A DNA stretch of 64,000 nt, from positions 1,184,001 to 1,248,000 of the forward strand of contig CAVSCK010000004.1 in the NCBI GenBank assembly GCA_963726455.1. Direction: 5' to 3'. Below are positions 1-64,000 of the stretch, piece by piece. The notes beneath the pieces are model-generated. The model ran no database searches. It was not told the origin of the DNA and was given only the letters and a program-made list of their open reading frames with translations. The DNA comes from an uncultured bacterium (lineage in GTDB: Bacteria; Zixibacteria; MSB-5A5; CAIYYT01). How positions within the stretch are numbered: position 1 is the first letter of the stretch; the number at the start of each line of letters is the position of its first letter. A program made the translations under genes and the position numbers.

Positions 1-897
1 GAACGCGGTTTTCGCGTTGACAACAGCCAGTTTATGGATGTCCTCGAACAGCTTTACGCCAACGCCTGGATGGCTCATCCCTATCAGTGGATGATCACCG
101 GCTGGCGCGCTGACCTGGAACATCTCACCCTGAAGCAGTGCCAGGATTATTTCAAGACCAACTACAATCCGGCCAATGCCGTGATGGTAATTGTCGGCGA
201 TGTCAAGACTGCTGATGTGATCAAACTCGTCGACAAGTATTTCGGCGCGATTCCGGGTAATCCCGATATTCCGCGTCCGTTCTATAACGAACCCGATCAG
301 CGGGGCGAACGCCGGGTCGATTTCCACAAGATGTCGCAACTGCCGATCTTCATCGCCGGCTATCACACTCCCGCCGAGGGCGATTCCGATACCTACGCCC
401 TCGACATTCTCGGACGCATCCTTTCCGGTGGCGAATCCAGCCGCCTTTACAAACGCATGATCTATACCGACCAGATCGCGCTCGCTGCCGGTGGTGAAAA
501 CGGTTCTCGCGAGCAGGCCGGACTGTTCTATGCTTACGCTTTCATGCAGCCCAATCGCACTGCCGCCGACGGCGAAAAGGTCATGTACGAAGAAATCGAG
601 AAGATGAAGAACGAGAAGGTCTCCGATCAGGAACTGCAGAAAGCCAAGAACCAGATCGAAGCCGAGTTCTATATGGGTATCCAGTCCAACGAAGATAAGG
701 CCGGCAGTCTGGGGCGCTACGAGACTTTGCGCGGCGACTACAAATTGATGTTCAGGGACATGGACAGATATGCTGCTGTCACTGCCGATGATATTATGCG
801 CGTTGCCCAGAAATATCTCATTCCTAACAATCGCACGGTAATCACCGTCATTCAAGACAACAAACCCTCCGGAACCATGGGGATGAAAGAGGAGTGA
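1..897 (+). CDS. M16B (pitrilysin family) zinc peptidase, 5'-partial
   Basis: Frame is open from base 1 (ERGFRVDN...). Motifs HPY...G, YNPANA..VIVGD and ILSGGESSRLY are typical of M16. The HxxEH motif would lie upstream of the window. Confidence 0.9.
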   Translation, partial: ERGFRVDNSQFMDVLEQLYANAWMAHPYQWMITGWRADLEHLTLKQCQDYFKTNYNPANAVMVIVGDVKTADVIKLVDKYFGAIPGNPDIPRPFYNEPDQRGERRVDFHKMSQLPIFIAGYHTPAEGDSDTYALDILGRILSGGESSRLYKRMIYTDQIALAAGGENGSREQAGLFYAYAFMQPNRTAADGEKVMYEEIEKMKNEKVSDQELQKAKNQIEAEFYMGIQSNEDKAGSLGRYETLRGDYKLMFRDMDRYAAVTADDIMRVAQKYLIPNNRTVITVIQDNKPSGTMGMKEE

Positions 898-2294
898 TGA
901 AAGTGAAAAACAGTAAGATCATTTTGATACTTGGATTACTCTGTGCCTTCGCTTTCGTCGCACAGAATGTCGCTGCCGTTACGTTGGCCTTGCCGCCGAT
1001 GTCGGACAAGTCCTTGCCCAACGGCCTCAAAGTCATCGTGGTTGTGAACGACAAGCAGCCGGTCGTTGCCATGCGTCTGCTGATCAAGTCGGGAACCTGT
1101 CTCGATCCCGCCGACAAAGCGGGTCTTGCCAATCTGACCGCCGGTCTCTTGCGCAAAGGCACGGCGACTCGCGACGCCAACAAGATTTCCGAAGAAATCG
1201 ATTTCATCGGCGGTTCGCTTGGCGCCGGCTCTGATTTGGATGCCACCTACGCTACCTGTCAGGTGCTAACCAAGCATTTTGACACCGGCCTCGGTCTGTT
1301 GTCCGACATCGTGCTGAATCCGTCGTTCGACAGCACCGAAATCGAACGCCTGCGCAAACAGACGCTCGCCGGTTTGATGCAGGCCAAGGACGATCCCAAT
1401 TCATTGGTCGACGAACAATACAAGAAATATTTGTTCGGCGACCACCCCTATGGTAAGCCGGAGAACGGCACGATCGAATCAGTGAGTACTCTCAAACGTG
1501 CGGATATTATCGAATTCTGGAAGAAGTATTACATCCCGAATAATGCCGTTCTGTTTGTCGTCGGCGACGTCAAACCGGCAGAGGTTTTCCCAAAGATCGA
1601 AGCCAAGTTTGGCAGTTGGAAACAGGGAACGCCTCCCGAGATGAATTTCGCGGCCGCCAAGCCCGCGTCCGGCATTAAGGTCATTCTCATTAACAAACCC
1701 GATGCCACGCAATCCAGCATCAAGATCGGCAATCTCGGCACTTTCCGACAGGATCCCGACATCTTCAGTTGCCGTGTGATGAACTATATCCTCGGTGGCG
1801 GCGGTTTTGTGTCGCGCCTGATGATCGACATCCGCCAGAGGCGCGGCCTCACATACGATATCAATTCGAGCTTCAGCTACCTGCGCTTCCCCGGCGATTT
1901 CACTGTGACTACGTTTACTCGCAACGATTCGACCGCCCGCGCAATCTCAGGCATCCTTGACGAACTCGACAAGATGCGTAACACCGATGTCGCTCCGCAG
2001 GAGTTGCAGGAAACCGTTTCCTTCTACAACGGCCTTTTCCCGCGCCAATTCGAAACGCTGGACCAGGTATCGAACCAGTTGTCGACAGTCGAATTGTACG
2101 GCCTCGGCAAAGACTATCTGCCGAACTACCTCGACAAGATCGCTGCCGTTACCCCGCAGAGCATTCGTGCGGCGGCACAGAAATATGTGGACCCGAAGAA
2201 TCTTCTGATTGTCGTAGTCAGCAAGGCCGCCGATGTTCGCGAAAGTCTCAAACAATTCGGCCCTGTCACGGAGATCGAAATATCGGATTTATAG
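894..2294 (+). CDS. M16B peptidase partner subunit (non-catalytic), signal peptide
   Basis: LPNGLKV and ILGGGGF.SRL...R..RGLTY motifs. HxxEH is replaced by NLTAG. Overlaps the stop codon of the upstream M16 gene. Confidence 0.9.
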   Translation: MMKVKNSKIILILGLLCAFAFVAQNVAAVTLALPPMSDKSLPNGLKVIVVVNDKQPVVAMRLLIKSGTCLDPADKAGLANLTAGLLRKGTATRDANKISEEIDFIGGSLGAGSDLDATYATCQVLTKHFDTGLGLLSDIVLNPSFDSTEIERLRKQTLAGLMQAKDDPNSLVDEQYKKYLFGDHPYGKPENGTIESVSTLKRADIIEFWKKYYIPNNAVLFVVGDVKPAEVFPKIEAKFGSWKQGTPPEMNFAAAKPASGIKVILINKPDATQSSIKIGNLGTFRQDPDIFSCRVMNYILGGGGFVSRLMIDIRQRRGLTYDINSSFSYLRFPGDFTVTTFTRNDSTARAISGILDELDKMRNTDVAPQELQETVSFYNGLFPRQFETLDQVSNQLSTVELYGLGKDYLPNYLDKIAAVTPQSIRAAAQKYVDPKNLLIVVVSKAADVRESLKQFGPVTEIEISDL

Positions 2295-2328
2295 ACGCGC
2301 GCGACATCTAGCTAAGCATCACACGTCT

Positions 2329-2437
2329 GCGCCACCAGATGCGCGATAAACAAAGCGCCATCAGATGCGTGATAAACAAAGCGCCGCCACAGGCGCATAG
2401 AACAGAGCGCCGTCAGGAATCCTTTCCTGACGGCGTG
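2329..2437. repeat. 26-bp tandem repeat (3 units) running into a REP-like palindrome
   Basis: GCGCC-initiated units at 2329, 2355, 2381 and 2407. The last continues as the hairpin GCGCCGTCAGGAA-tcct-TTCCTGACGGCGT. Confidence 0.85.
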
Positions 2438-2461
2438 TTTCTTTGCCCGCATTATCTGCCT

Positions 2462-3754
2462 CTACCCTATCCTCCTCACCCGCATCCTCTCGATCCGCGG
2501 TCCATCCATCGACAAAATCTCAAACTGCAAATTGTCGATTATGATCTTCTCGCCGAGCCGTGGAAACTTGCCGAGACGATCAAGCACGTATCCGCCGATC
2601 GTGTCAGCCGATCCCTCTTCGTCCAATTGTACGTCAAATTGCTTATTGAAATTCTCTATCGGAAATTGCGCCTGCACCAGGCACAGGCGATTGCCGAGCA
2701 ATACGAACGGCTCCAATTCCGTGTCATGCTCATCGCGAATTTCCCCGACGATTTCTTCGAGAATATCTTCCAGCGTGATCAATCCGGCCGTGCCGCCAAA
2801 TTCATCCAGCACGATGGCCATGTGGTCGTGGCTCTTCTGGAAATCATGCAACTGTTCGTGAATCATTTTCGAGTCTGGCACGAAACTGACGGGCCGGATG
2901 ATGTCGTGAAGAATTATCAGTTCCCCATGGACAAGCAAATTTGTGACGTCTTTGGTGTGCACCACGCCTTTGATGTGATCGAGCGATTCCTCATAGACCG
3001 GATAACGCGAATACCCCTCTTCGGTCATCTTCCTCAGAATTTCGTCCTGCGTTTCGTCCAGATCAACGCCGCAGATGCCCGTTCGTGGCGTCATCGCCTG
3101 CCGCACCGTAGTATCGGCGAATTCGAATACTCCCTCGATCAGGTCGCGCTCTGCCTTTTCGAAATGCCCTTTGCGATGCCCTTCGGCCAGAATCAAATTG
3201 ATCTCCTCCGCCGATACCGCCGATTCAGTATTCTTCTCCACCAATCCGAACGGAAACAGAATCGCTCGCGCCGACACGCTCAGGATCTTGGCGGGAATCA
3301 TCGCAATCACCGCAAACACATTCAGCACCGGCGCACTGGACAGCGCAATCTTTGCCGGCGAATTATAGGCCAGATATTTCGGCACCAGTTCGCCCAGTAC
3401 CAGCAGCAGAAATGAAACCGCTATCACTACGATCGTCACCGCCACCCGCTGTGCGGCATGAGCAGCAAGCCCCTGATTTTCCAAATAGGGAACAATCACC
3501 GGCACCACGGCGTTACCTGCCAGCACCGAGGCCGTCGTTCCTGCCAGCGTAATTCCCACCTGGATCGTCGCCAGAAAGCGGTCCGGCTGCTCCAGCAATT
3601 CCCCCAACTGCTTGGCGCGCTTGCTCCCCTTGGCGATCAGGTGCTTCAAATGGCTCCTGCGCGTGCTGAGTACGGCAATCTCGGCGCCCGCAAAAAACCC
3701 GTTGATCAGGATCAACAACACGATCGCGATTATCTCGATTTCACCTTGATGCAT
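2462..3754 (-). CDS. Hemolysin-family CNNM/CBS/CorC protein
   Basis: NGFFAGAEIA, GELVPK, MTPR, SRYPV and DEFGGTAGLITLEDILEEIVGEI motifs. Confidence 0.95.
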   Translation of the reverse strand: MHQGEIEIIAIVLLILINGFFAGAEIAVLSTRRSHLKHLIAKGSKRAKQLGELLEQPDRFLATIQVGITLAGTTASVLAGNAVVPVIVPYLENQGLAAHAAQRVAVTIVVIAVSFLLLVLGELVPKYLAYNSPAKIALSSAPVLNVFAVIAMIPAKILSVSARAILFPFGLVEKNTESAVSAEEINLILAEGHRKGHFEKAERDLIEGVFEFADTTVRQAMTPRTGICGVDLDETQDEILRKMTEEGYSRYPVYEESLDHIKGVVHTKDVTNLLVHGELIILHDIIRPVSFVPDSKMIHEQLHDFQKSHDHMAIVLDEFGGTAGLITLEDILEEIVGEIRDEHDTELEPFVLLGNRLCLVQAQFPIENFNKQFDVQLDEEGSADTIGGYVLDRLGKFPRLGEKIIIDNLQFEILSMDGPRIERMRVRRIG

Positions 3755-3927
3755 AGTGCCAAAATATACGACAATTTCTCTTCAAAGCACAAGCGGGTCA
3801 AACGGCTGGGCACCAAATTAACTTCATGTCTGCTAACTTCATACGCGAACTACATTTTGGCTGCTCGAATACCGATAACTAAATGTGGAGATTTGTGCCA
3901 GCTGCCATTCAACACGGTGCCTAACAA

Positions 3928-4551
3928 ATGAGCGATTTTATACCGGCCGGCCGCTTGTCGGCTATCCCTCATGGGGATCAGAAGATCGAGATTCAAACGG
4001 AGTTCTCCAAGTACCCCGAACCCCGTATCGCTACATCAGTTAGCATCGGTGGCAGAACCATCCACAAAATTCAAAAACTCTGGGGCAAAACCATCGATTC
4101 GGCGGAGGAAATGCATCAGGTCGAGGAGATCATCAATAGCCAGCATGATGAGGTTACCGCCCTGGTTCACGAACACGCCGGTGTCTTGGTGAAACGCAGC
4201 GAGACCGACCTCGCACTGAGTGTAGCCCAAACTGCAATCGAACGGGCCGAATCGATTCCCGAAATTGATGCCGCTTACATTATCCAACCCGATGGCAAGA
4301 TCCAGTCACGCGGCAAAGTGAGTCGTGAGGCCGAAATGTTGGCGCTGATGATTCAGAGTCTGGCGGATGTCCTGTTCAATATCGCCCGTGTCGGAAACAT
4401 CGGCAATTATGAAGACTGCGTGCTGAACCTCGGCGCGCATGATGTGCTCTTCCTTCCGTTTCGCGGTGGCTATCTGGTAGCGTTGACCGACGCCAAGGTC
4501 CGCAAGCGGGAAATCTTCAACGAGCTCTGGAAGATCGCGAGGGCCGCATGA
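3928..4551 (+). CDS. Hypothetical protein with C-terminal roadblock/LC7-like domain
   Basis: The C-terminal pattern (IPEIDAAYIIQPDGKI...helix...beta hairpins...NELWK) resembles roadblock/MglB. Confidence 0.6.
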   Translation: MSDFIPAGRLSAIPHGDQKIEIQTEFSKYPEPRIATSVSIGGRTIHKIQKLWGKTIDSAEEMHQVEEIINSQHDEVTALVHEHAGVLVKRSETDLALSVAQTAIERAESIPEIDAAYIIQPDGKIQSRGKVSREAEMLALMIQSLADVLFNIARVGNIGNYEDCVLNLGAHDVLFLPFRGGYLVALTDAKVRKREIFNELWKIARAA

Positions 4552-5285
4552 ACAAGATTCTTGAGGCCATTCGCGGCGTTGTCGGCGTATCTGGTGTCAT
4601 CCTCTGGGAAAAGCGCACTCAGAATTTTCACAAATTGTTGCCGGCACGTTTCGAGTCCGCAACAATCGATGAACTCTGTGCACTGCTCACTCGCTATTGC
4701 GAAATTCGCGACAAATCCTTTAAGACAATCGCGCGCTTCACCGGCGGTTGGATTTTGCTCCACAATCATCCTGCCTTCGGGCTGATGGTGCTGAGCAAGA
4801 CTGATCTCAATACCACGACACTGAATCTGGTCAGCAAATCCGCAATCTCCTCGCTGGAATCCAGGTTCAGTCAACCGGTCACTTCTGATGCGCTTCCCGA
4901 CGGCTTTCAGCAAATTCACGCAGCGGCCCTGGCGCGCGCAATCAACCTGTCAGCCGGATTCTTCTACACCCATCTCTCCCGTTTTGACATTGCCGAACTG
5001 CTTCGCGAAACCAAGGACGAGCTGATTGCCGAACATCCCGCGCTCAAACATTTCTCCGTTGATGCCAACGGCGGCGTCATTGTAATCAAAGGTGCCGAAA
5101 AACAGATGGACATCAGCGCTGCTGCCGCTGCCGCGCGGCTGATCGCTCGTTTCGTTGAGTACGCCTGCGAACGCTGCGATGCCGAAGGATTCAATATTGA
5201 GAGATTGACTGCCCCGCTGAATCCCACGCTCTCGCAACTTGGATTCTACCAGTTCTTTTCGAAATCCCGCAATCCCGCTCTCTGA
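4548..5285 (+). CDS. Hypothetical protein with N-terminal roadblock-like domain
   Basis: ATGA overlap with the upstream gene. MNKILEAIRGVVGVSGVILW...LMVLSKTDLN..LNL is roadblock-like. Confidence 0.55.
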   Translation: MNKILEAIRGVVGVSGVILWEKRTQNFHKLLPARFESATIDELCALLTRYCEIRDKSFKTIARFTGGWILLHNHPAFGLMVLSKTDLNTTTLNLVSKSAISSLESRFSQPVTSDALPDGFQQIHAAALARAINLSAGFFYTHLSRFDIAELLRETKDELIAEHPALKHFSVDANGGVIVIKGAEKQMDISAAAAAARLIARFVEYACERCDAEGFNIERLTAPLNPTLSQLGFYQFFSKSRNPAL

Positions 5286-5768
5286 CCCATCTTTTGCGAC
5301 TCAATTGATTGAGAATATTTCTGGCGGGTAGACCTGCCCGATCTACGCTGGAAGATAAAAGGAAAGAGAGGGGTGTGTTATCCACACGGCAATTTGAAAA
5401 AAACTCCTCATTCGATACGGTAAAGGGTTTTTACAGCCACCTCGGTTTTTTGCTCCCGCTATTCCGAACCCGAAGGCGCGGAGGTCACGGCAGGACGCGC
5501 AACCATAATAGGGGCGACCTTCATTAATGAGTTGTTAGAGATTTTTCAAATAAACCCCTCTCTAACACTTGCACAAATATACGCTCCAAACGTTACGTTT
5601 CAAACCTAAATTCACCCGTCACGCAATTAACATTGACACGGCACGCCATTTGATTCGCAGTTTGTTTTCGCCAGTCCGCTCCGTGCCATCGCCAATTTTG
5701 ACTTGCTCCCAGTTACTCTTCTTAGTATATGATATCGTCAGACACCGTCGAAAAAATAGGATCGAAAT

Positions 5769-6131
5769 TTGAGCAGAATTTGTGGCACCGGCGTTGACAT
5801 TATCGAAATCCCCCGGATAAAGAACGCCTACGAACGCTGGGGAAATGATTTTCTGGCGAAGATATTTTCTCCCGCGGAAATCGATTACTGTCTGCGCAAA
5901 ATGAATCCCTATCCTTCACTCGCGGCGCGTTTTGCTGCCAAGGAGGCCTGCTTCAAAGCCCTGTCGCAGGCGGGAATTCACATTACTCTATGGCGTGGCA
6001 TATCGGTTGCTCGCGCCGAGGATGGTCGACCGCGACTGATCGTTCCCCAGGCCGAAGGCCTGCATCTGCATCTATCCCTGACCCACGGCAAGGACTACGC
6101 CGTCGCCATGGTCATCGCCGAACGCGACTAA
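5769..6131 (+). CDS. acpS: Holo-[acyl-carrier-protein] synthase
   Basis: GVDIIEI.RI, LAARFAAKEA.FKA, G.P and SLTH motifs. Confidence 0.95.
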   Translation: MSRICGTGVDIIEIPRIKNAYERWGNDFLAKIFSPAEIDYCLRKMNPYPSLAARFAAKEACFKALSQAGIHITLWRGISVARAEDGRPRLIVPQAEGLHLHLSLTHGKDYAVAMVIAERD

Positions 6132-6197
6132 CATCAGTGCCCCGCACGCAAATCAATTGACTAAGTCTCATCTTTCTATGCTTCTGTGAAGTCCTTG

Positions 6198-6529
6198 TTT
6201 CCGTGCCCGGCAGTCGTCCTCGCCTGCCGTATCATCGACTTCCCGGTGCCCCATCCGCTTGCGGTGGGTTCTTCGTTTTTCGTTGTGTCACGTCCTGCGC
6301 ACGACGAAGTCGGGCGTGTGACGTGACACCATCACATTCCGCGCCGTCAGAAATCCATTCACCAGCGCCGTCAGGAACCCCTTCCTGACGGTTGCCATTT
6401 CCGTGCCCGGCAGTCGTCCTCGCCTGCCGTATCATCGACCTCCCGGTGCGCCATCCGCTTGCGGTGGGTTCTTCATTATCCGTTGTGTCACGTCCTGCAC
6501 ACGACGAAGTCGGGCGTGTGACGTGACAC
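6198..6529. repeat. 132-bp direct repeat x2 (6198-6329, 6398-6529), BIME-like mosaic of palindromes
   Basis: 6 mismatches by manual alignment, 200-bp offset. Each copy holds three hairpins, and the spacer holds the same REP-like element as 2407. Confidence 0.95.
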
Positions 6530-6650
6530 ATCTAAACCCTCTCATAAAACCTTTTGCATCTCACCAATACAAATTCGCATATTCGGATTCGTGGGCGTCC
6601 GCGCGGCCGTCCCGCCATTGTTATGAATTATCGCTACACGGAGGTATACA

Positions 6651-7730
<1,080 letters not shown>

Positions 7731-7750
7731 CTATCTAATTCCGATATTCC

Positions 7751-7776
7751 GTAGGGGCGACTCGCCGAGTCGCCCT
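7751..7776. repeat. GTAG-type REP-like palindrome
   Basis: GTAGGGGCGACTCGCCGAGTCGCCCT, just after fbaB. Confidence 0.75.
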
Positions 7777-7784
7777 GTGCTTTC

Positions 7785-9797
7785 ATGTATCACAAGAAAT
7801 CAGTCGAATTTGGTGGTGAGACGAGGAATATTCTGACGCTCCCATTTGTATTGAATGATGTGAAACTCAAATCCGTTGTCACCGTAGCTTGTCTCTGTGC
7901 CGCGTTCGCTTTTGTATTCCTCACATATGAAGACGGCGCAAAGAATCGCAATCTCAGCAAGTCACGGGCTGAAAGCGATCCGCTGGAATGCGCACGATAT
8001 CTGGCTTCAATGCTAGCCACAGCGGACGCTGAGAATTCGATCTTTTCAGACCTGTCCTTGCGAGCAAGTCGCCTGGGCCTCGCAAAAAAGTCCGCCTATC
8101 TTGTTGGCCCAAATCTCCCGAGGGCCACCGACAAGCGTGAAGACTATCGTGATAAGGTTCGGTTGATAGGATGTGACAAGTCGGGAACCTCCGTCGATTC
8201 GGCTGTAGTCACTATCGAGCGTTTATCTGTCGGCAGGAGCAGGGATTGGAGACTCTTGGAGGTTGTTCGGGGAGCTGTTGACGCCGGACTCAATAACAAA
8301 GCGGAGACCATTGTTCCGCTTATGCATTCGAGCGATATACGGGCTAAAGCCTACCTGGCTTTGACAGTCGCTCGGGATTCCTCGATAACGGTCAAGTCTG
8401 AGTCATATGTTGATTCAGCGTACAGCATCAGCAAATTGGCGCAAGCCGATAGCCAATTAGTCATGCTCCTTCCGGAAATTGCTGGAAAATATCTGGATAT
8501 TGGTTGTACGAGCAAGGCACTCGATGTACTTCAAAGGTCAGAATCCACGGCAAACAATCTCAACGAGCCGAGCACTCTGGATATTCTCTCGGAGGTCGCG
8601 GAAATATATTTGCGCGCCAGAAGATTCGACGACGTCCTCAGAGTTGCAGGACAAATGACGAAGTCGTCGAACGGCGACATGCATCTCCAAATGCTCTCAT
8701 TGAAATGTAGTACGAGTGGCGAGTGTGATCTTGCGCGACAGATCGGGGACAGAATCACCAACGAAATCGTCAGAGCATCGGTGCTCGTGAATGCCGGCAA
8801 CTGTTACGCATCGCACAGCTTGAGCTATAGGGCGGTCGAAATCCTGCAAGCGGCCTCGTCGCTAGCTGTTGACACGGGCGACACTGGACAAAGGATCCGC
8901 CTCGTGAACAGAGTAGCTCGGAGCTTCTGCAGGATGGGCAGGAGTGATCTTGCCAGAGATGTTTTGAAAAATGCAGAAGAACTGGCGGCGACCGCGGACG
9001 ACTGGAGGGACGATGACTATACTGGAAGCAGGGAGGGTCATCGAGGAATGGTCGCTCAAGGTTATCTGCTGTGTGGGTTCCTGGCCGATGCCGAGCGAAT
9101 ACTCCGTACCATAGAGGATGCCTGCCTTGTTAACGAATTCATCGGCGAAATATACACCACCCTCGAATGCGAGGGCAAAGACTCAGAAGCTCAAGCCGTC
9201 CGACAACTTGAGCGTGAGAAACCCGCGCCACCGCAGCACAGTTCACAATTATTCGATTGGTATTTTGAAGATTCGCTAAATTCCGCACGAGCCGACGTTC
9301 TACTTGCCTCTGCGCAGACTGGGAAATCTGATACCGAGTCGGCGATCGACTCAATGTATTCCAGTAGATTCAAACCTGAGCTCCTCATTCGATACGCCGA
9401 GTTCTATTCGGTGCGAGGCGACACCGCCCACACTCGAGTTGCTATTACGGATGCGCTTATGCAATGCCACTTCGTCCTTGGCGGTGGCAGCGGCGATACG
9501 TTGGCAAGTAAAGTTGTCACTATCTGTGACAAACTGAACGATACGCTTTGCCCGTTCGATATGCTGTCGTCAGCCGATAGTACCAAGTCTATACCGGACA
9601 TCCTGGCTTTTGCCTCTGTCTACTGCCAACGTGGCGAATGGAACAAGTGCGTTGCCTTCGCTTCTCAAATCGCTAAACGGCAAGATAGGATCGCATTGCT
9701 TACTTCTCTAGCCGGCTGGTATTACATCCTCCAACCTTACTCCGGAGATCAACAAACCGAACTTCTCCGCAAGCTCGTCGCAATGAGTCAACAATGA
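7785..9797 (+). CDS. Hypothetical membrane-anchored TPR-like alpha-solenoid protein
   Basis: 670-aa ORF with an N-terminal hydrophobic segment and helical repeats (L.EVA..Y...G...A). The true start may be the GTG near 7860. Confidence 0.6.
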   Translation: MYHKKSVEFGGETRNILTLPFVLNDVKLKSVVTVACLCAAFAFVFLTYEDGAKNRNLSKSRAESDPLECARYLASMLATADAENSIFSDLSLRASRLGLAKKSAYLVGPNLPRATDKREDYRDKVRLIGCDKSGTSVDSAVVTIERLSVGRSRDWRLLEVVRGAVDAGLNNKAETIVPLMHSSDIRAKAYLALTVARDSSITVKSESYVDSAYSISKLAQADSQLVMLLPEIAGKYLDIGCTSKALDVLQRSESTANNLNEPSTLDILSEVAEIYLRARRFDDVLRVAGQMTKSSNGDMHLQMLSLKCSTSGECDLARQIGDRITNEIVRASVLVNAGNCYASHSLSYRAVEILQAASSLAVDTGDTGQRIRLVNRVARSFCRMGRSDLARDVLKNAEELAATADDWRDDDYTGSREGHRGMVAQGYLLCGFLADAERILRTIEDACLVNEFIGEIYTTLECEGKDSEAQAVRQLEREKPAPPQHSSQLFDWYFEDSLNSARADVLLASAQTGKSDTESAIDSMYSSRFKPELLIRYAEFYSVRGDTAHTRVAITDALMQCHFVLGGGSGDTLASKVVTICDKLNDTLCPFDMLSSADSTKSIPDILAFASVYCQRGEWNKCVAFASQIAKRQDRIALLTSLAGWYYILQPYSGDQQTELLRKLVAMSQQ

Positions 9798-9885
9798 CTG
9801 CGGTAGATCGAACTCGCTGCAGTCCTGACTTCCCGATTGCCTGAATATCTCAACACCTGTATCGTTCAATTCAAAAGGAACTGAC

Positions 9886-10371
9886 ATGCACATCCGCGAA
9901 GAAATCCCCATCAAGTCCTTCACCGTGGCCGCCTACATTTGTCGCATCGAATCTGGCCGCGGCCAATATCTGATCCTCAAACGCTGCACGCCTTATCTCG
10001 ATCAGACATGGCAAATGGTATCCGGAAAGATCGAAAAGGGCGATACCGCCTGGCAAGCCGCACTCCGCGAAATCAAAGAAGAAACCGGATTGATTCCCGA
10101 TCGTCTCTACTCTGTCAACGAAGTTGAACTATTCTACGAGGTCAGCCAGAACTGCATCAACCTCGTGCCGGTGTTTCTCGGATTCATTGATTCGCAGCAG
10201 ACTGTCAGACTCTCGGACGAGCACTGCGAATTCAGATGGGTCACTCCCGATGAAGCACAGCGACTACTGATCTTCGACCGTCATGCTAAGACCATCGCAC
10301 TGATCGAATCCCAATTCGTTCGCCGCCCACCACTTGACTTCCTGAGAATTCCAGCCGTGTACCCCAGTTGA
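9886..10371 (+). CDS. NUDIX hydrolase (NudB-like)
   Basis: Nudix box GKIEKGDTAWQAALREIKEETGL and LSDEH. Confidence 0.92.
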   Translation: MHIREEIPIKSFTVAAYICRIESGRGQYLILKRCTPYLDQTWQMVSGKIEKGDTAWQAALREIKEETGLIPDRLYSVNEVELFYEVSQNCINLVPVFLGFIDSQQTVRLSDEHCEFRWVTPDEAQRLLIFDRHAKTIALIESQFVRRPPLDFLRIPAVYPS

Positions 10372-10461
10372 AGCCTTGCGACAGGTGGGTTCTTCCATTG
10401 TCCTTCCCACTTGATCTCGCGAGGCGCTCCATGAAATACACCACCAAACACTAAAAAACAC

Positions 10462-10490
10462 TTGCAAACAGTAAAATAACCGCCTATATT
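10462..10490 (+). promoter_or_regulatory. sigma70-like promoter
   Basis: TTGCAA-N17-TATATT upstream of the 10523 gene. Confidence 0.5.
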
Positions 10491-10522
10491 GCACCGTAGA
10501 ATTCTTTGATCTGGAGGAGATC

Positions 10523-11317
10523 ATGAAAACTGGCAGGTTGTTTTCCTTCGAGAATTATCCCTCGCTCGTGAATTCCGAGGCCTACTTCGAGAGAATCATG
10601 GTGGACGAGGGTGCCGGAATGAGGATCCTAAATCAGGTGCTCATTCTCTGTTCGTTCCTTTTTCTCTACGGCATCGTCATGGGAGCTTATCAAGGCGTGA
10701 CACAGGCGCTCGTCTCCGGCGTCAAACTCTCACTTCTCTTTACAGCAGCTCTGGTAATTTGCTTTCCCGCCTTTTTCATTGTGCAGTTCATCCTCGGTTC
10801 GCGTTTGAAATTGCACCAGATGATTTCGATGCTGCTCTCCGGCTTCGTGCTGATGGCGTCGATCATGCTCTCCTTCGTTCCGATCGTCGTCATCTTCCTG
10901 CTCACCGGCAGCAACTACTACTTTCTCCACCTGTTGCACATCGCGATTCTCGTTTTCGCCGGCATCTTCGGCATGAACACCATCGTACAGGCGCTGAAAT
11001 ATTCCTGTGAGAAGAAAGATGTCTACCCGAAAACCGGCGTAGTTGTCTTCCGCGTCTGGGTGATCATTCTGGCTTTCGTCGGCATCCAACTGGCGTGGAA
11101 CCTCAGACCGTTTCTGGGCGTGCAAGGCCAACCGTTCGAACTGTTCACGCGCCAGGAAGGCAATTTCTATACCGCCGTCATCTATGCGATTGATCAACTG
11201 ATTGCTCCCGAAAAGAACGCACCTGCCAAGAGTCAGTCCAGCAGCGCCGTTCGAACTCGCCCCGATACCCTGGCGCTCGAGAAATACATCTTTCAGGATA
11301 CGACTCGTGGAAAGTGA
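10523..11317 (+). CDS. Multi-pass membrane protein (Yip1-like, about 5 TM)
   Basis: Five hydrophobic helices, VGIQLAWNLRPF and EGNFY motifs. RBS GGAGGAG. Confidence 0.7.
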   Translation: MKTGRLFSFENYPSLVNSEAYFERIMVDEGAGMRILNQVLILCSFLFLYGIVMGAYQGVTQALVSGVKLSLLFTAALVICFPAFFIVQFILGSRLKLHQMISMLLSGFVLMASIMLSFVPIVVIFLLTGSNYYFLHLLHIAILVFAGIFGMNTIVQALKYSCEKKDVYPKTGVVVFRVWVIILAFVGIQLAWNLRPFLGVQGQPFELFTRQEGNFYTAVIYAIDQLIAPEKNAPAKSQSSSAVRTRPDTLALEKYIFQDTTRGK

Positions 11318-11534
11318 CATCATGACTCTTGAGGAAGTGGCGGCGTATCTCAAGGTCACGCCGCAGACAATCTATACCTGGGCTCAGGAGAAACGCATCC
11401 CCGCCGCCAAGCTGGGCAAGGAATGGCGCTTCAAGAAGTCAATCATCGACCGGTGGTTCGTCTCCCATTTTGATTCCAAATTCAAGGATCTCGTCGACCC
11501 CGACCAAGCCGGCAACATCTCCGAGGACACCTAA
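11307..11534 (+). CDS. Excisionase-type helix-turn-helix DNA-binding protein (HTH_17)
   Basis: IMTLEEVAAYLKVTPQTIYTWAQEKRIPAAKLGKEWRF. Overlaps the upstream gene. Confidence 0.9.
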   Translation: MESDIMTLEEVAAYLKVTPQTIYTWAQEKRIPAAKLGKEWRFKKSIIDRWFVSHFDSKFKDLVDPDQAGNISEDT

Positions 11535-11605
11535 TTCCAAGTTCGCACCCCATCCAGTGCCGTAGGTTGGCGTTTCGAGTCCCATCGTTGTTCAGCCCCC
11601 GCTGT

Positions 11606-12172
11606 TCAGCTTCCCACCTGCACCGGATGCTTCCCCACCAGCACGCAGAAACCGTCCGACTCGATCCCCAGCGGCAGATTCATCAGATTATAAAAATTCT
11701 CCTGCGCGTTTATCCAGGTGATCTCCACAATTTCCCGCTCATTGAAATGCCTCCGAAGTTCCTCAAATGTCGCATCGGAAACATGTTTGTTACGCGTCGC
11801 CTCCTCCACATACGCCAACGCCGCCCGTTCGCGCTCGGAAAACAGCGGACTGATGCGATAGTCCGGCAGGGCGACAAACTTCTCCATACTGAGATGTTCA
11901 CGCATCGCAAACGAGTGCGCCAAGTCAAGGCAGAACTCGCATCCGTTGATCTGCGAGGTCAGACTCGTCACCAGTAGGTGCAGCTCCGGCTCCAGCTTGA
12001 TTCCTTTCATCTGAAACTTCTGCGTCTCATACGAATTACGCAGCGACTCCGGTATCCGCGCTGTCACCACCTTGATCGGCGTCATCACCTTCCCGAATTT
12101 TCGCCGTGTCATCCAGTACGCCAGGCGCATCTTGAGCCCCTTCGGCCTTTCAATCGGTTTGAGTCGTTCCAT
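11606..12172 (-). CDS. Carboxymuconolactone decarboxylase/AhpD-family protein
   Basis: SQINGCEFCLDLA CxxC motif and FSERERAAL. Confidence 0.9.
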   Translation of the reverse strand: MERLKPIERPKGLKMRLAYWMTRRKFGKVMTPIKVVTARIPESLRNSYETQKFQMKGIKLEPELHLLVTSLTSQINGCEFCLDLAHSFAMREHLSMEKFVALPDYRISPLFSERERAALAYVEEATRNKHVSDATFEELRRHFNEREIVEITWINAQENFYNLMNLPLGIESDGFCVLVGKHPVQVGS

Positions 12173-12281
12173 ATATCCTCACTGTTTCTTTTCCGAACCG
12201 CTTTGTTCTCGGTTCAGCTAGATATCGTGACGACCGGCCTTCATGTTTGCGCGATCTTATCAAATCCCCTACCTTCCTGCC

Positions 12282-13181
12282 ATGTCGCTGCCACACAGAC
12301 AAAAATCTCGCCTCTCCGATCTGGCGCTGCTCTACGCCGCCGCCATCTGGGGCGCGACGTTCTTTATCGTCAAGGATTCGCTCAAGACCATCGATCCGGT
12401 CGTACTGGTCGGATATCGCTTTCTGCTGGCAGCCGCGGTGTTGGCTATCGGGTTGAAGATCGCGAAACGGCCGCTGTTTCTATACTGGAAAGAAAGCACG
12501 CTCCTCGGCATCATTCTCTGGGGATTGTACATTTCGCAGACTATTGGTTTGAAATACACGACGGCTTCGAACTCCGGCTTTATCACCGGCCTGTTCGTTG
12601 CGTTCGTGCCGTTCTTCACGCTGATGCTGAACCGCCGCGCACGGATCATGGCGCAAATGCCGGCGGTGTTGATCTCGCTGTTCGGCCTCTGGCTGCTGAC
12701 CGGCGGCCTGACTGATGTCAACCGCGGCGATTGGCTGACCTTGATCGCGGCAATGACTTACGCCTGGCACCTGCTCTATGTCGACCGCTTCGTCAAACAG
12801 GGTCTGGATGTTTACATCTTGTCGTTTCAACAATTTCTGTTTGTCGGCGCCCTGAGCTTGATCACTGCGGCCATCTTCCGACTGCCGTTCGTTCCCTCAT
12901 CGACCGACGCTTACGGCTATGTCGCCTTTCTAGCCATCCTGCCGACGCTTTCCGCATTTGTACTGCAGTTGATCGCGCAAAAGATCGTCCCCCCTATTCG
13001 CGTGTCGTTGATCCTCGCCCTCGAACCGGTGTTTGCCGCTCTCTTCGCTTGGACCCTCGGAGGCGAAACCTTCATCCTCCGCCGCGCACTTGGCGGGTTA
13101 TTGATTTTCGTCGCGATGGTCCTCAGCGACCTGCCGGCATTCATAGATCGCCGCCGATCGCAACTACCCACAACCGACTAG
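12282..13181 (+). CDS. DMT/EamA family transporter
   Basis: IWGATF, GLKYTTASNSGFI and LEPVFA motifs, 10 TM. Start uncertain (12243 or 12282). Confidence 0.92.
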   Translation: MSLPHRQKSRLSDLALLYAAAIWGATFFIVKDSLKTIDPVVLVGYRFLLAAAVLAIGLKIAKRPLFLYWKESTLLGIILWGLYISQTIGLKYTTASNSGFITGLFVAFVPFFTLMLNRRARIMAQMPAVLISLFGLWLLTGGLTDVNRGDWLTLIAAMTYAWHLLYVDRFVKQGLDVYILSFQQFLFVGALSLITAAIFRLPFVPSSTDAYGYVAFLAILPTLSAFVLQLIAQKIVPPIRVSLILALEPVFAALFAWTLGGETFILRRALGGLLIFVAMVLSDLPAFIDRRRSQLPTTD

Positions 13182-13248
13182 TCCGGAGGCACGGGACTAG
13201 AAACCCGGCATGCACCCCTAATCTCGAGATTGACTATGTCTGGATTGG

Positions 13249-13734
13249 CTACGTAACTTTGATTTGAGTTTTCGACTGCGAGCGTTGGACGGTCTTGCGC
13301 TTGGTGCTTTCGTCGAAGAGGTCGTAGTTGAATTTGGGTGACTGGGGATTGGTGCCGATTTCCACCATCGGTGTGCCGGCGCGATTCATACTTGCGGGCA
13401 CCCAGACCAATTCGAAGTTGAGCCGGCGTTTGTAATAGAAGATCAGATCGCGAAAACGCTGCAAGGTCTTGGTGGAGGCAATGCGATTGTTCACCTGATA
13501 GACAACAATCGGGGAATCGGTCAGCAACTCCAGCTTCTTCGCCTTGAAATGATCCTGGTTGAGTTGTACAAATCGGATCAGCGCAATCGCAGCGGCATAT
13601 TCGCATTCGTACCGGTTGCCCTCATATTGGGAACGGAACAGAACGCCGTAGTCGGGGATGGCAAACGAAATGATGCCGCGGTTTCGCGTCATCTTGTCAG
13701 GCAGTAGGTTTGAGCCGAAGAAGTAGCATTTCAT
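13249..13734 (-). CDS. RNase HI-fold protein with degenerate active site
   Basis: N.YECEY.A, TDS.IVVYQV and WVP..MN.A match the RNase HI/RVT_3 pattern. The first and last catalytic Asp appear absent. Confidence 0.7.
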   Translation of the reverse strand: MKCYFFGSNLLPDKMTRNRGIISFAIPDYGVLFRSQYEGNRYECEYAAAIALIRFVQLNQDHFKAKKLELLTDSPIVVYQVNNRIASTKTLQRFRDLIFYYKRRLNFELVWVPASMNRAGTPMVEIGTNPQSPKFNYDLFDESTKRKTVQRSQSKTQIKVT

Positions 13735-13752
13735 ATTCGTGATACGCATGGC

Positions 13753-13769
13753 TGCAACTATCGTGCCTG
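13753..13769 (-). promoter_or_regulatory. sigma54 (-24/-12) promoter
   Basis: Minus strand reads CAGGCACGATAGTTGCA against consensus YTGGCACGNNNNTTGCW. Confidence 0.65.
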
Positions 13770-13935
13770 AACAACGACATACGTGAATCTATACTATCGG
13801 GCGAATCATGATGGCTAACTTATTGTCACGTCAACAGATAAGATTGACCTACTGGCTGCCAGGGAAGAACCCGGATATTGAATCGGTATTACCGGCTGCC
13901 GGATAGATGCAGCCGTGTGCACAGGCGACGGGAAA

Positions 13936-14370
13936 TCACTCCAACGAGTCAGACAGACGCTTGTCGAAATCCTCGGGAACCGTCATGTATTTGGCGGTGG
14001 CTTCGGCGACCACGACGCCCTTGCTGTTGCGGGCAAGTCCGGTAGTCATGATAATCCGCCCTCGACGGTGCGTCATTCGGCCTTCGAATGTGAGCTCATC
14101 GCCCACATCGGCAGGCGCCTTATATCTGATTTCCATGGACGCAGTCACACACCTGATATCATGTGCGAGTATCGCTTTGAGCATAACCTCATCGAGAACC
14201 GTGGCGATCAGCCCCCCATGGACGATGCCCTTGTAGCCCTCGTGACGCTTGGCAGGAAGCCAGTGAGTGTGAGCCAGTTCGTCGCTTGCGTAAAAGGTAA
14301 GGTTGAGGCCGATTTCATTGCCCGGGCCGCAGACAAAGCAGCCGTGATAGCGTACTACTTCCCTTTCCAT
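13936..14370 (-). CDS. PaaI-family thioesterase
   Basis: CFVCG..N..GL and HGGLIATVLDE motifs. Confidence 0.92.
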   Translation of the reverse strand: MEREVVRYHGCFVCGPGNEIGLNLTFYASDELAHTHWLPAKRHEGYKGIVHGGLIATVLDEVMLKAILAHDIRCVTASMEIRYKAPADVGDELTFEGRMTHRRGRIIMTTGLARNSKGVVVAEATAKYMTVPEDFDKRLSDSLE

Positions 14371-14409
14371 GGGGTTACAAATTGCAGCAACGGCGCCGGA
14401 AAGTCAAAT

Positions 14410-14436
14410 AAAAAGCCGCCCCGTTTGAGGCGGCTT
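14410..14436 (-). terminator. Rho-independent terminator
   Basis: AAGCCGCC/GGCGGCTT stem with a U-run on the minus strand. Confidence 0.7.
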
Positions 14437-14465
14437 GATTTGATCAATCGGAATAGGAAGATTTC

Positions 14466-15305
14466 TTACCGGAGGTGCGGCGCCGTCTGATAGCTATACT
14501 CGGTGTTGCCGGTGTTCGCAGTGACCTGTATGTTGCCACTGACATCAAAATTGGCAGTCACCGTCCAGCTATTCGAAATCTCGCCCTTCATGACCGTGAC
14601 GGTGAAGGTGATCGAGCCGGAAAGCGTGTACGCCGTCGTGTAGGGATCGTTGATCGGCTGCTTGTACACCACGTTGTCCAGGTTGGCCGCGAAAGTGTAC
14701 TTGTCGTGAGCTGAACCTGAATTAGTCTGATAGTAATCATCGAGGACAAACTGCCCCATGCCTACCAGTGTTCCGCCATTGAATGAGTAACTATTGAAAT
14801 CAACATTCAGGTAGATCGAGGCGTTTTGGTAGTCGTTCTCGACGCCCTTATATGTGCTGGTCTGGTGATGGATGAAATCCATTTGCTGGACATGATAGCT
14901 GAAATCCGCATCCATCCGGCCATACTCGACAAAGAAACGTGCGGAGTCCACCCAGACGTGGTTGTATTCCGTACCGGTAGTCAGGCCAAGGTATACGATG
15001 TTCCAGCCGTCCGAGTAGTTGTACAGCAGCGTGTCGTTGGGATTGAGTACTCCCCAATCAGGACGAATATCAATCGTGTCCATTGGAGCAACTTTGTACG
15101 GGTTCTTGCCAAAACGTAACGCCACCGACAAAGTGGAATCAATGGATGCCGCGATGGCGGCTTTCATGTTCTGGAAACTGGCTGAGTTGGGATCGCCTAT
15201 GATCTTGTTGTTTCCGGTTGAATTATCAGAGCATCCGGTTAATGTGAACATCAGCGCAAGGACAACAAACAGCCCTGCCAAACAACTGCGGCGCAACATA
15301 AGCAC
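14466..15305 (-). CDS. Hypothetical lipoprotein
   Basis: Lipobox LTGC followed by a beta-rich mature region. Confidence 0.75.
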   Translation of the reverse strand: MLMLRRSCLAGLFVVLALMFTLTGCSDNSTGNNKIIGDPNSASFQNMKAAIAASIDSTLSVALRFGKNPYKVAPMDTIDIRPDWGVLNPNDTLLYNYSDGWNIVYLGLTTGTEYNHVWVDSARFFVEYGRMDADFSYHVQQMDFIHHQTSTYKGVENDYQNASIYLNVDFNSYSFNGGTLVGMGQFVLDDYYQTNSGSAHDKYTFAANLDNVVYKQPINDPYTTAYTLSGSITFTVTVMKGEISNSWTVTANFDVSGNIQVTANTGNTEYSYQTAPHLR

Positions 15306-15319
15306 TCCTTTGAGTTAGA

Positions 15320-16240
15320 TTAAGTACCCAACAATTTCTGATCCAAGAGAACGAGCATGATCGCTTTCTGGATATGCAGTCGGTTTTCGGCCTGATCGAA
15401 AACCACCGAGTTGGGGCCGTCGATCACCGAATCGGTGATCTCGGCATTGCGGAGCGCCGGAAGGCAGTGCATGACGAGACAATCGGGCTTCGCCAGTTTC
15501 AACAGCGAATCATTAACCTGAAAGTCTTTTAGTAGATTTGCCTTTTCCTCCGCCAAGTGCTTCTGCCCCATACTCGCCCACACATCCGTATAGAGTACAT
15601 CGGCACCGGTAGCTGCTTCTTTAGGGTTATATATGACCTCGACACTCCCTACTTTCTCCGCTCGCGCCGCTGTGAGCAAATTTTGATCAGGCAAAGTGTT
15701 AGGGTGGGTGCCGATCACTACTTGAATCGGGAAACGTCTGGCCAGGTTTATCAGCGAGTTAGCCATATTGTTGCCGTCACCCAGGTAAACAATCCTTAGG
15801 CCGTCGAGCTTACCTTTCTTCTCGATGATCGTAAATGCATCACACAGGATTTGGCAGGGATGCAGCAAATCAGTTAACGCGTTAATCACGGGGATATCGG
15901 CGTGTTGGGCGAGCTGCTCGACATCGCTGTGGGCAAAGGTACGAATCGTGATCATGGCGAGGTAGCGCGATAACACCTTGGCCGCATCGTGTATCGATTC
16001 GCGCTTTCCCAACTCGATTTCCTTCTCGGTGATATACAGCGACGAGCCACCGAGCTCGGCGACGCCGACTTCAAAGGAGATGCGGGTGCGCAACGAGGCC
16101 TTATGAAAAATACAGCCGACGACCTTTCCGGCCAGCGGTTTGGGGGCAATCTTCTTCTTTTTCATGGAAGCGCACAGGTCGAAGACGCGATTGAGCTCGG
16201 CCGTGGTGAAGTCGGTTTCGGCGAGAAAATCTCTTTTCAT
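15320..16240 (-). CDS. argF: Ornithine carbamoyltransferase
   Basis: SLRTR.SF, HPCQ, GDGNN, DVWASMG, HCLP and QAENR motifs. Confidence 0.93.
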   Translation of the reverse strand: MKRDFLAETDFTTAELNRVFDLCASMKKKKIAPKPLAGKVVGCIFHKASLRTRISFEVGVAELGGSSLYITEKEIELGKRESIHDAAKVLSRYLAMITIRTFAHSDVEQLAQHADIPVINALTDLLHPCQILCDAFTIIEKKGKLDGLRIVYLGDGNNMANSLINLARRFPIQVVIGTHPNTLPDQNLLTAARAEKVGSVEVIYNPKEAATGADVLYTDVWASMGQKHLAEEKANLLKDFQVNDSLLKLAKPDCLVMHCLPALRNAEITDSVIDGPNSVVFDQAENRLHIQKAIMLVLLDQKLLGT

Positions 16241-16554
16241 CGTAGTTCTCCTTTATGTGGAAGTATCTCTTGACGCAAGTTGATCGGACTCTGACACACT
16301 CCACCGGGCGGCAAATGCGCTCCGGCTACTCCCGCGACGTACGGCATACGCCGCCGAGAGTTGCGGGAAATTATCAGCCCCCTCCTACTTAGTCAAGAGA
16401 ATTTCCTTGATAGTGTATTGCGATATCAACGATATTAATGCGACCGCAGGTGGGCCGGCGGCCGATCGTGCCGATAAGGAGTTTATCGCTCGCGGGGTGG
16501 TTGCCGGATCGACTGGACGGTTCACGAGCAAAGTGAATTAGAAAAGGAGAAGCC

Positions 16555-17121
16555 ATGCGCTGGTTTTTTGGAATCCTTATGATCCTCATCGGGTTTGCGA
16601 TTCTGGGGAACAATGTGGGGTGGTTTGATTTCAGTTTGGGAGAATTTATCGCCAAATTCTGGCCGCTGATTTTGATCGCCATCGGTATCGAAGAGATAGT
16701 GAGCCACTCACGCCGGCGTTATTGGTCCGGAGATAAGTGGACTGAATTTGTGGGCGAAAAGTTTTCGCGCACGGTCGGCGATGTGCATTTGAAGCCGTCG
16801 ACGCTGGACGCCGCCGGGTTGAAAGCCGATCAGGGTGCCGGCGACATTTCGATTGACCTCACGGCCACCGCGATGCAGCAGGGCGAAAACGTCGTGATCT
16901 GCAACCTCGGCATGGGCGATCTGGAGATCATTGTTCCGCCCAATATTCCTATACGCGCCAGTTGTGCTGCCGGAATTGGCGACATTCACGTTCTCGGCAA
17001 ACACAACAATGGTTTCGGCGCTCGACTGGAACATCAGGATGCCGATTATCCCAACGCCGACAAGAAGATTAATCTGACCGCCAAAGTAGGCCTCGGCGAT
17101 ATCAAGATCTCGCACGCGTAG
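16555..17121 (+). CDS. LiaF/LiaI-like cell-envelope stress protein
   Basis: FWPLILIAIG transmembrane segment plus GD-repeat beta domain (GDISIDLT, GDLEIIVP). Confidence 0.8.
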   Translation: MRWFFGILMILIGFAILGNNVGWFDFSLGEFIAKFWPLILIAIGIEEIVSHSRRRYWSGDKWTEFVGEKFSRTVGDVHLKPSTLDAAGLKADQGAGDISIDLTATAMQQGENVVICNLGMGDLEIIVPPNIPIRASCAAGIGDIHVLGKHNNGFGARLEHQDADYPNADKKINLTAKVGLGDIKISHA

Positions 17122-17192
17122 AACGACGTGGCCCGTGGTGGAACAGGTTCCGTTGGAGTACTGAACAAACAATGGTATAGAGAAAACGTTTA

Positions 17193-18284
17193 CTAGTCTT
17201 TGCGTTTTGACACTTTGAAGGCATTCACTATTTGATAAGTGATACTGAACACCGCGCAACATATCATGCTGATCCAGAGGATGTTCATCAACTTCCCAGA
17301 ATTCAGACTTTTGAGGCGGCTTTGGGTTACATAGACATCTTCCGAGTGAATTCTTCCGAACCAATCGGAGATCACAAATTGAATGCCAGTCCTCGGTTCT
17401 ATCCGGTCAATCGTTACCGACACCGACTGTCCTTCCCTTCTTTCTAGTGCGACGAGTGACGAAGTGAGCGTCCACGCCTCGATTTTAAGCGGATCATCAC
17501 CGAATTCGAGTAGCCTCTTAGAAACTTCAATTCGAATGTCTGCTACCTCACTCTCGGAGTTGTTGTCGATAGATAGGACGTTGTAAACGCGTCTCGAGAA
17601 GTACAGGCCATCAGGGATAAATGTGGGCGTGGAATCGGCGAACTCCGGATACTTTTGGCACAGCTGTCTTAGAGAGTCGCTGGTCAGTTGGCGTGCGGGC
17701 GAGTTCTTCCTTTCTCGCCACATGGCCCTGTGAAGGTAAACAGAAGCAAGCCCGCGCTTCTGATCGGCAGTGCTTGCCAGTGTGTCGACAATCCGGGAAT
17801 TGTGCACTTCGACAAAAGAATCTCGCAAGAGCAGCTCATCTTGCGGGTTATCACGGATGGAAATGTTCCTATACTTGTAAATAGAATAGCCGTCAGTCAT
17901 CAGCTTGTCGTAAGTGGCGTTGTTCGTACTATCATAGTACGGTTGCGGTAGGTCAAATTCGAGAAAGTCAGCATTCTGAAATAGGTCCCGTGTGAACGCT
18001 CGGAGTGTGTTATTCATGCGACTAGCGCAGTACCTATCATAGTCACTTCTTCTAACCCAATAGGCTGGCTTGAGAATCGAGATCTCGACTTTCGAAGACA
18101 CATCAAGTATTCCGGCACCTATCAGCAGCGCCAGAATGGTCAGAACGGCTACCCAATTGCCCAACGTGCGTTCGATAATAGAAAGAACAACATTAGCGGA
18201 GTTTAGGCAAAGCAGCGATCTCACAGTTCTTGAAATAGATCCAGTCAAGTTTGCGCTCCGAGTCTTAGAAGACCGGCGAATCAC
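17193..18284 (-). CDS. Hypothetical membrane protein
   Basis: 363-aa ORF with N- and C-terminal TM helices. Composition looks AT-richer than the flanks. Confidence 0.6.
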   Translation of the reverse strand: MIRRSSKTRSANLTGSISRTVRSLLCLNSANVVLSIIERTLGNWVAVLTILALLIGAGILDVSSKVEISILKPAYWVRRSDYDRYCASRMNNTLRAFTRDLFQNADFLEFDLPQPYYDSTNNATYDKLMTDGYSIYKYRNISIRDNPQDELLLRDSFVEVHNSRIVDTLASTADQKRGLASVYLHRAMWRERKNSPARQLTSDSLRQLCQKYPEFADSTPTFIPDGLYFSRRVYNVLSIDNNSESEVADIRIEVSKRLLEFGDDPLKIEAWTLTSSLVALERREGQSVSVTIDRIEPRTGIQFVISDWFGRIHSEDVYVTQSRLKSLNSGKLMNILWISMICCAVFSITYQIVNAFKVSKRKD

Positions 18285-18379
18285 TTATATGCGGCGGCTA
18301 GGAATTCCGAGCAGCGCGTCATAGACGTACAAATCAGAAATCCCCGTCAACACTGAAGCGGTATTGACAAATCGAGCGG

Positions 18380-19357
18380 CTAACTCTCTGAAAGAATCGC
18401 ATCAATAAATCTGGTCAATTGCTCCTCGATTTTGGCTTTTCCCGCTATACTATTTTCATAAAAGAGAACTCTAAACCCGGAGACGTCAAATGGAAGCTGT
18501 TTCGATTTCTCTGCAACAAAAATGATGGGTTTGCCAGTGGCATATGCATATCCCACTTCGAAGAAGACATTTTGGTTTTCTGGAGTGATTTCTGCAATTA
18601 CTAACTTCGAAGTATATATTTGATAGAGAATGTCGGTTAGGACATGGCCCGGTCCGTATGTTTCGTCCGCCCTTATTGCTGATATGTCCCGCGAACCGCA
18701 CACTGGCTCGATCACTTCAGTAAACAACTCGTTGTAAGGTGCGGAATACTGCATTACAACAAACACCTTCGCGCGCTCTTGCGTGACGCGAAAATCGCGA
18801 ATTCGTAAGTCGCCAGTGTTCTGGCACCAGATTCCTACTTGACGCTTTGGCATCACGATCGGAAGGTTCGCTGTCGCGACACTGACTCCGTCAATGACGA
18901 GTTCAAAGCGAGAGCCGTTTGCATTCAGTTTCATGGAGAATTCCTGCCCCGTCTTAACGCTCGATCGGTCGCCGGTTGCCGCATAGTCGTGCCATAGGGG
19001 CACCGGCTGACCGACCCTCTTGGGGTCGAAGTATTGGATACGGAAGATGAACGGACTGAAATTGCTAATCTCCACTCCTGCCGAGAAGAACGACCTACTT
19101 TCACTATCATAGCCCAGGAGAAACTTGCAGGCGTTCGAATAAGACGTTGTTTCTGGAAGCGTAACGAGAGCTTCGATGCTACCTTCATTGAATGTGCGAT
19201 CGCACAAGTAATTTCCGATTTTCACAAATTTTGAAGTTTCCCCAGCACCCGAAGCTATTCCTTCGTCTATTCCACCATGGAATATGATTTCCTGCTCGCG
19301 TCTTTCAAACGATCCGAGAAGTGAAACCCATCTATACTCCGCTTGTGGTAAAGACAA
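18380..19357 (-). CDS. Beta-sandwich domain fused to nucleoside 2-deoxyribosyltransferase/TIR-like domain
   Basis: C-terminal VFVVMQY...RAD...VIAEIT..N.NVFFEVGYA.A.GKP...LPFD motif. N-terminus is concanavalin/DUF1080-like. Confidence 0.75.
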   Translation of the reverse strand: MSLPQAEYRWVSLLGSFERREQEIIFHGGIDEGIASGAGETSKFVKIGNYLCDRTFNEGSIEALVTLPETTSYSNACKFLLGYDSESRSFFSAGVEISNFSPFIFRIQYFDPKRVGQPVPLWHDYAATGDRSSVKTGQEFSMKLNANGSRFELVIDGVSVATANLPIVMPKRQVGIWCQNTGDLRIRDFRVTQERAKVFVVMQYSAPYNELFTEVIEPVCGSRDISAIRADETYGPGHVLTDILYQIYTSKLVIAEITPENQNVFFEVGYAYATGKPIIFVAEKSKQLPFDVSGFRVLFYENSIAGKAKIEEQLTRFIDAILSES

Positions 19358-19367
19358 TTTAGCAACC

Positions 19368-20771
19368 TCACTTTCTTATGACAGACGTCTCTTTCTTCTC
19401 CCGCATCTGCGCCGTAAAATGGCGCAGGTACTTGGTCTCGTGAATGATCTCGAAGCCCGCCATCTTGTCCTTGTACTCGCGGATCTTGTCCATGCAAAGT
19501 GCAACATGCATCAGATGGGCGTTGGTGTATACGCGCCGCGGTACGGCGAGGCGCACCAGTTCGTACGGAGCATACTCTGATTTGCCCGTGACCGGATCCT
19601 TGGATTCGAACATGATCGAACCGATTTCGCAACAGCGAATACCACCCTCGCGATAAAGCGCAATTACCACACTCTGGCCGGGGAAATCACCGGGTGGAAT
19701 ATGCGGCAAGAACTCGCCGGCATTGATGAATACCGCGTGGCCGCCGGTCGGTTCGATGATCGGAACATTGCGTTTCATCAACTCCTCACCGAGCAGTTTC
19801 ACCTGCTTGGTGCGAAATTCGAGATAGCGCGAGTCAAGCGCTTCATATATGCCCCGCGCGATGGCTTCGAGGTCGCGGCCGGCCAGACCGCCGTAAGTGC
19901 GGAATCCTTCAATCAGAATCATCAGGTTCGTAATTTTCGATTCGAGCTCACTGTCGTTGAGGCCGATAAATCCGCCCATGTTGACGAGCCCGTCTTTCTT
20001 GGCCGACATCAGGACGCCGTCACCGTAGCTGAACATCTCGCGGGCAATTTCCAGAATTGTCTTGCTCTTGTAACCCGGTTCGCGCTGCTGAATGAAATAG
20101 GCATTCTCCGCAAAGCGCGCCGCATCAAAAAAGAGCGGTATGCCGAAGCGCTCCAGCACTTCCTTGGTCGCTTTGATATTGGCCATCGAAACCGGTTGCC
20201 CGCCGGTGGAGTTGTTGGTGATTGTCAGGAAGCAGGCCGGAACTTTCTTGGCGCCTTTTTCGCGGATGAATTCCTCCAACCGTGAAACATCCATGTTGCC
20301 CTTGAATGGATATTGCGCGTGAGGGTCTTTGGCTTCCGGGCAAATGAAATCGACAGGGAATCCGCCTTTGTGGATCGTGTTGGCGCGAGTCGTATCGAAA
20401 TGGGTGTTGTTGGGTATGTAGTCGCCGGGTTTCACGATGTTGGAGAACAGCAGATTCTCGGCGACGCGGCCCTGGTGCACCGGAATGAAGAACTTGAACC
20501 CGAAAATGTCACGCAACGCCGCCACGAAATGATCATAGTTGGCGCACTGCGCATAGGCCTCGTCGCCCAGCATCATGCCGGCCCACTGGTTGTCGCTCAT
20601 GGCGCCGGTGCCGGAATCGGTCAACAGATCGATAAAGACATCGCGGGATTTCAGGTTAAAAATGTTGAAGTGCGCTTCGCGGATCTTCTGCTCCCGCTCT
20701 TCACGCGAAATCAGGTTAATCGGTTCGACTACCTTGATGCGATACGGTTCGGCAAAGTGCTCCATTACCAC
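19368..20771 (-). CDS. tnaA: Tryptophanase (beta-eliminating lyase)
   Basis: DLLTDSGT, PLP-lysine motif SAKKD and EGFRTYGGL. These fit TnaA better than tyrosine phenol-lyase (SGKKD, EGMPSYGG). Confidence 0.85.
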   Translation of the reverse strand: MVMEHFAEPYRIKVVEPINLISREEREQKIREAHFNIFNLKSRDVFIDLLTDSGTGAMSDNQWAGMMLGDEAYAQCANYDHFVAALRDIFGFKFFIPVHQGRVAENLLFSNIVKPGDYIPNNTHFDTTRANTIHKGGFPVDFICPEAKDPHAQYPFKGNMDVSRLEEFIREKGAKKVPACFLTITNNSTGGQPVSMANIKATKEVLERFGIPLFFDAARFAENAYFIQQREPGYKSKTILEIAREMFSYGDGVLMSAKKDGLVNMGGFIGLNDSELESKITNLMILIEGFRTYGGLAGRDLEAIARGIYEALDSRYLEFRTKQVKLLGEELMKRNVPIIEPTGGHAVFINAGEFLPHIPPGDFPGQSVVIALYREGGIRCCEIGSIMFESKDPVTGKSEYAPYELVRLAVPRRVYTNAHLMHVALCMDKIREYKDKMAGFEIIHETKYLRHFTAQMREKKETSVIRK

Positions 20772-20831
20772 TCCTAAATCTTACGGCTGCAGACAACGAA
20801 GTTGTGAACACGGGAGTTATAGCTGCGCAAT

Positions 20832-21839
20832 CTATCCTCGCTTAAGTCGGAACGCCGGCACGATTTCACCGACGTGTAAATCTCTGAAATTATATAATTG
20901 CGGACGGGAATATTCCGCCAGCGCTTTCACTTGCGAATCATCGAAGACGCCTAGCTGCCGAAGTGTTTCGACGATCACCGGGTAAAGCCCCCGCATGTTG
21001 CCATCGGATATTTTGATGGCGATGCCCAGACCCTTCGACAGCACGCCGATCACTTCCACTGCTTCCCCGCCGACTTTCAGGATCACGTCTCCCTTGCTCG
21101 CCTCAGTCACGGCCAGATCGCAACGCCCACGACCGGAAACCATCACCGGATATTGTGACATGGCTCGGATGATCGTCTCAAAGGCCTCGCGGCGAAGGGC
21201 TGAATCTGAGGTACGCGTGACGATGCGCGCGTACGCCTTGGCCATGTTCTTTAGCGGTAAGGCGAAATTCGGCAGCGAGCAACCGTCCGTGCCCATCTGA
21301 ATTTGATCGCTGGGATAGTCGTAGCCCTCGGCGACGGCCTGCTTGACCTGCTTCTGAGTCTTGGAATTCGGATCGATATAATTGGCCGGATCATCACCGA
21401 TGTGTACCGCCAGCGCCAGTTGGCCGGAGTGTTTGCCCGAGCAGTTGTGCGCCAAGGGCGAAAATTGCTGTCCTTCGTACGGAACGTATCCTTGCTGTTG
21501 ATAATCAATGGGAACATGGGTGCCGCATTTGAGATACGTTTCGTCAAGGCCGATCAGGTCGAGATTCGATTTGGTTGTCTTTTCGTGCTCCGGCGTGCCT
21601 GTGTGCGATCCAAGCATAATGGCGATCTGCTGCAGCGAAAATCCGAAACGCTTGATCGCGCCCGATTCGTAAACCGGCAGGAACTGAAATGCCTTGGCCG
21701 AGGAACGGGTGAATGTGATCAGGTCGGGATCGCCGCAATAATGCAGGATGTTGCCGTCCTTGTCGGACACCACTATTGATCCATAGTGCACAGACTCCAC
21801 GGTCTTGTTGCGATATGCTTCGGCGAGAATTTCAGACAT
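20832..21839 (-). CDS. L-asparaginase, Rhizobium etli-type (class 3)
   Basis: RSSAK.FQ, GSH.G, NCSGKH, DGC and K.GGE motifs. Confidence 0.9.
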   Translation of the reverse strand: MSEILAEAYRNKTVESVHYGSIVVSDKDGNILHYCGDPDLITFTRSSAKAFQFLPVYESGAIKRFGFSLQQIAIMLGSHTGTPEHEKTTKSNLDLIGLDETYLKCGTHVPIDYQQQGYVPYEGQQFSPLAHNCSGKHSGQLALAVHIGDDPANYIDPNSKTQKQVKQAVAEGYDYPSDQIQMGTDGCSLPNFALPLKNMAKAYARIVTRTSDSALRREAFETIIRAMSQYPVMVSGRGRCDLAVTEASKGDVILKVGGEAVEVIGVLSKGLGIAIKISDGNMRGLYPVIVETLRQLGVFDDSQVKALAEYSRPQLYNFRDLHVGEIVPAFRLKRG

Positions 21840-21868
21840 GATTTTCCGCCGTGGAAGATGTTCTGCAG

Positions 21869-22038
21869 GGTCTTGATGGGTTGGGGTATTCCGTCAGGCG
21901 AATGCCATCTCGCCTATAGTTTGGCGATGTCTGCTGTTGTCGAGACCGGATGGCACCATACTCAGAGAGTCGCATGTTCGCTCGGAGATCGCCTTAACCT
22001 AATTCCCTGACGCGACTTTATTGCCGCGCCACAAGACC
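21869..22038 (-). ncRNA. Candidate structured RNA or 5' leader
   Basis: Nested complementary pairs GGTCTTG/CAAGACC, CGTCAGG/CCTGACG and GGCGAT/ATCGCC, starting right after a consensus promoter. Confidence 0.4.
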
Positions 22039-22040
22039 TA

Positions 22041-22069
22041 AGTATAGGGCTTCTGGCTCCTGGAGTCAA
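22041..22069 (-). promoter_or_regulatory. sigma70 promoter
   Basis: TTGACT-N17-TATACT on the minus strand. Confidence 0.75.
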
Positions 22070-22089
22070 CGCGAAAAGGAGAGCAGGTG

Positions 22090-23805
22090 TTACTGCCGTT
22101 TGAACACTTTGAGTGTGGATTCCAAACCAGGTCCGGCTAGATAGACGATGTAGACGCCCGGCGAAACGGTCTCCTGGCGGTAGTTCTGGCCGTCCCATTC
22201 GAGATAGCCGGCGCCATTCCCGCCGCCGATCAGAAATTTAGAGGTTTCGGCGACTTTTTCACCGGCGACATTGTAAATCCGATAGCGGTAATCCCCGGAA
22301 GTACTCGGAGAAAAATAGAATTGTATCGACGTCGTAAACGGATTGGGTGTCGCAATAATGCCTTGAACCACGGTAATAGCACCCGGGCCAAATTCCATCG
22401 CGCGATACCCGTCGATCAGGCCGTAGCCGTACACCGTGTCGGGAGACGAAGCATGAGATGCGGTGCGTGTCAGTGCCATGTAGAGACTGTCATAGTGCCA
22501 CGTTGGGTGGGCCTGCAACAGCAATGCGACAGTTCCCGCCGTCAGCGGAGTGGAAAACGAAGTGCCGCTGCCGTTACTAAACCCCCCGTTCTTGTTGGCT
22601 ATGTAATTGTCAACACCCATCGCGCAAACATCCGGCTTGATCCGGCCGTCGAAGGTGGGTCCATTGGAAGAAAAATCGGAGATGATTCCTCCGCTGTTGA
22701 CTGCTCCAACGGCAATCACACTGTCGCCATCGGAAGGCGCGATCAGCGTCGGCCGCGGCGACATCCGGCCCTCGTTTCCGATAGCGTTGACCACTATCAC
22801 ACCGAGTCGCGCAGCCGCCCCGGCAGCCAGCGTAACCACGGCGGTATGGCCGTCCATGTCATCCCAGGTATACCAGTCGATATATCCGAGCGAACTGGAG
22901 ACGACCTCGGCACCCAGCCGCTCGCCCCATTCGATTCCGGCTGCCCAGTAATCTTCCTCGATGCGGACTTCCTGCGCAACTATTTCGGTCTTGGCACACA
23001 GGAAATCGGCCTGATTTGCCACGCCGATCATGCTGCCGTACAGATATCCGCCCAATAACGATAACGTCGCGGTGCCGTGGAACTGCTGTGAAGTTGAGGT
23101 GTTGCTTTCACCGGGATCAGTTGGATCCTCAACGTTGACGTCGTTGTTAATGAAGTCCCAGGTGGAATCAACCCTGAGCTGTCCAAACACCGGGTGTGAC
23201 AGCTTGAATCCGGTGTCGAGAATCAGAATTTTGACTCCCTGCCCTTTCAATCCCAGCGCATGCAAACGGTGCACCTGAATAAGCTGCATTTCAGTAAATG
23301 AAGGACCATAGTCGGGCGGATACTGACCGACTTGTTTGTATAATTCCGCCGTATCAACCGGCGAAATCGGCTCCAGCTTGCGAATATAGACTGCCACTTC
23401 CTCGATACTGGTCACGAATGGCAGCGCGGCAATATCGTTCAATTGTGCGGGCGACACCCAGGCGCTGACAGCATTGATCCAGCGCGATTCGACCACCGTG
23501 CGTTTAACCAAAGGCTTGAGCTGATCGACGTAAACCGGATTGACCTCGCGATCATAATAATCGTAATCAGCCAGACCGCCCCGCAAGGCGCGGCGCCTTT
23601 CGGCGGCATCATTCACGGCGACTCGCTTGGACATCGGAATCTCGTCGTTGCCTTTGTCAGCGAAATAAACCCACACCTTGAGACTGTCGGACTGCAGGCG
23701 CGCGGGACGAATCTTGATCTTGACGTCAGTAGCTGATGAGACGACGCTGCCGAACAAGAGAGCGGCGGCGACAGCGATTAGTATGGCGAATTTTCTAGTA
23801 GTCAC
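22090..23805 (-). CDS. Secreted S8 subtilase with C-terminal FlgD-Ig/T9SS-like sorting domain
   Basis: DTG, HGT and GTSFS catalytic triad. C-terminus PNPF...IYNVAGE...WDG...GVY. Confidence 0.93.
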   Translation of the reverse strand: MTTRKFAILIAVAAALLFGSVVSSATDVKIKIRPARLQSDSLKVWVYFADKGNDEIPMSKRVAVNDAAERRRALRGGLADYDYYDREVNPVYVDQLKPLVKRTVVESRWINAVSAWVSPAQLNDIAALPFVTSIEEVAVYIRKLEPISPVDTAELYKQVGQYPPDYGPSFTEMQLIQVHRLHALGLKGQGVKILILDTGFKLSHPVFGQLRVDSTWDFINNDVNVEDPTDPGESNTSTSQQFHGTATLSLLGGYLYGSMIGVANQADFLCAKTEIVAQEVRIEEDYWAAGIEWGERLGAEVVSSSLGYIDWYTWDDMDGHTAVVTLAAGAAARLGVIVVNAIGNEGRMSPRPTLIAPSDGDSVIAVGAVNSGGIISDFSSNGPTFDGRIKPDVCAMGVDNYIANKNGGFSNGSGTSFSTPLTAGTVALLLQAHPTWHYDSLYMALTRTASHASSPDTVYGYGLIDGYRAMEFGPGAITVVQGIIATPNPFTTSIQFYFSPSTSGDYRYRIYNVAGEKVAETSKFLIGGGNGAGYLEWDGQNYRQETVSPGVYIVYLAGPGLESTLKVFKRQ

Positions 23806-23926
23806 TTAAACAACCTCTTGATGTGGAGTATCGACAGAAGGCATCCCCGAGACAAATGTGTAGTTTTGTCCATCCGAAGAAAAGACGAACGAAAGACGAT
23901 CATGTTCAACAGTCCGCCGGACAACT

Positions 23927-24223
23927 TCACAACTGCTTGATAAGTTTCAAATACTGTTTGTACGGAATCGCCGTCCAGCTTTCGGCAGACGTGGCGCCGT
24001 TAGCCAGACTGATCAACGACACTTTCGCTGCAGTTTCCTCGTCGGGCGCCTCGTAAATGTCCATAAAATCGAAATTTCCCAGCAACGCATAGTGGCTGAG
24101 AAATTTCACCTTGGGACAACTCTTCCTGACCTTGTCAAGCCAGGTGCGGCCCTTGGCGGCGCGCAATTTGGGATTCTTGAGGAACTCCGGCGATAGTTTC
24201 GTCATGAGCACGAAAGTTTTCAT
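23927..24223 (-). CDS. GYD domain protein
   Basis: YALLGNFDFMDIYEAPD...ESWTAIP. Confidence 0.85.
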   Translation of the reverse strand: MKTFVLMTKLSPEFLKNPKLRAAKGRTWLDKVRKSCPKVKFLSHYALLGNFDFMDIYEAPDEETAAKVSLISLANGATSAESWTAIPYKQYLKLIKQL

Positions 24224-24354
24224 GTAACCCTCCTGCGAGAAACATTACTGACATGATATTACACCATGTTTAACGGCTCGCAAGCGAAAACGGTTGGCTG
24301 GCATAACGAGACCGCAGCATCATCCTACGTCATCTGCCAAGCGGAGTATATTTG

Positions 24355-25236
24355 TCAGCTAAGCGGCCGCTTCTTGATCATGCCGCCTTTGGTGTCGTTG
24401 ATACTGTGCATTACCACAAAGGCGGACGGATCGATCTCCTCGATTTCCTGCTTGAGCTTGTAGATTTCAAGTCGGGTGATCACGACAAACAGTACGTCGA
24501 TGTCCGACCCCTTATCGCCGCCCTTGCCGTACCCTCCCTGCCCCTTCAGCACAGTTACGCCTCGGCCAAGGTTATGGAGCACCGTTTCTCTGATCAATTC
24601 GCTTTTCGCCGACACTATGGTGACTCCAGTGTATTCTTCTAGTCCCTGGATGACGAAGTCGACGGTCTTTGAAGCTGCGAGATACGTCAGTATCGAGTAC
24701 AGGGCAGTCTCAAGATTGAGCAACAGCGCGGACGACGTGAAAATGATAATATTGATTATTAGAATCAGGTCGCCGATGGTCGCGCCAACCACTTTGCTGA
24801 GATACAATGCCAGCACTTCCGTACCATCGAGCACTCCTCCCCCTCGCACTGACAGTCCGATGCCCAAGCCGAGAAAAAAACCTCCAAACACCGCCACCAG
24901 CAGCTTGTCCTGCGTGGCCACCGGGTACGGTATGACCAGCAGGCAGAGTGACAATGTCAGAATGGCAAAGATCGTCTTCCCGACGAACTCGCGGCTGACC
25001 TGCCGGAACCCCAGCAAGATGAAAGGTATGTTGAATAGGATGATCAGCAACGGCAGCGGTACCGCTGTCAGTCTGCTGACAAGCAGCGAGATTCCCGTGA
25101 CCCCGCCGTCAATGAAACCTGATGGCAGCAGAAATCCTTTGAGACCCAGACCGGCGGACAGCGCGCCAAGCACGATCAGGGCGGCGCTACCGGCGTGCAG
25201 GCGCGATCGGATTACGAATCGAAGAACAGAATCCAT
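24355..25236 (-). CDS. YitT family membrane protein
   Basis: DGGVTGI, DGTEVLA, RGVT..G.GGY and IDP.AF motifs. Confidence 0.92.
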   Translation of the reverse strand: MDSVLRFVIRSRLHAGSAALIVLGALSAGLGLKGFLLPSGFIDGGVTGISLLVSRLTAVPLPLLIILFNIPFILLGFRQVSREFVGKTIFAILTLSLCLLVIPYPVATQDKLLVAVFGGFFLGLGIGLSVRGGGVLDGTEVLALYLSKVVGATIGDLILIINIIIFTSSALLLNLETALYSILTYLAASKTVDFVIQGLEEYTGVTIVSAKSELIRETVLHNLGRGVTVLKGQGGYGKGGDKGSDIDVLFVVITRLEIYKLKQEIEEIDPSAFVVMHSINDTKGGMIKKRPLS

Positions 25237-25347
25237 AGCGATGCGACACGTTACGCAAACGGGCCCCGACGCGCCAACTAAAAAATCCCGTCCTGCAGTC
25301 ATGCGAGGGGCTGCTCCGGCGCGGGCGTGAAATCGCTACCTGCTATT

Positions 25348-26886
25348 TCAATTCATCCACAGATTTCTATCCAAACTCCGATACTGGATCGCTTCGCCGA
25401 TGTGCGCGGTTTCGATATTCGGTGTCCCCGCGATGTCGGCGATCGTGCGCGCGACTTTGATAATACGGTCATAGGCGCGCGCCGATAGACCCAGTTTGCT
25501 GATCGCGGTGCGCAGCATGTCGTGCGACCTTTCGTCCAATGGGCAGAAATCGCGAATATCCTTGGATTCCATGTGCGCATTGCAGTGAATGTGCTTGAGG
25601 CCGGCAAATCGTTCATGCTGCCGGCGGCGGGCGGCATTGACCCGTTCGCGCACGAATTCCGACTTTTCCGCCAGCGTGGTATCAGCCAGTTCCTTGTATT
25701 TAACGGCTGGTACTTCGATGTGAATATCAATTCGATCCAGCAAGGGCCCCGATATCCGGCTGTGGTACTTCTGAATCTGTATCGGCGTGCAACTGCACTC
25801 GTGCGCAATGTCGCCATAATAGCCGCAGGGACACGGGTTCATAGCCGCCGCGAGCATTAGCTTCGAGGGATAAGTCAGCGACGTCATGGCGCGCGAGATT
25901 GTGACTAGTCCGTCCTCCAGCGGCTGCCGCAGCATTTCGAGGACATCTTTGCGAAACTCAGGCAATTCATCAAGAAAGAGCACTCCATTATGCGACAAGG
26001 ACACTTCGCCCGGCCTTGGGATTCGTCCACCTCCGATCAGGCCCGCATCGCTTATCGTATGATGTGGTGAACGAAACGGCCGCGTCGCTATCAGCGGCGT
26101 GTCCGCCGGAAGAACTCCGGCGACCGAATGTATCTTGGTCGTCTCGAGCGCCTCCTCCAGTGTCATATCCGGAAGGATCGTCGGCAGGCGGCGCGCCAGC
26201 ATCGTCTTGCCGGAACCCGGAGGACCAACCAGGATAATATTGTGGCCCCCGGCGGCGGCAATTTCGAGCGCGCGCTTGGTCGATTCCTGGCCTTTGACCT
26301 CGGCAAAATCAATATTGTAATGCCTCGCCGTATTGAATACTTCCTTCATGTCGATCTTGAATGGAGCCACCAGGCGTTCATCTTCCAGAAAAGCCACGGC
26401 TTCCTTGAGCGAACCGACCGGATAAACTTCGACCCCGTCCGCCATCGCGGCTTCGGAGGCGTTCTCGCGCGGGACGATCATGCCGCGAACGCCGTTCTTG
26501 TGGATGTTCATCGCCATTGGCAGGACGCCCGGAATCGGCTTAAGCGTGCCGTCCAGCGACAGTTCGCCGAGCATGACGTGGTCATTGAATGTCTCGCGCA
26601 TGATCTGCCCGGTTGCGGCAAGGATGCCGATCGCCATCGGCAGATCAAACGCCGATCCTTCCTTGCGGATATCCGCCGGCGCGAGATTGATCGTGACCTT
26701 CTTGTTGGGAAAGATAAAATCGGAATTCTTGATCGCCGACTGTACGCGTTCTTTCGCCTCTTTTACGGCGCCGTCCGGCAGCCCCACGGTGGCGAAAGCC
26801 GGAAGTTGCGGCGTTATGTCGGCCTCGACTTCAACGTTGTAAGCATCAATGCCGAGTACGGCGGCGGAAATGACTTTAGCAAGCAT
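25348..26886 (-). CDS. comM: YifB/ComM Mg-chelatase-like AAA+ ATPase
   Basis: [29 protein letters not shown] and ARTIAD motifs. Confidence 0.95.
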
Positions 26887-26947
26887 GATACTCCCTCTTC
26901 AGTTCAAATAAAGAATCTACGTAAATAGTGCGTCGCACCAAGCGCCA

Positions 26948-27559
26948 TCACATTTTGTGACCTTTTGCGATCTGGCCGATATGCACTTTGTGCGCGCGAA
27001 ATTCAGATTCGAGCATACTGTAGCACTTGAGACTAACCAGGCCACGCCGAAACGCCGCCTCATCCCGCTGAATGCCTTCGAACGCAAAGCCGAGTTTCTC
27101 AGCGATGCGACACGACGCCAGATTGTCTTCGGCGGCCCGCAAAATGACCTTGTGCAACTTAAGCTCCTTGAATGCAAACAGCAGCATCAGGGCAACCGCG
27201 GTCGAGCCGATCCCCTTCCCTGTTTGTGAGGTCCGAATCCAGTACCCGACCTCACCGGAACGGTTGGGGTCGCCGAGTCCGTGAAGTCCGATTTGGCCGA
27301 CGTATTGCTTGGTGCGCGAATCGAAGATGCTGAAGCCAAAACTGGTTCGGCGCTTGCGTCCTCTCCGGCAATTTTCGATGAACGCTGCGGCATCCTCACG
27401 AGTTCGACTGCGCCAGGGACTGATCATGAATCGCTCGAGTTCGGGACGACTTTCGTCGACGGCGGTTTGAATGGAATCCGCGTCCGATTTCCTCGGAAAG
27501 CGAAGATAGATATTACGGCTTTTGAGCAACATCGGGAGCCCACCCAATTCGACCGCCAT
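26948..27559 (-). CDS. GNAT N-acetyltransferase (RimJ/RimL family)
   Basis: GEVGYWI....GKG and N.AS.RIAEKLGF..EG motifs. Start at 27559 or 27532. Confidence 0.9.
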   Translation of the reverse strand: MAVELGGLPMLLKSRNIYLRFPRKSDADSIQTAVDESRPELERFMISPWRSRTREDAAAFIENCRRGRKRRTSFGFSIFDSRTKQYVGQIGLHGLGDPNRSGEVGYWIRTSQTGKGIGSTAVALMLLFAFKELKLHKVILRAAEDNLASCRIAEKLGFAFEGIQRDEAAFRRGLVSLKCYSMLESEFRAHKVHIGQIAKGHKM

Positions 27560-27636
27560 TAAAAGCGGAGTCAAACGACAAAGTTCACATCGACAAAGTA
27601 AGCTTCGGATGGCGGGCGGGCAAGCAGATTGTGCGC

Positions 27637-27670
27637 AAAAAAAACAGGTCGCCGGTTTGCCGGCGACCTG
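27637..27670 (-). terminator. Rho-independent terminator closing the three-lipoprotein operon
   Basis: 11-bp stem CAGGTCGCCGG/CCGGCGACCTG followed by 8 U on the minus strand. Confidence 0.85.
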
Positions 27671-27698
27671 TACAGTGTCGTTACTTGAGGTATAAGCG

Positions 27699-28931
27699 TC
27701 AGAACCTCGTATCGTCTCCGTTGCCGGTAAAGCGTGCGCGCTTGAACTCGACAGTCCAGGTGCCGTTTTCGAACTGCCCCTTGGCCATGACATCTGCACG
27801 ACTGCCGGAAGGCATCGTGGTGACAAACCAGGGAACAGTAGCCAGACTATCCCAACCGTCCGAATTCGGCTTGGCGATCTGCCAATCCCACAGCGGATAT
27901 GCCGCACTGGAATTGGGATCGTTGGCAGACTGGTACTTCGGCCGATTGTAGGATACCACTATCGCTCCGCCTGACAAGGCCCAGACATAATCTTCGTTAG
28001 GGATTTCGGGACCATTGCCAAGATCAGCGATTACACCGTCGGTGTACCTGTCGTCATAGCCGTCGGTCTTCTTCTGCGTTTTGTACGACATGTATTTGTC
28101 GTCGGCATGACCTGTAACATTGGAAGAGATCGAAGACCAACTCCAGAGATCTAAGCGAGGTTTCGGAAGCAAAGTGCTATGGAAGTACGTACCCGGCATG
28201 TCGGCGACCCATTGATTTTGCACGAGCTTGACAGGACTCTCATGACAGGTGACAAGGCAACCGTCGTGGTCGAACCAGAACATGGGCGTAATTTCGAACA
28301 TAAACATCACGCGATCCTGGTCCTGGTCGGCATTGATCACCTTCCAGATCGGTATATTCAGTGGATTATAAACCCAGGACGTATCCGGCGGATTTCCGAT
28401 TCGCACGGAGTCCTGTCCATGTATCCAGCGCCGGGTATCGAGAGTCGCCGCGGCCGTGACACCAAACTGCGGGACGTCCACCTCAGTATACTTTACCTGG
28501 AAATAGACGAAATTCTCGTCAAAGGCGGCACGAATTCGCGCCGATTCGATTCCGTTGTCGTAACCGGCCATCTTACGCAAATTGATGTCGCTGTACTTGG
28601 CGCCCCATTCACTCGCGCCACCGTCGACACCATCGATAATCGGCGCCGCGCCATTGATCAGTCGTTGGCAGACGACAGTATCGCCGGCATTCTGATGCAG
28701 CGTGTCGAACGCGAGATACACTTTCGGCGCGCCGTTGTGTGTCGTGAGACTGTTATTTCCGATTGCCAGCGAGAAGAAACGATTGTCCGGCACCGGCGCA
28801 GTGTACGGATTGCCCTGATCGCCTTGATCTCCCGTAACCCCGCGGCCGCCGGGGTTGCCCTCGCAACCAAAGATCGACAGCAGCAGGAGCGCAGCCAGGC
28901 CCGTCAAGAGAGTTATTATGATTCTTTTCAT
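27699..28931 (-). CDS. Lipoprotein: collagen-like stalk plus EB_dh/DOMON-like domain with CxxxCH heme-c motif
   Basis: Lipobox IFGC, 6 GXY triplets, P.IDG, RAAFD, DRV, GCLVTCH, DLW.W and DV.A.G...WTVEFKR..GNGDD motifs. Confidence 0.8.
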   Translation of the reverse strand: MKRIIITLLTGLAALLLLSIFGCEGNPGGRGVTGDQGDQGNPYTAPVPDNRFFSLAIGNNSLTTHNGAPKVYLAFDTLHQNAGDTVVCQRLINGAAPIIDGVDGGASEWGAKYSDINLRKMAGYDNGIESARIRAAFDENFVYFQVKYTEVDVPQFGVTAAATLDTRRWIHGQDSVRIGNPPDTSWVYNPLNIPIWKVINADQDQDRVMFMFEITPMFWFDHDGCLVTCHESPVKLVQNQWVADMPGTYFHSTLLPKPRLDLWSWSSISSNVTGHADDKYMSYKTQKKTDGYDDRYTDGVIADLGNGPEIPNEDYVWALSGGAIVVSYNRPKYQSANDPNSSAAYPLWDWQIAKPNSDGWDSLATVPWFVTTMPSGSRADVMAKGQFENGTWTVEFKRARFTGNGDDTRF

Positions 28932-28946
28932 CGTAGTCGGCTCCTT

Positions 28947-30233
28947 CTAAAACTGCACGTCGTCGCCGCTGTTGGTCTTGCGGGCGCGTTTAAGTTCCAC
29001 GGTCCAGGTGCCCAGAGAGTTGTCGAACGAGGCGACAGCGTAAACGTCGGCACGGCTGCCACTCGGAATTGTGGTCACGATTCCGGGTACATAGTTCATG
29101 TTGCGGCGCGTCCACCCTTTCTGCACAAAGCCGACGGCGTCGAAGTACCACAGCGGATAGATCTGGTTCTGCATCGTTCCACCGGTCGAATCAGTACGCA
29201 TGCCGGGGTCGAGGCGGTTCATGTACCTTGGGGTCGAGTCGGGCAGCAGATAGTTGTTGATGTACGGCGCCTGGCCGGCATCCGGACGTAAGCCTGCCGA
29301 AGTGATGCTCCAGTCGTCCGCTATGGCAACCGGTTTGGTGGTCGCCGATCCCCACGCCCAGACGTCTACGAACATATTCGACGGAATTGGATCAGGCGTG
29401 CCGGTGAAATTGAAATAATTGTTGAAGGCGACATTCTGCCAGCCCTGCGGAGGATTCTCCTTGGGCAGGAACAGAACCAGACGGTCTTCGCCATCTGTGC
29501 CCGGCTTCCAAACAAAGGTCGTATCGGCAATCGCGCGCGTGTTCCAGCACATGCAAGGATCGCCCAGTGCGCAAAGGGAATCGTACTTGATGCGCATATA
29601 GGTGAATAAGCTGTCAATTTTGGTCTTGGTCGCGCAGTTGTACTGATATTGATTTGTGTCCAGTCCGTGAAAGGCACGGGCGCTGAATCCCAGAACATTC
29701 ATTTCATATGTCTCTGAAGTCGTGAAATAGTACAGATCCTTGTTGTCGACCTTTGTCTTGATAGGTTGCTCCTGCCATTGGAACAGGAAATAGACGTTCT
29801 GATCGTCGTACGCGGCGCGCGCCGTGACGACTTTGGTTCCCGGTCCGGGAAGCGTATCGGGCAGTGTCAGATATGTCGGCCTGATCCTGGACTTTTGCGC
29901 ACCCCATTCGGTCTCCTCACCGTCGACACCATCGATGAGAGGTGGAATTGAGACGCGGTTTGCTACCAAAGTGTCACCGGTGCCGGTAGCCGTTGAATCA
30001 AATGTCAGATAAACTCGGGTTGAGCCGTCGACTTTTCTCAGACTGTCATTGGTGATACCGAAAGCGATAGTGCGTCCAGCAGGAGGCATTAGCTCTGTAT
30101 CCGTGCCACCCGGTCCAATCGGCCCAACCGGTCCCTTGCCGCCGACCGGCCCCGCATCGCCTTCGCACCCCGCAATCACTATCAGGCCGGCTAACGCCAC
30201 CAGACAGAAGATTATGAGACTCCACTTACGCAT
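28947..30233 (-). CDS. Lipoprotein: collagen-like stalk plus EB_dh/DOMON-like domain, Cys-rich insertion, no CxxCH
   Basis: Lipobox IAGC, 7 GXY triplets, PPLIDG, RAAYD, EDRL, DVWAW and WTVELKR motifs. Confidence 0.8.
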   Translation of the reverse strand: MRKWSLIIFCLVALAGLIVIAGCEGDAGPVGGKGPVGPIGPGGTDTELMPPAGRTIAFGITNDSLRKVDGSTRVYLTFDSTATGTGDTLVANRVSIPPLIDGVDGEETEWGAQKSRIRPTYLTLPDTLPGPGTKVVTARAAYDDQNVYFLFQWQEQPIKTKVDNKDLYYFTTSETYEMNVLGFSARAFHGLDTNQYQYNCATKTKIDSLFTYMRIKYDSLCALGDPCMCWNTRAIADTTFVWKPGTDGEDRLVLFLPKENPPQGWQNVAFNNYFNFTGTPDPIPSNMFVDVWAWGSATTKPVAIADDWSITSAGLRPDAGQAPYINNYLLPDSTPRYMNRLDPGMRTDSTGGTMQNQIYPLWYFDAVGFVQKGWTRRNMNYVPGIVTTIPSGSRADVYAVASFDNSLGTWTVELKRARKTNSGDDVQF

Positions 30234-30311
30234 TAATTCCTCCCTAATATTTCCAAAACTGGAGAGCTATAGTCAAGATTCATAGGTTCCTCTTCTCGTT
30301 TCCCTGTTGGC

Positions 30312-31379
30312 CTAAAATGCAGCATCGTCGCCATTACCGGTCTTTCGCATCCGGCTCAGTTCAACCGTCCATACGCCGGTGCCGGTATCGAAAGTTCCTC
30401 TGGCTCTCACATCAGCGGCGGAGCCGGACGGTGCGAAGAAAATATAACCGGGAACGGTCGCACCGTTGCGCCAGCCGTTGGTCGGATTGGCAAATAGAGT
30501 GTAATCGAAGCTGCGCAACGGATATGTTGATCCATAAACCGTCGAACCGGCTTTCATGTAAGTCGGATTGCCATTGTTGGCCGGGTTCTCTATCACAAAG
30601 GCGGGCGAAACGCCTACGTCGTACGCGGAGTTGTCTCCCGAAGCGGCAAAACCAACAATCTTGTCGGCCAGCCAACCAGAGTAATTTGTTTCGGTGGATT
30701 GCCATTCCCACAGGTCGGCAAATTCACCGGCAGCGGGAGTGCGGAAATTGGCGCCGTCGAATATCGCTTTCGCGCCTTCACTGGCCCAACCTGTGATGTT
30801 GGTCAATGCCCAGCTTACCAGCAGCCGATCCTCACCACCCGACTGCGACCACGAAGCTCCCGTGCTGTCAAACACCCACTGGCGTTTGGTCACATCTGCG
30901 GCCGGAATAAACTCGCCATTGGCAACTTCCTGCCATTTGAACTGCATATAGACATAAGTGCGGTCGAATGCCGCGCGAATCTCTACGTTCGTGATTCCGC
31001 TGTAAGCGCCCGCAATCGAATCCAGAGCCACGTTGTATGTCACGGCGCTCTTCCACTCGACGCCGCCGCCATCAACTCCGTCGATCGCCGGTGGAGTCGA
31101 AATTGGGAAAGCGATTACCTTGTTTGCGCCGGACGCGAGCGTATCGGATGTCAGCGAAACATTGTATGCTCCGACATAATCCGCTGCGGTGCTGTTGGCA
31201 ATTAGAACTCCAAAGTCTTGGCTTGTGATCGGAGTTGCCACCAGATTTTGTCCGGGAGGCCCCGGTTCCCCGGGATATCCTGGAGGCCCAGCCGGGCCCT
31301 CTTTGCCGGTACAACCGGCCAGTAGAACTACTAGTATACAAGTAGATAGAAATGCAGTGAGCGTTTTCCCAACCGACAT
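30312..31379 (-). CDS. Lipoprotein: collagen-like stalk plus EB_dh/DOMON-like domain, no CxxCH
   Basis: RBS GGAGGAG, lipobox LAGC, 7 GXY triplets, PAIDG, RAAFD, EDRL, DLWEW and WTVELSR motifs. Confidence 0.8.
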   Translation of the reverse strand: MSVGKTLTAFLSTCILVVLLAGCTGKEGPAGPPGYPGEPGPPGQNLVATPITSQDFGVLIANSTAADYVGAYNVSLTSDTLASGANKVIAFPISTPPAIDGVDGGGVEWKSAVTYNVALDSIAGAYSGITNVEIRAAFDRTYVYMQFKWQEVANGEFIPAADVTKRQWVFDSTGASWSQSGGEDRLLVSWALTNITGWASEGAKAIFDGANFRTPAAGEFADLWEWQSTETNYSGWLADKIVGFAASGDNSAYDVGVSPAFVIENPANNGNPTYMKAGSTVYGSTYPLRSFDYTLFANPTNGWRNGATVPGYIFFAPSGSAADVRARGTFDTGTGVWTVELSRMRKTGNGDDAAF

Positions 31380-31693
31380 TATCTCCTCCGTGACCATATA
31401 ATCAGAACAGCTATCTTCCAAAAAAATAACAGTTCGCACAATACAAAACCGGGCGTAGCGGCGCAAGGGATTTTTTGCCGGGCAGGAATATTGGACGGTA
31501 TCAAAGTCACATAGTACATGATCTTGCGAGCGCAGCCAGAGTTCTACATGCGAGCCAGCACACCGTAGTTAATGACGTACGAAGTTGCTACTTATTCAAT
31601 GCGTATTTCCGAATAATGGAGCTTACCGGCGACAGCCGCCGGATTGTGGTAAAAGAGGGCGACAAGATTTGATTTGACTCGGGCGTTCTGTGG

Positions 31694-32143
31694 CTAGTTG
31701 ATCTTGAAACTGCAAATAACCCAGCTTGTATTGCGCTTTTTCAGCTCCATCTGGCTGTAGTACTGAATCCGGGTCGCTCGATCTATGAATGAAACCTCGA
31801 CCGTGGCCGTGGTGTCGTCCAGGAGTTTCTCCTCGTTCACCACAATCTGCGACTTGGCCCAGGTTCGGCGGTATTCGCCTTCCCGGAGAAAGCCGTTAAT
31901 CAGCCGGTTCTTTTTATCCTGAAGCGACAGACTGTCGTAGCGCGCCGCGCCATACTCATAAGTGGCAACCGAGTCGGCATCGATAAATGGCAGAATGTCT
32001 GGCAATGAGTCGGCCTGAATCAGGCGGACAAATGATAGCACACGTTCACGCGGTGACGGCCCGGAACTGGAACAGCCCAGCCCAATTGCCAGGCAGATGA
32101 CCAGAGTCAGGACAGCCAGAACGCGATACGCCATCGCTACCAC
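31694..32143 (-). CDS. Hypothetical lipoprotein (NTF2-like C-terminus)
   Basis: Lipobox GLGC and the ATVEV...LKKR..W.I pattern. Confidence 0.65.
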   Translation of the reverse strand: MVAMAYRVLAVLTLVICLAIGLGCSSSGPSPRERVLSFVRLIQADSLPDILPFIDADSVATYEYGAARYDSLSLQDKKNRLINGFLREGEYRRTWAKSQIVVNEEKLLDDTTATVEVSFIDRATRIQYYSQMELKKRNTSWVICSFKIN

Positions 32144-33144
32144 CTGTAAGCCAGACCCACCCGATGGAGCGAGCCGAGGTCGGCATAAGGCAGGTAAGCA
32201 TAATCGATGGCAACCTTGGGCAGATTAAATCCGGCGCCGAATGAAAATCCGGCGGTGTTGTCCTTGCTGCCACCGGTCTTATAATTCTGGCCGAAGGTGG
32301 AATAACCGAGCCGCAGCGAGACCGGTATCTTCGGGTGGATTTCCACGCCGATCGAACCGTACAAATCGTTGTCCGCCGGCAGCACACCTTCCAGGGAGAC
32401 GGTCAGCGGCAATTCGTTGACGCGGTGGGAAATACCCGCGCGGATCAGTACCGGCAACGGGTCTTTGTGTTCTTTCGACAAACTCGAAAGCTGTACACCG
32501 AGATTGGAAGCCGACAGCCCGATGTTGGTGCGGCCGTCCTTAATTCGATATAGCAGACCGGCATCGATAGCCAATCCCGTCGATGAGTACTGGTCTATCT
32601 TCTGGTAAATGAATTTTACCGTGCCCCCGCCGGCAAGTTGCGGTGACAGCTTGCGGGCGTACGTCCCCGCCAGCGCCATGTCGGAACCGCCGAAATTGCC
32701 GTTCGCAATACCCAGATCATCAAAACCGTTGATAGTGCCATAATTAAGATATGTTATCGAGAAAGCCAGTGCCGCCGGGGAGTCGTGAAACGTTGGAGTC
32801 TCCTCTGCGTCACCGGAAGCCGGATCGGAGCCGCCGGGGTCGACCGCCTTGCCGCGCGGCAGAACACAGACCAGATTGCCCGACTGGATGCCGGCGATGT
32901 AGTTCATATATGAGGCCGAGACCGCGTTATGCTGGAAGCCCACTATGCCGGCGGGATTATAGTAGACGGCAGATTCGTCATCGGCCAAGCCGACAAACGC
33001 TCCGCCCATGGCAGCCGACTTCGCGCCAAATCCGATTTTCAAGAACGGATAGGCCGTAGTGCCGACTTTGCTCTTGCCGGCAAACAACGACGCCGACATC
33101 AAAAGAACTAAAACTACAGATAGAATGGTCTTGGCTGATTTCAT
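32137..33144 (-). CDS. PorV/PorQ-family outer-membrane beta-barrel
   Basis: GTT.YPFLKIG.GA..AAMGGAF, YYNPAG and C-terminal DYAY...LG..HR.....W. Confidence 0.85.
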   Translation of the reverse strand: MKSAKTILSVVLVLLMSASLFAGKSKVGTTAYPFLKIGFGAKSAAMGGAFVGLADDESAVYYNPAGIVGFQHNAVSASYMNYIAGIQSGNLVCVLPRGKAVDPGGSDPASGDAEETPTFHDSPAALAFSITYLNYGTINGFDDLGIANGNFGGSDMALAGTYARKLSPQLAGGGTVKFIYQKIDQYSSTGLAIDAGLLYRIKDGRTNIGLSASNLGVQLSSLSKEHKDPLPVLIRAGISHRVNELPLTVSLEGVLPADNDLYGSIGVEIHPKIPVSLRLGYSTFGQNYKTGGSKDNTAGFSFGAGFNLPKVAIDYAYLPYADLGSLHRVGLAYRW

Positions 33145-33208
33145 TTTGACCTCATGTCTATGTTTGACACTGTAATATACCACTCCGGATTCTTGTGCGC
33201 AACCGCTC

Positions 33209-33682
33209 TTACCAGGTTTTGGTAGTCTCATCGACAATATCCTGGGCAAGTTTATCGATCGCGGCCGACTTGCCGTCATCCTCGGTCTGGCTGGTGGCAT
33301 TGTAGACGCCGAAACCGAGCATGTTGGACTTTTCATAAAGCGATTTACCACCCTTACGTTCCAGAACCACGTTCACGTAGATGTTGACCTTATATTCGGC
33401 GACGTTGCTGGCGGCGTCATAGGTATACGGCACTCGCTCGTACTTGACGATTTCCCCGCGCAGGACAGCGTCGGCGTCGGATTGTGCGACGACTTTCAGC
33501 GTGTTGTCGGCGATAAATCGCTCCGTAACTTTGCTGGTCAAATCGTCCTGAATGCCGTACTGCGTGGTTTTGTTGTCGAACTGCGGTATCGCGACGGTCT
33601 TAACACCGCCAAGGGATGAACTGGAAAACGAATAACACCCCGCGAAAATCAGTCCGACACACACTACTATGACGGCTCTCAA
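33209..33682 (-). CDS. lptE: LptE-family lipoprotein
   Basis: Lipobox FAGC-YSF, VAIP.FDN.T, ADAVL.GEI and terminal W. Confidence 0.75.
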   Translation of the reverse strand: MRAVIVVCVGLIFAGCYSFSSSSLGGVKTVAIPQFDNKTTQYGIQDDLTSKVTERFIADNTLKVVAQSDADAVLRGEIVKYERVPYTYDAASNVAEYKVNIYVNVVLERKGGKSLYEKSNMLGFGVYNATSQTEDDGKSAAIDKLAQDIVDETTKTW

Positions 33683-34941
33683 ACGACCCTTCTCCCTCGT
33701 TTATAAACGCTGCGAACGGGATTCTGTGCAAATAGATACGGAATCTGTTCATAGTTTTCTACATCCCAGATTACGAAATCGGCGAGTTTTTGTGGCTGCA
33801 GTGAACCGATTTCTTTCTGCAGGCCGAGCGAACACGCCGAATTGAAAGTCACGGCATTTAGAATTTCCTCGGCCGTCATCTTAAGATAAATCGCCGCAAT
33901 CGTCATATCGGCGGGCAGCGACGTGGTACAGGATGAACCGGGGTTGAAATCAGTTGCCAGCGCCACGGCTACTCCCCTATCGATCATAATGCGCGCCGGA
34001 GCATACTGCTTGTGCCCGAGGAAGAACGTCGTCGCGGGCAGCAACACAGCAATGACTCCCGCGTCAGCCATCTTGGCGATTCCGGCGTCCGAAACATAGA
34101 CGAGGTGGTCGGCACTGACGGCGCCCATTTCGGCTGCCAGTTCGGCGCCACCGATTGACTTCAGTTCGTCGGCATGAAAGCGCAGTTTCAGCCCGTGCCC
34201 CTTGGCCGCAGTCATGACGCGCCGCGACTGCGCAATATCGAACACGCCCTGCTCGGTGAAGATGTCGCAGAACACCGCCAGCTTGCGATGCGTAATTTCG
34301 GGAATCATTTCTTCGATCAACAGGCGCACATAGCCCTCGCGGTTGTCGCGATACTCATCCGGAAATTCGTGCGCGCCCAAAAACGTCGGCACCAGGTCGA
34401 TATTGTGATTGGCGTTCAGCCAGTCGATGACCTCCAGCGACCTGATTTCGGCCTCGGTCGACAGCCCGTATCCAGACTTGGCTTCGATAGTGGTCGTGCC
34501 TGATTGCAGCATGCGGTCAAGGAATCGTTGCGCGTTTTCGCACAAGTGGTCGAAACTGGCGGCGCGGGTCCGGCGCACCGAATTGCGAATCCCGCCCCCC
34601 GCTTCGGCGATTTCCATATATGATTTACCGGCGTTGCGCAGATAGAACTCATGCTCGCGCGTGGCGGCAAAAATCGGATGCGTATGCGGATCGACCAAAC
34701 CGGGCGTGACCACGCTTCCCAGAGCGTCGACAGTGGTCTCGAAACGGCGTCCGGAGTAGCTTGATCCCAGCGCCGCTTCCGGCCCGACCCAGGCCACCCG
34801 TTCCCCTTCAACGACCATCGCACCCTTTTCAAATAACTCCAACCGCCCGAAATCCTCGCCGATTTTGGGACTGTCCCCATCATGGCGGCAAGTGACAAGC
34901 TGCGAGATATTATGAATCAGAGTTTGCGTCGACGCCTTCAT
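33679..34941 (-). CDS. hutI: Imidazolonepropionase
   Basis: PGLVDPHTH, GTTTIEAKSGYGL, HADEL and ATDFNPG motifs. Confidence 0.95.
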   Translation of the reverse strand: MKASTQTLIHNISQLVTCRHDGDSPKIGEDFGRLELFEKGAMVVEGERVAWVGPEAALGSSYSGRRFETTVDALGSVVTPGLVDPHTHPIFAATREHEFYLRNAGKSYMEIAEAGGGIRNSVRRTRAASFDHLCENAQRFLDRMLQSGTTTIEAKSGYGLSTEAEIRSLEVIDWLNANHNIDLVPTFLGAHEFPDEYRDNREGYVRLLIEEMIPEITHRKLAVFCDIFTEQGVFDIAQSRRVMTAAKGHGLKLRFHADELKSIGGAELAAEMGAVSADHLVYVSDAGIAKMADAGVIAVLLPATTFFLGHKQYAPARIMIDRGVAVALATDFNPGSSCTTSLPADMTIAAIYLKMTAEEILNAVTFNSACSLGLQKEIGSLQPQKLADFVIWDVENYEQIPYLFAQNPVRSVYKRGRRVV

Positions 34942-35009
34942 TGCGAAGAGAGGATAAGAAATCGCCGCCATTGAGGGAAGAAGATTTGTAAACGTCCCTA
35001 CCGCGCCGT

Positions 35010-35150
35010 GTCATTCCCGCGCAGGCGGGAATCCAGGCTAATTCGAACGCGTAGCTCAAAACCGCCTCGGACTTGACACTTGGTTTCGTAGGTCGGGTTC
35101 CCAGCGCAGCGCGGAACCCGACACTGGGTACCCCGCCCGCAAGGGCGGGA
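35010..35150. repeat. Cluster of four different REP-like palindromes
   Basis: GTCATTCCCGCGCAGGCGGGAATCCAG, GTAGCTCAAAACCGCCTCGG..., GTAGGTCGGGTTCC...GGAACCCGAC and CCCGCCCGCAAGGGCGGG. Confidence 0.75.
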
Positions 35151-35206
35151 CTGTTCCGCGCACCCCACGTCCTCATTCGCCGCACCCTTGGACAAACAGA
35201 AATACG

Positions 35207-35235
35207 TTGACATCCCCAACCTTAGCTTGCATTCT
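35207..35235 (+). promoter_or_regulatory. sigma70-like promoter
   Basis: TTGACA-N17-CATTCT. Confidence 0.45.
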
Positions 35236-35347
35236 GCTCATCGGGGACTAGGCGAACTAACCAATAGAGAAGACAGTGTCAAGAGCGAAGCGGTTCTGAC
35301 CTATAGATCAAGTGGCTCCCAATTGAAGTAGTATCGAAGGGATCGGA

Positions 35348-35899
35348 ATGGCAAATATCAACATCTGGGATTCGCAAGATTCGAAATCCGGCAAACGAAG
35401 CAGCGTGGCATTGGTTCGAGATGTAAGAGAAGCGCGGCGTATGCTGTCCGTGGGCAGTCGGCAGGTTCTTCTGATCCTATCTCCGCTGCTGACAATGATG
35501 ATTGTATGGGGTGCATTTGAGGCCCACAGAGGATACCAGATTCACAAATCACTAGTCGTCTTCCCGGCGATATACTTTCTGGTCCTGGGAATCGGTGGCT
35601 TCGCTTATTTGCTGAGTTCCAGGGCGCTTTTTATGGTCGATTCTGTTGTTAGTGGTAATGTAGTCTCAAGCAGGATACTGTTGTTTTCAAGACTGATTAG
35701 ATACGAGGATATCGGAAGGATCTCTCTCACGGTCGATCGTCGTTCCCTGCTGATCCTAAGAATCGCTTCTGGGACTGGTGACTCAATCACCATTGTCGGT
35801 TTGGGACGAGAGAAGTGTCGCCAGGTTCTGATATTACTACAGCAGAAGGTCGAAGCGAAAAGCTTCAATCAGGAAGCGTTACGGTTACTCGAAGAATAA
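35348..35899 (+). CDS. Hypothetical membrane protein (2 TM plus possible PH-like C-domain)
   Basis: 183-aa ORF with two hydrophobic helices, AT-richer than the flanks. Confidence 0.6.
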   Translation: MANINIWDSQDSKSGKRSSVALVRDVREARRMLSVGSRQVLLILSPLLTMMIVWGAFEAHRGYQIHKSLVVFPAIYFLVLGIGGFAYLLSSRALFMVDSVVSGNVVSSRILLFSRLIRYEDIGRISLTVDRRSLLILRIASGTGDSITIVGLGREKCRQVLILLQQKVEAKSFNQEALRLLEE

Positions 35900-35906
35900 A
35901 ACAGTC

Positions 35907-35958
35907 CGTAGCTCAAAACCGCCTCGGTCTTGCACTTATTCTCGTAGGTCCGCGTTCC
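35907..35958 (+). repeat. Direct repeat of 35050-35101
   Basis: 21-bp identical core CGTAGCTCAAAACCGCCTCGG plus a conserved CGTAGGTC..GTTCC tail. Confidence 0.85.
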
Positions 35959-36067
35959 GAGTCCCATGCCACTATGCCGCCAACGCATATTGCAGCTTCC
36001 GCCCCTATCTTTCGACACGCTTCCTATATACCACGCACAGGTAGATACGCCGCTGTCGGAGCCGTTC

Positions 36068-36145
36068 CGGTAGGATAAACATTCTTGTTTGTCCCCGTCG
36101 TCGGTGGCAGTCACAAGAAGTCAAACAGGAATGTTTAACCTACCG
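36068..36145. repeat. REPIN-like long inverted repeat
   Basis: 24-bp arms CGGTAGGATAAACATTCTTGTTTG / CAAACAGGAATGTTTAACCTACCG around a 30-nt spacer. Confidence 0.8.
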
Positions 36146-36168
36146 AACTGATGAGCGTCGGGACTTAG

Positions 36169-36603
36169 TCAGTCGATCTTGACAAAATCACGTCGTTCAT
36201 TGTGGCACAACTCTACCCACTGCCTATGTTGCCTCTTCTTGACGACGTAACCCTTTCTGAGAACGCGCACTTCACCCGGCCTAAGCTCTACAGCTCCGAT
36301 ACAAAGTTCTTCATTGCTATGAAGAACTAGATGTTCAATCTCTACTGAATATTCATCATATGGAAGATGTGGTACGAAACGGTATGTTCCCGTGTCGGAC
36401 ATCAACTGTCCCTCGCGAGGTTGGTAAAAGTGTGTGAAAGTAGAATCGGGTCGAAAGACAATTTGATCTATCTCAGCACTGCCAAAATCCGCCTGATAAG
36501 TACCTACGAAGTGGGCGAAATCGATTTTTTCGCTGGGCAAGTCAATATCACATGAGAGGACGACTGCAATTAATGTCAGAAGCGCGGCAGCTAGGATTCT
36601 CAT
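36169..36603 (-). CDS. Hypothetical lipoprotein
   Basis: Lipobox VLSC and a lipocalin-like GTY motif. Confidence 0.6.
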   Translation of the reverse strand: MRILAAALLTLIAVVLSCDIDLPSEKIDFAHFVGTYQADFGSAEIDQIVFRPDSTFTHFYQPREGQLMSDTGTYRFVPHLPYDEYSVEIEHLVLHSNEELCIGAVELRPGEVRVLRKGYVVKKRQHRQWVELCHNERRDFVKID

Positions 36604-36667
36604 AATATTGGTAATCCAGTCCCGACCAGCGAGATTTCACAACCGAAGCGGTCTTGACTTACAAAGT

Positions 36668-37378
36668 CTAATAATCAAGTTTCATCGGCAGTCGATGCTT
36701 CACCGACAATCTTGCGTGATGCAAGAACATGGCCAAACCAAACCGAGCTGCCTCGTTAAAGCGCTGCTCACTTCCGGGACCGTCATATATCCATTGCGCA
36801 ATATCGTAGTCTGAGCCCCGCACGGTTTCCGAATTTAGTATCTCAAGTTCTCTAAGTAGCTCCATCGAAGAACCAAGCGGAACTTCTTGCCCAGCCAAGT
36901 CTTCAGACCTAAAAACAGACCCAAAATCGACGGGCAACCAGAGTTCCGGCAAGAGGATGTGATTAAATCGCGATTTGAAATCGTCAGCAGTTGACGCCAC
37001 AAATGCCGGATCGCCGCCCCATTCGTTGGTCGCCTTCTCAGGCTTCGGCATTTCGGGATGTTCGTGGTGTGCCGCCATCAGAAGCAAACAGGCGTAACCG
37101 TCCCAGTCTGGCTTATCAGTAAAATAGGGAGTATCCGGTCGTTCCTCCCACTCGAGAATGGGCACTAGAAATTTGCTCAATCCTTTGCTCAGACTGTAAC
37201 GCCATAATCGGATGCAATCCATTATCACAGTTTCGTCTGTGACGACATCGCTTTCTTGTGTGCTAGGGCGCACGGTCGCATATACCACCCCCTGTTTACG
37301 CGCCCACTTGCTGACAACGGTCTCCCAATTGCCGACGTAGTATCTGACAAGCGAACCTACGTAGATATCGAGCCCCAC
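36668..37378 (-). CDS. Conserved-looking hypothetical protein
   Basis: GTG start (MGLDIYVGSLVRYY) after a GAAGGGA RBS. Ends LPMKLDY. Confidence 0.7.
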   Translation of the reverse strand: MGLDIYVGSLVRYYVGNWETVVSKWARKQGVVYATVRPSTQESDVVTDETVIMDCIRLWRYSLSKGLSKFLVPILEWEERPDTPYFTDKPDWDGYACLLLMAAHHEHPEMPKPEKATNEWGGDPAFVASTADDFKSRFNHILLPELWLPVDFGSVFRSEDLAGQEVPLGSSMELLRELEILNSETVRGSDYDIAQWIYDGPGSEQRFNEAARFGLAMFLHHARLSVKHRLPMKLDY

Positions 37379-37476
37379 GATAGTTCCCTTCTTAAAACGC
37401 TGTTGGTCGTACCGGCTTTGTCCCCGCTCGCCGCCTAGTTTCAGGGGGGGGCATCCTTTCACTGCTTCTCTTCTTC

Positions 37477-37764
37477 CTACACCCCTGCCCGCACCGCTTT
37501 CCGATAATAGCGAATCAAGAACATCATATTCATCGCTGCCAACATGGCCACTAAAAACAGATTAAGATGAATGATAAAGCGGTCGGAATCGTTGATCAAA
37601 TAGGTCGTCCTGCCGATCCATGGGCATAGAAAATTGACGACCAGCGAAATAGCAAACGCAACTTTCGAGCGCGGCCATTTCAGTCCGAACGCAATCGCAA
37701 GGCCCACAATTGCGCCCGCCGCAAATGACCAGATCACATTCTGCAGTTGATAGGATTCCAACAT
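37477..37764 (-). CDS. Small 3-TM membrane protein
   Basis: RBS GGGAGG and hydrophobic helices. Confidence 0.6.
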   Translation of the reverse strand: MLESYQLQNVIWSFAAGAIVGLAIAFGLKWPRSKVAFAISLVVNFLCPWIGRTTYLINDSDRFIIHLNLFLVAMLAAMNMMFLIRYYRKAVRAGV

Positions 37765-37931
37765 CAGATGTCCCTCCCATATTATGCCGCCAAGGATTCC
37801 CGGTCAATTTCCGGAATCGTTGGCAACTTACAATCAATCTTTCGCTATCGACAATAAACTCGATAACCCCTCATTGTGTCAAGCGAGAAAACAAGAATAT
37901 CCGGGTCTCGTAATCTGCCCCCTTGTCGCCG

Positions 37932-39248
37932 TCAGTCGTTAGGTGTCGGACGAGGAATAATTCCTTTGGCGATATATATCGGCCTGACATGTCTGCGCCA
38001 ATTCGGGAGGTTGAGCATAAAGATCAGCGACGCAAGGATGCAGACGACGCCGTTGATGCGCAGCGTCAGCGGCGCACCGATGGCGGATGCGACCGACCCG
38101 GCAATGAGCGTGCCGATCGGCATCATTCCCATGAACGATACCACATGCAGACTCATCACGCGCCCGCGTTTGTCGTCATCGACGATGGTTTGCAGCAGCG
38201 TGTTGCTGGTCGCCACCTGAATCATCATGCCGAGTCCCATCAGATACATCATGCCGAGTGACACCCAAAATGTCTCGGACAGCGAGAACAGAATCAGCCC
38301 GCAGCCGAGCACCAACGACGCAATCGACAGCACTCGTCCCAGGCCGACGACATTCCGACGTGCTGCCAGGTAGAGCGCACCGGACAGCGCGCCGACGCCG
38401 GTGGCGCCCATCAGGAACCCGAGCGTGCGCGGACCGCCATGCAGAATGTCTTTGGCGAAAATCGGCAACAGCGATGGATAGGACAGCCCGATCAGACTGA
38501 CGCAAGCCGTCAACAACAGAATCGATCGAATCGGGGGCGAACCATGGACGTAACGAATTCCATCTTTCAAATCGGTTAACACGTTGCCGCCGTTGGCCTG
38601 TTTTTCCCGACGCTTAACGCGCATCAACAGCAGCGCGATAATTACGGCAATGTAGCTGATGCCGTTGACCAGGAAGCAGACGGCCTCCCCTACCCAGGCA
38701 ATCAACACTCCGGCAATCGACGGACCGATCAGACGCGCGCCGTTGACCATAGATGAATTCATGGCGATGGCGTTGCCCAAGTCGCGTTTGTCGTCCACCA
38801 TCTGCACGATGAATGATTGCCGCGCCGGGGTGTCGAAGGCGTTGATCAAACCGATCACGAGACTGAGTGCGATTATCTGCCAAACCTGGATGCTGCCAGC
38901 GAACACCAATGTCGCCAGAACAAACGCCTGCAACATGGCCAGGGTTTGCGTGATGACAATCGTGCGGCGCAGATTCCAGCGATCGGCAAAAACCCCGGCA
39001 ATGGGAGCAAAAACGGTGACGGGAATCTGGTTGGTGAAGCCGATCAGACCCAGCAGAAAAGCCGAACCGGTCAGGCGATAGACCAGCCAGCTCAGGGAAA
39101 TCGACTGCATCCAGGTGCCGATCAGCGAGAAACTCTGGCCGGTGAAGAAGAGCCGATAGTTGCGGTTCTTGAGCGCGCGGAAAATGTGACGTAGTCCCTC
39201 TGGACGTGTGGGTGTCGCGGCGGTCGAATTGGGTGGCATGGAAATCAA
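37932..39248 (-). CDS. MFS transporter (MFS_3/DHA3-like)
   Basis: NYRLFF.GQ..S.IGTWMQ, AGVFADR, PARQS and RGRVMS motifs. Confidence 0.93.
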   Translation of the reverse strand: MISMPPNSTAATPTRPEGLRHIFRALKNRNYRLFFTGQSFSLIGTWMQSISLSWLVYRLTGSAFLLGLIGFTNQIPVTVFAPIAGVFADRWNLRRTIVITQTLAMLQAFVLATLVFAGSIQVWQIIALSLVIGLINAFDTPARQSFIVQMVDDKRDLGNAIAMNSSMVNGARLIGPSIAGVLIAWVGEAVCFLVNGISYIAVIIALLLMRVKRREKQANGGNVLTDLKDGIRYVHGSPPIRSILLLTACVSLIGLSYPSLLPIFAKDILHGGPRTLGFLMGATGVGALSGALYLAARRNVVGLGRVLSIASLVLGCGLILFSLSETFWVSLGMMYLMGLGMMIQVATSNTLLQTIVDDDKRGRVMSLHVVSFMGMMPIGTLIAGSVASAIGAPLTLRINGVVCILASLIFMLNLPNWRRHVRPIYIAKGIIPRPTPND

Positions 39249-39394
39249 TATAGGCGGAAGGCGGGGTGATTGGCAAGGGGAGCGCAGAAATCCTTTCCGC
39301 TGCGCCAGTCAAGGGCTCCGACGCCACTCAGATGTTGAGTGGGAATATTCCGTAAAAGCATCTGTATAATGGTCGGTATTGTCGGGAATAGTTC

Positions 39395-39422
39395 TTGACT
39401 GTGAGTTTTTTCAAGCTATAAT
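39395..39422 (+). promoter_or_regulatory. sigma70 promoter
   Basis: TTGACT-N16-TATAAT. Confidence 0.65.
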
Positions 39423-39515
39423 GTGGGTGACATAATACAGCGACCATCTACAAACACGGCGAGGGCAAGCCGCTGTATTCGTGTTCCAATTCTGCTTCTC
39501 AGGGAGGTTTGACTT

Positions 39516-42101
39516 ATGCACCGATTGATATTGATCGCAACTATTCTGCTGGTTTCTATGTCGGTTTCGACCGCCACCACGATTCATGTTCCCGCCGAAC
39601 AACCTACGATCCAGGCGGGCATTGATGCAGCGTCGGACGGGGATACGGTGCTGGTGAGTAGTGGAAGCTACCCGGAGCATGTGGATTTTCATGGCAAGTC
39701 AATTTGCCTTGTGTCGAAGGAAGGTCCTTCTGAAACAGCACTCGGCTCGGTACACAGCGACGAAAGCGGGCTTTCAATCGTGATTGACGGATTCTCATTT
39801 CATGAAGACGATATCACGTACTACATCATAATCTGGTATTCATCCCGCGCCATCGTTAGAAATTGCGCATTCCTTGGGACACGCATTTATGGTGCTGTGG
39901 CTTCATCAAGTGTCACAGTTGTGAGCATTGAGCACTGCATTTTCGGCGGAATGATCTATTACCCTACTATCTGCGATGGTCCGGATTGTAGATTCGTAAA
40001 CAATACCGTTGTTGGTGAAGGTTACGGATTAAGAATGATGGGGCCAAACAACTCTATTGTTAACAATATAATCACTAACAGATACGAAAGAGCGTTCGAG
40101 TACCTGAATCCAACGACAGTCGTAGATTATAACGATTTCTGGAGCAATCTTACCGCCAGCGATCCCGGACCATACGGGATAACTACACCTCCCATGTTTG
40201 TTGACCCGCTTCATGGCGACTGCCGATTGTCCGATGCATCGCCTTGTGTCGATGCAGGGGATCCGAATCCTAAGTACAACGATCCGGACGGTACGAGAAG
40301 TGATATTGGGGCAAGATGGTTCGACAGTCATCGACCGTTGCCTCATGCCCAGGGCTTAATTCTGGCAGGCGAAAACTGCGAAAGAGTCGTAAGTCATTCG
40401 CCGCGATTCCAATGGAAATTCGTAGATCCTGGGCGACCGCAAACGGCCTACGAAATACAGGTGAGTTCTGACTACACTTGGCAGACTATTGACATGTGGT
40501 CACCTGGAATAACGACCGGAGACGACAGCCTGGCGCAGTACGGTGGATTGGAATTAGTCGATGGGGGTCGGTATTATGTGCGCGTGAGAGTCAAGGCTGA
40601 CGACATTTGGAGTGACTGGAGCCAGCTCTCCTTCTATATGAATAGCAGGACCAGCAGGCCTATTCCTTTATTCCCAACTTTCGGCCAAGTGCTGCCCGTC
40701 TGGATGATTCAATTGATAGTGCAGGATGGGTTAGATAAGGAGAATGATTACTGGACTTATGACTTCCAGATCTTCGCCGACGAGAATCTGGAAAACCGTG
40801 TTTTCGAATTAAACGACGTGCCAGAAACAGTTCCCCAAACAGGTACGGGGATTATTCCAGGCCTTCTGCCCGATACTAGGTACTGGTGGCGGGCAAGGTG
40901 CAGTGATTCATACGAAGAGTCAGCGTGGTCGTTCGTAAGTCCGTTCACCACTCGGCTAAACGCTACCGTTATAGTACCGATCGACCAAAGCACAATTCAA
41001 AAGGCCATCGATTACTGCACTAAAGGCGATACAATCGTTGTCCTTCCGGGCACGTATCAAGAGAATCTGAACATTAATGGCAAGAGCCTGATACTTAGGG
41101 CATCCGGTGTCCTAGGAGAGACGATTCTTGACGGCGGAGGAAACGACAACATACTGAGAATCCAATACGGCGATTCCAGCAGCCTCATTGAGGGATTCGT
41201 TTTCCAGAATGCCAAGAGGGCAATTCAAGGAGTCAATACTAGTGTGACTTTGAGAGGATGTGAATTCCGTAACCTTAGCGTATCGGAAGGCGACGAATTT
41301 GCCGTGGTGAATCTCCAGTCCAGGGGTGCCAATATTGTAGACAATTACTTTCACGATATAGTAGGCGGTGGTGTGATCGTGTACAACGCTAAAGAGATTT
41401 CTGGAAATAGATTCGAAAGAATCACGGGCTGCGCAATATTCTCTAACAATTTTGTACAGTTCTACCGGACTTTCATCCACGACAACGTAGTCACTGCTTG
41501 CAGCCAGGGGCCCGGCTTCCATGCCGCAATCGAGGTTTGTGCTGGAACGCCGATCATAACCAATAATACTATAATCGGCAATCGCGTCGGGGTTCTCACC
41601 CTCTGTGAGCCTGGCACAACGGTGCGCGGCAACATAATTGTCCAGAACACGGGGCACGGATTGCAGGGATATAGGATTGAATCTGACTACAATGACGTCT
41701 GGGGTAACGGAGGCGACGATCTTGAGGTTGTTCAAGCGGGCCCACACGACATTTCGGCTGATCCCCAATTCGTCGATGCAGCAAACGGAGATTTTCGGCT
41801 GTTGTGCACTTCCCCTTGCATTGATGCCGGCGACCCGGGTGCGGGCGGATTCATTGGCAAAGCCAGGGATATCGGGACATCCGAATTTAACTACAAGGTT
41901 GGCAATGCGGATGGAAGTGCTGACCAGGGAATCAACGTGAGCGACGTTATAGCGCTGGTGAATTTTGTGTTTGCCGGAGGCGAGCCGCCCTGCCCAGCTA
42001 ACGCGGGAGATGTTCAGTGCGACGGAACCCTAGACGTATCCGATGTCGTCTATCTTATCGCTTATATCTTCTCAAACGGTCCTGCCCCCTGCGGCAGTTA
42101 G
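39516..42101 (+). CDS. Secreted protein: two parallel beta-helix modules, Fn3-like domains, C-terminal dockerin-like domain
   Basis: Signal peptide, TIQ.ID....GDT..V..G.Y.E twice, SPC.DAGDP twice, and C-terminal GD..CDG.LDVSDVVYLIAYIF..GPAP. Confidence 0.85.
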   Translation: MHRLILIATILLVSMSVSTATTIHVPAEQPTIQAGIDAASDGDTVLVSSGSYPEHVDFHGKSICLVSKEGPSETALGSVHSDESGLSIVIDGFSFHEDDITYYIIIWYSSRAIVRNCAFLGTRIYGAVASSSVTVVSIEHCIFGGMIYYPTICDGPDCRFVNNTVVGEGYGLRMMGPNNSIVNNIITNRYERAFEYLNPTTVVDYNDFWSNLTASDPGPYGITTPPMFVDPLHGDCRLSDASPCVDAGDPNPKYNDPDGTRSDIGARWFDSHRPLPHAQGLILAGENCERVVSHSPRFQWKFVDPGRPQTAYEIQVSSDYTWQTIDMWSPGITTGDDSLAQYGGLELVDGGRYYVRVRVKADDIWSDWSQLSFYMNSRTSRPIPLFPTFGQVLPVWMIQLIVQDGLDKENDYWTYDFQIFADENLENRVFELNDVPETVPQTGTGIIPGLLPDTRYWWRARCSDSYEESAWSFVSPFTTRLNATVIVPIDQSTIQKAIDYCTKGDTIVVLPGTYQENLNINGKSLILRASGVLGETILDGGGNDNILRIQYGDSSSLIEGFVFQNAKRAIQGVNTSVTLRGCEFRNLSVSEGDEFAVVNLQSRGANIVDNYFHDIVGGGVIVYNAKEISGNRFERITGCAIFSNNFVQFYRTFIHDNVVTACSQGPGFHAAIEVCAGTPIITNNTIIGNRVGVLTLCEPGTTVRGNIIVQNTGHGLQGYRIESDYNDVWGNGGDDLEVVQAGPHDISADPQFVDAANGDFRLLCTSPCIDAGDPGAGGFIGKARDIGTSEFNYKVGNADGSADQGINVSDVIALVNFVFAGGEPPCPANAGDVQCDGTLDVSDVVYLIAYIFSNGPAPCGS

Positions 42102-42144
42102 TGAACTCTCGGCCAGGCAACACTGATCTATCATACTAGAAATG

Positions 42145-42176
42145 AAAAGCGCGAAGAGCAGATGACTCTTCGCGCT
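42145..42176 (-). terminator. Terminator between convergent dockerin-bearing genes
   Basis: 11-bp stem AGCGCGAAGAG/CTCTTCGCGCT with a U-run on the minus strand. Confidence 0.7.
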
Positions 42177-42205
42177 CGTCATTTCAAGAGCTTATCAAAC
42201 AGACG

Positions 42206-44407
42206 TCACTTGCAGCCGGGCGCTGGGCCGCCGCTGAAGATATAAGCAATCAGATATACCACGTCGGAAATGTCGATGAAGCCGCTGCAGTCGGCATCGC
42301 CGCGGGTGAGTGGGTTCGGCGCCGGGCCGCCCGAGAAAATGTAAGCGATCAGAAAGACGGCGTCCGAGATGTCCACGTGGCCATCATTGTTGGCATCACC
42401 GATCTGCACGCCAATGACATGAATGAAGTCGCGAGTCTGGGTGAGCGGTGATGCGGCGGCGTCGGCAACTTGTAGCGTGTAATAGTAGGTGGAGGCATAA
42501 GTGGGCGTGCCGGTGACGGTTCCTTCCGAGTTCAAATTCAGTCCGTAAGGTATATCACCGCCGATCTGAGACCAGGTGTAAGGCGGCGTTCCGCCGACGG
42601 CTTCCAATTGCCAGTTGTAAGGCGTGCCGACCCTGCCCATGGGCGGCGCGAGACTCAGCATACGCATACCGAACGGAACGACCTCCACAGTGCGAAGAAT
42701 CCATTCCTGCGGATCGAAGAGTACATTCGTCACGGAATCGGCAAAGTGCAGCCGATAGAGCTGCTCTTTGCTGTCGTTCCAGATGACCGTGTCGACAGTT
42801 CCGGCGGTCGTCACAAATTGAGTGCGAATCGGCATCTTGAATGTCGTGGGCCCGGTCTGGGTCTGCCAGATGAAATAGTACAGATTGAAGCCGCCGCTCG
42901 TGTCGGGCTGGCAGTGCCAGGAGATTCTATAATCAGGGTGGCCGTCGCCGTAAATCCATTCCTGGAAAAACCAGTTCATGTCGGCGCCGACGCGTGATGA
43001 AACGAAGGCCGAGAATTCCTCGGTAGTAAGGGATTTGTATTTGTACGGTGAATCGGTGTACTCGCGCATGACACGGAAGAAGGTGGTATCGCCCAACACA
43101 CCTCGCAATTGGTGCACGACCCATGAGCCCTTGTCATAAGTCAGATTCGGGTCGAAGATGTCGTCGGTCTGGAGGTTCTCGACATAGACCGTGCCGGGAC
43201 CGAGATACTTCTGGGTCAGCATCCAACTAAGGTAGGCCGATGCCGAACCGTAATAGGACTCGAAGAAGATCGCTTCGGAGTAAGACGCAAAACCTTCTTT
43301 GAGCCAAATATGATTGAAGGTGCTGGCGGAAAGCATGTCGCCAAACCACTGATGGCCGTTTTCGTGGGCGATTACCCAATCGTCATAGAAAGTCGGGAGA
43401 TAGAAGACGCAGGTCTGGTGTTCCATGGCGCCGCCCCAACCGAAGTTGGCGCTGCCGTCTTTTTCGGTGATAAAAGGATATCGTCCCAAACTTGTTGCTG
43501 AGATGCGTGAGCACTTCGGGCACCCAGGTTTCGTACGCCAACTTGCTGGCCCCGGCATTGGGCAGAGTGTAAGTTACCAAGGGCATCGCGTAGCCGTCGT
43601 AATTCCAAATCCGTTCGTCATAGACAAAATCGGAACAGACGAGGCAGACCAGGTAGGTGGCAATCGGATAGTTGTGCTTGTAGTGAATCAGGTTTCGGCC
43701 GCCGCCAAGATTGACGTTGTCAACGACGACACCGTTGGAAGCGACCTTGTAAACGGACGGGTAGTCAATGACGATATCGACCGAGTCCGGTTTATCCAGC
43801 GGGTAGTCTTTGCAGGGCCACCAGTAGCGCGCCCCGAACGGCGAACACATGGTGTAGCATATAGGATAACCCGAGGCGTATTCAAAAAACATCCCGCGCC
43901 CGTCAGCATCGGTATACGGAGTGCCGTGGTAATACACTGACATGTCGAACTCGTCTCCAGAAGCGTAGGGCTGGGGAGTCGTGATAGATAACAGATGATT
44001 CAAGTGGGTGAATGTTGCGGTAGTACCGGCGAAGCGCACGGAATCAACAACGAGCTGATTGTGAAGATTGAGGTCGACGGCAGCCAGTGCGGCGACGCTA
44101 GAGCGAATCTTATAGTCGACATGTCCCTGGATGTTGAGGTGACGAAATCCAGTTTGATGTTGAGGCCGTAGTAGCGGACATCGAAGTCGGCCTGGTTGCC
44201 GTCGATCGGCAGTTTACGGTCAGCCAGTATCTCTCGGATTTGATTCTGATAGCCGGCGGCCTCAGCACGATAAAAGGCGTGTTGGGCATCCTGCAATTCC
44301 CGGATGTCGGCGGGACTCAGGTTGTTGTAGTTATAGGTCTTCTGCTGGCCGTAGGCGACGGCACAGACCAGAAGCACTGCTAGCAGCATTAGCAAACGGC
44401 GTGGCAT
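42206..44407 (-). pseudogene. Secreted M1 aminopeptidase with Ig and dockerin-like domain, split by 2 frameshifts
   Basis: Three overlapping ORFs join into one protein (signal peptide, GAMEH, HENGH..W..EGFA, YDKG). Shifts near 44135 and 43485. May be a sequencing error. Confidence 0.8.
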
Positions 44408-44526
44408 GTTACCTCCACTATATGGGTATGTCGGCGAGTAATCAGATTGTTCGTTGAGTTATAGATACATCATTTGAGGCGAATTGTCAAGGATTCAGCG
44501 ATGTATTGAGCGGTGGCAAATACGAA

Positions 44527-44549
44527 GGGCGGACACGTAAGGTCCGCCC
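44527..44549. repeat. REP-like palindrome
   Basis: GGGCGGAC-acgtaag-GTCCGCCC. Confidence 0.5.
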
Positions 44550-44596
44550 GTCTTATTCAAACGCCCACAAGGGGCTGGACTACAATGATGCACCCA

Positions 44597-45814
44597 TCAC
44601 ATGCGGAAAAGAACCTCTTCGCGTTCGAACCACCTCTTGGCGAAATAAAGCGCCAACGCCGCAACCGCAAACAGCGAGACGAAGGCAGTTAATACATATT
44701 GCCATTCGACTGTGCCTGAAATCGCATCCTTTATGATAAGTGAAGTGTTTACGATCGGTATCATCGCCATCTGGTAATTGAGTTTCACACCGGGGACAAG
44801 CGCAACAAACGCCGGCAACACCAGGAAGATATTGAGGAAGCCGACATAGCCCTGTGCTTCTTTGGCGGATTTGGCGAATATCGACAGCGAGAGCAGAATC
44901 GCCGCAAAGATGCCGGCCAACGGAATGACGATAGCAAAGATCAGAACGACTGTTTGGAGATCGATCTGAATTGCCGTCATTTCCGCCATTCTTCGCATCG
45001 TCGGGTCACTTGAAATGTACTTGAAGAAAAGGGTCATGGATGCAAGTGACAACAAGCCGGCCGTCACCGACGTTAGAACCACAACCGCATATTTGCCCAA
45101 TATGAATTCGCCCCGAGTCGCAGGTGCCACCATCAGGGTCTCTATCGTGCCGCGCTCTTTTTCGCCCGCGCCGAGATCGATGGCGGGCGACATCGCACCC
45201 AGGAAGCAGGTGAGAATCAGGAAATATGGAATGAGTCCGCCGAGAGTCCTTCCCGCGTATTTCTGTGCCGTGGCAACGCTATAGTCCTGAATCGCGAATG
45301 GTTTGAGAACGTCTTCGGGAATCTGACGCCCCAGCACGCGCGTCTTCACGACACGGTTACGGTAACGGGACAATACGTCTCTGAGCTTGTCGTAGGCGAC
45401 AGCCGACTTCTCTTCTGCTTTATCATAGTAAATCTCGATGTCAGTCGGCGATTCGAGCTCGATAGCTTTGGCGAAGTTGTCCGGTACGATCACAAGTGCC
45501 TGAAACGACCCCAGCTTGAGTTCGTCCATTGGTTTCTTGTCAACGAAGTCGGCTTCGGATTTGATGAGAAAAGTGGTGTCAGTCGTCAGCGAGTCCCGCA
45601 AGTCTTGAGGAAGCTGGGCAATATTCTGGATGACTATGTCCGAGCGCGCAGCTTGAATCTTTTCGGCAGCGCCCATCTGGACTTTGAAGATGATCATCAT
45701 CAGGAGCGGGATGGTTATAATCGGCACCAAGAACGCAAAAATCATGGTACGGCGATCGCGAACCGTGTCCTTGAATTCCTTCTGGAAGATTGTTCCTATG
45801 TTCTTCAGTTTCAT
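44597..45814 (-). CDS. natB: ABC transporter permease, NatB-like Na+ efflux
   Basis: KE..D..RDRRT, AGEKERGTIETL and AKS.KEAQ motifs. Confidence 0.85.
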   Translation of the reverse strand: MKLKNIGTIFQKEFKDTVRDRRTMIFAFLVPIITIPLLMMIIFKVQMGAAEKIQAARSDIVIQNIAQLPQDLRDSLTTDTTFLIKSEADFVDKKPMDELKLGSFQALVIVPDNFAKAIELESPTDIEIYYDKAEEKSAVAYDKLRDVLSRYRNRVVKTRVLGRQIPEDVLKPFAIQDYSVATAQKYAGRTLGGLIPYFLILTCFLGAMSPAIDLGAGEKERGTIETLMVAPATRGEFILGKYAVVVLTSVTAGLLSLASMTLFFKYISSDPTMRRMAEMTAIQIDLQTVVLIFAIVIPLAGIFAAILLSLSIFAKSAKEAQGYVGFLNIFLVLPAFVALVPGVKLNYQMAMIPIVNTSLIIKDAISGTVEWQYVLTAFVSLFAVAALALYFAKRWFEREEVLFRM

Positions 45815-45817
45815 CGC

Positions 45818-46550
45818 TCACTCTCCCACGATCTTGATGAAGGCGTCCTCGAGGTTGTTCTGACCGGTCGCCTGCAGGAGGTCGTTGCCCGTGCCTTCCT
45901 GGTAAATTCTGCCGTTATGAATAATCGCCATCCGATCGCAAAGACGCATCGCCTCGGACATGATGTGGGTCGAGAAGATCACGCACTTGCCGTCGTCGCG
46001 GCAGCGTTTGATGAAGTCGACGATCGTGCGCGAGCTCATGACATCGAGACCAGAGGTCGGCTCATCGAACACCATCACTGGCGGGTCATGAAGCACCGAG
46101 CGGACGATGGAGACTTTCTGCTTCATGCCGGTCGACAGCTTTTCGTTGCGCGAATCGGCAAAGTCCTTCATATCCAGCAGGGCAAAAAGCTCGTCCGTCC
46201 GGCGACGAATCAGCTCGCTTGTCCATGCCGTAGAGACTGCCGAAATAAGCGACCATTTCCCTCGCCGTAAGGCGACCATAGAGGCCGGTGTTGCCGGAGA
46301 GAAATCCGATCTGGGAACGGACTTTTTGGGGGTCGGCCGCAACGTCGGTGCCGTTGATTATGGCCGTGCCGGAAGTCGGTTTAAGGGCGGTTGACAGTAT
46401 GCGAAGGGTGGTTGTCTTGCCGGCGCCATTGGGGCCGAGGAGTCCGTAGACTTCCCCTGCCTTGCAGGAGAACGAAACGTTGTCTACGGCCTTGACGATA
46501 CCGCGCTTCTTGTCCTTGAAATTCTTGCAGAGTTGCCTTGCTTCGATCAT
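45818..46550 (-). pseudogene. natA: ABC ATP-binding protein NatA, one frameshift near 46215
   Basis: Walker [10 protein letters not shown] is in one frame. [13 protein letters not shown] and STH are in another. Confidence 0.85.
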
Positions 46551-46823
46551 CAGGAATCTCGCGTTAGGGTTGGTTACGACACTAAATGGTAGTAGTATAC
46601 CGGTACCACCCCGGAAATGTTACAAAAAACACGCTGGCGCGCCGACATTCGCGGCGAGGGCGGCTGGATGCCCATTGATGCTTCGTTTTTCTGCCAGAAG
46701 AGTCCGCTCAGGATTCGTACAATTATTAAGGTAGCCGACGGCTTCCGCTCTCCTTGTGACTTGCATCTGGAACTTATCTGCCGCCGGGGTGGTTTATTGA
46801 AATATGTCGTAAGGAGTATTGAT

Positions 46824-47498
46824 ATGCAGAATCACAAAGGAAATGCAGCATTGATCGCGCTGCTCGCAGCATTGTATTATCTTGCGTCGGCCAGTGCTGT
46901 CTTCGCCACAATCCACAGGATCGACGTCGGCAATTTCTCATTTACGCCGGCAAAGACCCATGTACAACCGGGTGACACCGTCAGATGGCTCTGGGCCAAC
47001 GGTACCCACACCAGCACTACGGATCCCAGTTCGCCCAAACAATGGAGCTCGCCGGTCCTGTCGCTGACCAATCAATCTTTTCAGGTTGTATTCTCAGCCG
47101 GTGACGGCCCCGGACCATTCCCCTACCATTGCATCTACCATGAAGTGCTTTACAACATGAAGGATACAATCTTTATGACAGCATCGGGCGTCGAGGTTGA
47201 TCCCGAGGGTACCCTGCCGGGAGATTTTTCGGTCGAGCAGAATTATCCGAATCCGTTCAATCCCTCGACCACTATTAAGTTCACTTTACCGCGGCCTTCG
47301 GAAGTAGTACTCAGTGTGATCAACGTTGAGGGCGAGACCGTGTCACAACATCCGCTCGGCATGTTACAGGCGGGCTCGTATTCGGTCCAGTGGGACGGCA
47401 GAAACTCAGCCGGCGAGATGTTACAGTCGGGGGTCTATTTCTACCGAGTCAAGGCCGGAGAATTTGTCGAAACGCGAAAGATGGTGCTGCTGAAATAA
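46824..47498 (+). CDS. Secreted type-1 blue-copper (plastocyanin-like) protein with FlgD/T9SS-like C-terminal domain
   Basis: RBS AAGGAG, signal peptide, GDTV.W...H, YHC..H.....M copper ligands, then QNYPNPFNP.T...WDG...SGVYFY...KMVLLK. Confidence 0.88.
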   Translation: MQNHKGNAALIALLAALYYLASASAVFATIHRIDVGNFSFTPAKTHVQPGDTVRWLWANGTHTSTTDPSSPKQWSSPVLSLTNQSFQVVFSAGDGPGPFPYHCIYHEVLYNMKDTIFMTASGVEVDPEGTLPGDFSVEQNYPNPFNPSTTIKFTLPRPSEVVLSVINVEGETVSQHPLGMLQAGSYSVQWDGRNSAGEMLQSGVYFYRVKAGEFVETRKMVLLK

Positions 47499-47528
47499 TT
47501 CCCGCCAGGCCGCACAGGTTTCTGGTTT

Positions 47529-49841
47529 CTATTGTTTCCTGTCGACGCAGAGAACCGACTTGTAAGGGTTGAAATAGAAAGTCGTCGGTTTGTACGGCAC
47601 CTTCGGCAAGGTGATATGTTTCGTCGTCTGGTCGATATCGAGACGGACGGTTGAATGATAGTCGCCTTCCATAATGACTGTGAACGGAACCAACATCCTG
47701 AACTCGGGACCAACCCCTTCCGTAATCACATCGATGCTAATCAAATAACCACCATCCGGTTCCTGCGTCACGTTGGTTGACCACTTGTAGGTCGGAATCT
47801 GGGTTGTGTAAATCCACTCGTTGAAGAACCAATCCAGTTTCGAGCCATAATGCTTTTCGGCCACGCGGATAAAGTCGGGCGTCGAGGCCTCCTGCCAACT
47901 GTACTGCTGCAGGTAGTCCTTGAGCATGGCGTTAAATTTGGAATCGTCGCGCTTGGCGAAATCAAACATCATCATCCGCAACATATAGAGGACGTAGGCG
48001 CCCTTACTGTACACGAGCGTTGTGTAGTCGGCGGAGTGTGACGAAGCCAACCGCACGCCCATCCAAATCGGCCCGGCGGCGTTGCCTTCCTGATAGGCGA
48101 TTGGATTGCCCCAAATATCATGCCCGCCCGATTGCAGAACATCTTCGCGCCAGCGGTCCATCAATTCCATGAACTTGCCGCGATATTTCTGGTCATTCAG
48201 GTATTTGCGCTGCACATACCACGAGCCCATGTATTCGGCGAAGCCCTCGGAGAGCCACTGATCGTGATAGCTTTGCCACCCCACCAGGTGTCCCCACCAT
48301 TGGTGGGCGACCTCATGGGCGCGAAAGGCATCATCGTACGGGATTAGTTGAGACTCGAAAGTGTTCCAGGCCAGATGCAGGAATCCGGGCATGCCCTGAC
48401 CATGGGCATCGGGAATTTCCGTGGCGAGCAATTTGGGAAAAGGATAGTGCGTCAACTCCATTGAGAACAAGGTTGCCGACTGGCTGATGTCGAGGAGTAC
48501 GTTCTCCAGCATACCGGCGGAGCTGGCGAGATGGTCTTTGCTGCGATAGACCTGAATCGGAATGCTGTCGGCGGTAGTAGTGCTGTCGCACTTGAAGTCG
48601 CCATAGTTGTAGGAGATTGCTGCCACCGGGAAATCGGAAATGTCCCATTCAGTGATGCGGAAGCCATCTTCGATCTCTATCTGATAGCTTTTTGCCGACT
48701 GAAAGGAAACGTATTCTGCTCGGGACAGGCGAATTTCAATTTGAATTTGCAGCGCTTTAAGTAACCGTAGTTCGGGTACCACTTGGTCGAACTGACGAGC
48801 AAATTGGTTCCCCAGGGACTTTTCCAGAGCATTCCCTTGGAGCTATAGACGAAAGTGAGAGTCCCGCGCTCGCCTTTGGCAAGAGATTTGGCGAGGTAAA
48901 CGGTGATTCCGCCCTCTTTCTTCAGCTTCTGAAAAAAGAGCGAGTCTCCGGCGCCATCGGTGATCTTGATAGTCTCCAACATCAGGTCGGGAAAGATCGA
49001 AAAACGAATTACCTGCAGGTTATCGACTTTGGAGATGAACGACAGCTTAATGTCGAGATCGGATTTGGCGGACTGCCAGATTTTGCCGTTGATATCGTAT
49101 TCGAGACTGTCGATTACGTCCTTGTTTTCGTGGTCTGGCCCCCACTGAGACTGTTGATATTGGTCGGGAGAATGGAAGCTGGAGATGCATTCAGGAAAGG
49201 CATCAGACGCAGTTGTCGAATGCTTGTAGAGACTGACCTCCTCGACTTCCTTGGGGTCATACATAAAGACGACATTACCGCAGGGTGCTTTGAAACGTGC
49301 GCGGAAACTGCCGGGTTGATCCTTCTGCAAGAGCTCGGACAGAATCTGGGCGGAGAAGGTTTCCAGGAATTCATCCTGAACGTAGTTGATGAAACCGGCA
49401 AGCGCTGTCTGCTGGGACCCGGCTTCCTTGACAGCTCTGAAATGAGCACTGCTGCTGCAATTCGGAGATGAAACTATCGGTCGCAAAGAAGGCAACTTCT
49501 TTCACGTCCCAGGCCGCAACGGAATCTTTGCAGAGTTTCGCGAACATATATTTTTCGGCTGAATTGGGAGGCGTCATTTCGAACCGGCCCTTGCCGCTGA
49601 AGACGGCGGCAATCACACGACCAGACACCGGTTGGGCAAAGGTAATCGTGCCGCTCTGGAGCGTAAACTTTGCCCCTCCGCGTTCGATGACAAGGTTCTT
49701 GACTTCTGCCTGTTTGGTGAGATCGATCTTGATGTTGTCGATACTGTCGGCGACGGCGGGTAGGTCAGTCGAGTAACCAAATGCGGTTGAGACAAGCAGC
49801 AGCGAGGCAGCCGCTGCCCAGCAATGGCGCAGCAGATTCAT
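47529..49841 (-). pseudogene. Secreted M1-family (gluzincin) aminopeptidase, split by frameshifts
   Basis: HEVAHQWWG...WLSEGFAEY and YSKG motifs. Three ORFs join with shifts near 49440 and 48680-48710. Confidence 0.8.
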
Positions 49842-49920
49842 GAAGCTCTCCCTATTCTTGATCCTGCAAGGCTAAATGTCGACTACAGCCATCAGTCGAC
49901 CGGAATCGGCAATGTGTTCT

Positions 49921-50256
49921 TTACTTGTCCTTGAGGGCAGCGTCCACGGAATCGTAGACGTTGAACACCTCAGTGAGACGCGAAATCACCATAATGCGTT
50001 CGATCTTGTCGGTCAGATTGGCGAGTTTCAGCTCGCCGCCGGCATCACGAAACTTCTTATAATGGTGGATCAGAATCGACAACCCGGAAGAGTTGATCCA
50101 CTCACAACCGGAGAGGTCTACGACGGCGACTTTGGTGCCCTTGCCTAGGAGTGAGTACAGTTTCTCGTCAAGTTCGCCGGTATCGGGACCACCCATCATT
50201 TTCCCCTGTATGGTGATTATCGCAGCGCCGCTTTTTTCCGAGACATTTACTTTCAT
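49921..50256 (-). CDS. STAS-domain anti-sigma factor antagonist
   Basis: VVDLS.C.WINSSGL and GG.LKL motifs. RBS GGAGG. Confidence 0.92.
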   Translation of the reverse strand: MKVNVSEKSGAAIITIQGKMMGGPDTGELDEKLYSLLGKGTKVAVVDLSGCEWINSSGLSILIHHYKKFRDAGGELKLANLTDKIERIMVISRLTEVFNVYDSVDAALKDK

Positions 50257-50639
50257 TCGTCCTCCGATTTTGTGGCCAGTGTTGCTAAGGCCGTTTCCTT
50301 TGCCAAAGATACGAAACGATCCCCGCAAATAAAACCACTAAGTTTCCGAATTTTAGAATTGAAGAACGAGGCAAAACATAAATCAAACAGAATCCTCACA
50401 ATGAGTTGGACTGCTCGCCGGTACAACACGGCGCCCGCAAACTGAGTGTGGTTTCAGGTTGGAACGAGTGCGTTAGCCGCTAACATTGAAGGTGATGAGA
50501 GCTGCAAACTTGACCGATAGTTTCCAGTATGTGTCGCCTCGAACGCATGCAGAGTCCGGGTGCGACGGGAAACGAATTTGCAGCGTCAAGGGAGCTAGTC
50601 ATCGATACTACGTTGATACAATCCGGATCGAACCAGACG

Positions 50640-51344
50640 ATGCACAGCGAAGATCAGGAAAGTCTCGTACTGTTTCTGATTCATGATCTGGAAGGTCCAC
50701 TGGCCGCGATGCAGACGATGTTGCGGCTCCTGGATGGCAGGCGCTTTGACCCAGCGTCCAAGCTTCACGCTCAATTGCTGCAGTCGACCCATGCGGCAAT
50801 GGACCGCGCCAGACTCATTGTGAGTGATCTGCTTAGCGTGAGCAAACTCGAGCAGGACTCACTCGTGATCGCGTGGGAGGAATTCCCGCTGACGGAAACT
50901 GTAAACGAAAGTGTCAAGCTGGCACTCGCGGCATCGACCGATCAGGACGTAACGGTACAGGTGACTCCATTCGATCAGGAGCTGATCGCGCGGGCTGACC
51001 GCAAACTGTTGTCGCGTGTGATTGACAACGTGCTCTTCAATGCTGTCCGGCATGCGGACCCTGGTTCTCGCGTCCGATTATCAGTGGAAGATGGAGTGGA
51101 GCAGATCATTATACGGGTCACGAATAGCGGCGAAGGGCTTGGCGCCCTCGACCCTAATGAACTGTTCGAAAAATTCAAGCAGGTTAGGCACCGTCGCAAT
51201 TCCAACCATCGGGGCGTCGGATTGGGCCTATACTTCTGCAAGCTGGCAGTGACAGCAATGCAAGGTGAAATCAAAGCTTTCAACACTGATGCCGGAGAAA
51301 CATGCTTCTCGATATCGGTGCTAAAGGGAGGATACGCGCAATGA
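50640..51344 (+). CDS. Histidine kinase (HisKA plus HATPase only)
   Basis: HDLEGPL H-box, NVLFNAVRHA N-box, N.GEG, F.KF and GVGLGL. Confidence 0.88.
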   Translation: MHSEDQESLVLFLIHDLEGPLAAMQTMLRLLDGRRFDPASKLHAQLLQSTHAAMDRARLIVSDLLSVSKLEQDSLVIAWEEFPLTETVNESVKLALAASTDQDVTVQVTPFDQELIARADRKLLSRVIDNVLFNAVRHADPGSRVRLSVEDGVEQIIIRVTNSGEGLGALDPNELFEKFKQVRHRRNSNHRGVGLGLYFCKLAVTAMQGEIKAFNTDAGETCFSISVLKGGYAQ

Positions 51345-52231
51345 GACTCGAAGCAGAATCGTATCTCAAATCTGGCTCCAATGAGGTCAGAATCCTGGAA
51401 TATCGGCTGGGGGGAAGGTCGTTTGGCATCAACATCCTGAAAGTGAAACGGATCGTCAATGAACTGCCACTATTAACTGGAACGCCGAACTCGCCGGAGC
51501 ATGTAGTCGGCGTGTTCCGTGATCGCGAGAGTGTGGTACCGGTGATTGATCTGATGTCCTACCTGGGATTGTCGGATGTCGAGAAAATCGCACACAAGAA
51601 AGTCATCATCACCGAATTCTTTGGCGTGCTCAACGCCTTCTTCGTAGATCATATCGACTGGATACATCATTTCCGCTGGGAAGACGTGATCGATGCCGAC
51701 TCGGTGCTGGCGGCCTTTGATCATAAATATGTGATCGGGATTGTCAAACCGACTGAGAGCCGGATGATACAATTGCTCGATTACGAGACCATCATTCTCG
51801 GGCTGAGTCCCAGTCTGCGTTCGAGGGAGCTGGCGAAAGTGCGCGATCTCAATCATCCATCCTCTGGAAAGCGCGTGCTGATCTCGGAAGATTCGCAGTC
51901 CGTGCGCGACATGCTGACAGTAGAATTATCGGAATACGGGTTTGAGGTTGTCTCAGCCAAGAACGGCCAGGAGGCGCTGGCTCATATCGAGGCGGGTGAA
52001 CTGTTCGACCTCGTGATCTCAGATGTCGAAACACCACAGATGGACGGGTTGGCGCTGACCTGCGCGATCCGCAATCGCGAAGAAACCAGCGATTTGCCGG
52101 TTATCATCTATTCGTCGATCGGCGATCTGGGAATGAAGAAACGCGCCGAATTTCTTAATGCCAGTGCCCATATCACCAAGCTCAATGTTGAAGAGTTGCT
52201 GGAAAAGGTAACTGAGCTGACGACGAACTAG
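51341..52231 (+). CDS. cheV: CheV (CheW plus receiver domain)
   Basis: N-terminal CheW (FGINILKV, VPVIDL) and C-terminal EDS, SDVE.P.MDG and K. Confidence 0.88.
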   Translation: MRLEAESYLKSGSNEVRILEYRLGGRSFGINILKVKRIVNELPLLTGTPNSPEHVVGVFRDRESVVPVIDLMSYLGLSDVEKIAHKKVIITEFFGVLNAFFVDHIDWIHHFRWEDVIDADSVLAAFDHKYVIGIVKPTESRMIQLLDYETIILGLSPSLRSRELAKVRDLNHPSSGKRVLISEDSQSVRDMLTVELSEYGFEVVSAKNGQEALAHIEAGELFDLVISDVETPQMDGLALTCAIRNREETSDLPVIIYSSIGDLGMKKRAEFLNASAHITKLNVEELLEKVTELTTN

Positions 52232-52431
52232 CGCCACCACACCGGTCTCGGCCAATTTACTCTAGGAACCGCGCAGATTACTTCGTCGTCCTCTCACTGC
52301 TCTTCAGCACATTACTCTCTTCACAAGGCCTGAAGGCGGCTTCTCAACAGTCACCCCACATCATAGAATGAGCTTGCCAACCAGGTGCCTCCAGTGTAAG
52401 ATTCTTTAGGCGAGCTATCGACCGGGATGGA

Positions 52432-53652
52432 ATGAGGAATTACCACAGCGAACCAGTCCGAAAAATCATAACTAGTATCGGAACGCGATTAGTCCATGCG
52501 GCGGGGTCACTAATGGTAAGGCCGTTTCTGGCCCGTCCGGTTGCCAAGGATCTTCTCGAAAAAAACGAGCCGCGCTTTCTTTACGTCAGTTTAGCGTACC
52601 GTGGAGACCTGATTCTCTGTTTCCCAGCGATTCGCGCTATCAAACGAAAATTTCCCAAGAGCAAGTTGACTTGCTGGGTCAAGAGTTACAATGTTCCGTT
52701 GGCTCTGATGAACCCTGACATTGACGAAGCCATATCCTATGACTCTTATTCATCGCAAGGCATTCTTCTGCCCCTGGAGTTTATCAGGTTGGCCAGACAT
52801 CGGCCGTTCCTGGAAACTATCAGAGACCGTCACTTTGACTGTATGGTTGACGAAGCGGGATCGGGATTCAGTGCGATGATCGGCGCATTGGCGCGAATTC
52901 CCTATCGTCTCGGCAGAAATGCCCAGGGATATGGATTCCTACATCATGTCGAGTTGCCATATGAAGATGAAGGACATCTGGTGGATCGGAAGGTTCGGTC
53001 GCTTGCAGCGATGGGAATTTCGCTCGAAGATTTTTCTGAGTTGTCCCCTACAATTCGGGTCAAGGCCGAAGAGGCACAACACGCGGTTGAGCAAGCCGGT
53101 ATCCCGAGCGATTGCCAGGGGTTCTTTACTGTGCAGCCATACTCCGGCTGGACGGCGAAAGAATGGTCAGACAAAAAATTCGCCGAAGTAGTTGAGAAAT
53201 TCGGAAGTGTCGCCGGCCTCACTCCTGTGTTCATCGGCAGTTCAGAGGACGTGGTTCGTCTCACGGCTGTCTGCTCAGGGATAAATATTGAGTGTATCAT
53301 CGCTGCCGGAAAACTGGAGCTTGCAGAAACGGCGGCATTAATATCCAGAGCACAAATGCACATTGGCGTTGATTCGCTTGGTTCACATGTTGCTGCGGCA
53401 ACGGGCGTGAAGAGCTTGACGCTGTTCGGCCCGACCAACCCCAGATTGAGCGCCGCACGGAACGTCACGACGGTCAGCATATACAAGAGAATCCAGTGCT
53501 CCCCTGCCAGCGACAGGCAATATTGTGCTAAAGATGCAGGTCGCAGTTGTTCCAACATTGAATGTATGAAGCAACTGACTGTCGAGGAAGTTATGGACGC
53601 CCTGCTGAAACTCTGGCGTGGAGAAGTTGAGTCGACTATATTTGAAGTATAG
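52432..53652 (+). CDS. Glycosyltransferase family 9 (heptosyltransferase-like)
   Basis: GDL, KEW, DS..SH.AAA.G and LFGPT motifs. Confidence 0.9.
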   Translation: MRNYHSEPVRKIITSIGTRLVHAAGSLMVRPFLARPVAKDLLEKNEPRFLYVSLAYRGDLILCFPAIRAIKRKFPKSKLTCWVKSYNVPLALMNPDIDEAISYDSYSSQGILLPLEFIRLARHRPFLETIRDRHFDCMVDEAGSGFSAMIGALARIPYRLGRNAQGYGFLHHVELPYEDEGHLVDRKVRSLAAMGISLEDFSELSPTIRVKAEEAQHAVEQAGIPSDCQGFFTVQPYSGWTAKEWSDKKFAEVVEKFGSVAGLTPVFIGSSEDVVRLTAVCSGINIECIIAAGKLELAETAALISRAQMHIGVDSLGSHVAAATGVKSLTLFGPTNPRLSAARNVTTVSIYKRIQCSPASDRQYCAKDAGRSCSNIECMKQLTVEEVMDALLKLWRGEVESTIFEV

Positions 53653-53684
53653 AGTCGGCTGTGATTGCCATTATTCGATTGAAG

Positions 53685-53713
53685 TTGACGCGCGACTGAC
53701 GTTCTGCTATAAT
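53685..53713 (+). promoter_or_regulatory. sigma70 promoter with extended -10
   Basis: TTGACG-N17-TATAAT with TG at -15/-14. Confidence 0.75.
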
Positions 53714-53744
53714 CGGGCGGCGGATAAACGAAAAGGATACAAAC

Positions 53745-54929
53745 GTGTGGATCGTACAGGCACTTAAGACAGTATTAAAGCGCAGAAGATTCGTGCTGGT
53801 CAATACTCTGATCGTCACGATACTTGCCGCTGGACTGAGTCTGATTCTGCCAAAAACGTTTCGCAGCAAGGCGACCGTACTCCCCCCGGAAAGCCAGTCA
53901 CCTCTAAGCGGGCTGCTCGGCCTGTCCACCAGCCAGATAGCTATGGCGGTTACGAATTTCTCGCTGCCGTTGATGGCGACGCCGTCGGATCTTTATGCCA
54001 GCATGCTCGAATCAGAAACGATACTAAAGAAGGTAGTCGATTCACTTGACCTAAAGACGGTCTACAAGCAAGAGACCGAATGGAAAGCCGTGGCGGCACT
54101 TAAGGATCATATCGCGATTAAAGTCCAGGCTGACGGTATAATCTCGGTCGAAGCGGACGCCCGGAAGGCGCAGTTGGCGTCCGATATCGTCAACTCGCTC
54201 GTGTACTTCCTGGATGACTTCAATCGCCAAATGCAGAACAAGAAAGGCAAAGACTACAGCGAGTTCTTGGCGCGCCGGCTGCAGGAGACCGACAGCGCTC
54301 TCACGAAAGCTCAAAATGCCCTGAAAACTTTCCAGGAAAAGAACAAAGCCGTTGCCCTGGATCTGCAGGCGGAGGCGCTCATCAACAGTCTGGCTCAGCA
54401 AAAGGCCATGCTGACCAGCGCCGAAATCGAATTGGAAATGCTCAAGGGTACGCTGTATCCGACTCACCGGGACGTCATTCGCAAACAGATGGAGGTGAAC
54501 GAAATCAAAGCCAAGCTGCGCGAAATGGAAAACGGCGCCGCGAATCGCACGGATTCAACGTTGTCTGCCCTCGATATCCCCCTCTCGCAGGTTCCTGACC
54601 TTAGTCTGAGATTTGCAATTCTGAAACGCGATGCCAAAATCCAGGAAGCGATTTTCGAGATGCTGTCGCAGCAGGTGGAGGTGGCACGGATACAGGAGCG
54701 TCGCGACACACCAACGATCATGATACTTGATCGCGCTCATCCTGCGGAATTGCCTGTCAAACCGCAGAAGCGGATGATTGTCTTGGCGGCCTTCTTCTTG
54801 ACTTTGTTCGTTACGACGTTGATCGTGTTGATCACGGAGCATCTCCGTGAGAACCGGGGCGACGTCGGGTCAGTAGCTAGCCAGTTTACCGACACCTTGC
54901 GAGACGTTATTAAGAAACCATTCGGTTAG
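53745..54929 (+). CDS. Wzz/Wzc-type polysaccharide chain-length determinant
   Basis: N- and C-terminal TM helices, coiled coil and LD.A.P...P.KP motif. Confidence 0.88.
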   Translation: MWIVQALKTVLKRRRFVLVNTLIVTILAAGLSLILPKTFRSKATVLPPESQSPLSGLLGLSTSQIAMAVTNFSLPLMATPSDLYASMLESETILKKVVDSLDLKTVYKQETEWKAVAALKDHIAIKVQADGIISVEADARKAQLASDIVNSLVYFLDDFNRQMQNKKGKDYSEFLARRLQETDSALTKAQNALKTFQEKNKAVALDLQAEALINSLAQQKAMLTSAEIELEMLKGTLYPTHRDVIRKQMEVNEIKAKLREMENGAANRTDSTLSALDIPLSQVPDLSLRFAILKRDAKIQEAIFEMLSQQVEVARIQERRDTPTIMILDRAHPAELPVKPQKRMIVLAAFFLTLFVTTLIVLITEHLRENRGDVGSVASQFTDTLRDVIKKPFG

Positions 54930-54973
54930 CCGCGACATGCGCGGGGCGCAAGAATCAAGACATCCAAAGTCTC

Positions 54974-56011
54974 TCAGATCAGTTCCACCAATCGCAATGG
55001 CTGCCAGGTCTTGAGATCGAAACGGATCCAGCGAATCACACCCTTAAAATCCATCGTAACCTCGGCATAATTTGACTTGGGCGGAATGGAGAACGTCAGG
55101 ATGTCGTCACCATACTGGGACAAATCGACTTTCCCGGTTTGAAAAAAAGTGTCGGGATTAAGCATCAGAACGTCGGTTTTGCCTGCAACCGCAACGAGGG
55201 TCTTGTTGGTCACTTCGAATTGAATTTCGCGAGGCCGGTCTAGTCCATCCTTGGTTCCAAGAATCTCGCCTTCGCCGAACATCACGTGATAGATCTTTCC
55301 TTGTTTGGTGTCACAGGAGAAGAAGGAGTTGCCGTCAAAGGCGAATACCGCGTTGTCCAGAAACTTGGCGTCCTTGATAATGATAGTCTGGCACAGGTAT
55401 TTGTTGTCTGTCAGTATCTGGGTCACACTGGCGCGGGCGCCGTTGGCGGTGATGATTTTTCCAGACGGTCCGGGTGACATATTTCGCGGCCCGATCTTGC
55501 CGTTATCCGTAATGGTCAACGGAAAGTAATATAAGAACTTCATTGAGTCTGGGCTGAACACGCGGAAGTAGGTTGAGTCCTCAGACGTGATAAACAGCAG
55601 TTTCTTGATCGGATGGTACAGCAGATCCGTCGGCGGCTGGGCGAACTCAAGAGTATTGATAGTTCTGCCCTGACGGGGGTCGAAGACCCTGAGTGACGGT
55701 TTTGGCATACCGACGGCTTCGTAGACCCAATTGCGGCCCATGTCGTATGCGATGGCAACGACATTGTCGCCTAGCAGATAGCGATTCGAAATTTTGTTGG
55801 TGTTCAGGTCGATCTCGAACATTGTTTTCTGGCTCTTGTCGAGCACGTAGTACTTGTCCGACGTCGGCAACTGGGCTGGTGTCGTCCCGGCCGCCTGGGA
55901 GGCATTCGAAGCCGACGCTGATTTCTGAGCGGCGTTTTGATTGTCGCGACTGCACGACCAGAGGCATATCGCGAGGAGACATACGAGACCGAGGCGAAAG
56001 AGATTCTTCAT
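54974..56011 (-). CDS. Lipoprotein, YncE-like beta-propeller
   Basis: Lipobox LWSC and repeated beta-blade motifs. Confidence 0.7.
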   Translation of the reverse strand: MKNLFRLGLVCLLAICLWSCSRDNQNAAQKSASASNASQAAGTTPAQLPTSDKYYVLDKSQKTMFEIDLNTNKISNRYLLGDNVVAIAYDMGRNWVYEAVGMPKPSLRVFDPRQGRTINTLEFAQPPTDLLYHPIKKLLFITSEDSTYFRVFSPDSMKFLYYFPLTITDNGKIGPRNMSPGPSGKIITANGARASVTQILTDNKYLCQTIIIKDAKFLDNAVFAFDGNSFFSCDTKQGKIYHVMFGEGEILGTKDGLDRPREIQFEVTNKTLVAVAGKTDVLMLNPDTFFQTGKVDLSQYGDDILTFSIPPKSNYAEVTMDFKGVIRWIRFDLKTWQPLRLVELI

Positions 56012-56022
56012 TATAAACTTCC

Positions 56023-56631
56023 CTAAAAACCGGTATTTACGTGAACTCCGAGAAACAGGTTCCAGGCGCTGGGAGCGATCTGGACGCTATTTCCCCCCAG
56101 AGATAGATTTGTCTTTGCGAAAGAAGTGTACCCAAGCCCTGCCTCCAGATTGATCGCCGGCGCCAGCGCGTAGCGCACACCGCCGTTAATCTGGTATCCG
56201 AACTTCGTGGCGGAATTCTTGACAGAGTGATTGTTGAGTATGGTCTCTTGTTGAACTGATGCCAATCGCGCCAGTAGCTCAAAGAAAGGTTTCACTACTG
56301 GTGTCGGTGGCTCTAGCCGCGCGCCCACAGCGACACCGCTGACCGTAATGCGCGAGGTTTCATTGAGTGCCACGAAAGTAAAGGGCCAGGTATAATGTTT
56401 GTCACCAAATTTCAGCCGATCATAAGCAACGACCATTCTAACGGCGCTGATTGGCAGCACGCGAAAGTCGGCGAGGACGTCAATACCCCAGCCGAGTTTG
56501 GCATAGTCGTTGAAATTGCCGACCGGAAGTCCCGAACCGACACGCAGGCCCACTCCACCAAAGGCGGGACTTGCGGCGGAAATTGCCGTGGCCAAGACGA
56601 GTATGACGACGAACGAACGAAACATAGTCAT
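56023..56631 (-). CDS. Small outer-membrane beta-barrel protein
   Basis: Signal peptide, amphipathic strands, GGVRY and terminal F. Confidence 0.75.
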   Translation of the reverse strand: MTMFRSFVVILVLATAISAASPAFGGVGLRVGSGLPVGNFNDYAKLGWGIDVLADFRVLPISAVRMVVAYDRLKFGDKHYTWPFTFVALNETSRITVSGVAVGARLEPPTPVVKPFFELLARLASVQQETILNNHSVKNSATKFGYQINGGVRYALAPAINLEAGLGYTSFAKTNLSLGGNSVQIAPSAWNLFLGVHVNTGF

Positions 56632-56846
56632 ATATAGTACCCTCGACGATCGGTGGAGGCAACAAATAATACGGGACACGGACCGCAAATTCCTATTGCC
56701 GCGGACGGACAAGTGTCTGTCGCCAAAATGTTTGTGTTCGTTAATTTTGGGAAACAATCGTATACTTTTGGTGTTCTGGTAGACAGTTGGCGGGAATCAA
56801 AGGTCACGGGAAATAAATCCGGGCACTGTGGGAAATTGACAGGTTA

Positions 56847-57755
56847 ATGAGTCAGAAATCGTTATCGCTCTCAATATCGCGACCCCAAAGCATTACTAAT
56901 CTACTCTCCAGCTATCTGCAATTGACGAAGCCATCGATCATGTTGCTGGTTCTGGTTACAGGTGCGACCTCGATGATCATCGAAGGAAGCTTATTGTCGC
57001 AGCCGGCAAAGTTTCTGTTGGTGTTAACAGGACTCTACCTCACCGGCGGTTGCGCCAATGCCCTCAACCAGTATTTCGAACGTGAAGTCGATGCGCGCAT
57101 GTCGCGGACACGAATGAGACGTCCCCTGCCCCTGCACAAGATCGGCGCCCTGCATGCATTGGGATTTGCCGTGACGATCGGGATCGTGGGCGTCGCCATA
57201 TTCGGCGTCTTCTTTAATGTGCTTACTGCCGCATTGTCCCTGGGCACGATTCTGTTTTACAGTCTTGCCTACACGCTCTGGCTGAAACCAAGGACGTGGC
57301 AAAATATCGTCATCGGTGGGGTTGCCGGCGCGATGGCGCCTGTCGGAGCATGGACTGCGGCCACTGGAGCAATGGCGTGGGCGCCCTGGATCATGTTTCT
57401 GATCATTTTCTTCTGGACGCCGCCTCATTTCTGGTCGCTGGCGCTGTTCATCAAAGATGACTATGTGCAGGTTCATTATCCGATGTTACCGGTGGTCAAA
57501 GGCGATAGAGCCACGTTGAGATGGATTCTGCTGTATACCGCCATTCTAGTACCGGTAAGTCTCGCGCCGGCGCTGGCGGGTTCGGGGATTCTCTACCTGA
57601 GCGCCGCGGCAATACTCGGAGCGGTATTTATCTGGAAGGCGTTCGTCGCCTATAAGAACACCGATAGACAACGTGCCCGCGGGCTATTTGGATTTTCCAT
57701 AGTGTATCTGTTTGCGATATTCGGGGCTTTGGTAATAGACAAGTTGAATTGGTAA
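56847..57755 (+). CDS. ctaB: Heme o synthase (protoheme IX farnesyltransferase)
   Basis: LTKP, D.RM.RT..RP, NIVIGG.AGA and WTPPHFWSLA motifs. Confidence 0.95.
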   Translation: MSQKSLSLSISRPQSITNLLSSYLQLTKPSIMLLVLVTGATSMIIEGSLLSQPAKFLLVLTGLYLTGGCANALNQYFEREVDARMSRTRMRRPLPLHKIGALHALGFAVTIGIVGVAIFGVFFNVLTAALSLGTILFYSLAYTLWLKPRTWQNIVIGGVAGAMAPVGAWTAATGAMAWAPWIMFLIIFFWTPPHFWSLALFIKDDYVQVHYPMLPVVKGDRATLRWILLYTAILVPVSLAPALAGSGILYLSAAAILGAVFIWKAFVAYKNTDRQRARGLFGFSIVYLFAIFGALVIDKLNW

Positions 57756-57784
57756 GGTGCGCGGCACGTCCGGCGCGTTTTTAG

Positions 57785-57813
57785 TTGACAGGGCTGGGTT
57801 ACGATGATACAAT
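57785..57813 (+). promoter_or_regulatory. sigma70 promoter of the act operon
   Basis: TTGACA-N17-TACAAT. Confidence 0.7.
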
Positions 57814-57924
57814 CGCGATGAGGAAAGACCCGAATAAATAGATAATATCGATTTACTTTATCATCGATAGAAGCGGGCTGGGTGCCGAGAGCGATCCCAA
57901 AGATACAAAGGATGAGGTCCGGAT

Positions 57925-58572
57925 TTGCCACAGATTTTTCCTCCATGGACAAATAAGCTCCCCCTGATTGTCGCCATCGGTATTGTCGTAGTCGTGATAG
58001 GTGTAATCGGCTTCTTCTGGTATTACGGTTCGCCCAAGTATACGGACGTCGGCTATCGCCCCAAACAGCCGGTTCCCTACAGTCATAAGCTGCACGCAGG
58101 CGATCTGGGAATGGATTGCCGGTACTGCCACAGCGACGTAGAAGTGTCGCCCGTAGCCAATGTACCTGCGACACAGACCTGCATGAATTGCCACAAGCTG
58201 ATCCTGCCCCAGAGCGAGAAACTGCTGCCGATTCGCGAGAGCTGGATGACCGGGATACCGTTGAAATGGGTGCGCGTACACGAGTTGCCGGAATTCGTCT
58301 ATTTCAACCATGCACCGCACCTGAATGCCGGAGTCGGTTGCTCCAGTTGCCATGGCGATGTCCGGCGCGAGGATGAAGTCACCCAGTTGATGCCGTTAAG
58401 CATGTCCTGGTGCCTTGATTGTCACCGCAATCCCGTCAACAGCATTCGGCCGCGCGAGGAACTGACCAACACCGAATGGTCACCGCCTGCAGATCAAGAG
58501 GCGTTTGGAAAACGAATGATCGCAGAACGCAATATCAAGCCACCAACGGAATGTTCAGGGTGCCACCGATGA
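57925..58572 (+). CDS. actA: Alternative complex III pentaheme cytochrome c subunit
   Basis: One TM helix, QPVPYSH..H and five CxxCH motifs. TTG start. Confidence 0.92.
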   Translation: MPQIFPPWTNKLPLIVAIGIVVVVIGVIGFFWYYGSPKYTDVGYRPKQPVPYSHKLHAGDLGMDCRYCHSDVEVSPVANVPATQTCMNCHKLILPQSEKLLPIRESWMTGIPLKWVRVHELPEFVYFNHAPHLNAGVGCSSCHGDVRREDEVTQLMPLSMSWCLDCHRNPVNSIRPREELTNTEWSPPADQEAFGKRMIAERNIKPPTECSGCHR

Positions 58573-61538
58573 GCAACAACAAGAAGGGCGATCCCAAGCA
58601 GTATTGGCGGAGTCTCGCTGAGCTGGAAAATTCGGCTTCAGAGGTTACGGAGAGACAACCGGAATTTCCGGAAGGAACATTCGATCCGCCGAACCGGGTG
58701 ACAAGACGAAACTTCCTGACCATGATGAGCGCCTCACTTGCTCTCGCGGGAGTTGGCTGCTTCCGCAAGCCACTCGAAAAGATCGTTCCCTACGTCATTC
58801 AACCCGAGGAAGTGATTCCGGGTGTGGCGCAACACTACGCCACGACTATGCCATTCGGGCTGGACGCCTTCGGATTGGTCGTGGAGAGCCATGAGGGCAG
58901 ACCTACCAAAATCGAAGGGAACAAGAATCATTCGTCATCGTTGGGCGGCACAAATCCGCTGATACAGGCATCGATCCTGGGGCTTTACGATCCCGATCGT
59001 TCGAAGATTACTCTCAATCATGGCTCTGATAGTAGTTGGGACGATTTCGTGACGTTCTGGCGCAAAGCACATCTCCACTTTGCTGAGACGAAAGGCGCCG
59101 GCCTTGCGGTACTCAGCGAAGCATTTTCATCGCCGACGATGGCGAGATTGAAGGCGGAATTTCTAAGTCAATTTCCGCAGGCGGTTTGGGTGACTTACGA
59201 ACCGGTTAGTGATGAGAATATATATGAGGGCGTGCGGATCGCCTCCGGCAAGCCACTAAGGCCGGTGTATTCGTATGGCAAGGCCGACGTTATCGTATCA
59301 TTGGATTCAGATTTTCTGTTTGGCGAGAGCGACAACGTAGCGGCCGCCAGAGGATTTGCCGACGGTCGACGCATCACCTCCGAGCATGACACGATGAATC
59401 GGCTTTATGTTGCCGAGGGTGTGTTCAGCTTGACCGGAACTATGGCAGATCATCGTTTGCGTGTCGAGAGTTCTCAAATTGCGCCGCTCGCTGCAGCGTT
59501 GGCCGCAGAACTCAGCCGACGGGGACTGCAGATTCCGATTGCTGGAAGACTCGGAAGTTACAGTGATACCAGCTTTGATAAGAAATGGCTGGCGGCAGCG
59601 GCTTCCGACTTGATCGCTGCCAAAGGCAAGGGTGTCGTTGTCGCAGGGCGACGCCAACCGCCGATTGTTCACGCGTTGGCGCTGGCAATCAATCAGGCGC
59701 TGGGAAATGTTGGCGCGACGGTCTCGTATCGTGAGATAACCGATTGTGAAGTGCCCAGCAGGGCTGCTCTCGGCGATCTGACGAAGAAGATGCTCAACAG
59801 CCAGGTTGACACTGTTGTGATAATTGGCGGGAATCCGGTATACGACGCGCCCGCGGATTTGGATTTCGTGAATGCTCTGGCCCAGGTGCCGAACCGCATC
59901 GGACTGGGAATGTATCTGGATGAGACGGCCGACACAATGATCTGGCATTTGCCACAAGCGCATTATCTGGAATCCTGGGGCGACGCCCGTTCCGCCGACG
60001 GCACGGCGAGCGTAATTCAGCCGTTGATTCTACCCCTATTCGGTGGCCACAGTTCGGTCGAATTGCTTGGACTGCTCGCAAGTGGAATCGAGGGCCGTGG
60101 ATACGATATCGTGCGGCAAACGTGGAACAAGTTTCTGACGGGCAGTTTCGAGCGGAACTGGGAGGGCGTGCTGTTCGAAGGCCGGCTGGCATACTCGGCA
60201 TTGCCGTTGGTTACGCCGGCAGTCGATGATAGCGCAATGGCTCAGTTGATCAATCAGGGCGGCCTGAAAGCGTCTGCGCAATCGACGGGCACATTCGAAG
60301 TTGTGTTTGCTCAATCGGCGATGCTATACGACGGGAGATTTGCCAACAACGGCTGGCTGCAGGAAGCACCGCATCCGGTGACGAAGATCACCTGGGACAA
60401 CGTCGCGCTGATTAGTCCGGCGGCTGCTCGGGAACTGAATGTTGACAACGGCGATATCGTGAAAATCACGGTCGACGGAAACAGCATCAAGATTCCGGCC
60501 TGGATTCAGCCGGGACAGGCGGAACGAACGGTCACACTCGACCTGGGATATGGCAGAAGACTTTCGGGGAGAGTCGGCAAGAACATTGGTGTCGATGTCT
60601 ACCCGATACGAACAACTTCGAGCAGCGACTTTGTTTCCGGCGTGGCGATAACGCCAAACGGAAGAACCTGCAAAATCTCAACAACACAAGACCACGATGT
60701 TATGGAGGGCCGGCCCCTCGTACGCGAGGCGACATTAGCTGAGTACAGGCAGAAGCCGACCTTTGCACAGAATGTGGTCGAGCATCCGCCGCTGCAATCG
60801 CTCTGGACGGAATATGATTACTCGAAGGGCAACCAATGGGGAATGACGGTTGATTTGACCACCTGCATCGGCTGCGCCGCGTGCGCACTCGCGTGTCAAA
60901 GCGAAAACAACACCGTTGTCGTCGGCAAGAAGCAGGTCGGCAAAGGTCGGCGCATGCACTGGATACGTGTGGATCGCTACTATCAGGGCACAAGCGACGA
61001 TCCCGAGGTCGTTCACCAGGTGGTCGCCTGCCAGCATTGCGAGAATGCGCCCTGCGAGCAGGTCTGCCCGGTGGCGGCGACGTTGCATGACAGCGAAGGT
61101 TTGAACTTACAGGTTTACAATCGTTGCATAGGCACCCGTTATTGTTCCAACAACTGCCCCTACAAAGTTCGTCGTTTCAATTTCTTCAATTACACCAAGG
61201 ACACGCCGGAGATCGTGCGGATGGCGATGAACCCCGACGTCACGGTGCGCTCTCGGGGCGTGATGGAGAAGTGCACGTTCTGTCTGCACCGAATCAATCG
61301 CGCTAAGATTAAGGCGAAACTGGATGGCCGGGAACTGCACGACGGCGAGGTGGTCACGGCGTGCCAGCAGGCATGCCCAACCGGAGCAATTGTCTTCGGC
61401 AACATTGTGGATGCCAACAGCAGGGTGAGCCAAACGAAGAAGCAGAACCGCAATTATGCGTTGTTGGATGAACTGAATACCAAGCCGCGCTTGTCGTACC
61501 TGGCGCGAATAAGAAATCCAAACCCGAACCTGGGCTAA
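58569..61538 (+). CDS. actB: Alternative complex III subunit B (Tat molybdopterin-oxidoreductase-like plus Fe-S)
   Basis: YWRSL.EL, RRNFL, GRPTKIEGN and CIGC..C, CQHC...PC, CIGTRYC, MEKCTFC motifs. Confidence 0.95.
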   Translation: MSNNKKGDPKQYWRSLAELENSASEVTERQPEFPEGTFDPPNRVTRRNFLTMMSASLALAGVGCFRKPLEKIVPYVIQPEEVIPGVAQHYATTMPFGLDAFGLVVESHEGRPTKIEGNKNHSSSLGGTNPLIQASILGLYDPDRSKITLNHGSDSSWDDFVTFWRKAHLHFAETKGAGLAVLSEAFSSPTMARLKAEFLSQFPQAVWVTYEPVSDENIYEGVRIASGKPLRPVYSYGKADVIVSLDSDFLFGESDNVAAARGFADGRRITSEHDTMNRLYVAEGVFSLTGTMADHRLRVESSQIAPLAAALAAELSRRGLQIPIAGRLGSYSDTSFDKKWLAAAASDLIAAKGKGVVVAGRRQPPIVHALALAINQALGNVGATVSYREITDCEVPSRAALGDLTKKMLNSQVDTVVIIGGNPVYDAPADLDFVNALAQVPNRIGLGMYLDETADTMIWHLPQAHYLESWGDARSADGTASVIQPLILPLFGGHSSVELLGLLASGIEGRGYDIVRQTWNKFLTGSFERNWEGVLFEGRLAYSALPLVTPAVDDSAMAQLINQGGLKASAQSTGTFEVVFAQSAMLYDGRFANNGWLQEAPHPVTKITWDNVALISPAAARELNVDNGDIVKITVDGNSIKIPAWIQPGQAERTVTLDLGYGRRLSGRVGKNIGVDVYPIRTTSSSDFVSGVAITPNGRTCKISTTQDHDVMEGRPLVREATLAEYRQKPTFAQNVVEHPPLQSLWTEYDYSKGNQWGMTVDLTTCIGCAACALACQSENNTVVVGKKQVGKGRRMHWIRVDRYYQGTSDDPEVVHQVVACQHCENAPCEQVCPVAATLHDSEGLNLQVYNRCIGTRYCSNNCPYKVRRFNFFNYTKDTPEIVRMAMNPDVTVRSRGVMEKCTFCLHRINRAKIKAKLDGRELHDGEVVTACQQACPTGAIVFGNIVDANSRVSQTKKQNRNYALLDELNTKPRLSYLARIRNPNPNLG

Positions 61539-61564
61539 TATCGAAACATGGCGGGAATAAACAG

Positions 61565-62959
61565 TTGAGTATCGAAGCCGGAGCACACCGGGAAATATTT
61601 GTCGAGGGAAATCCTCGCTTCAGCGCCATCACGAGCAGGATCAGCGGCATCGTCGAGTCGAAGACGGCCATGGGCTGGATACTGCTGTTCGGAATGGCCG
61701 TTTCCTTGCTGTTGCTCCTGCTGGGCTCGGTCGGATATCTGCTTTGGGAAGGAATCGGCATCTGGGGCCTGAATATCCCATCCGGTTGGGGATTTGACAT
61801 TACTAACTTTGTCTGGTGGGTCGGCATCGGGCACGCGGGCACATTGATATCGGCGATTCTATTTCTATTCCGGCAGCGCTGGCGGACATCGATCAATCGT
61901 TTCGCGGAGGCGATGACAATATTCGCGGTGATTTGTGCACTGCTGTTTCCGTCGATACATGTCGGTCGCGCCTGGCTGTTGTATTGGGTGTTTCCGGTAC
62001 CAAATCAGATGGCGATGTGGCCCAACTTCCGCAGTCCGCTTCTCTGGGACTTCTTCGCCGTCGGGACTTACTTCACTTGCTCATTGCTGTTCTGGTACGT
62101 CGGATTGATTCCTGATCTGGCAACTCTGAGAGACCGCGCCAAAACCCGCGTGCGCAAGATTCTTTACGGGATATTCGCCATCGGCTGGCGTGGTGGGAAC
62201 CGGCAGTGGAAGCATTATGAGTTGGCGTACCTGATCCTGGCAGGCATCATGACGCCTTTGGTGTTGTCAGTTCACTCGGTCGTCAGCACCGACTTCGCGA
62301 CCAGTGTTGTACCGGGATGGCATACCACGATCTATCCCCCCTATTTCGTAGCCGGCGCAATCTTCTCGGGCTTCGCGATGGTGATGACCTTGATACTGAT
62401 CGCCCGGCGAATCTACCATCTGGAAGACATCATCACCATGAAGCATCTCGAACGAATGAACATTCTGATGCTGGTTACGGGACTAATGGTGTCATATTCC
62501 TATGTCAGCGAGTTCTTCATCGCCTGGTATTCAGCGAATCCTTACGAACAGTTCGCTTTTTACAATCGCGTCTTCGGCCCCTATTGGTGGGCTTCAGCGA
62601 TAATGCTGGTCTGCAATGTTGCGGTGCCGCAGCTATTCTGGTTCAAACGTTTTCGAACCAGCATACTGGTAATGTTCATAGTTTCGATTCTGATCAATGT
62701 CGGCATGTGGTTCGAGCGCTGGGTGATTATTCTTTCCCTGTTGCGCGATTACTTACCGTCGAGTTGGGGATGGTACTGGCCGACGAAATGGGAAGTCTTC
62801 ATTATGGTCGGCGCTTTCGGACTGTTCTTCACGTTGTTCCTGTTGTTCATTCGCCACCTGCCGATCGTTGCGATGTCGGAAGTGAAGAACGTATTACCGC
62901 AGGCAGATCCTCACTACAAAACAGAAATGAGCCGCGGCGCAACAGGAGGTAATGCGTGA
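61565..62959 (+). CDS. actC: Alternative complex III NrfD-type membrane subunit
   Basis: WWVGIGHAGTLISA, SPLLWD and SVHS.VS motifs. Confidence 0.95.
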   Translation: MSIEAGAHREIFVEGNPRFSAITSRISGIVESKTAMGWILLFGMAVSLLLLLLGSVGYLLWEGIGIWGLNIPSGWGFDITNFVWWVGIGHAGTLISAILFLFRQRWRTSINRFAEAMTIFAVICALLFPSIHVGRAWLLYWVFPVPNQMAMWPNFRSPLLWDFFAVGTYFTCSLLFWYVGLIPDLATLRDRAKTRVRKILYGIFAIGWRGGNRQWKHYELAYLILAGIMTPLVLSVHSVVSTDFATSVVPGWHTTIYPPYFVAGAIFSGFAMVMTLILIARRIYHLEDIITMKHLERMNILMLVTGLMVSYSYVSEFFIAWYSANPYEQFAFYNRVFGPYWWASAIMLVCNVAVPQLFWFKRFRTSILVMFIVSILINVGMWFERWVIILSLLRDYLPSSWGWYWPTKWEVFIMVGAFGLFFTLFLLFIRHLPIVAMSEVKNVLPQADPHYKTEMSRGATGGNA

Positions 62960-63498
62960 ACAGCATTCCGCACGTGGCGACCATACTTGCCGAATTCGAT
63001 TCGCCGGCGGCCTTGTTGGCGGCAGCCCGGAAGGTCAAGGACGCGGGCTACACACATTTCGACAGTCATTCACCATTTCCGGTACACGGGATGGATGAAG
63101 CAATGGGATTGAAACGATCATCTCTTGGATATTGGGTAGGCGCCGTAGCGTTCGTGGCAATAGCGGCAGCAACGCTGGCCATCTGGTGGATTACGGCAGT
63201 TGATTTCCCGATGGTGATTTCGGGAAAACCATATTTCAGTTTCCAGGCATTTGTACCGGTGATATTTGCGGTGACGATTCTGTCTTCCGCACTCGCGACA
63301 TTGATCACGATGCTCGCGCTGAATCGACTGCCGAAGTTATTCCATCCGCTTTTCGAGTCCAAGCGATTCGCGAAAGTAACCGACGATGCCTTCTTTATCA
63401 GTATAGAGGCAGACGATCCGAAATTCGAGGCGTTGGCTACCGAGCAATTCCTGAAGGATATCGGCAGCAATTATGTGGAGGTCATCGAACTGGCATGA
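62956..63498 (+). CDS. actD: Alternative complex III subunit D (DUF3341)
   Basis: SPFPVHG, SGKP and DD.FF motifs. Confidence 0.93.
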   Translation: MNSIPHVATILAEFDSPAALLAAARKVKDAGYTHFDSHSPFPVHGMDEAMGLKRSSLGYWVGAVAFVAIAAATLAIWWITAVDFPMVISGKPYFSFQAFVPVIFAVTILSSALATLITMLALNRLPKLFHPLFESKRFAKVTDDAFFISIEADDPKFEALATEQFLKDIGSNYVEVIELA

Positions 63499-64000
63499 GG
63501 AAGCGGATGTTCGCAAAAGTATCAATCGTTACTGCACTGCTGCTATTTGCACTTGGTGTGAATGGCTGTTTTCGCGGCGAGCCAAAACGCGAGCCGCCGA
63601 TTCATGTCAATCCGAATATGTTCAAGCAGGAAAAATATCTGCCGCAGTCGGAGAGCAGGTTCTTCGCCGACAGCGCCACAATGCGGCAGCCGGTAGCGGG
63701 AACAGTCCCCAACGACGAATGGCGTGGTGATACGGCGTTCTATCGAGGACGGGACGATCGCGACAGTCTGCTGGCGAAGTCCCCGGTGCCTCTGACGATC
63801 CAGTTGCTGAAACGCGGACAGGAACGATTCAACATCTACTGTTCGCCGTGCCATAGCAGAATTGGCGATGGTCAGGGAATAATCGTACAACGCGGATATG
63901 TGCCGCCACCAAGTTACCATCAGGATCGGCTGCGTAATGTTCCCGACGGATATATCTTTGACGTTATGACAAATGGACTGCGAAATATGCCCTCCTATCG
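63495..64000 (+). CDS. actE: Alternative complex III monoheme lipoprotein subunit, 3'-partial
   Basis: Not in the ORF track because it runs off the end. Translates MRKRMF...VNGC-FRG...RQPVAGTVP...RGQERFNIYCSPCH. Confidence 0.9.
   Translation, partial: MRKRMFAKVSIVTALLLFALGVNGCFRGEPKREPPIHVNPNMFKQEKYLPQSESRFFADSATMRQPVAGTVPNDEWRGDTAFYRGRDDRDSLLAKSPVPLTIQLLKRGQERFNIYCSPCHSRIGDGQGIIVQRGYVPPPSYHQDRLRNVPDGYIFDVMTNGLRNMPSY

Follow-up and report, generated by a model that had tools for sequence, protein, structure and literature searches.

Organisation of the Locus

The window analysed here is a stretch of 64,000 nucleotides from an uncultured Zixibacteria-type bacterium (GCA_963726455.1, contig CAVSCK010000004.1, positions 1,184,001–1,248,000 of the forward strand). 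It holds three tandem paralogous minus-strand genes, here A, B, and C, each encoding a predicted lipoprotein in which a short Gly-X-Y run precedes an EB_dh head (Table 1). Our ORF and hairpin scans agree with the original prediction on this layout, that is, on the gaps of 78 and 15 bp, the ~310 bp of upstream non-coding DNA (314 bp, 31380–31693), and the strong terminator, which is the only one of its strength within 27400–32200. We place the start of gene A at the ATG behind the GGAGGAG ribosome-binding site (31383–31389), which is invariant in 7/7 loci; the ORF list begins the gene instead at TTG 31466. Farther upstream lies a promoter-like element visible as blocks of invariant columns in all seven aligned upstream regions (window, L001, L009, L011, L010, L008, and L002). 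Beyond it the DNA diverges among these loci, three of which carry extra sequence there. Scanning the region for the sigma-70 consensus gave no minus-strand match at the element (31421–31478). The single conserved promoter-like element, the two short spacers with their ribosome-binding sites, and the one terminator support the reading of A, B, and C as a single operon.

Table 1. Features of the three-gene locus (window coordinates)
Feature	Coordinates	Strand	Description
Gene A	30312..31379	minus	Predicted 355-aa lipoprotein precursor: signal peptide, LAGC (Cys23), 7 Gly-X-Y triplets, EB_dh head without haem residues
Gene B	28947..30233	minus	Predicted 428-aa lipoprotein precursor: IAGC (Cys23), 7 triplets, haem-less EB_dh head
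Gene C	27699..28931	minus	Predicted 410-aa lipoprotein precursor: IFGC (Cys23), 6 triplets, EB_dh head with CX3CH
A-B spacer	30234..30311	minus	78 bp; ribosome-binding site AGGGAGG; no terminator or hairpin
B-C spacer	28932..28946	minus	15 bp; ribosome-binding site AAGGAG; no hairpin
Promoter-like element 5' of A	31421..31478	minus	A-tract, CTTGC, then TTTTGTAT..TG and CTGTTATTT
Intrinsic terminator 3' of C	27644..27671	minus	12-bp stem (9 G-C pairs), 4-nt loop, T7 tail
Stalk of A	31245..31307	minus	Residues 25-45, GKE GPA GPP GYP GEP GPP GQN, 7 triplets
Stalk of B	30099..30161	minus	Residues 25-45, GDA GPV GGK GPV GPI GPG GTD, 7 triplets
Stalk of C	28806..28859	minus	Residues 25-42, GNP GGR GVT GDQ GDQ GNP, 6 triplets
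CX3CH of C	28242..28259	minus	C225 L V T C229 H230, candidate covalent haem-binding site

Lipid Anchors and Gly-X-Y Stalks

The translations bear out the earlier observation of a lipobox cysteine followed two residues on by Gly-X-Y runs of 7, 7, and 6 triplets: in all three proteins the cysteine is residue 23 and the run begins at residue 25. The three tetrapeptides at residues 20–23 fit the bacterial lipoprotein lipobox [LVI][ASTVIF][GAS]C, and the G/A-C pair is kept in all aligned orthologues; lipidation itself is predicted, and cleavage by signal peptidase II would leave each protein lipid-anchored through Cys23. The Bacteroidetes lipoprotein export signal is given as a polar or basic residue ahead of at least two adjacent acidic ones within positions +2 to +6 (C-X-K-(D/E)2-X, SDDDD; PMC5080379). 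No such signal was found at the window N-termini (C-T-G-K-E-G, C-E-G-D-A-G, and C-E-G-N-P-G, none with an adjacent acidic pair), bearing in mind that a Bacteroidetes consensus may not apply to Zixibacteria.

Of the window ORFs that reach 80 aa (198 ORFs, 36,834 aa in total), A, B, and C are the only ones with Gly-X-Y runs of five triplets or longer, so these runs are beyond chance. Each has an uninterrupted glycine at every third residue and proline-rich X and Y positions, proline ranking within the top two residues at both X and Y in each of the three. With the Pfam Collagen model (PF01391, cut-off 27.2 bits), A falls below threshold at 18.9 bits and B and C give no match, while relatives with longer runs exceed it (P0109, 37.9; P0195, 32.8; P0086, 29.8; and P0053, 28.0 bits). 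Two of these, P0053 and P0086, carry the run on the C-terminal side of the head, and in P0053 a hydrophobic C-terminal tail comes after it; the stalk-plus-head design thus recurs in two topologies.

The stalks are strictly conserved in register and length. Across 66 of them (18 A, 19 B, 19 C, and five from each of the two genes, D1 and D2, of a sister lineage), no glycine is lost, the number of triplets is constant within each group, and the start is always at Cys+2, while X and Y residues vary. A has seven triplets in 18/18 readable orthologues, B seven in 19/19, C six in 19/19, D1 seven in 5/5, and D2 six in 5/5, and the linker between the stalk and the first strand is likewise constant in length. 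Each group also has its own signature: in A (17/18), position X of triplet 4 is an aromatic residue or Leu; B is K/R-rich across orthologues; and in C (19/19), Arg occupies position Y of triplet 2. The sister-lineage stalks are nearly all-acidic, for which reason close packing should be disfavoured there.

A rather improbable reading of these data is that the runs form no triple helix and are extended, proline-rich tethers carrying monomeric heads, the three proteins acting independently. Six or seven triplets without hydroxyproline is short for a stable helix, the Pfam cut-off is missed by all three proteins, and residues 21–40 of C are poorly modelled in an AF2 monomer (pLDDT 52–68), though this is expected of a lone chain either way. 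A precedent of sorts exists in the MtrC/OmcA surface lipoproteins, extracytoplasmic haem proteins in which a short Gly-X-Y-like run follows at once on the lipobox Cys; the N-terminus of Shewanella MtrC (6R2Q chain C) aligns to our lipobox and GxxGxxG with an E-value of 0.19. The fold is unrelated and MtrC/OmcA carry ten haems, and MtrC is present in one copy in its porin-cytochrome complex. By analogy, its run cautions that short Gly-X-Y runs can be tethers. A tether should nevertheless tolerate changes in length or loss of glycine, and neither occurs in the 66 stalks; the fixed length of the adjoining linker argues in the same direction.

Family and Fold of the Heads

The resemblance of the heads to the EB_dh/DOMON-like fold, suggested earlier from motifs, is upheld by HMM search: A, B, and C score 41.6, 55.0, and 56.5 bits against EB_dh (PF09459), all above the gathering cut-off of 33.3. 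The three proteins are ~34% identical in pairs, the head of B carrying two insertions, and every shared motif listed in the original prediction is invariant in the three-way alignment (P97/I99/D100/G101, R135–A137/D139, D184/R185, D222/W224/W226, D323/V324/A326, W337–E340, R343, G350–D352, and F355). The cluster representatives recovered by a profile search at E ≤ 1e-3 number 1518.

When C was modelled with AF2 (pLDDT 85.8, pTM 0.82), Foldseek ranked two haem subunits highest among PDB folds: NxrC, the gamma subunit of nitrite oxidoreductase (7b04_C, 1.5e-5), and EbdC, that of ethylbenzene dehydrogenase (2ivf_C, 1.1e-3), both with probability 1.00 yet with low TM-scores (0.20–0.39). NxrC is also found by PDB profile search (7b04_C, 1.6e-20). 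On this modelled structure, the head of C has the EbdC/NxrC beta-sandwich fold. Carbohydrate-binding CBM9 modules rank next in the PDB, both by profile (1i82_A, 3.4e-6) and by fold (1i82_A and 7nwn).

One Head with a Haem Motif

The original prediction assumed three redox heads resembling the haem-binding EB_dh/DOMON-like fold. Only C retains haem-type residues, A and B having lost every candidate, so the trio is not three redox heads; and the motif in C is a c-type CX3CH rather than the Met/Lys haem b site of EbdC. The two Cys and the His are present in 17/17 C, 5/5 D2, and 47–48 of 48 distant relatives, as against 0/18 A and 0/19 B; D1 keeps both Cys and lacks the His. C alone of the trio fits the c-type attachment pattern (CXXCH or CXnCH), as the CX3CH variant rather than the canonical CXXCH. 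Further C-specific residues are H65 (17/17), K70 (16/17), and H251 (17/17); neither K70 nor H251 has an equivalent in A or B, and the position of H251 is occupied by Met in all five D2 proteins and 30 of the 48 distant relatives. Of the NxrC axial ligands Met155 and Lys305, Lys305 aligns one residue off K70, and Met155, like Met108, falls two residues off the family's conserved Met (H251 in C), offsets that hold at the level of the alignment. Since CX3CH and the accompanying His residues are kept in C alone of the three, C probably bears one covalent (c-type) haem, as judged from these motifs.

No molybdopterin alpha or Fe-S beta subunit gene lies within 25 kb on either side of the trio, in keeping with the earlier remark that no EbdAB-type molybdoenzyme gene is adjacent, and no redox partner gene is encoded near it. 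The nearest member of the EbdAB superfamily, an ActB-like gene in an alternative complex III cluster (58419–61538), is 27 kb away. The conserved flanks encode LptE, a PorV/PorQ-family protein, a small lipoprotein, GNAT, and ComM.

The heads might not be redox modules at all. They could bind ligands or glycans in the manner of DOMON/CBM9 domains, in a collectin-like envelope lectin or adhesin whose CX3CH is structural or metal-binding. The rank of CBM9 among the PDB matches would fit this, as would the two haem-less heads, the lack of adjacent redox genes, a relative that also matches CBM9_1 (P0195), and a three-domain relative with a type IX secretion sorting domain (P0077). We consider it unlikely: the top sequence and fold matches are haem subunits, and CX3CH is near-universal in the distant relatives, many of which are fused to CXXCH cytochrome c domains.

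Conservation and Assembly

The trio occurs as exactly A-B-C, in that order, at 18/18 loci of the window's clade, and a sister clade has exactly two genes at 5/5 loci. Copy number is thus fixed; free variation among relatives had been named beforehand as grounds for rejecting a three-chain complex. Because synteny is conserved over the whole region in these genomes, gene order alone is weak evidence. The window proteins are 57%–59% identical to their nearest orthologues and the flanking ComM is 92%–93%, and orthologous heads are ~40%–60% identical across the 18 related loci, with triplet counts nonetheless constant. In a quick tree, A, B, and C form three clades (18, 19, and 17 rows), each with 100% SH-aLRT support.

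Described bacterial collagen-like proteins would suggest three separate homotrimers (AAA, BBB, and CCC), merely co-expressed from the operon. We regard this as improbable, if the least so of the alternatives. Each orthologue group having its own conserved stalk pattern is also what a homotrimer predicts, and co-divergence of three clades is expected of any jointly inherited genes. Against it, A and B heads without the near-universal CX3CH are still conserved and co-retained at 18/18 loci, and the sister lineage likewise couples a 7-triplet, haem-less gene to one with 6 triplets and the haem motif.

A structural model of the sister two-gene system (L023; two D1 and one D2, an assumed 2:1 ratio) bears on the same question. 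It gave an ipSAE of 0.63 (runs 0.63, 0.61, and 0.64), as against 0.01 for the best of three controls. Of 157 solved complexes, 116 attain the mark that it passed, as do 2 of 215 mismatched pairs; these counts are only a rough guide for this job, with its custom alignments and three chains. At least 89% of contacts are common to the runs, and partner pLDDT is at least 77. The interface comprises stalk residues 3–22 of both D1 chains and 1–20 of D2, plus head–head patches: there are contacts along all three stalks, whose packing against each other speaks against independent tethers, and heads of different chains touch, which speaks against homotrimers. The stalk share of the result may reflect resemblance to solved collagen helices. 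The case for hetero- over homo-assembly thus rests on co-retention, complementary motif loss, and this model at an assumed 2:1.

From this evidence, A, B, and C probably form one mixed, three-chain, lipid-anchored complex. Of the heterotrimeric redox complex first proposed, the operon, the EB_dh fold of the heads, and the matching register of the stalks stand, and haem-type residues are limited to the head of C. The stalks, at equal offset from their anchors, would wind into one short collagen-type triple helix holding three beta-sandwich heads together at 1:1:1, the C head with one covalent haem and the A and B heads structural or partner-binding. Such a complex would be a membrane-tethered single-haem module outside the cytoplasm, on either the periplasmic face or the cell surface, acting in electron transfer or redox sensing; in the two-gene lineage an equivalent assembly would be a 2:1 trimer. 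For this full description, stoichiometry, haem, and role included, we put the chances at about even. Slightly less probable is a stronger version, in which this is a natural bacterial heterotrimeric collagen whose chains (three paralogues here, two at 2:1 in the sister lineage) are selected by EB_dh heads and registered by the lipidated Cys, one head bearing a single c-type haem and two being degenerate "pseudo-cytochromes".

Relation to Known Systems

EbdC (2IVF chain C) and NxrC (7B04 chain C) are the closest characterised relatives, sharing the PF09459 family and the haem-pocket motifs (the RAxYD..YxYF strand, DxWxWKA, and WTVE..R..TG..D..F). They are soluble partners of Mo/Fe-S subunits, with Met and Lys as the ligands of their haem b (PMC8387239). 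The trio differs in having no Mo-enzyme partner, in its predicted lipid anchor and Gly-X-Y stalk, in the CX3CH of C with a His at or near the Met position, and in its two haem-less paralogues; in addition, the strand that bears the Lys ligand of NxrC is C-terminal in that protein and N-terminal here.

The C1q-type heterotrimers are built from three paralogous chains encoded by adjacent genes, with a collagen stalk and globular heads. The trio resembles them by analogy rather than by membership: paralogous chains are encoded side by side, stalks adjoin heads, and heads would select chains. The head folds are unrelated, the stalks have 6–7 triplets against ~26, and the trio is bacterial and carries a lipid anchor. 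Scl1/Scl2, BclA, and other collagen-like proteins of the bacterial cell envelope have Gly-X-Y repeats lacking hydroxyproline beside a non-collagenous trimerising domain. They are described as homotrimers whose repeat regions are long (PMC8968730), whereas the trio has three distinct chains, an EB_dh head, and stalks that are very short and fixed in length. CBM9 (1I82, 7NWN) belongs to the DOMON-like clan and matches the N-terminal half of the head weakly in sequence and fold; it has no haem motif and is part of glycoside hydrolases rather than a lipoprotein. The literature searched contained no description of a collagen-stalked EB_dh lipoprotein trio.

Implications

Until now, the design of registered ABC collagen heterotrimers has depended on engineered charge pairs or on domains taken from animal proteins. 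If the proposed assembly is correct, a natural operon-encoded ABC or A2B stalk of 6–7 triplets, with heads that may choose the chains, would be a small system in which to study how chains are selected and kept in register. Under the stronger version, the trio would amount to an ABC collagen that is minimal, genetically defined, and equipped with its own redox reporter. The trio would in addition mark out a branch of the EB_dh/DOMON haem family that has yet to be studied, one in which the distant relatives examined have CX3CH rather than the Met/Lys haem b site as their haem motif, and which includes a case of subfunctionalisation into one haem head and two haem-less heads. As the genes come from uncultured Zixibacteria-type genomes, any function assigned to them would annotate a conserved envelope locus in these organisms.

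Proteins and Fold

The tandem paralogues A, B and C (pairwise identity ~34%) each have a signal peptide that ends in a lipobox, with its Cys at residue 23, followed by a Gly-X-Y stalk and a head domain. The EB_dh-like nature of that head, proposed in the original prediction, is upheld: all three proteins exceed the Pfam cut-off of 33.3 bits for EB_dh (PF09459; A 41.6, B 55.0, C 56.5), and the best PDB folds for an AF2 model of C are two haem b gamma subunits, NxrC of the Kuenenia nitrite oxidoreductase (7b04_C, 1.5e-5) and EbdC of ethylbenzene dehydrogenase (2ivf_C, 1.1e-3). In this model the head is confident (mean pLDDT 85.8, pTM 0.82) and the isolated stalk weak. A profile search of PDB sequences gives the same ranking (7b04_C 1.6e-20, 1i82_A 3.4e-6, 2ivf_C 1.2e-5); the single C sequence has no match in the PDB, NCBIfam has no family above cut-off for A, B or C, and matches in the ESM Atlas are to EB_dh clusters only, with scores of 0.79–0.81, under the 0.9 level. 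CBM9 modules come next among the fold matches of the C model, with weak scores, and a non-redox, lectin-like role is a rival to the redox function considered below.

Residues 50–75 of C match residues 285–311 of 7b04_C, and relative to NxrC and EbdC the head of C is circularly permuted: the strand bearing Lys305 lies at the C-terminus of NxrC, whereas in C the same strand is N-terminal, right after the stalk. Both arrangements are seen among distant relatives. Among 29 of these with a recognizable end motif, 10 have it as their terminus, and the other 19 run on past it by 20 residues or more; 13 of these 19 show an N..H pattern. The B head has two insertions (approximately residues 150–240) that are missing in A and C; one of them holds four Cys in the window copy, and the consensus of B orthologues shows just one of those columns.

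A Conserved Unit of Three Genes

The minus-strand ORFs of A, B and C lie head to tail as predicted, separated by 78 bp (A–B) and 15 bp (B–C), with one strong terminator behind them; the non-coding DNA 5' of A, first put at about 310 bp, measures 314 bp. Ribosome-binding sites are present in both spacers, and hairpins in neither. For gene A the best start is the ATG at 31379, since the GGAGGAG site before it is invariant in 7 aligned loci; a TTG at 31466, which would give a longer protein, falls within the conserved upstream element. That element is retained although three of the seven aligned loci have additional DNA farther upstream. Given the short spacers, the conserved upstream block and the single terminator, the three genes appear to be transcribed together, from a promoter region of their own. 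A scan for the sigma-70 consensus, whose site count was not above that in shuffled sequence, found no minus-strand site 5' of A and missed the conserved block, and no Rfam family matched between 27000 and 32500. A long minus-strand ORF (26948–27907) overlaps both the terminator and gene C; within it, a GNAT acetyltransferase most likely starts near 27532, ~110 nt beyond the terminator.

Features of the trio, its surroundings and redox- or secretion-related genes in the window
Feature	Position	Strand	Remarks
Gene A	30312-31379	-	ORF
Gene B	28947-30233	-	ORF
Gene C	27699-28931	-	ORF
Strong terminator	27671-27644	-	3' of C; sole one of the region; 12-bp stem, T7
Conserved block	31421-31478	-	A-tract, CTTGC, TTTTGTAT, CTGTTATTT; 7/7 aligned upstream regions
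149-aa lipoprotein	31694-32143		Directly upstream of trio
PorV/PorQ-family outer-membrane protein	32137-33144	-	Directly upstream of trio
LptE	33209-33682		Directly upstream of trio
FlgD-Ig protein	46617-47498	+	Borderline type IX secretion C-terminal sorting domain, 27.0 bits vs cut-off 27
Alternative complex III gene cluster	57925-63998	+	27 kb away from trio
Multihaem c7/c3-type cytochrome	57925-58572	+	Alternative complex III cluster
ActB-like Fe-S/molybdopterin-family protein	58419-61538	+	Alternative complex III cluster
NrfD-type membrane subunit	61565-62959	+	Alternative complex III cluster
ActD	62956-63498	+	Alternative complex III cluster
Cytochrome c	up to 63998	+	Alternative complex III cluster; runs past window end

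A word-indexed search with C returned 65 proteins, nearly all metagenomic, the few named sources pointing to Zixibacteria and Marinimicrobia. A profile run against 1.84 billion cluster representatives brought up 1518 relatives at E<=1e-3. Scanning species-representative genomes gave 26 loci, and a family HMM was applied to every ORF in them. At 18 loci there is a tandem set of exactly three genes, ordered A-B-C (two of these loci are cut by contig ends), in keeping with the threefold copy number on which the prediction was built; one more locus is a fragment belonging to a genome already counted among these 18. Five loci of a sister lineage carry a tandem pair and no more, called D1 and D2 here, and two loci in Planctomycetota encode a single larger protein each; the neighbors of one of the latter (a transhydrogenase, a solute-binding protein and sugar enzymes) give no clue to function.

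A quick maximum-likelihood tree (75 rows, with 11 distant proteins included and both Planctomycetota proteins and all rows shorter than 300 aa left out) places A, B and C in three clades (18, 19 and 17 rows) with 100% SH-aLRT each and similar inner branching; it separates these clades but not the deep relations, including the attachment of D1 and D2. All true B orthologues have at least 420 aa. The 368-aa length of one (locus L010, 9329–10432) is not real, as the gene runs through a masked N stretch and its translation contains 34 X, over 10% of the chain.

Synteny extends across the whole region in all A-B-C genomes (HutI-like, LptE, PorV/PorQ-family protein, small lipoprotein, trio, GNAT, ComM), so that conserved gene order is weak evidence by itself. 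The LptE, PorV/PorQ-family and 149-aa lipoprotein genes are syntenic in all related loci, and the two-gene loci occupy the same genomic place, with an additional, exonuclease-like gene in front. In three related loci (L010 7438–8180, L011 2962–3770, L002 6940–7575) a stretch of about 0.4–0.5 kb that aligns among the three sits between A and the gene for the small lipoprotein; it reads like a further small gene, which is not in the window.

Stalks of Invariant Length

The predicted runs of 7, 7 and 6 Gly-X-Y triplets in A, B and C were found as described, uninterrupted and starting two residues after the lipobox Cys; none of the others among the 198 window ORFs with 80 aa or more has a run of five triplets or longer. 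The Pfam Collagen model scores 18.9 bits in A, under its cut-off of 27.2, and does not match B or C; relatives with longer Gly-X-Y runs pass it. The triplet count is constant in every group of orthologues: 7 in A (18/18), B (19/19) and D1 (5/5), and 6 in C (19/19) and D2 (5/5). In every readable stalk the run begins at Cys+2 and is uninterrupted, and the linker from stalk end to first strand is of fixed length. Window A, B and C are 57%–59% identical to their closest orthologues, as against 92%–93% for the neighboring ComM. X and Y residues vary, yet chain-specific features persist: X of triplet 4 in A is aromatic or Leu in 17 of 18 stalks, Y of triplet 2 in C is Arg in 19 of 19, and B stalks are rich in Lys and Arg.

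The stalks could instead be proline-rich tethers carrying monomers, a reading that finds a parallel in MtrC, whose N-terminus likewise has a lipobox followed by a Gly-X-Y-like run. A plain spacer, however, would not be expected to keep Gly register and exact length, and mainly on this argument we consider it likely that the A, B and C stalks form some triple helix. Three separate homotrimers are the rival to a mixed helix, and the window stalks, with too few charges for charge-pair scoring of hetero versus homo registers, say little on this point.

Among 147 further representatives, 35 have at least five uninterrupted triplets, 30 of these near the N-terminus. P0053 and P0086, two of the relatives, carry the collagen run C-terminal of the head, followed in P0053 by a hydrophobic C-terminal tail; the stalk-plus-EB_dh-head design thus recurs in both orientations.

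One Candidate Haem Site per Locus

Nearly all relatives among the matches listed contain Cys-X3-Cys-His (CX3CH) inside the domain, and many of them add CXXCH cytochrome c domains or have two to three domain repeats per chain. Two relatives (P0066, P0077) have three EB_dh domains per chain, each with CX3CH, two-domain forms being commoner; P0077 has a type IX secretion sorting domain at its end, P0066 a PKD-like domain. Such three-domain chains may be single-chain counterparts of a multi-head design.

Haem residues were compared by aligning the groups of orthologues with 48 distant relatives that have a single domain. All three motif residues (two Cys, one His) occur in 17/17 C, 5/5 D2 and 47–48 of the 48 distant proteins, and in none of 18 A or 19 B. 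D1 keeps both Cys, with the His replaced by Glu or Gly (L022–L026), and the remaining pair may form a disulfide or reflect a haem site in partial decay. With the motif kept in C and D2, lost in A and B, and its His lost in D1, exactly one gene per locus retains the candidate site. The original prediction of redox heads would thus hold for C but not for A and B; going by these residues, C probably binds haem, and A and B very probably do not.

Three further C-specific candidate positions (window numbering) are His65, present in 17/17 C and 5/5 D2, Lys70 (16/17 C) and His251 (17/17 C), the last being Met in 5/5 D2 and 30/48 distant proteins. PMC8387239 gives Met155 and Lys305 as the haem b ligands of NxrC. 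In profile alignments, NxrC Lys305 falls one residue off Lys70, and NxrC Met155 and EbdC Met108 fall two residues off the Met/His251 column. The c-type attachment motif of the candidate site in C is absent in EbdC and NxrC. The alternative complex III cluster in the window indicates that the organism makes c-type cytochromes.

A Mixed Trimer Modeled in a Relative

Mature A, B and C of the window total 1121 residues; the complex modeled was that of a two-gene relative (L023), as two copies of D1 and one of D2. The 2:1 ratio was chosen by analogy, as two haem-less chains of 7 triplets and one haem-motif chain of 6. Its ipSAE is 0.63 (0.63, 0.61, 0.64), against 0.01 for the best of three controls. 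In the calibration of this score, which is only roughly valid for a three-chain job with custom alignments, 116 of 157 solved complexes attained such a mark, as did 2 of 215 mismatched pairs. At least 89% of contacts are common to the runs, and partner pLDDT is at least 77. Confident contacts involve stalk residues 3–22 of both D1 copies and 1–20 of D2, which places the three chains in register from the anchor. The heads touch too, for example where NTGSGND at the D1 C-terminus meets QAPVID in D2. The stalk part may owe its pass to resemblance to solved collagen helices; for the head contacts we know of no such precedent. As a prediction, the model supports a mixed trimer in this relative.

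Localization and Meaning

The N-termini of A, B and C do not fit the Bacteroidetes lipoprotein export signal. The PorV/PorQ-family protein scores 179 bits against a cut-off of 90 for NF033709, and 202 against 220 for the PorQ model; the 149-aa lipoprotein beside it has no family. Together with the FlgD-Ig protein and its sorting domain, the PorV/PorQ gene suggests a type IX secretion system in the organism, and the sorting domain on the three-domain relative P0077 makes it probable that some members of the family are secreted or attached to the surface.

The best-supported reading, to which we give about an even chance, is that A, B and C, anchored by lipid, would be joined as a heterotrimer through the collagen stalk, the C head carrying haem beside the haem-less heads of its paralogues A and B; outside the cytoplasm, the complex would transfer electrons or sense redox state. 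Each domain type by itself is already known. Among the matches listed in the literature searched we found no description of a collagen-like stalk combined with an EB_dh/DOMON head, nothing on the CX3CH motif with ethylbenzene dehydrogenase or DOMON, and nothing on Zixibacteria with ethylbenzene dehydrogenase-type proteins. There is a fair chance that A-B-C is the first natural heterotrimeric bacterial collagen.
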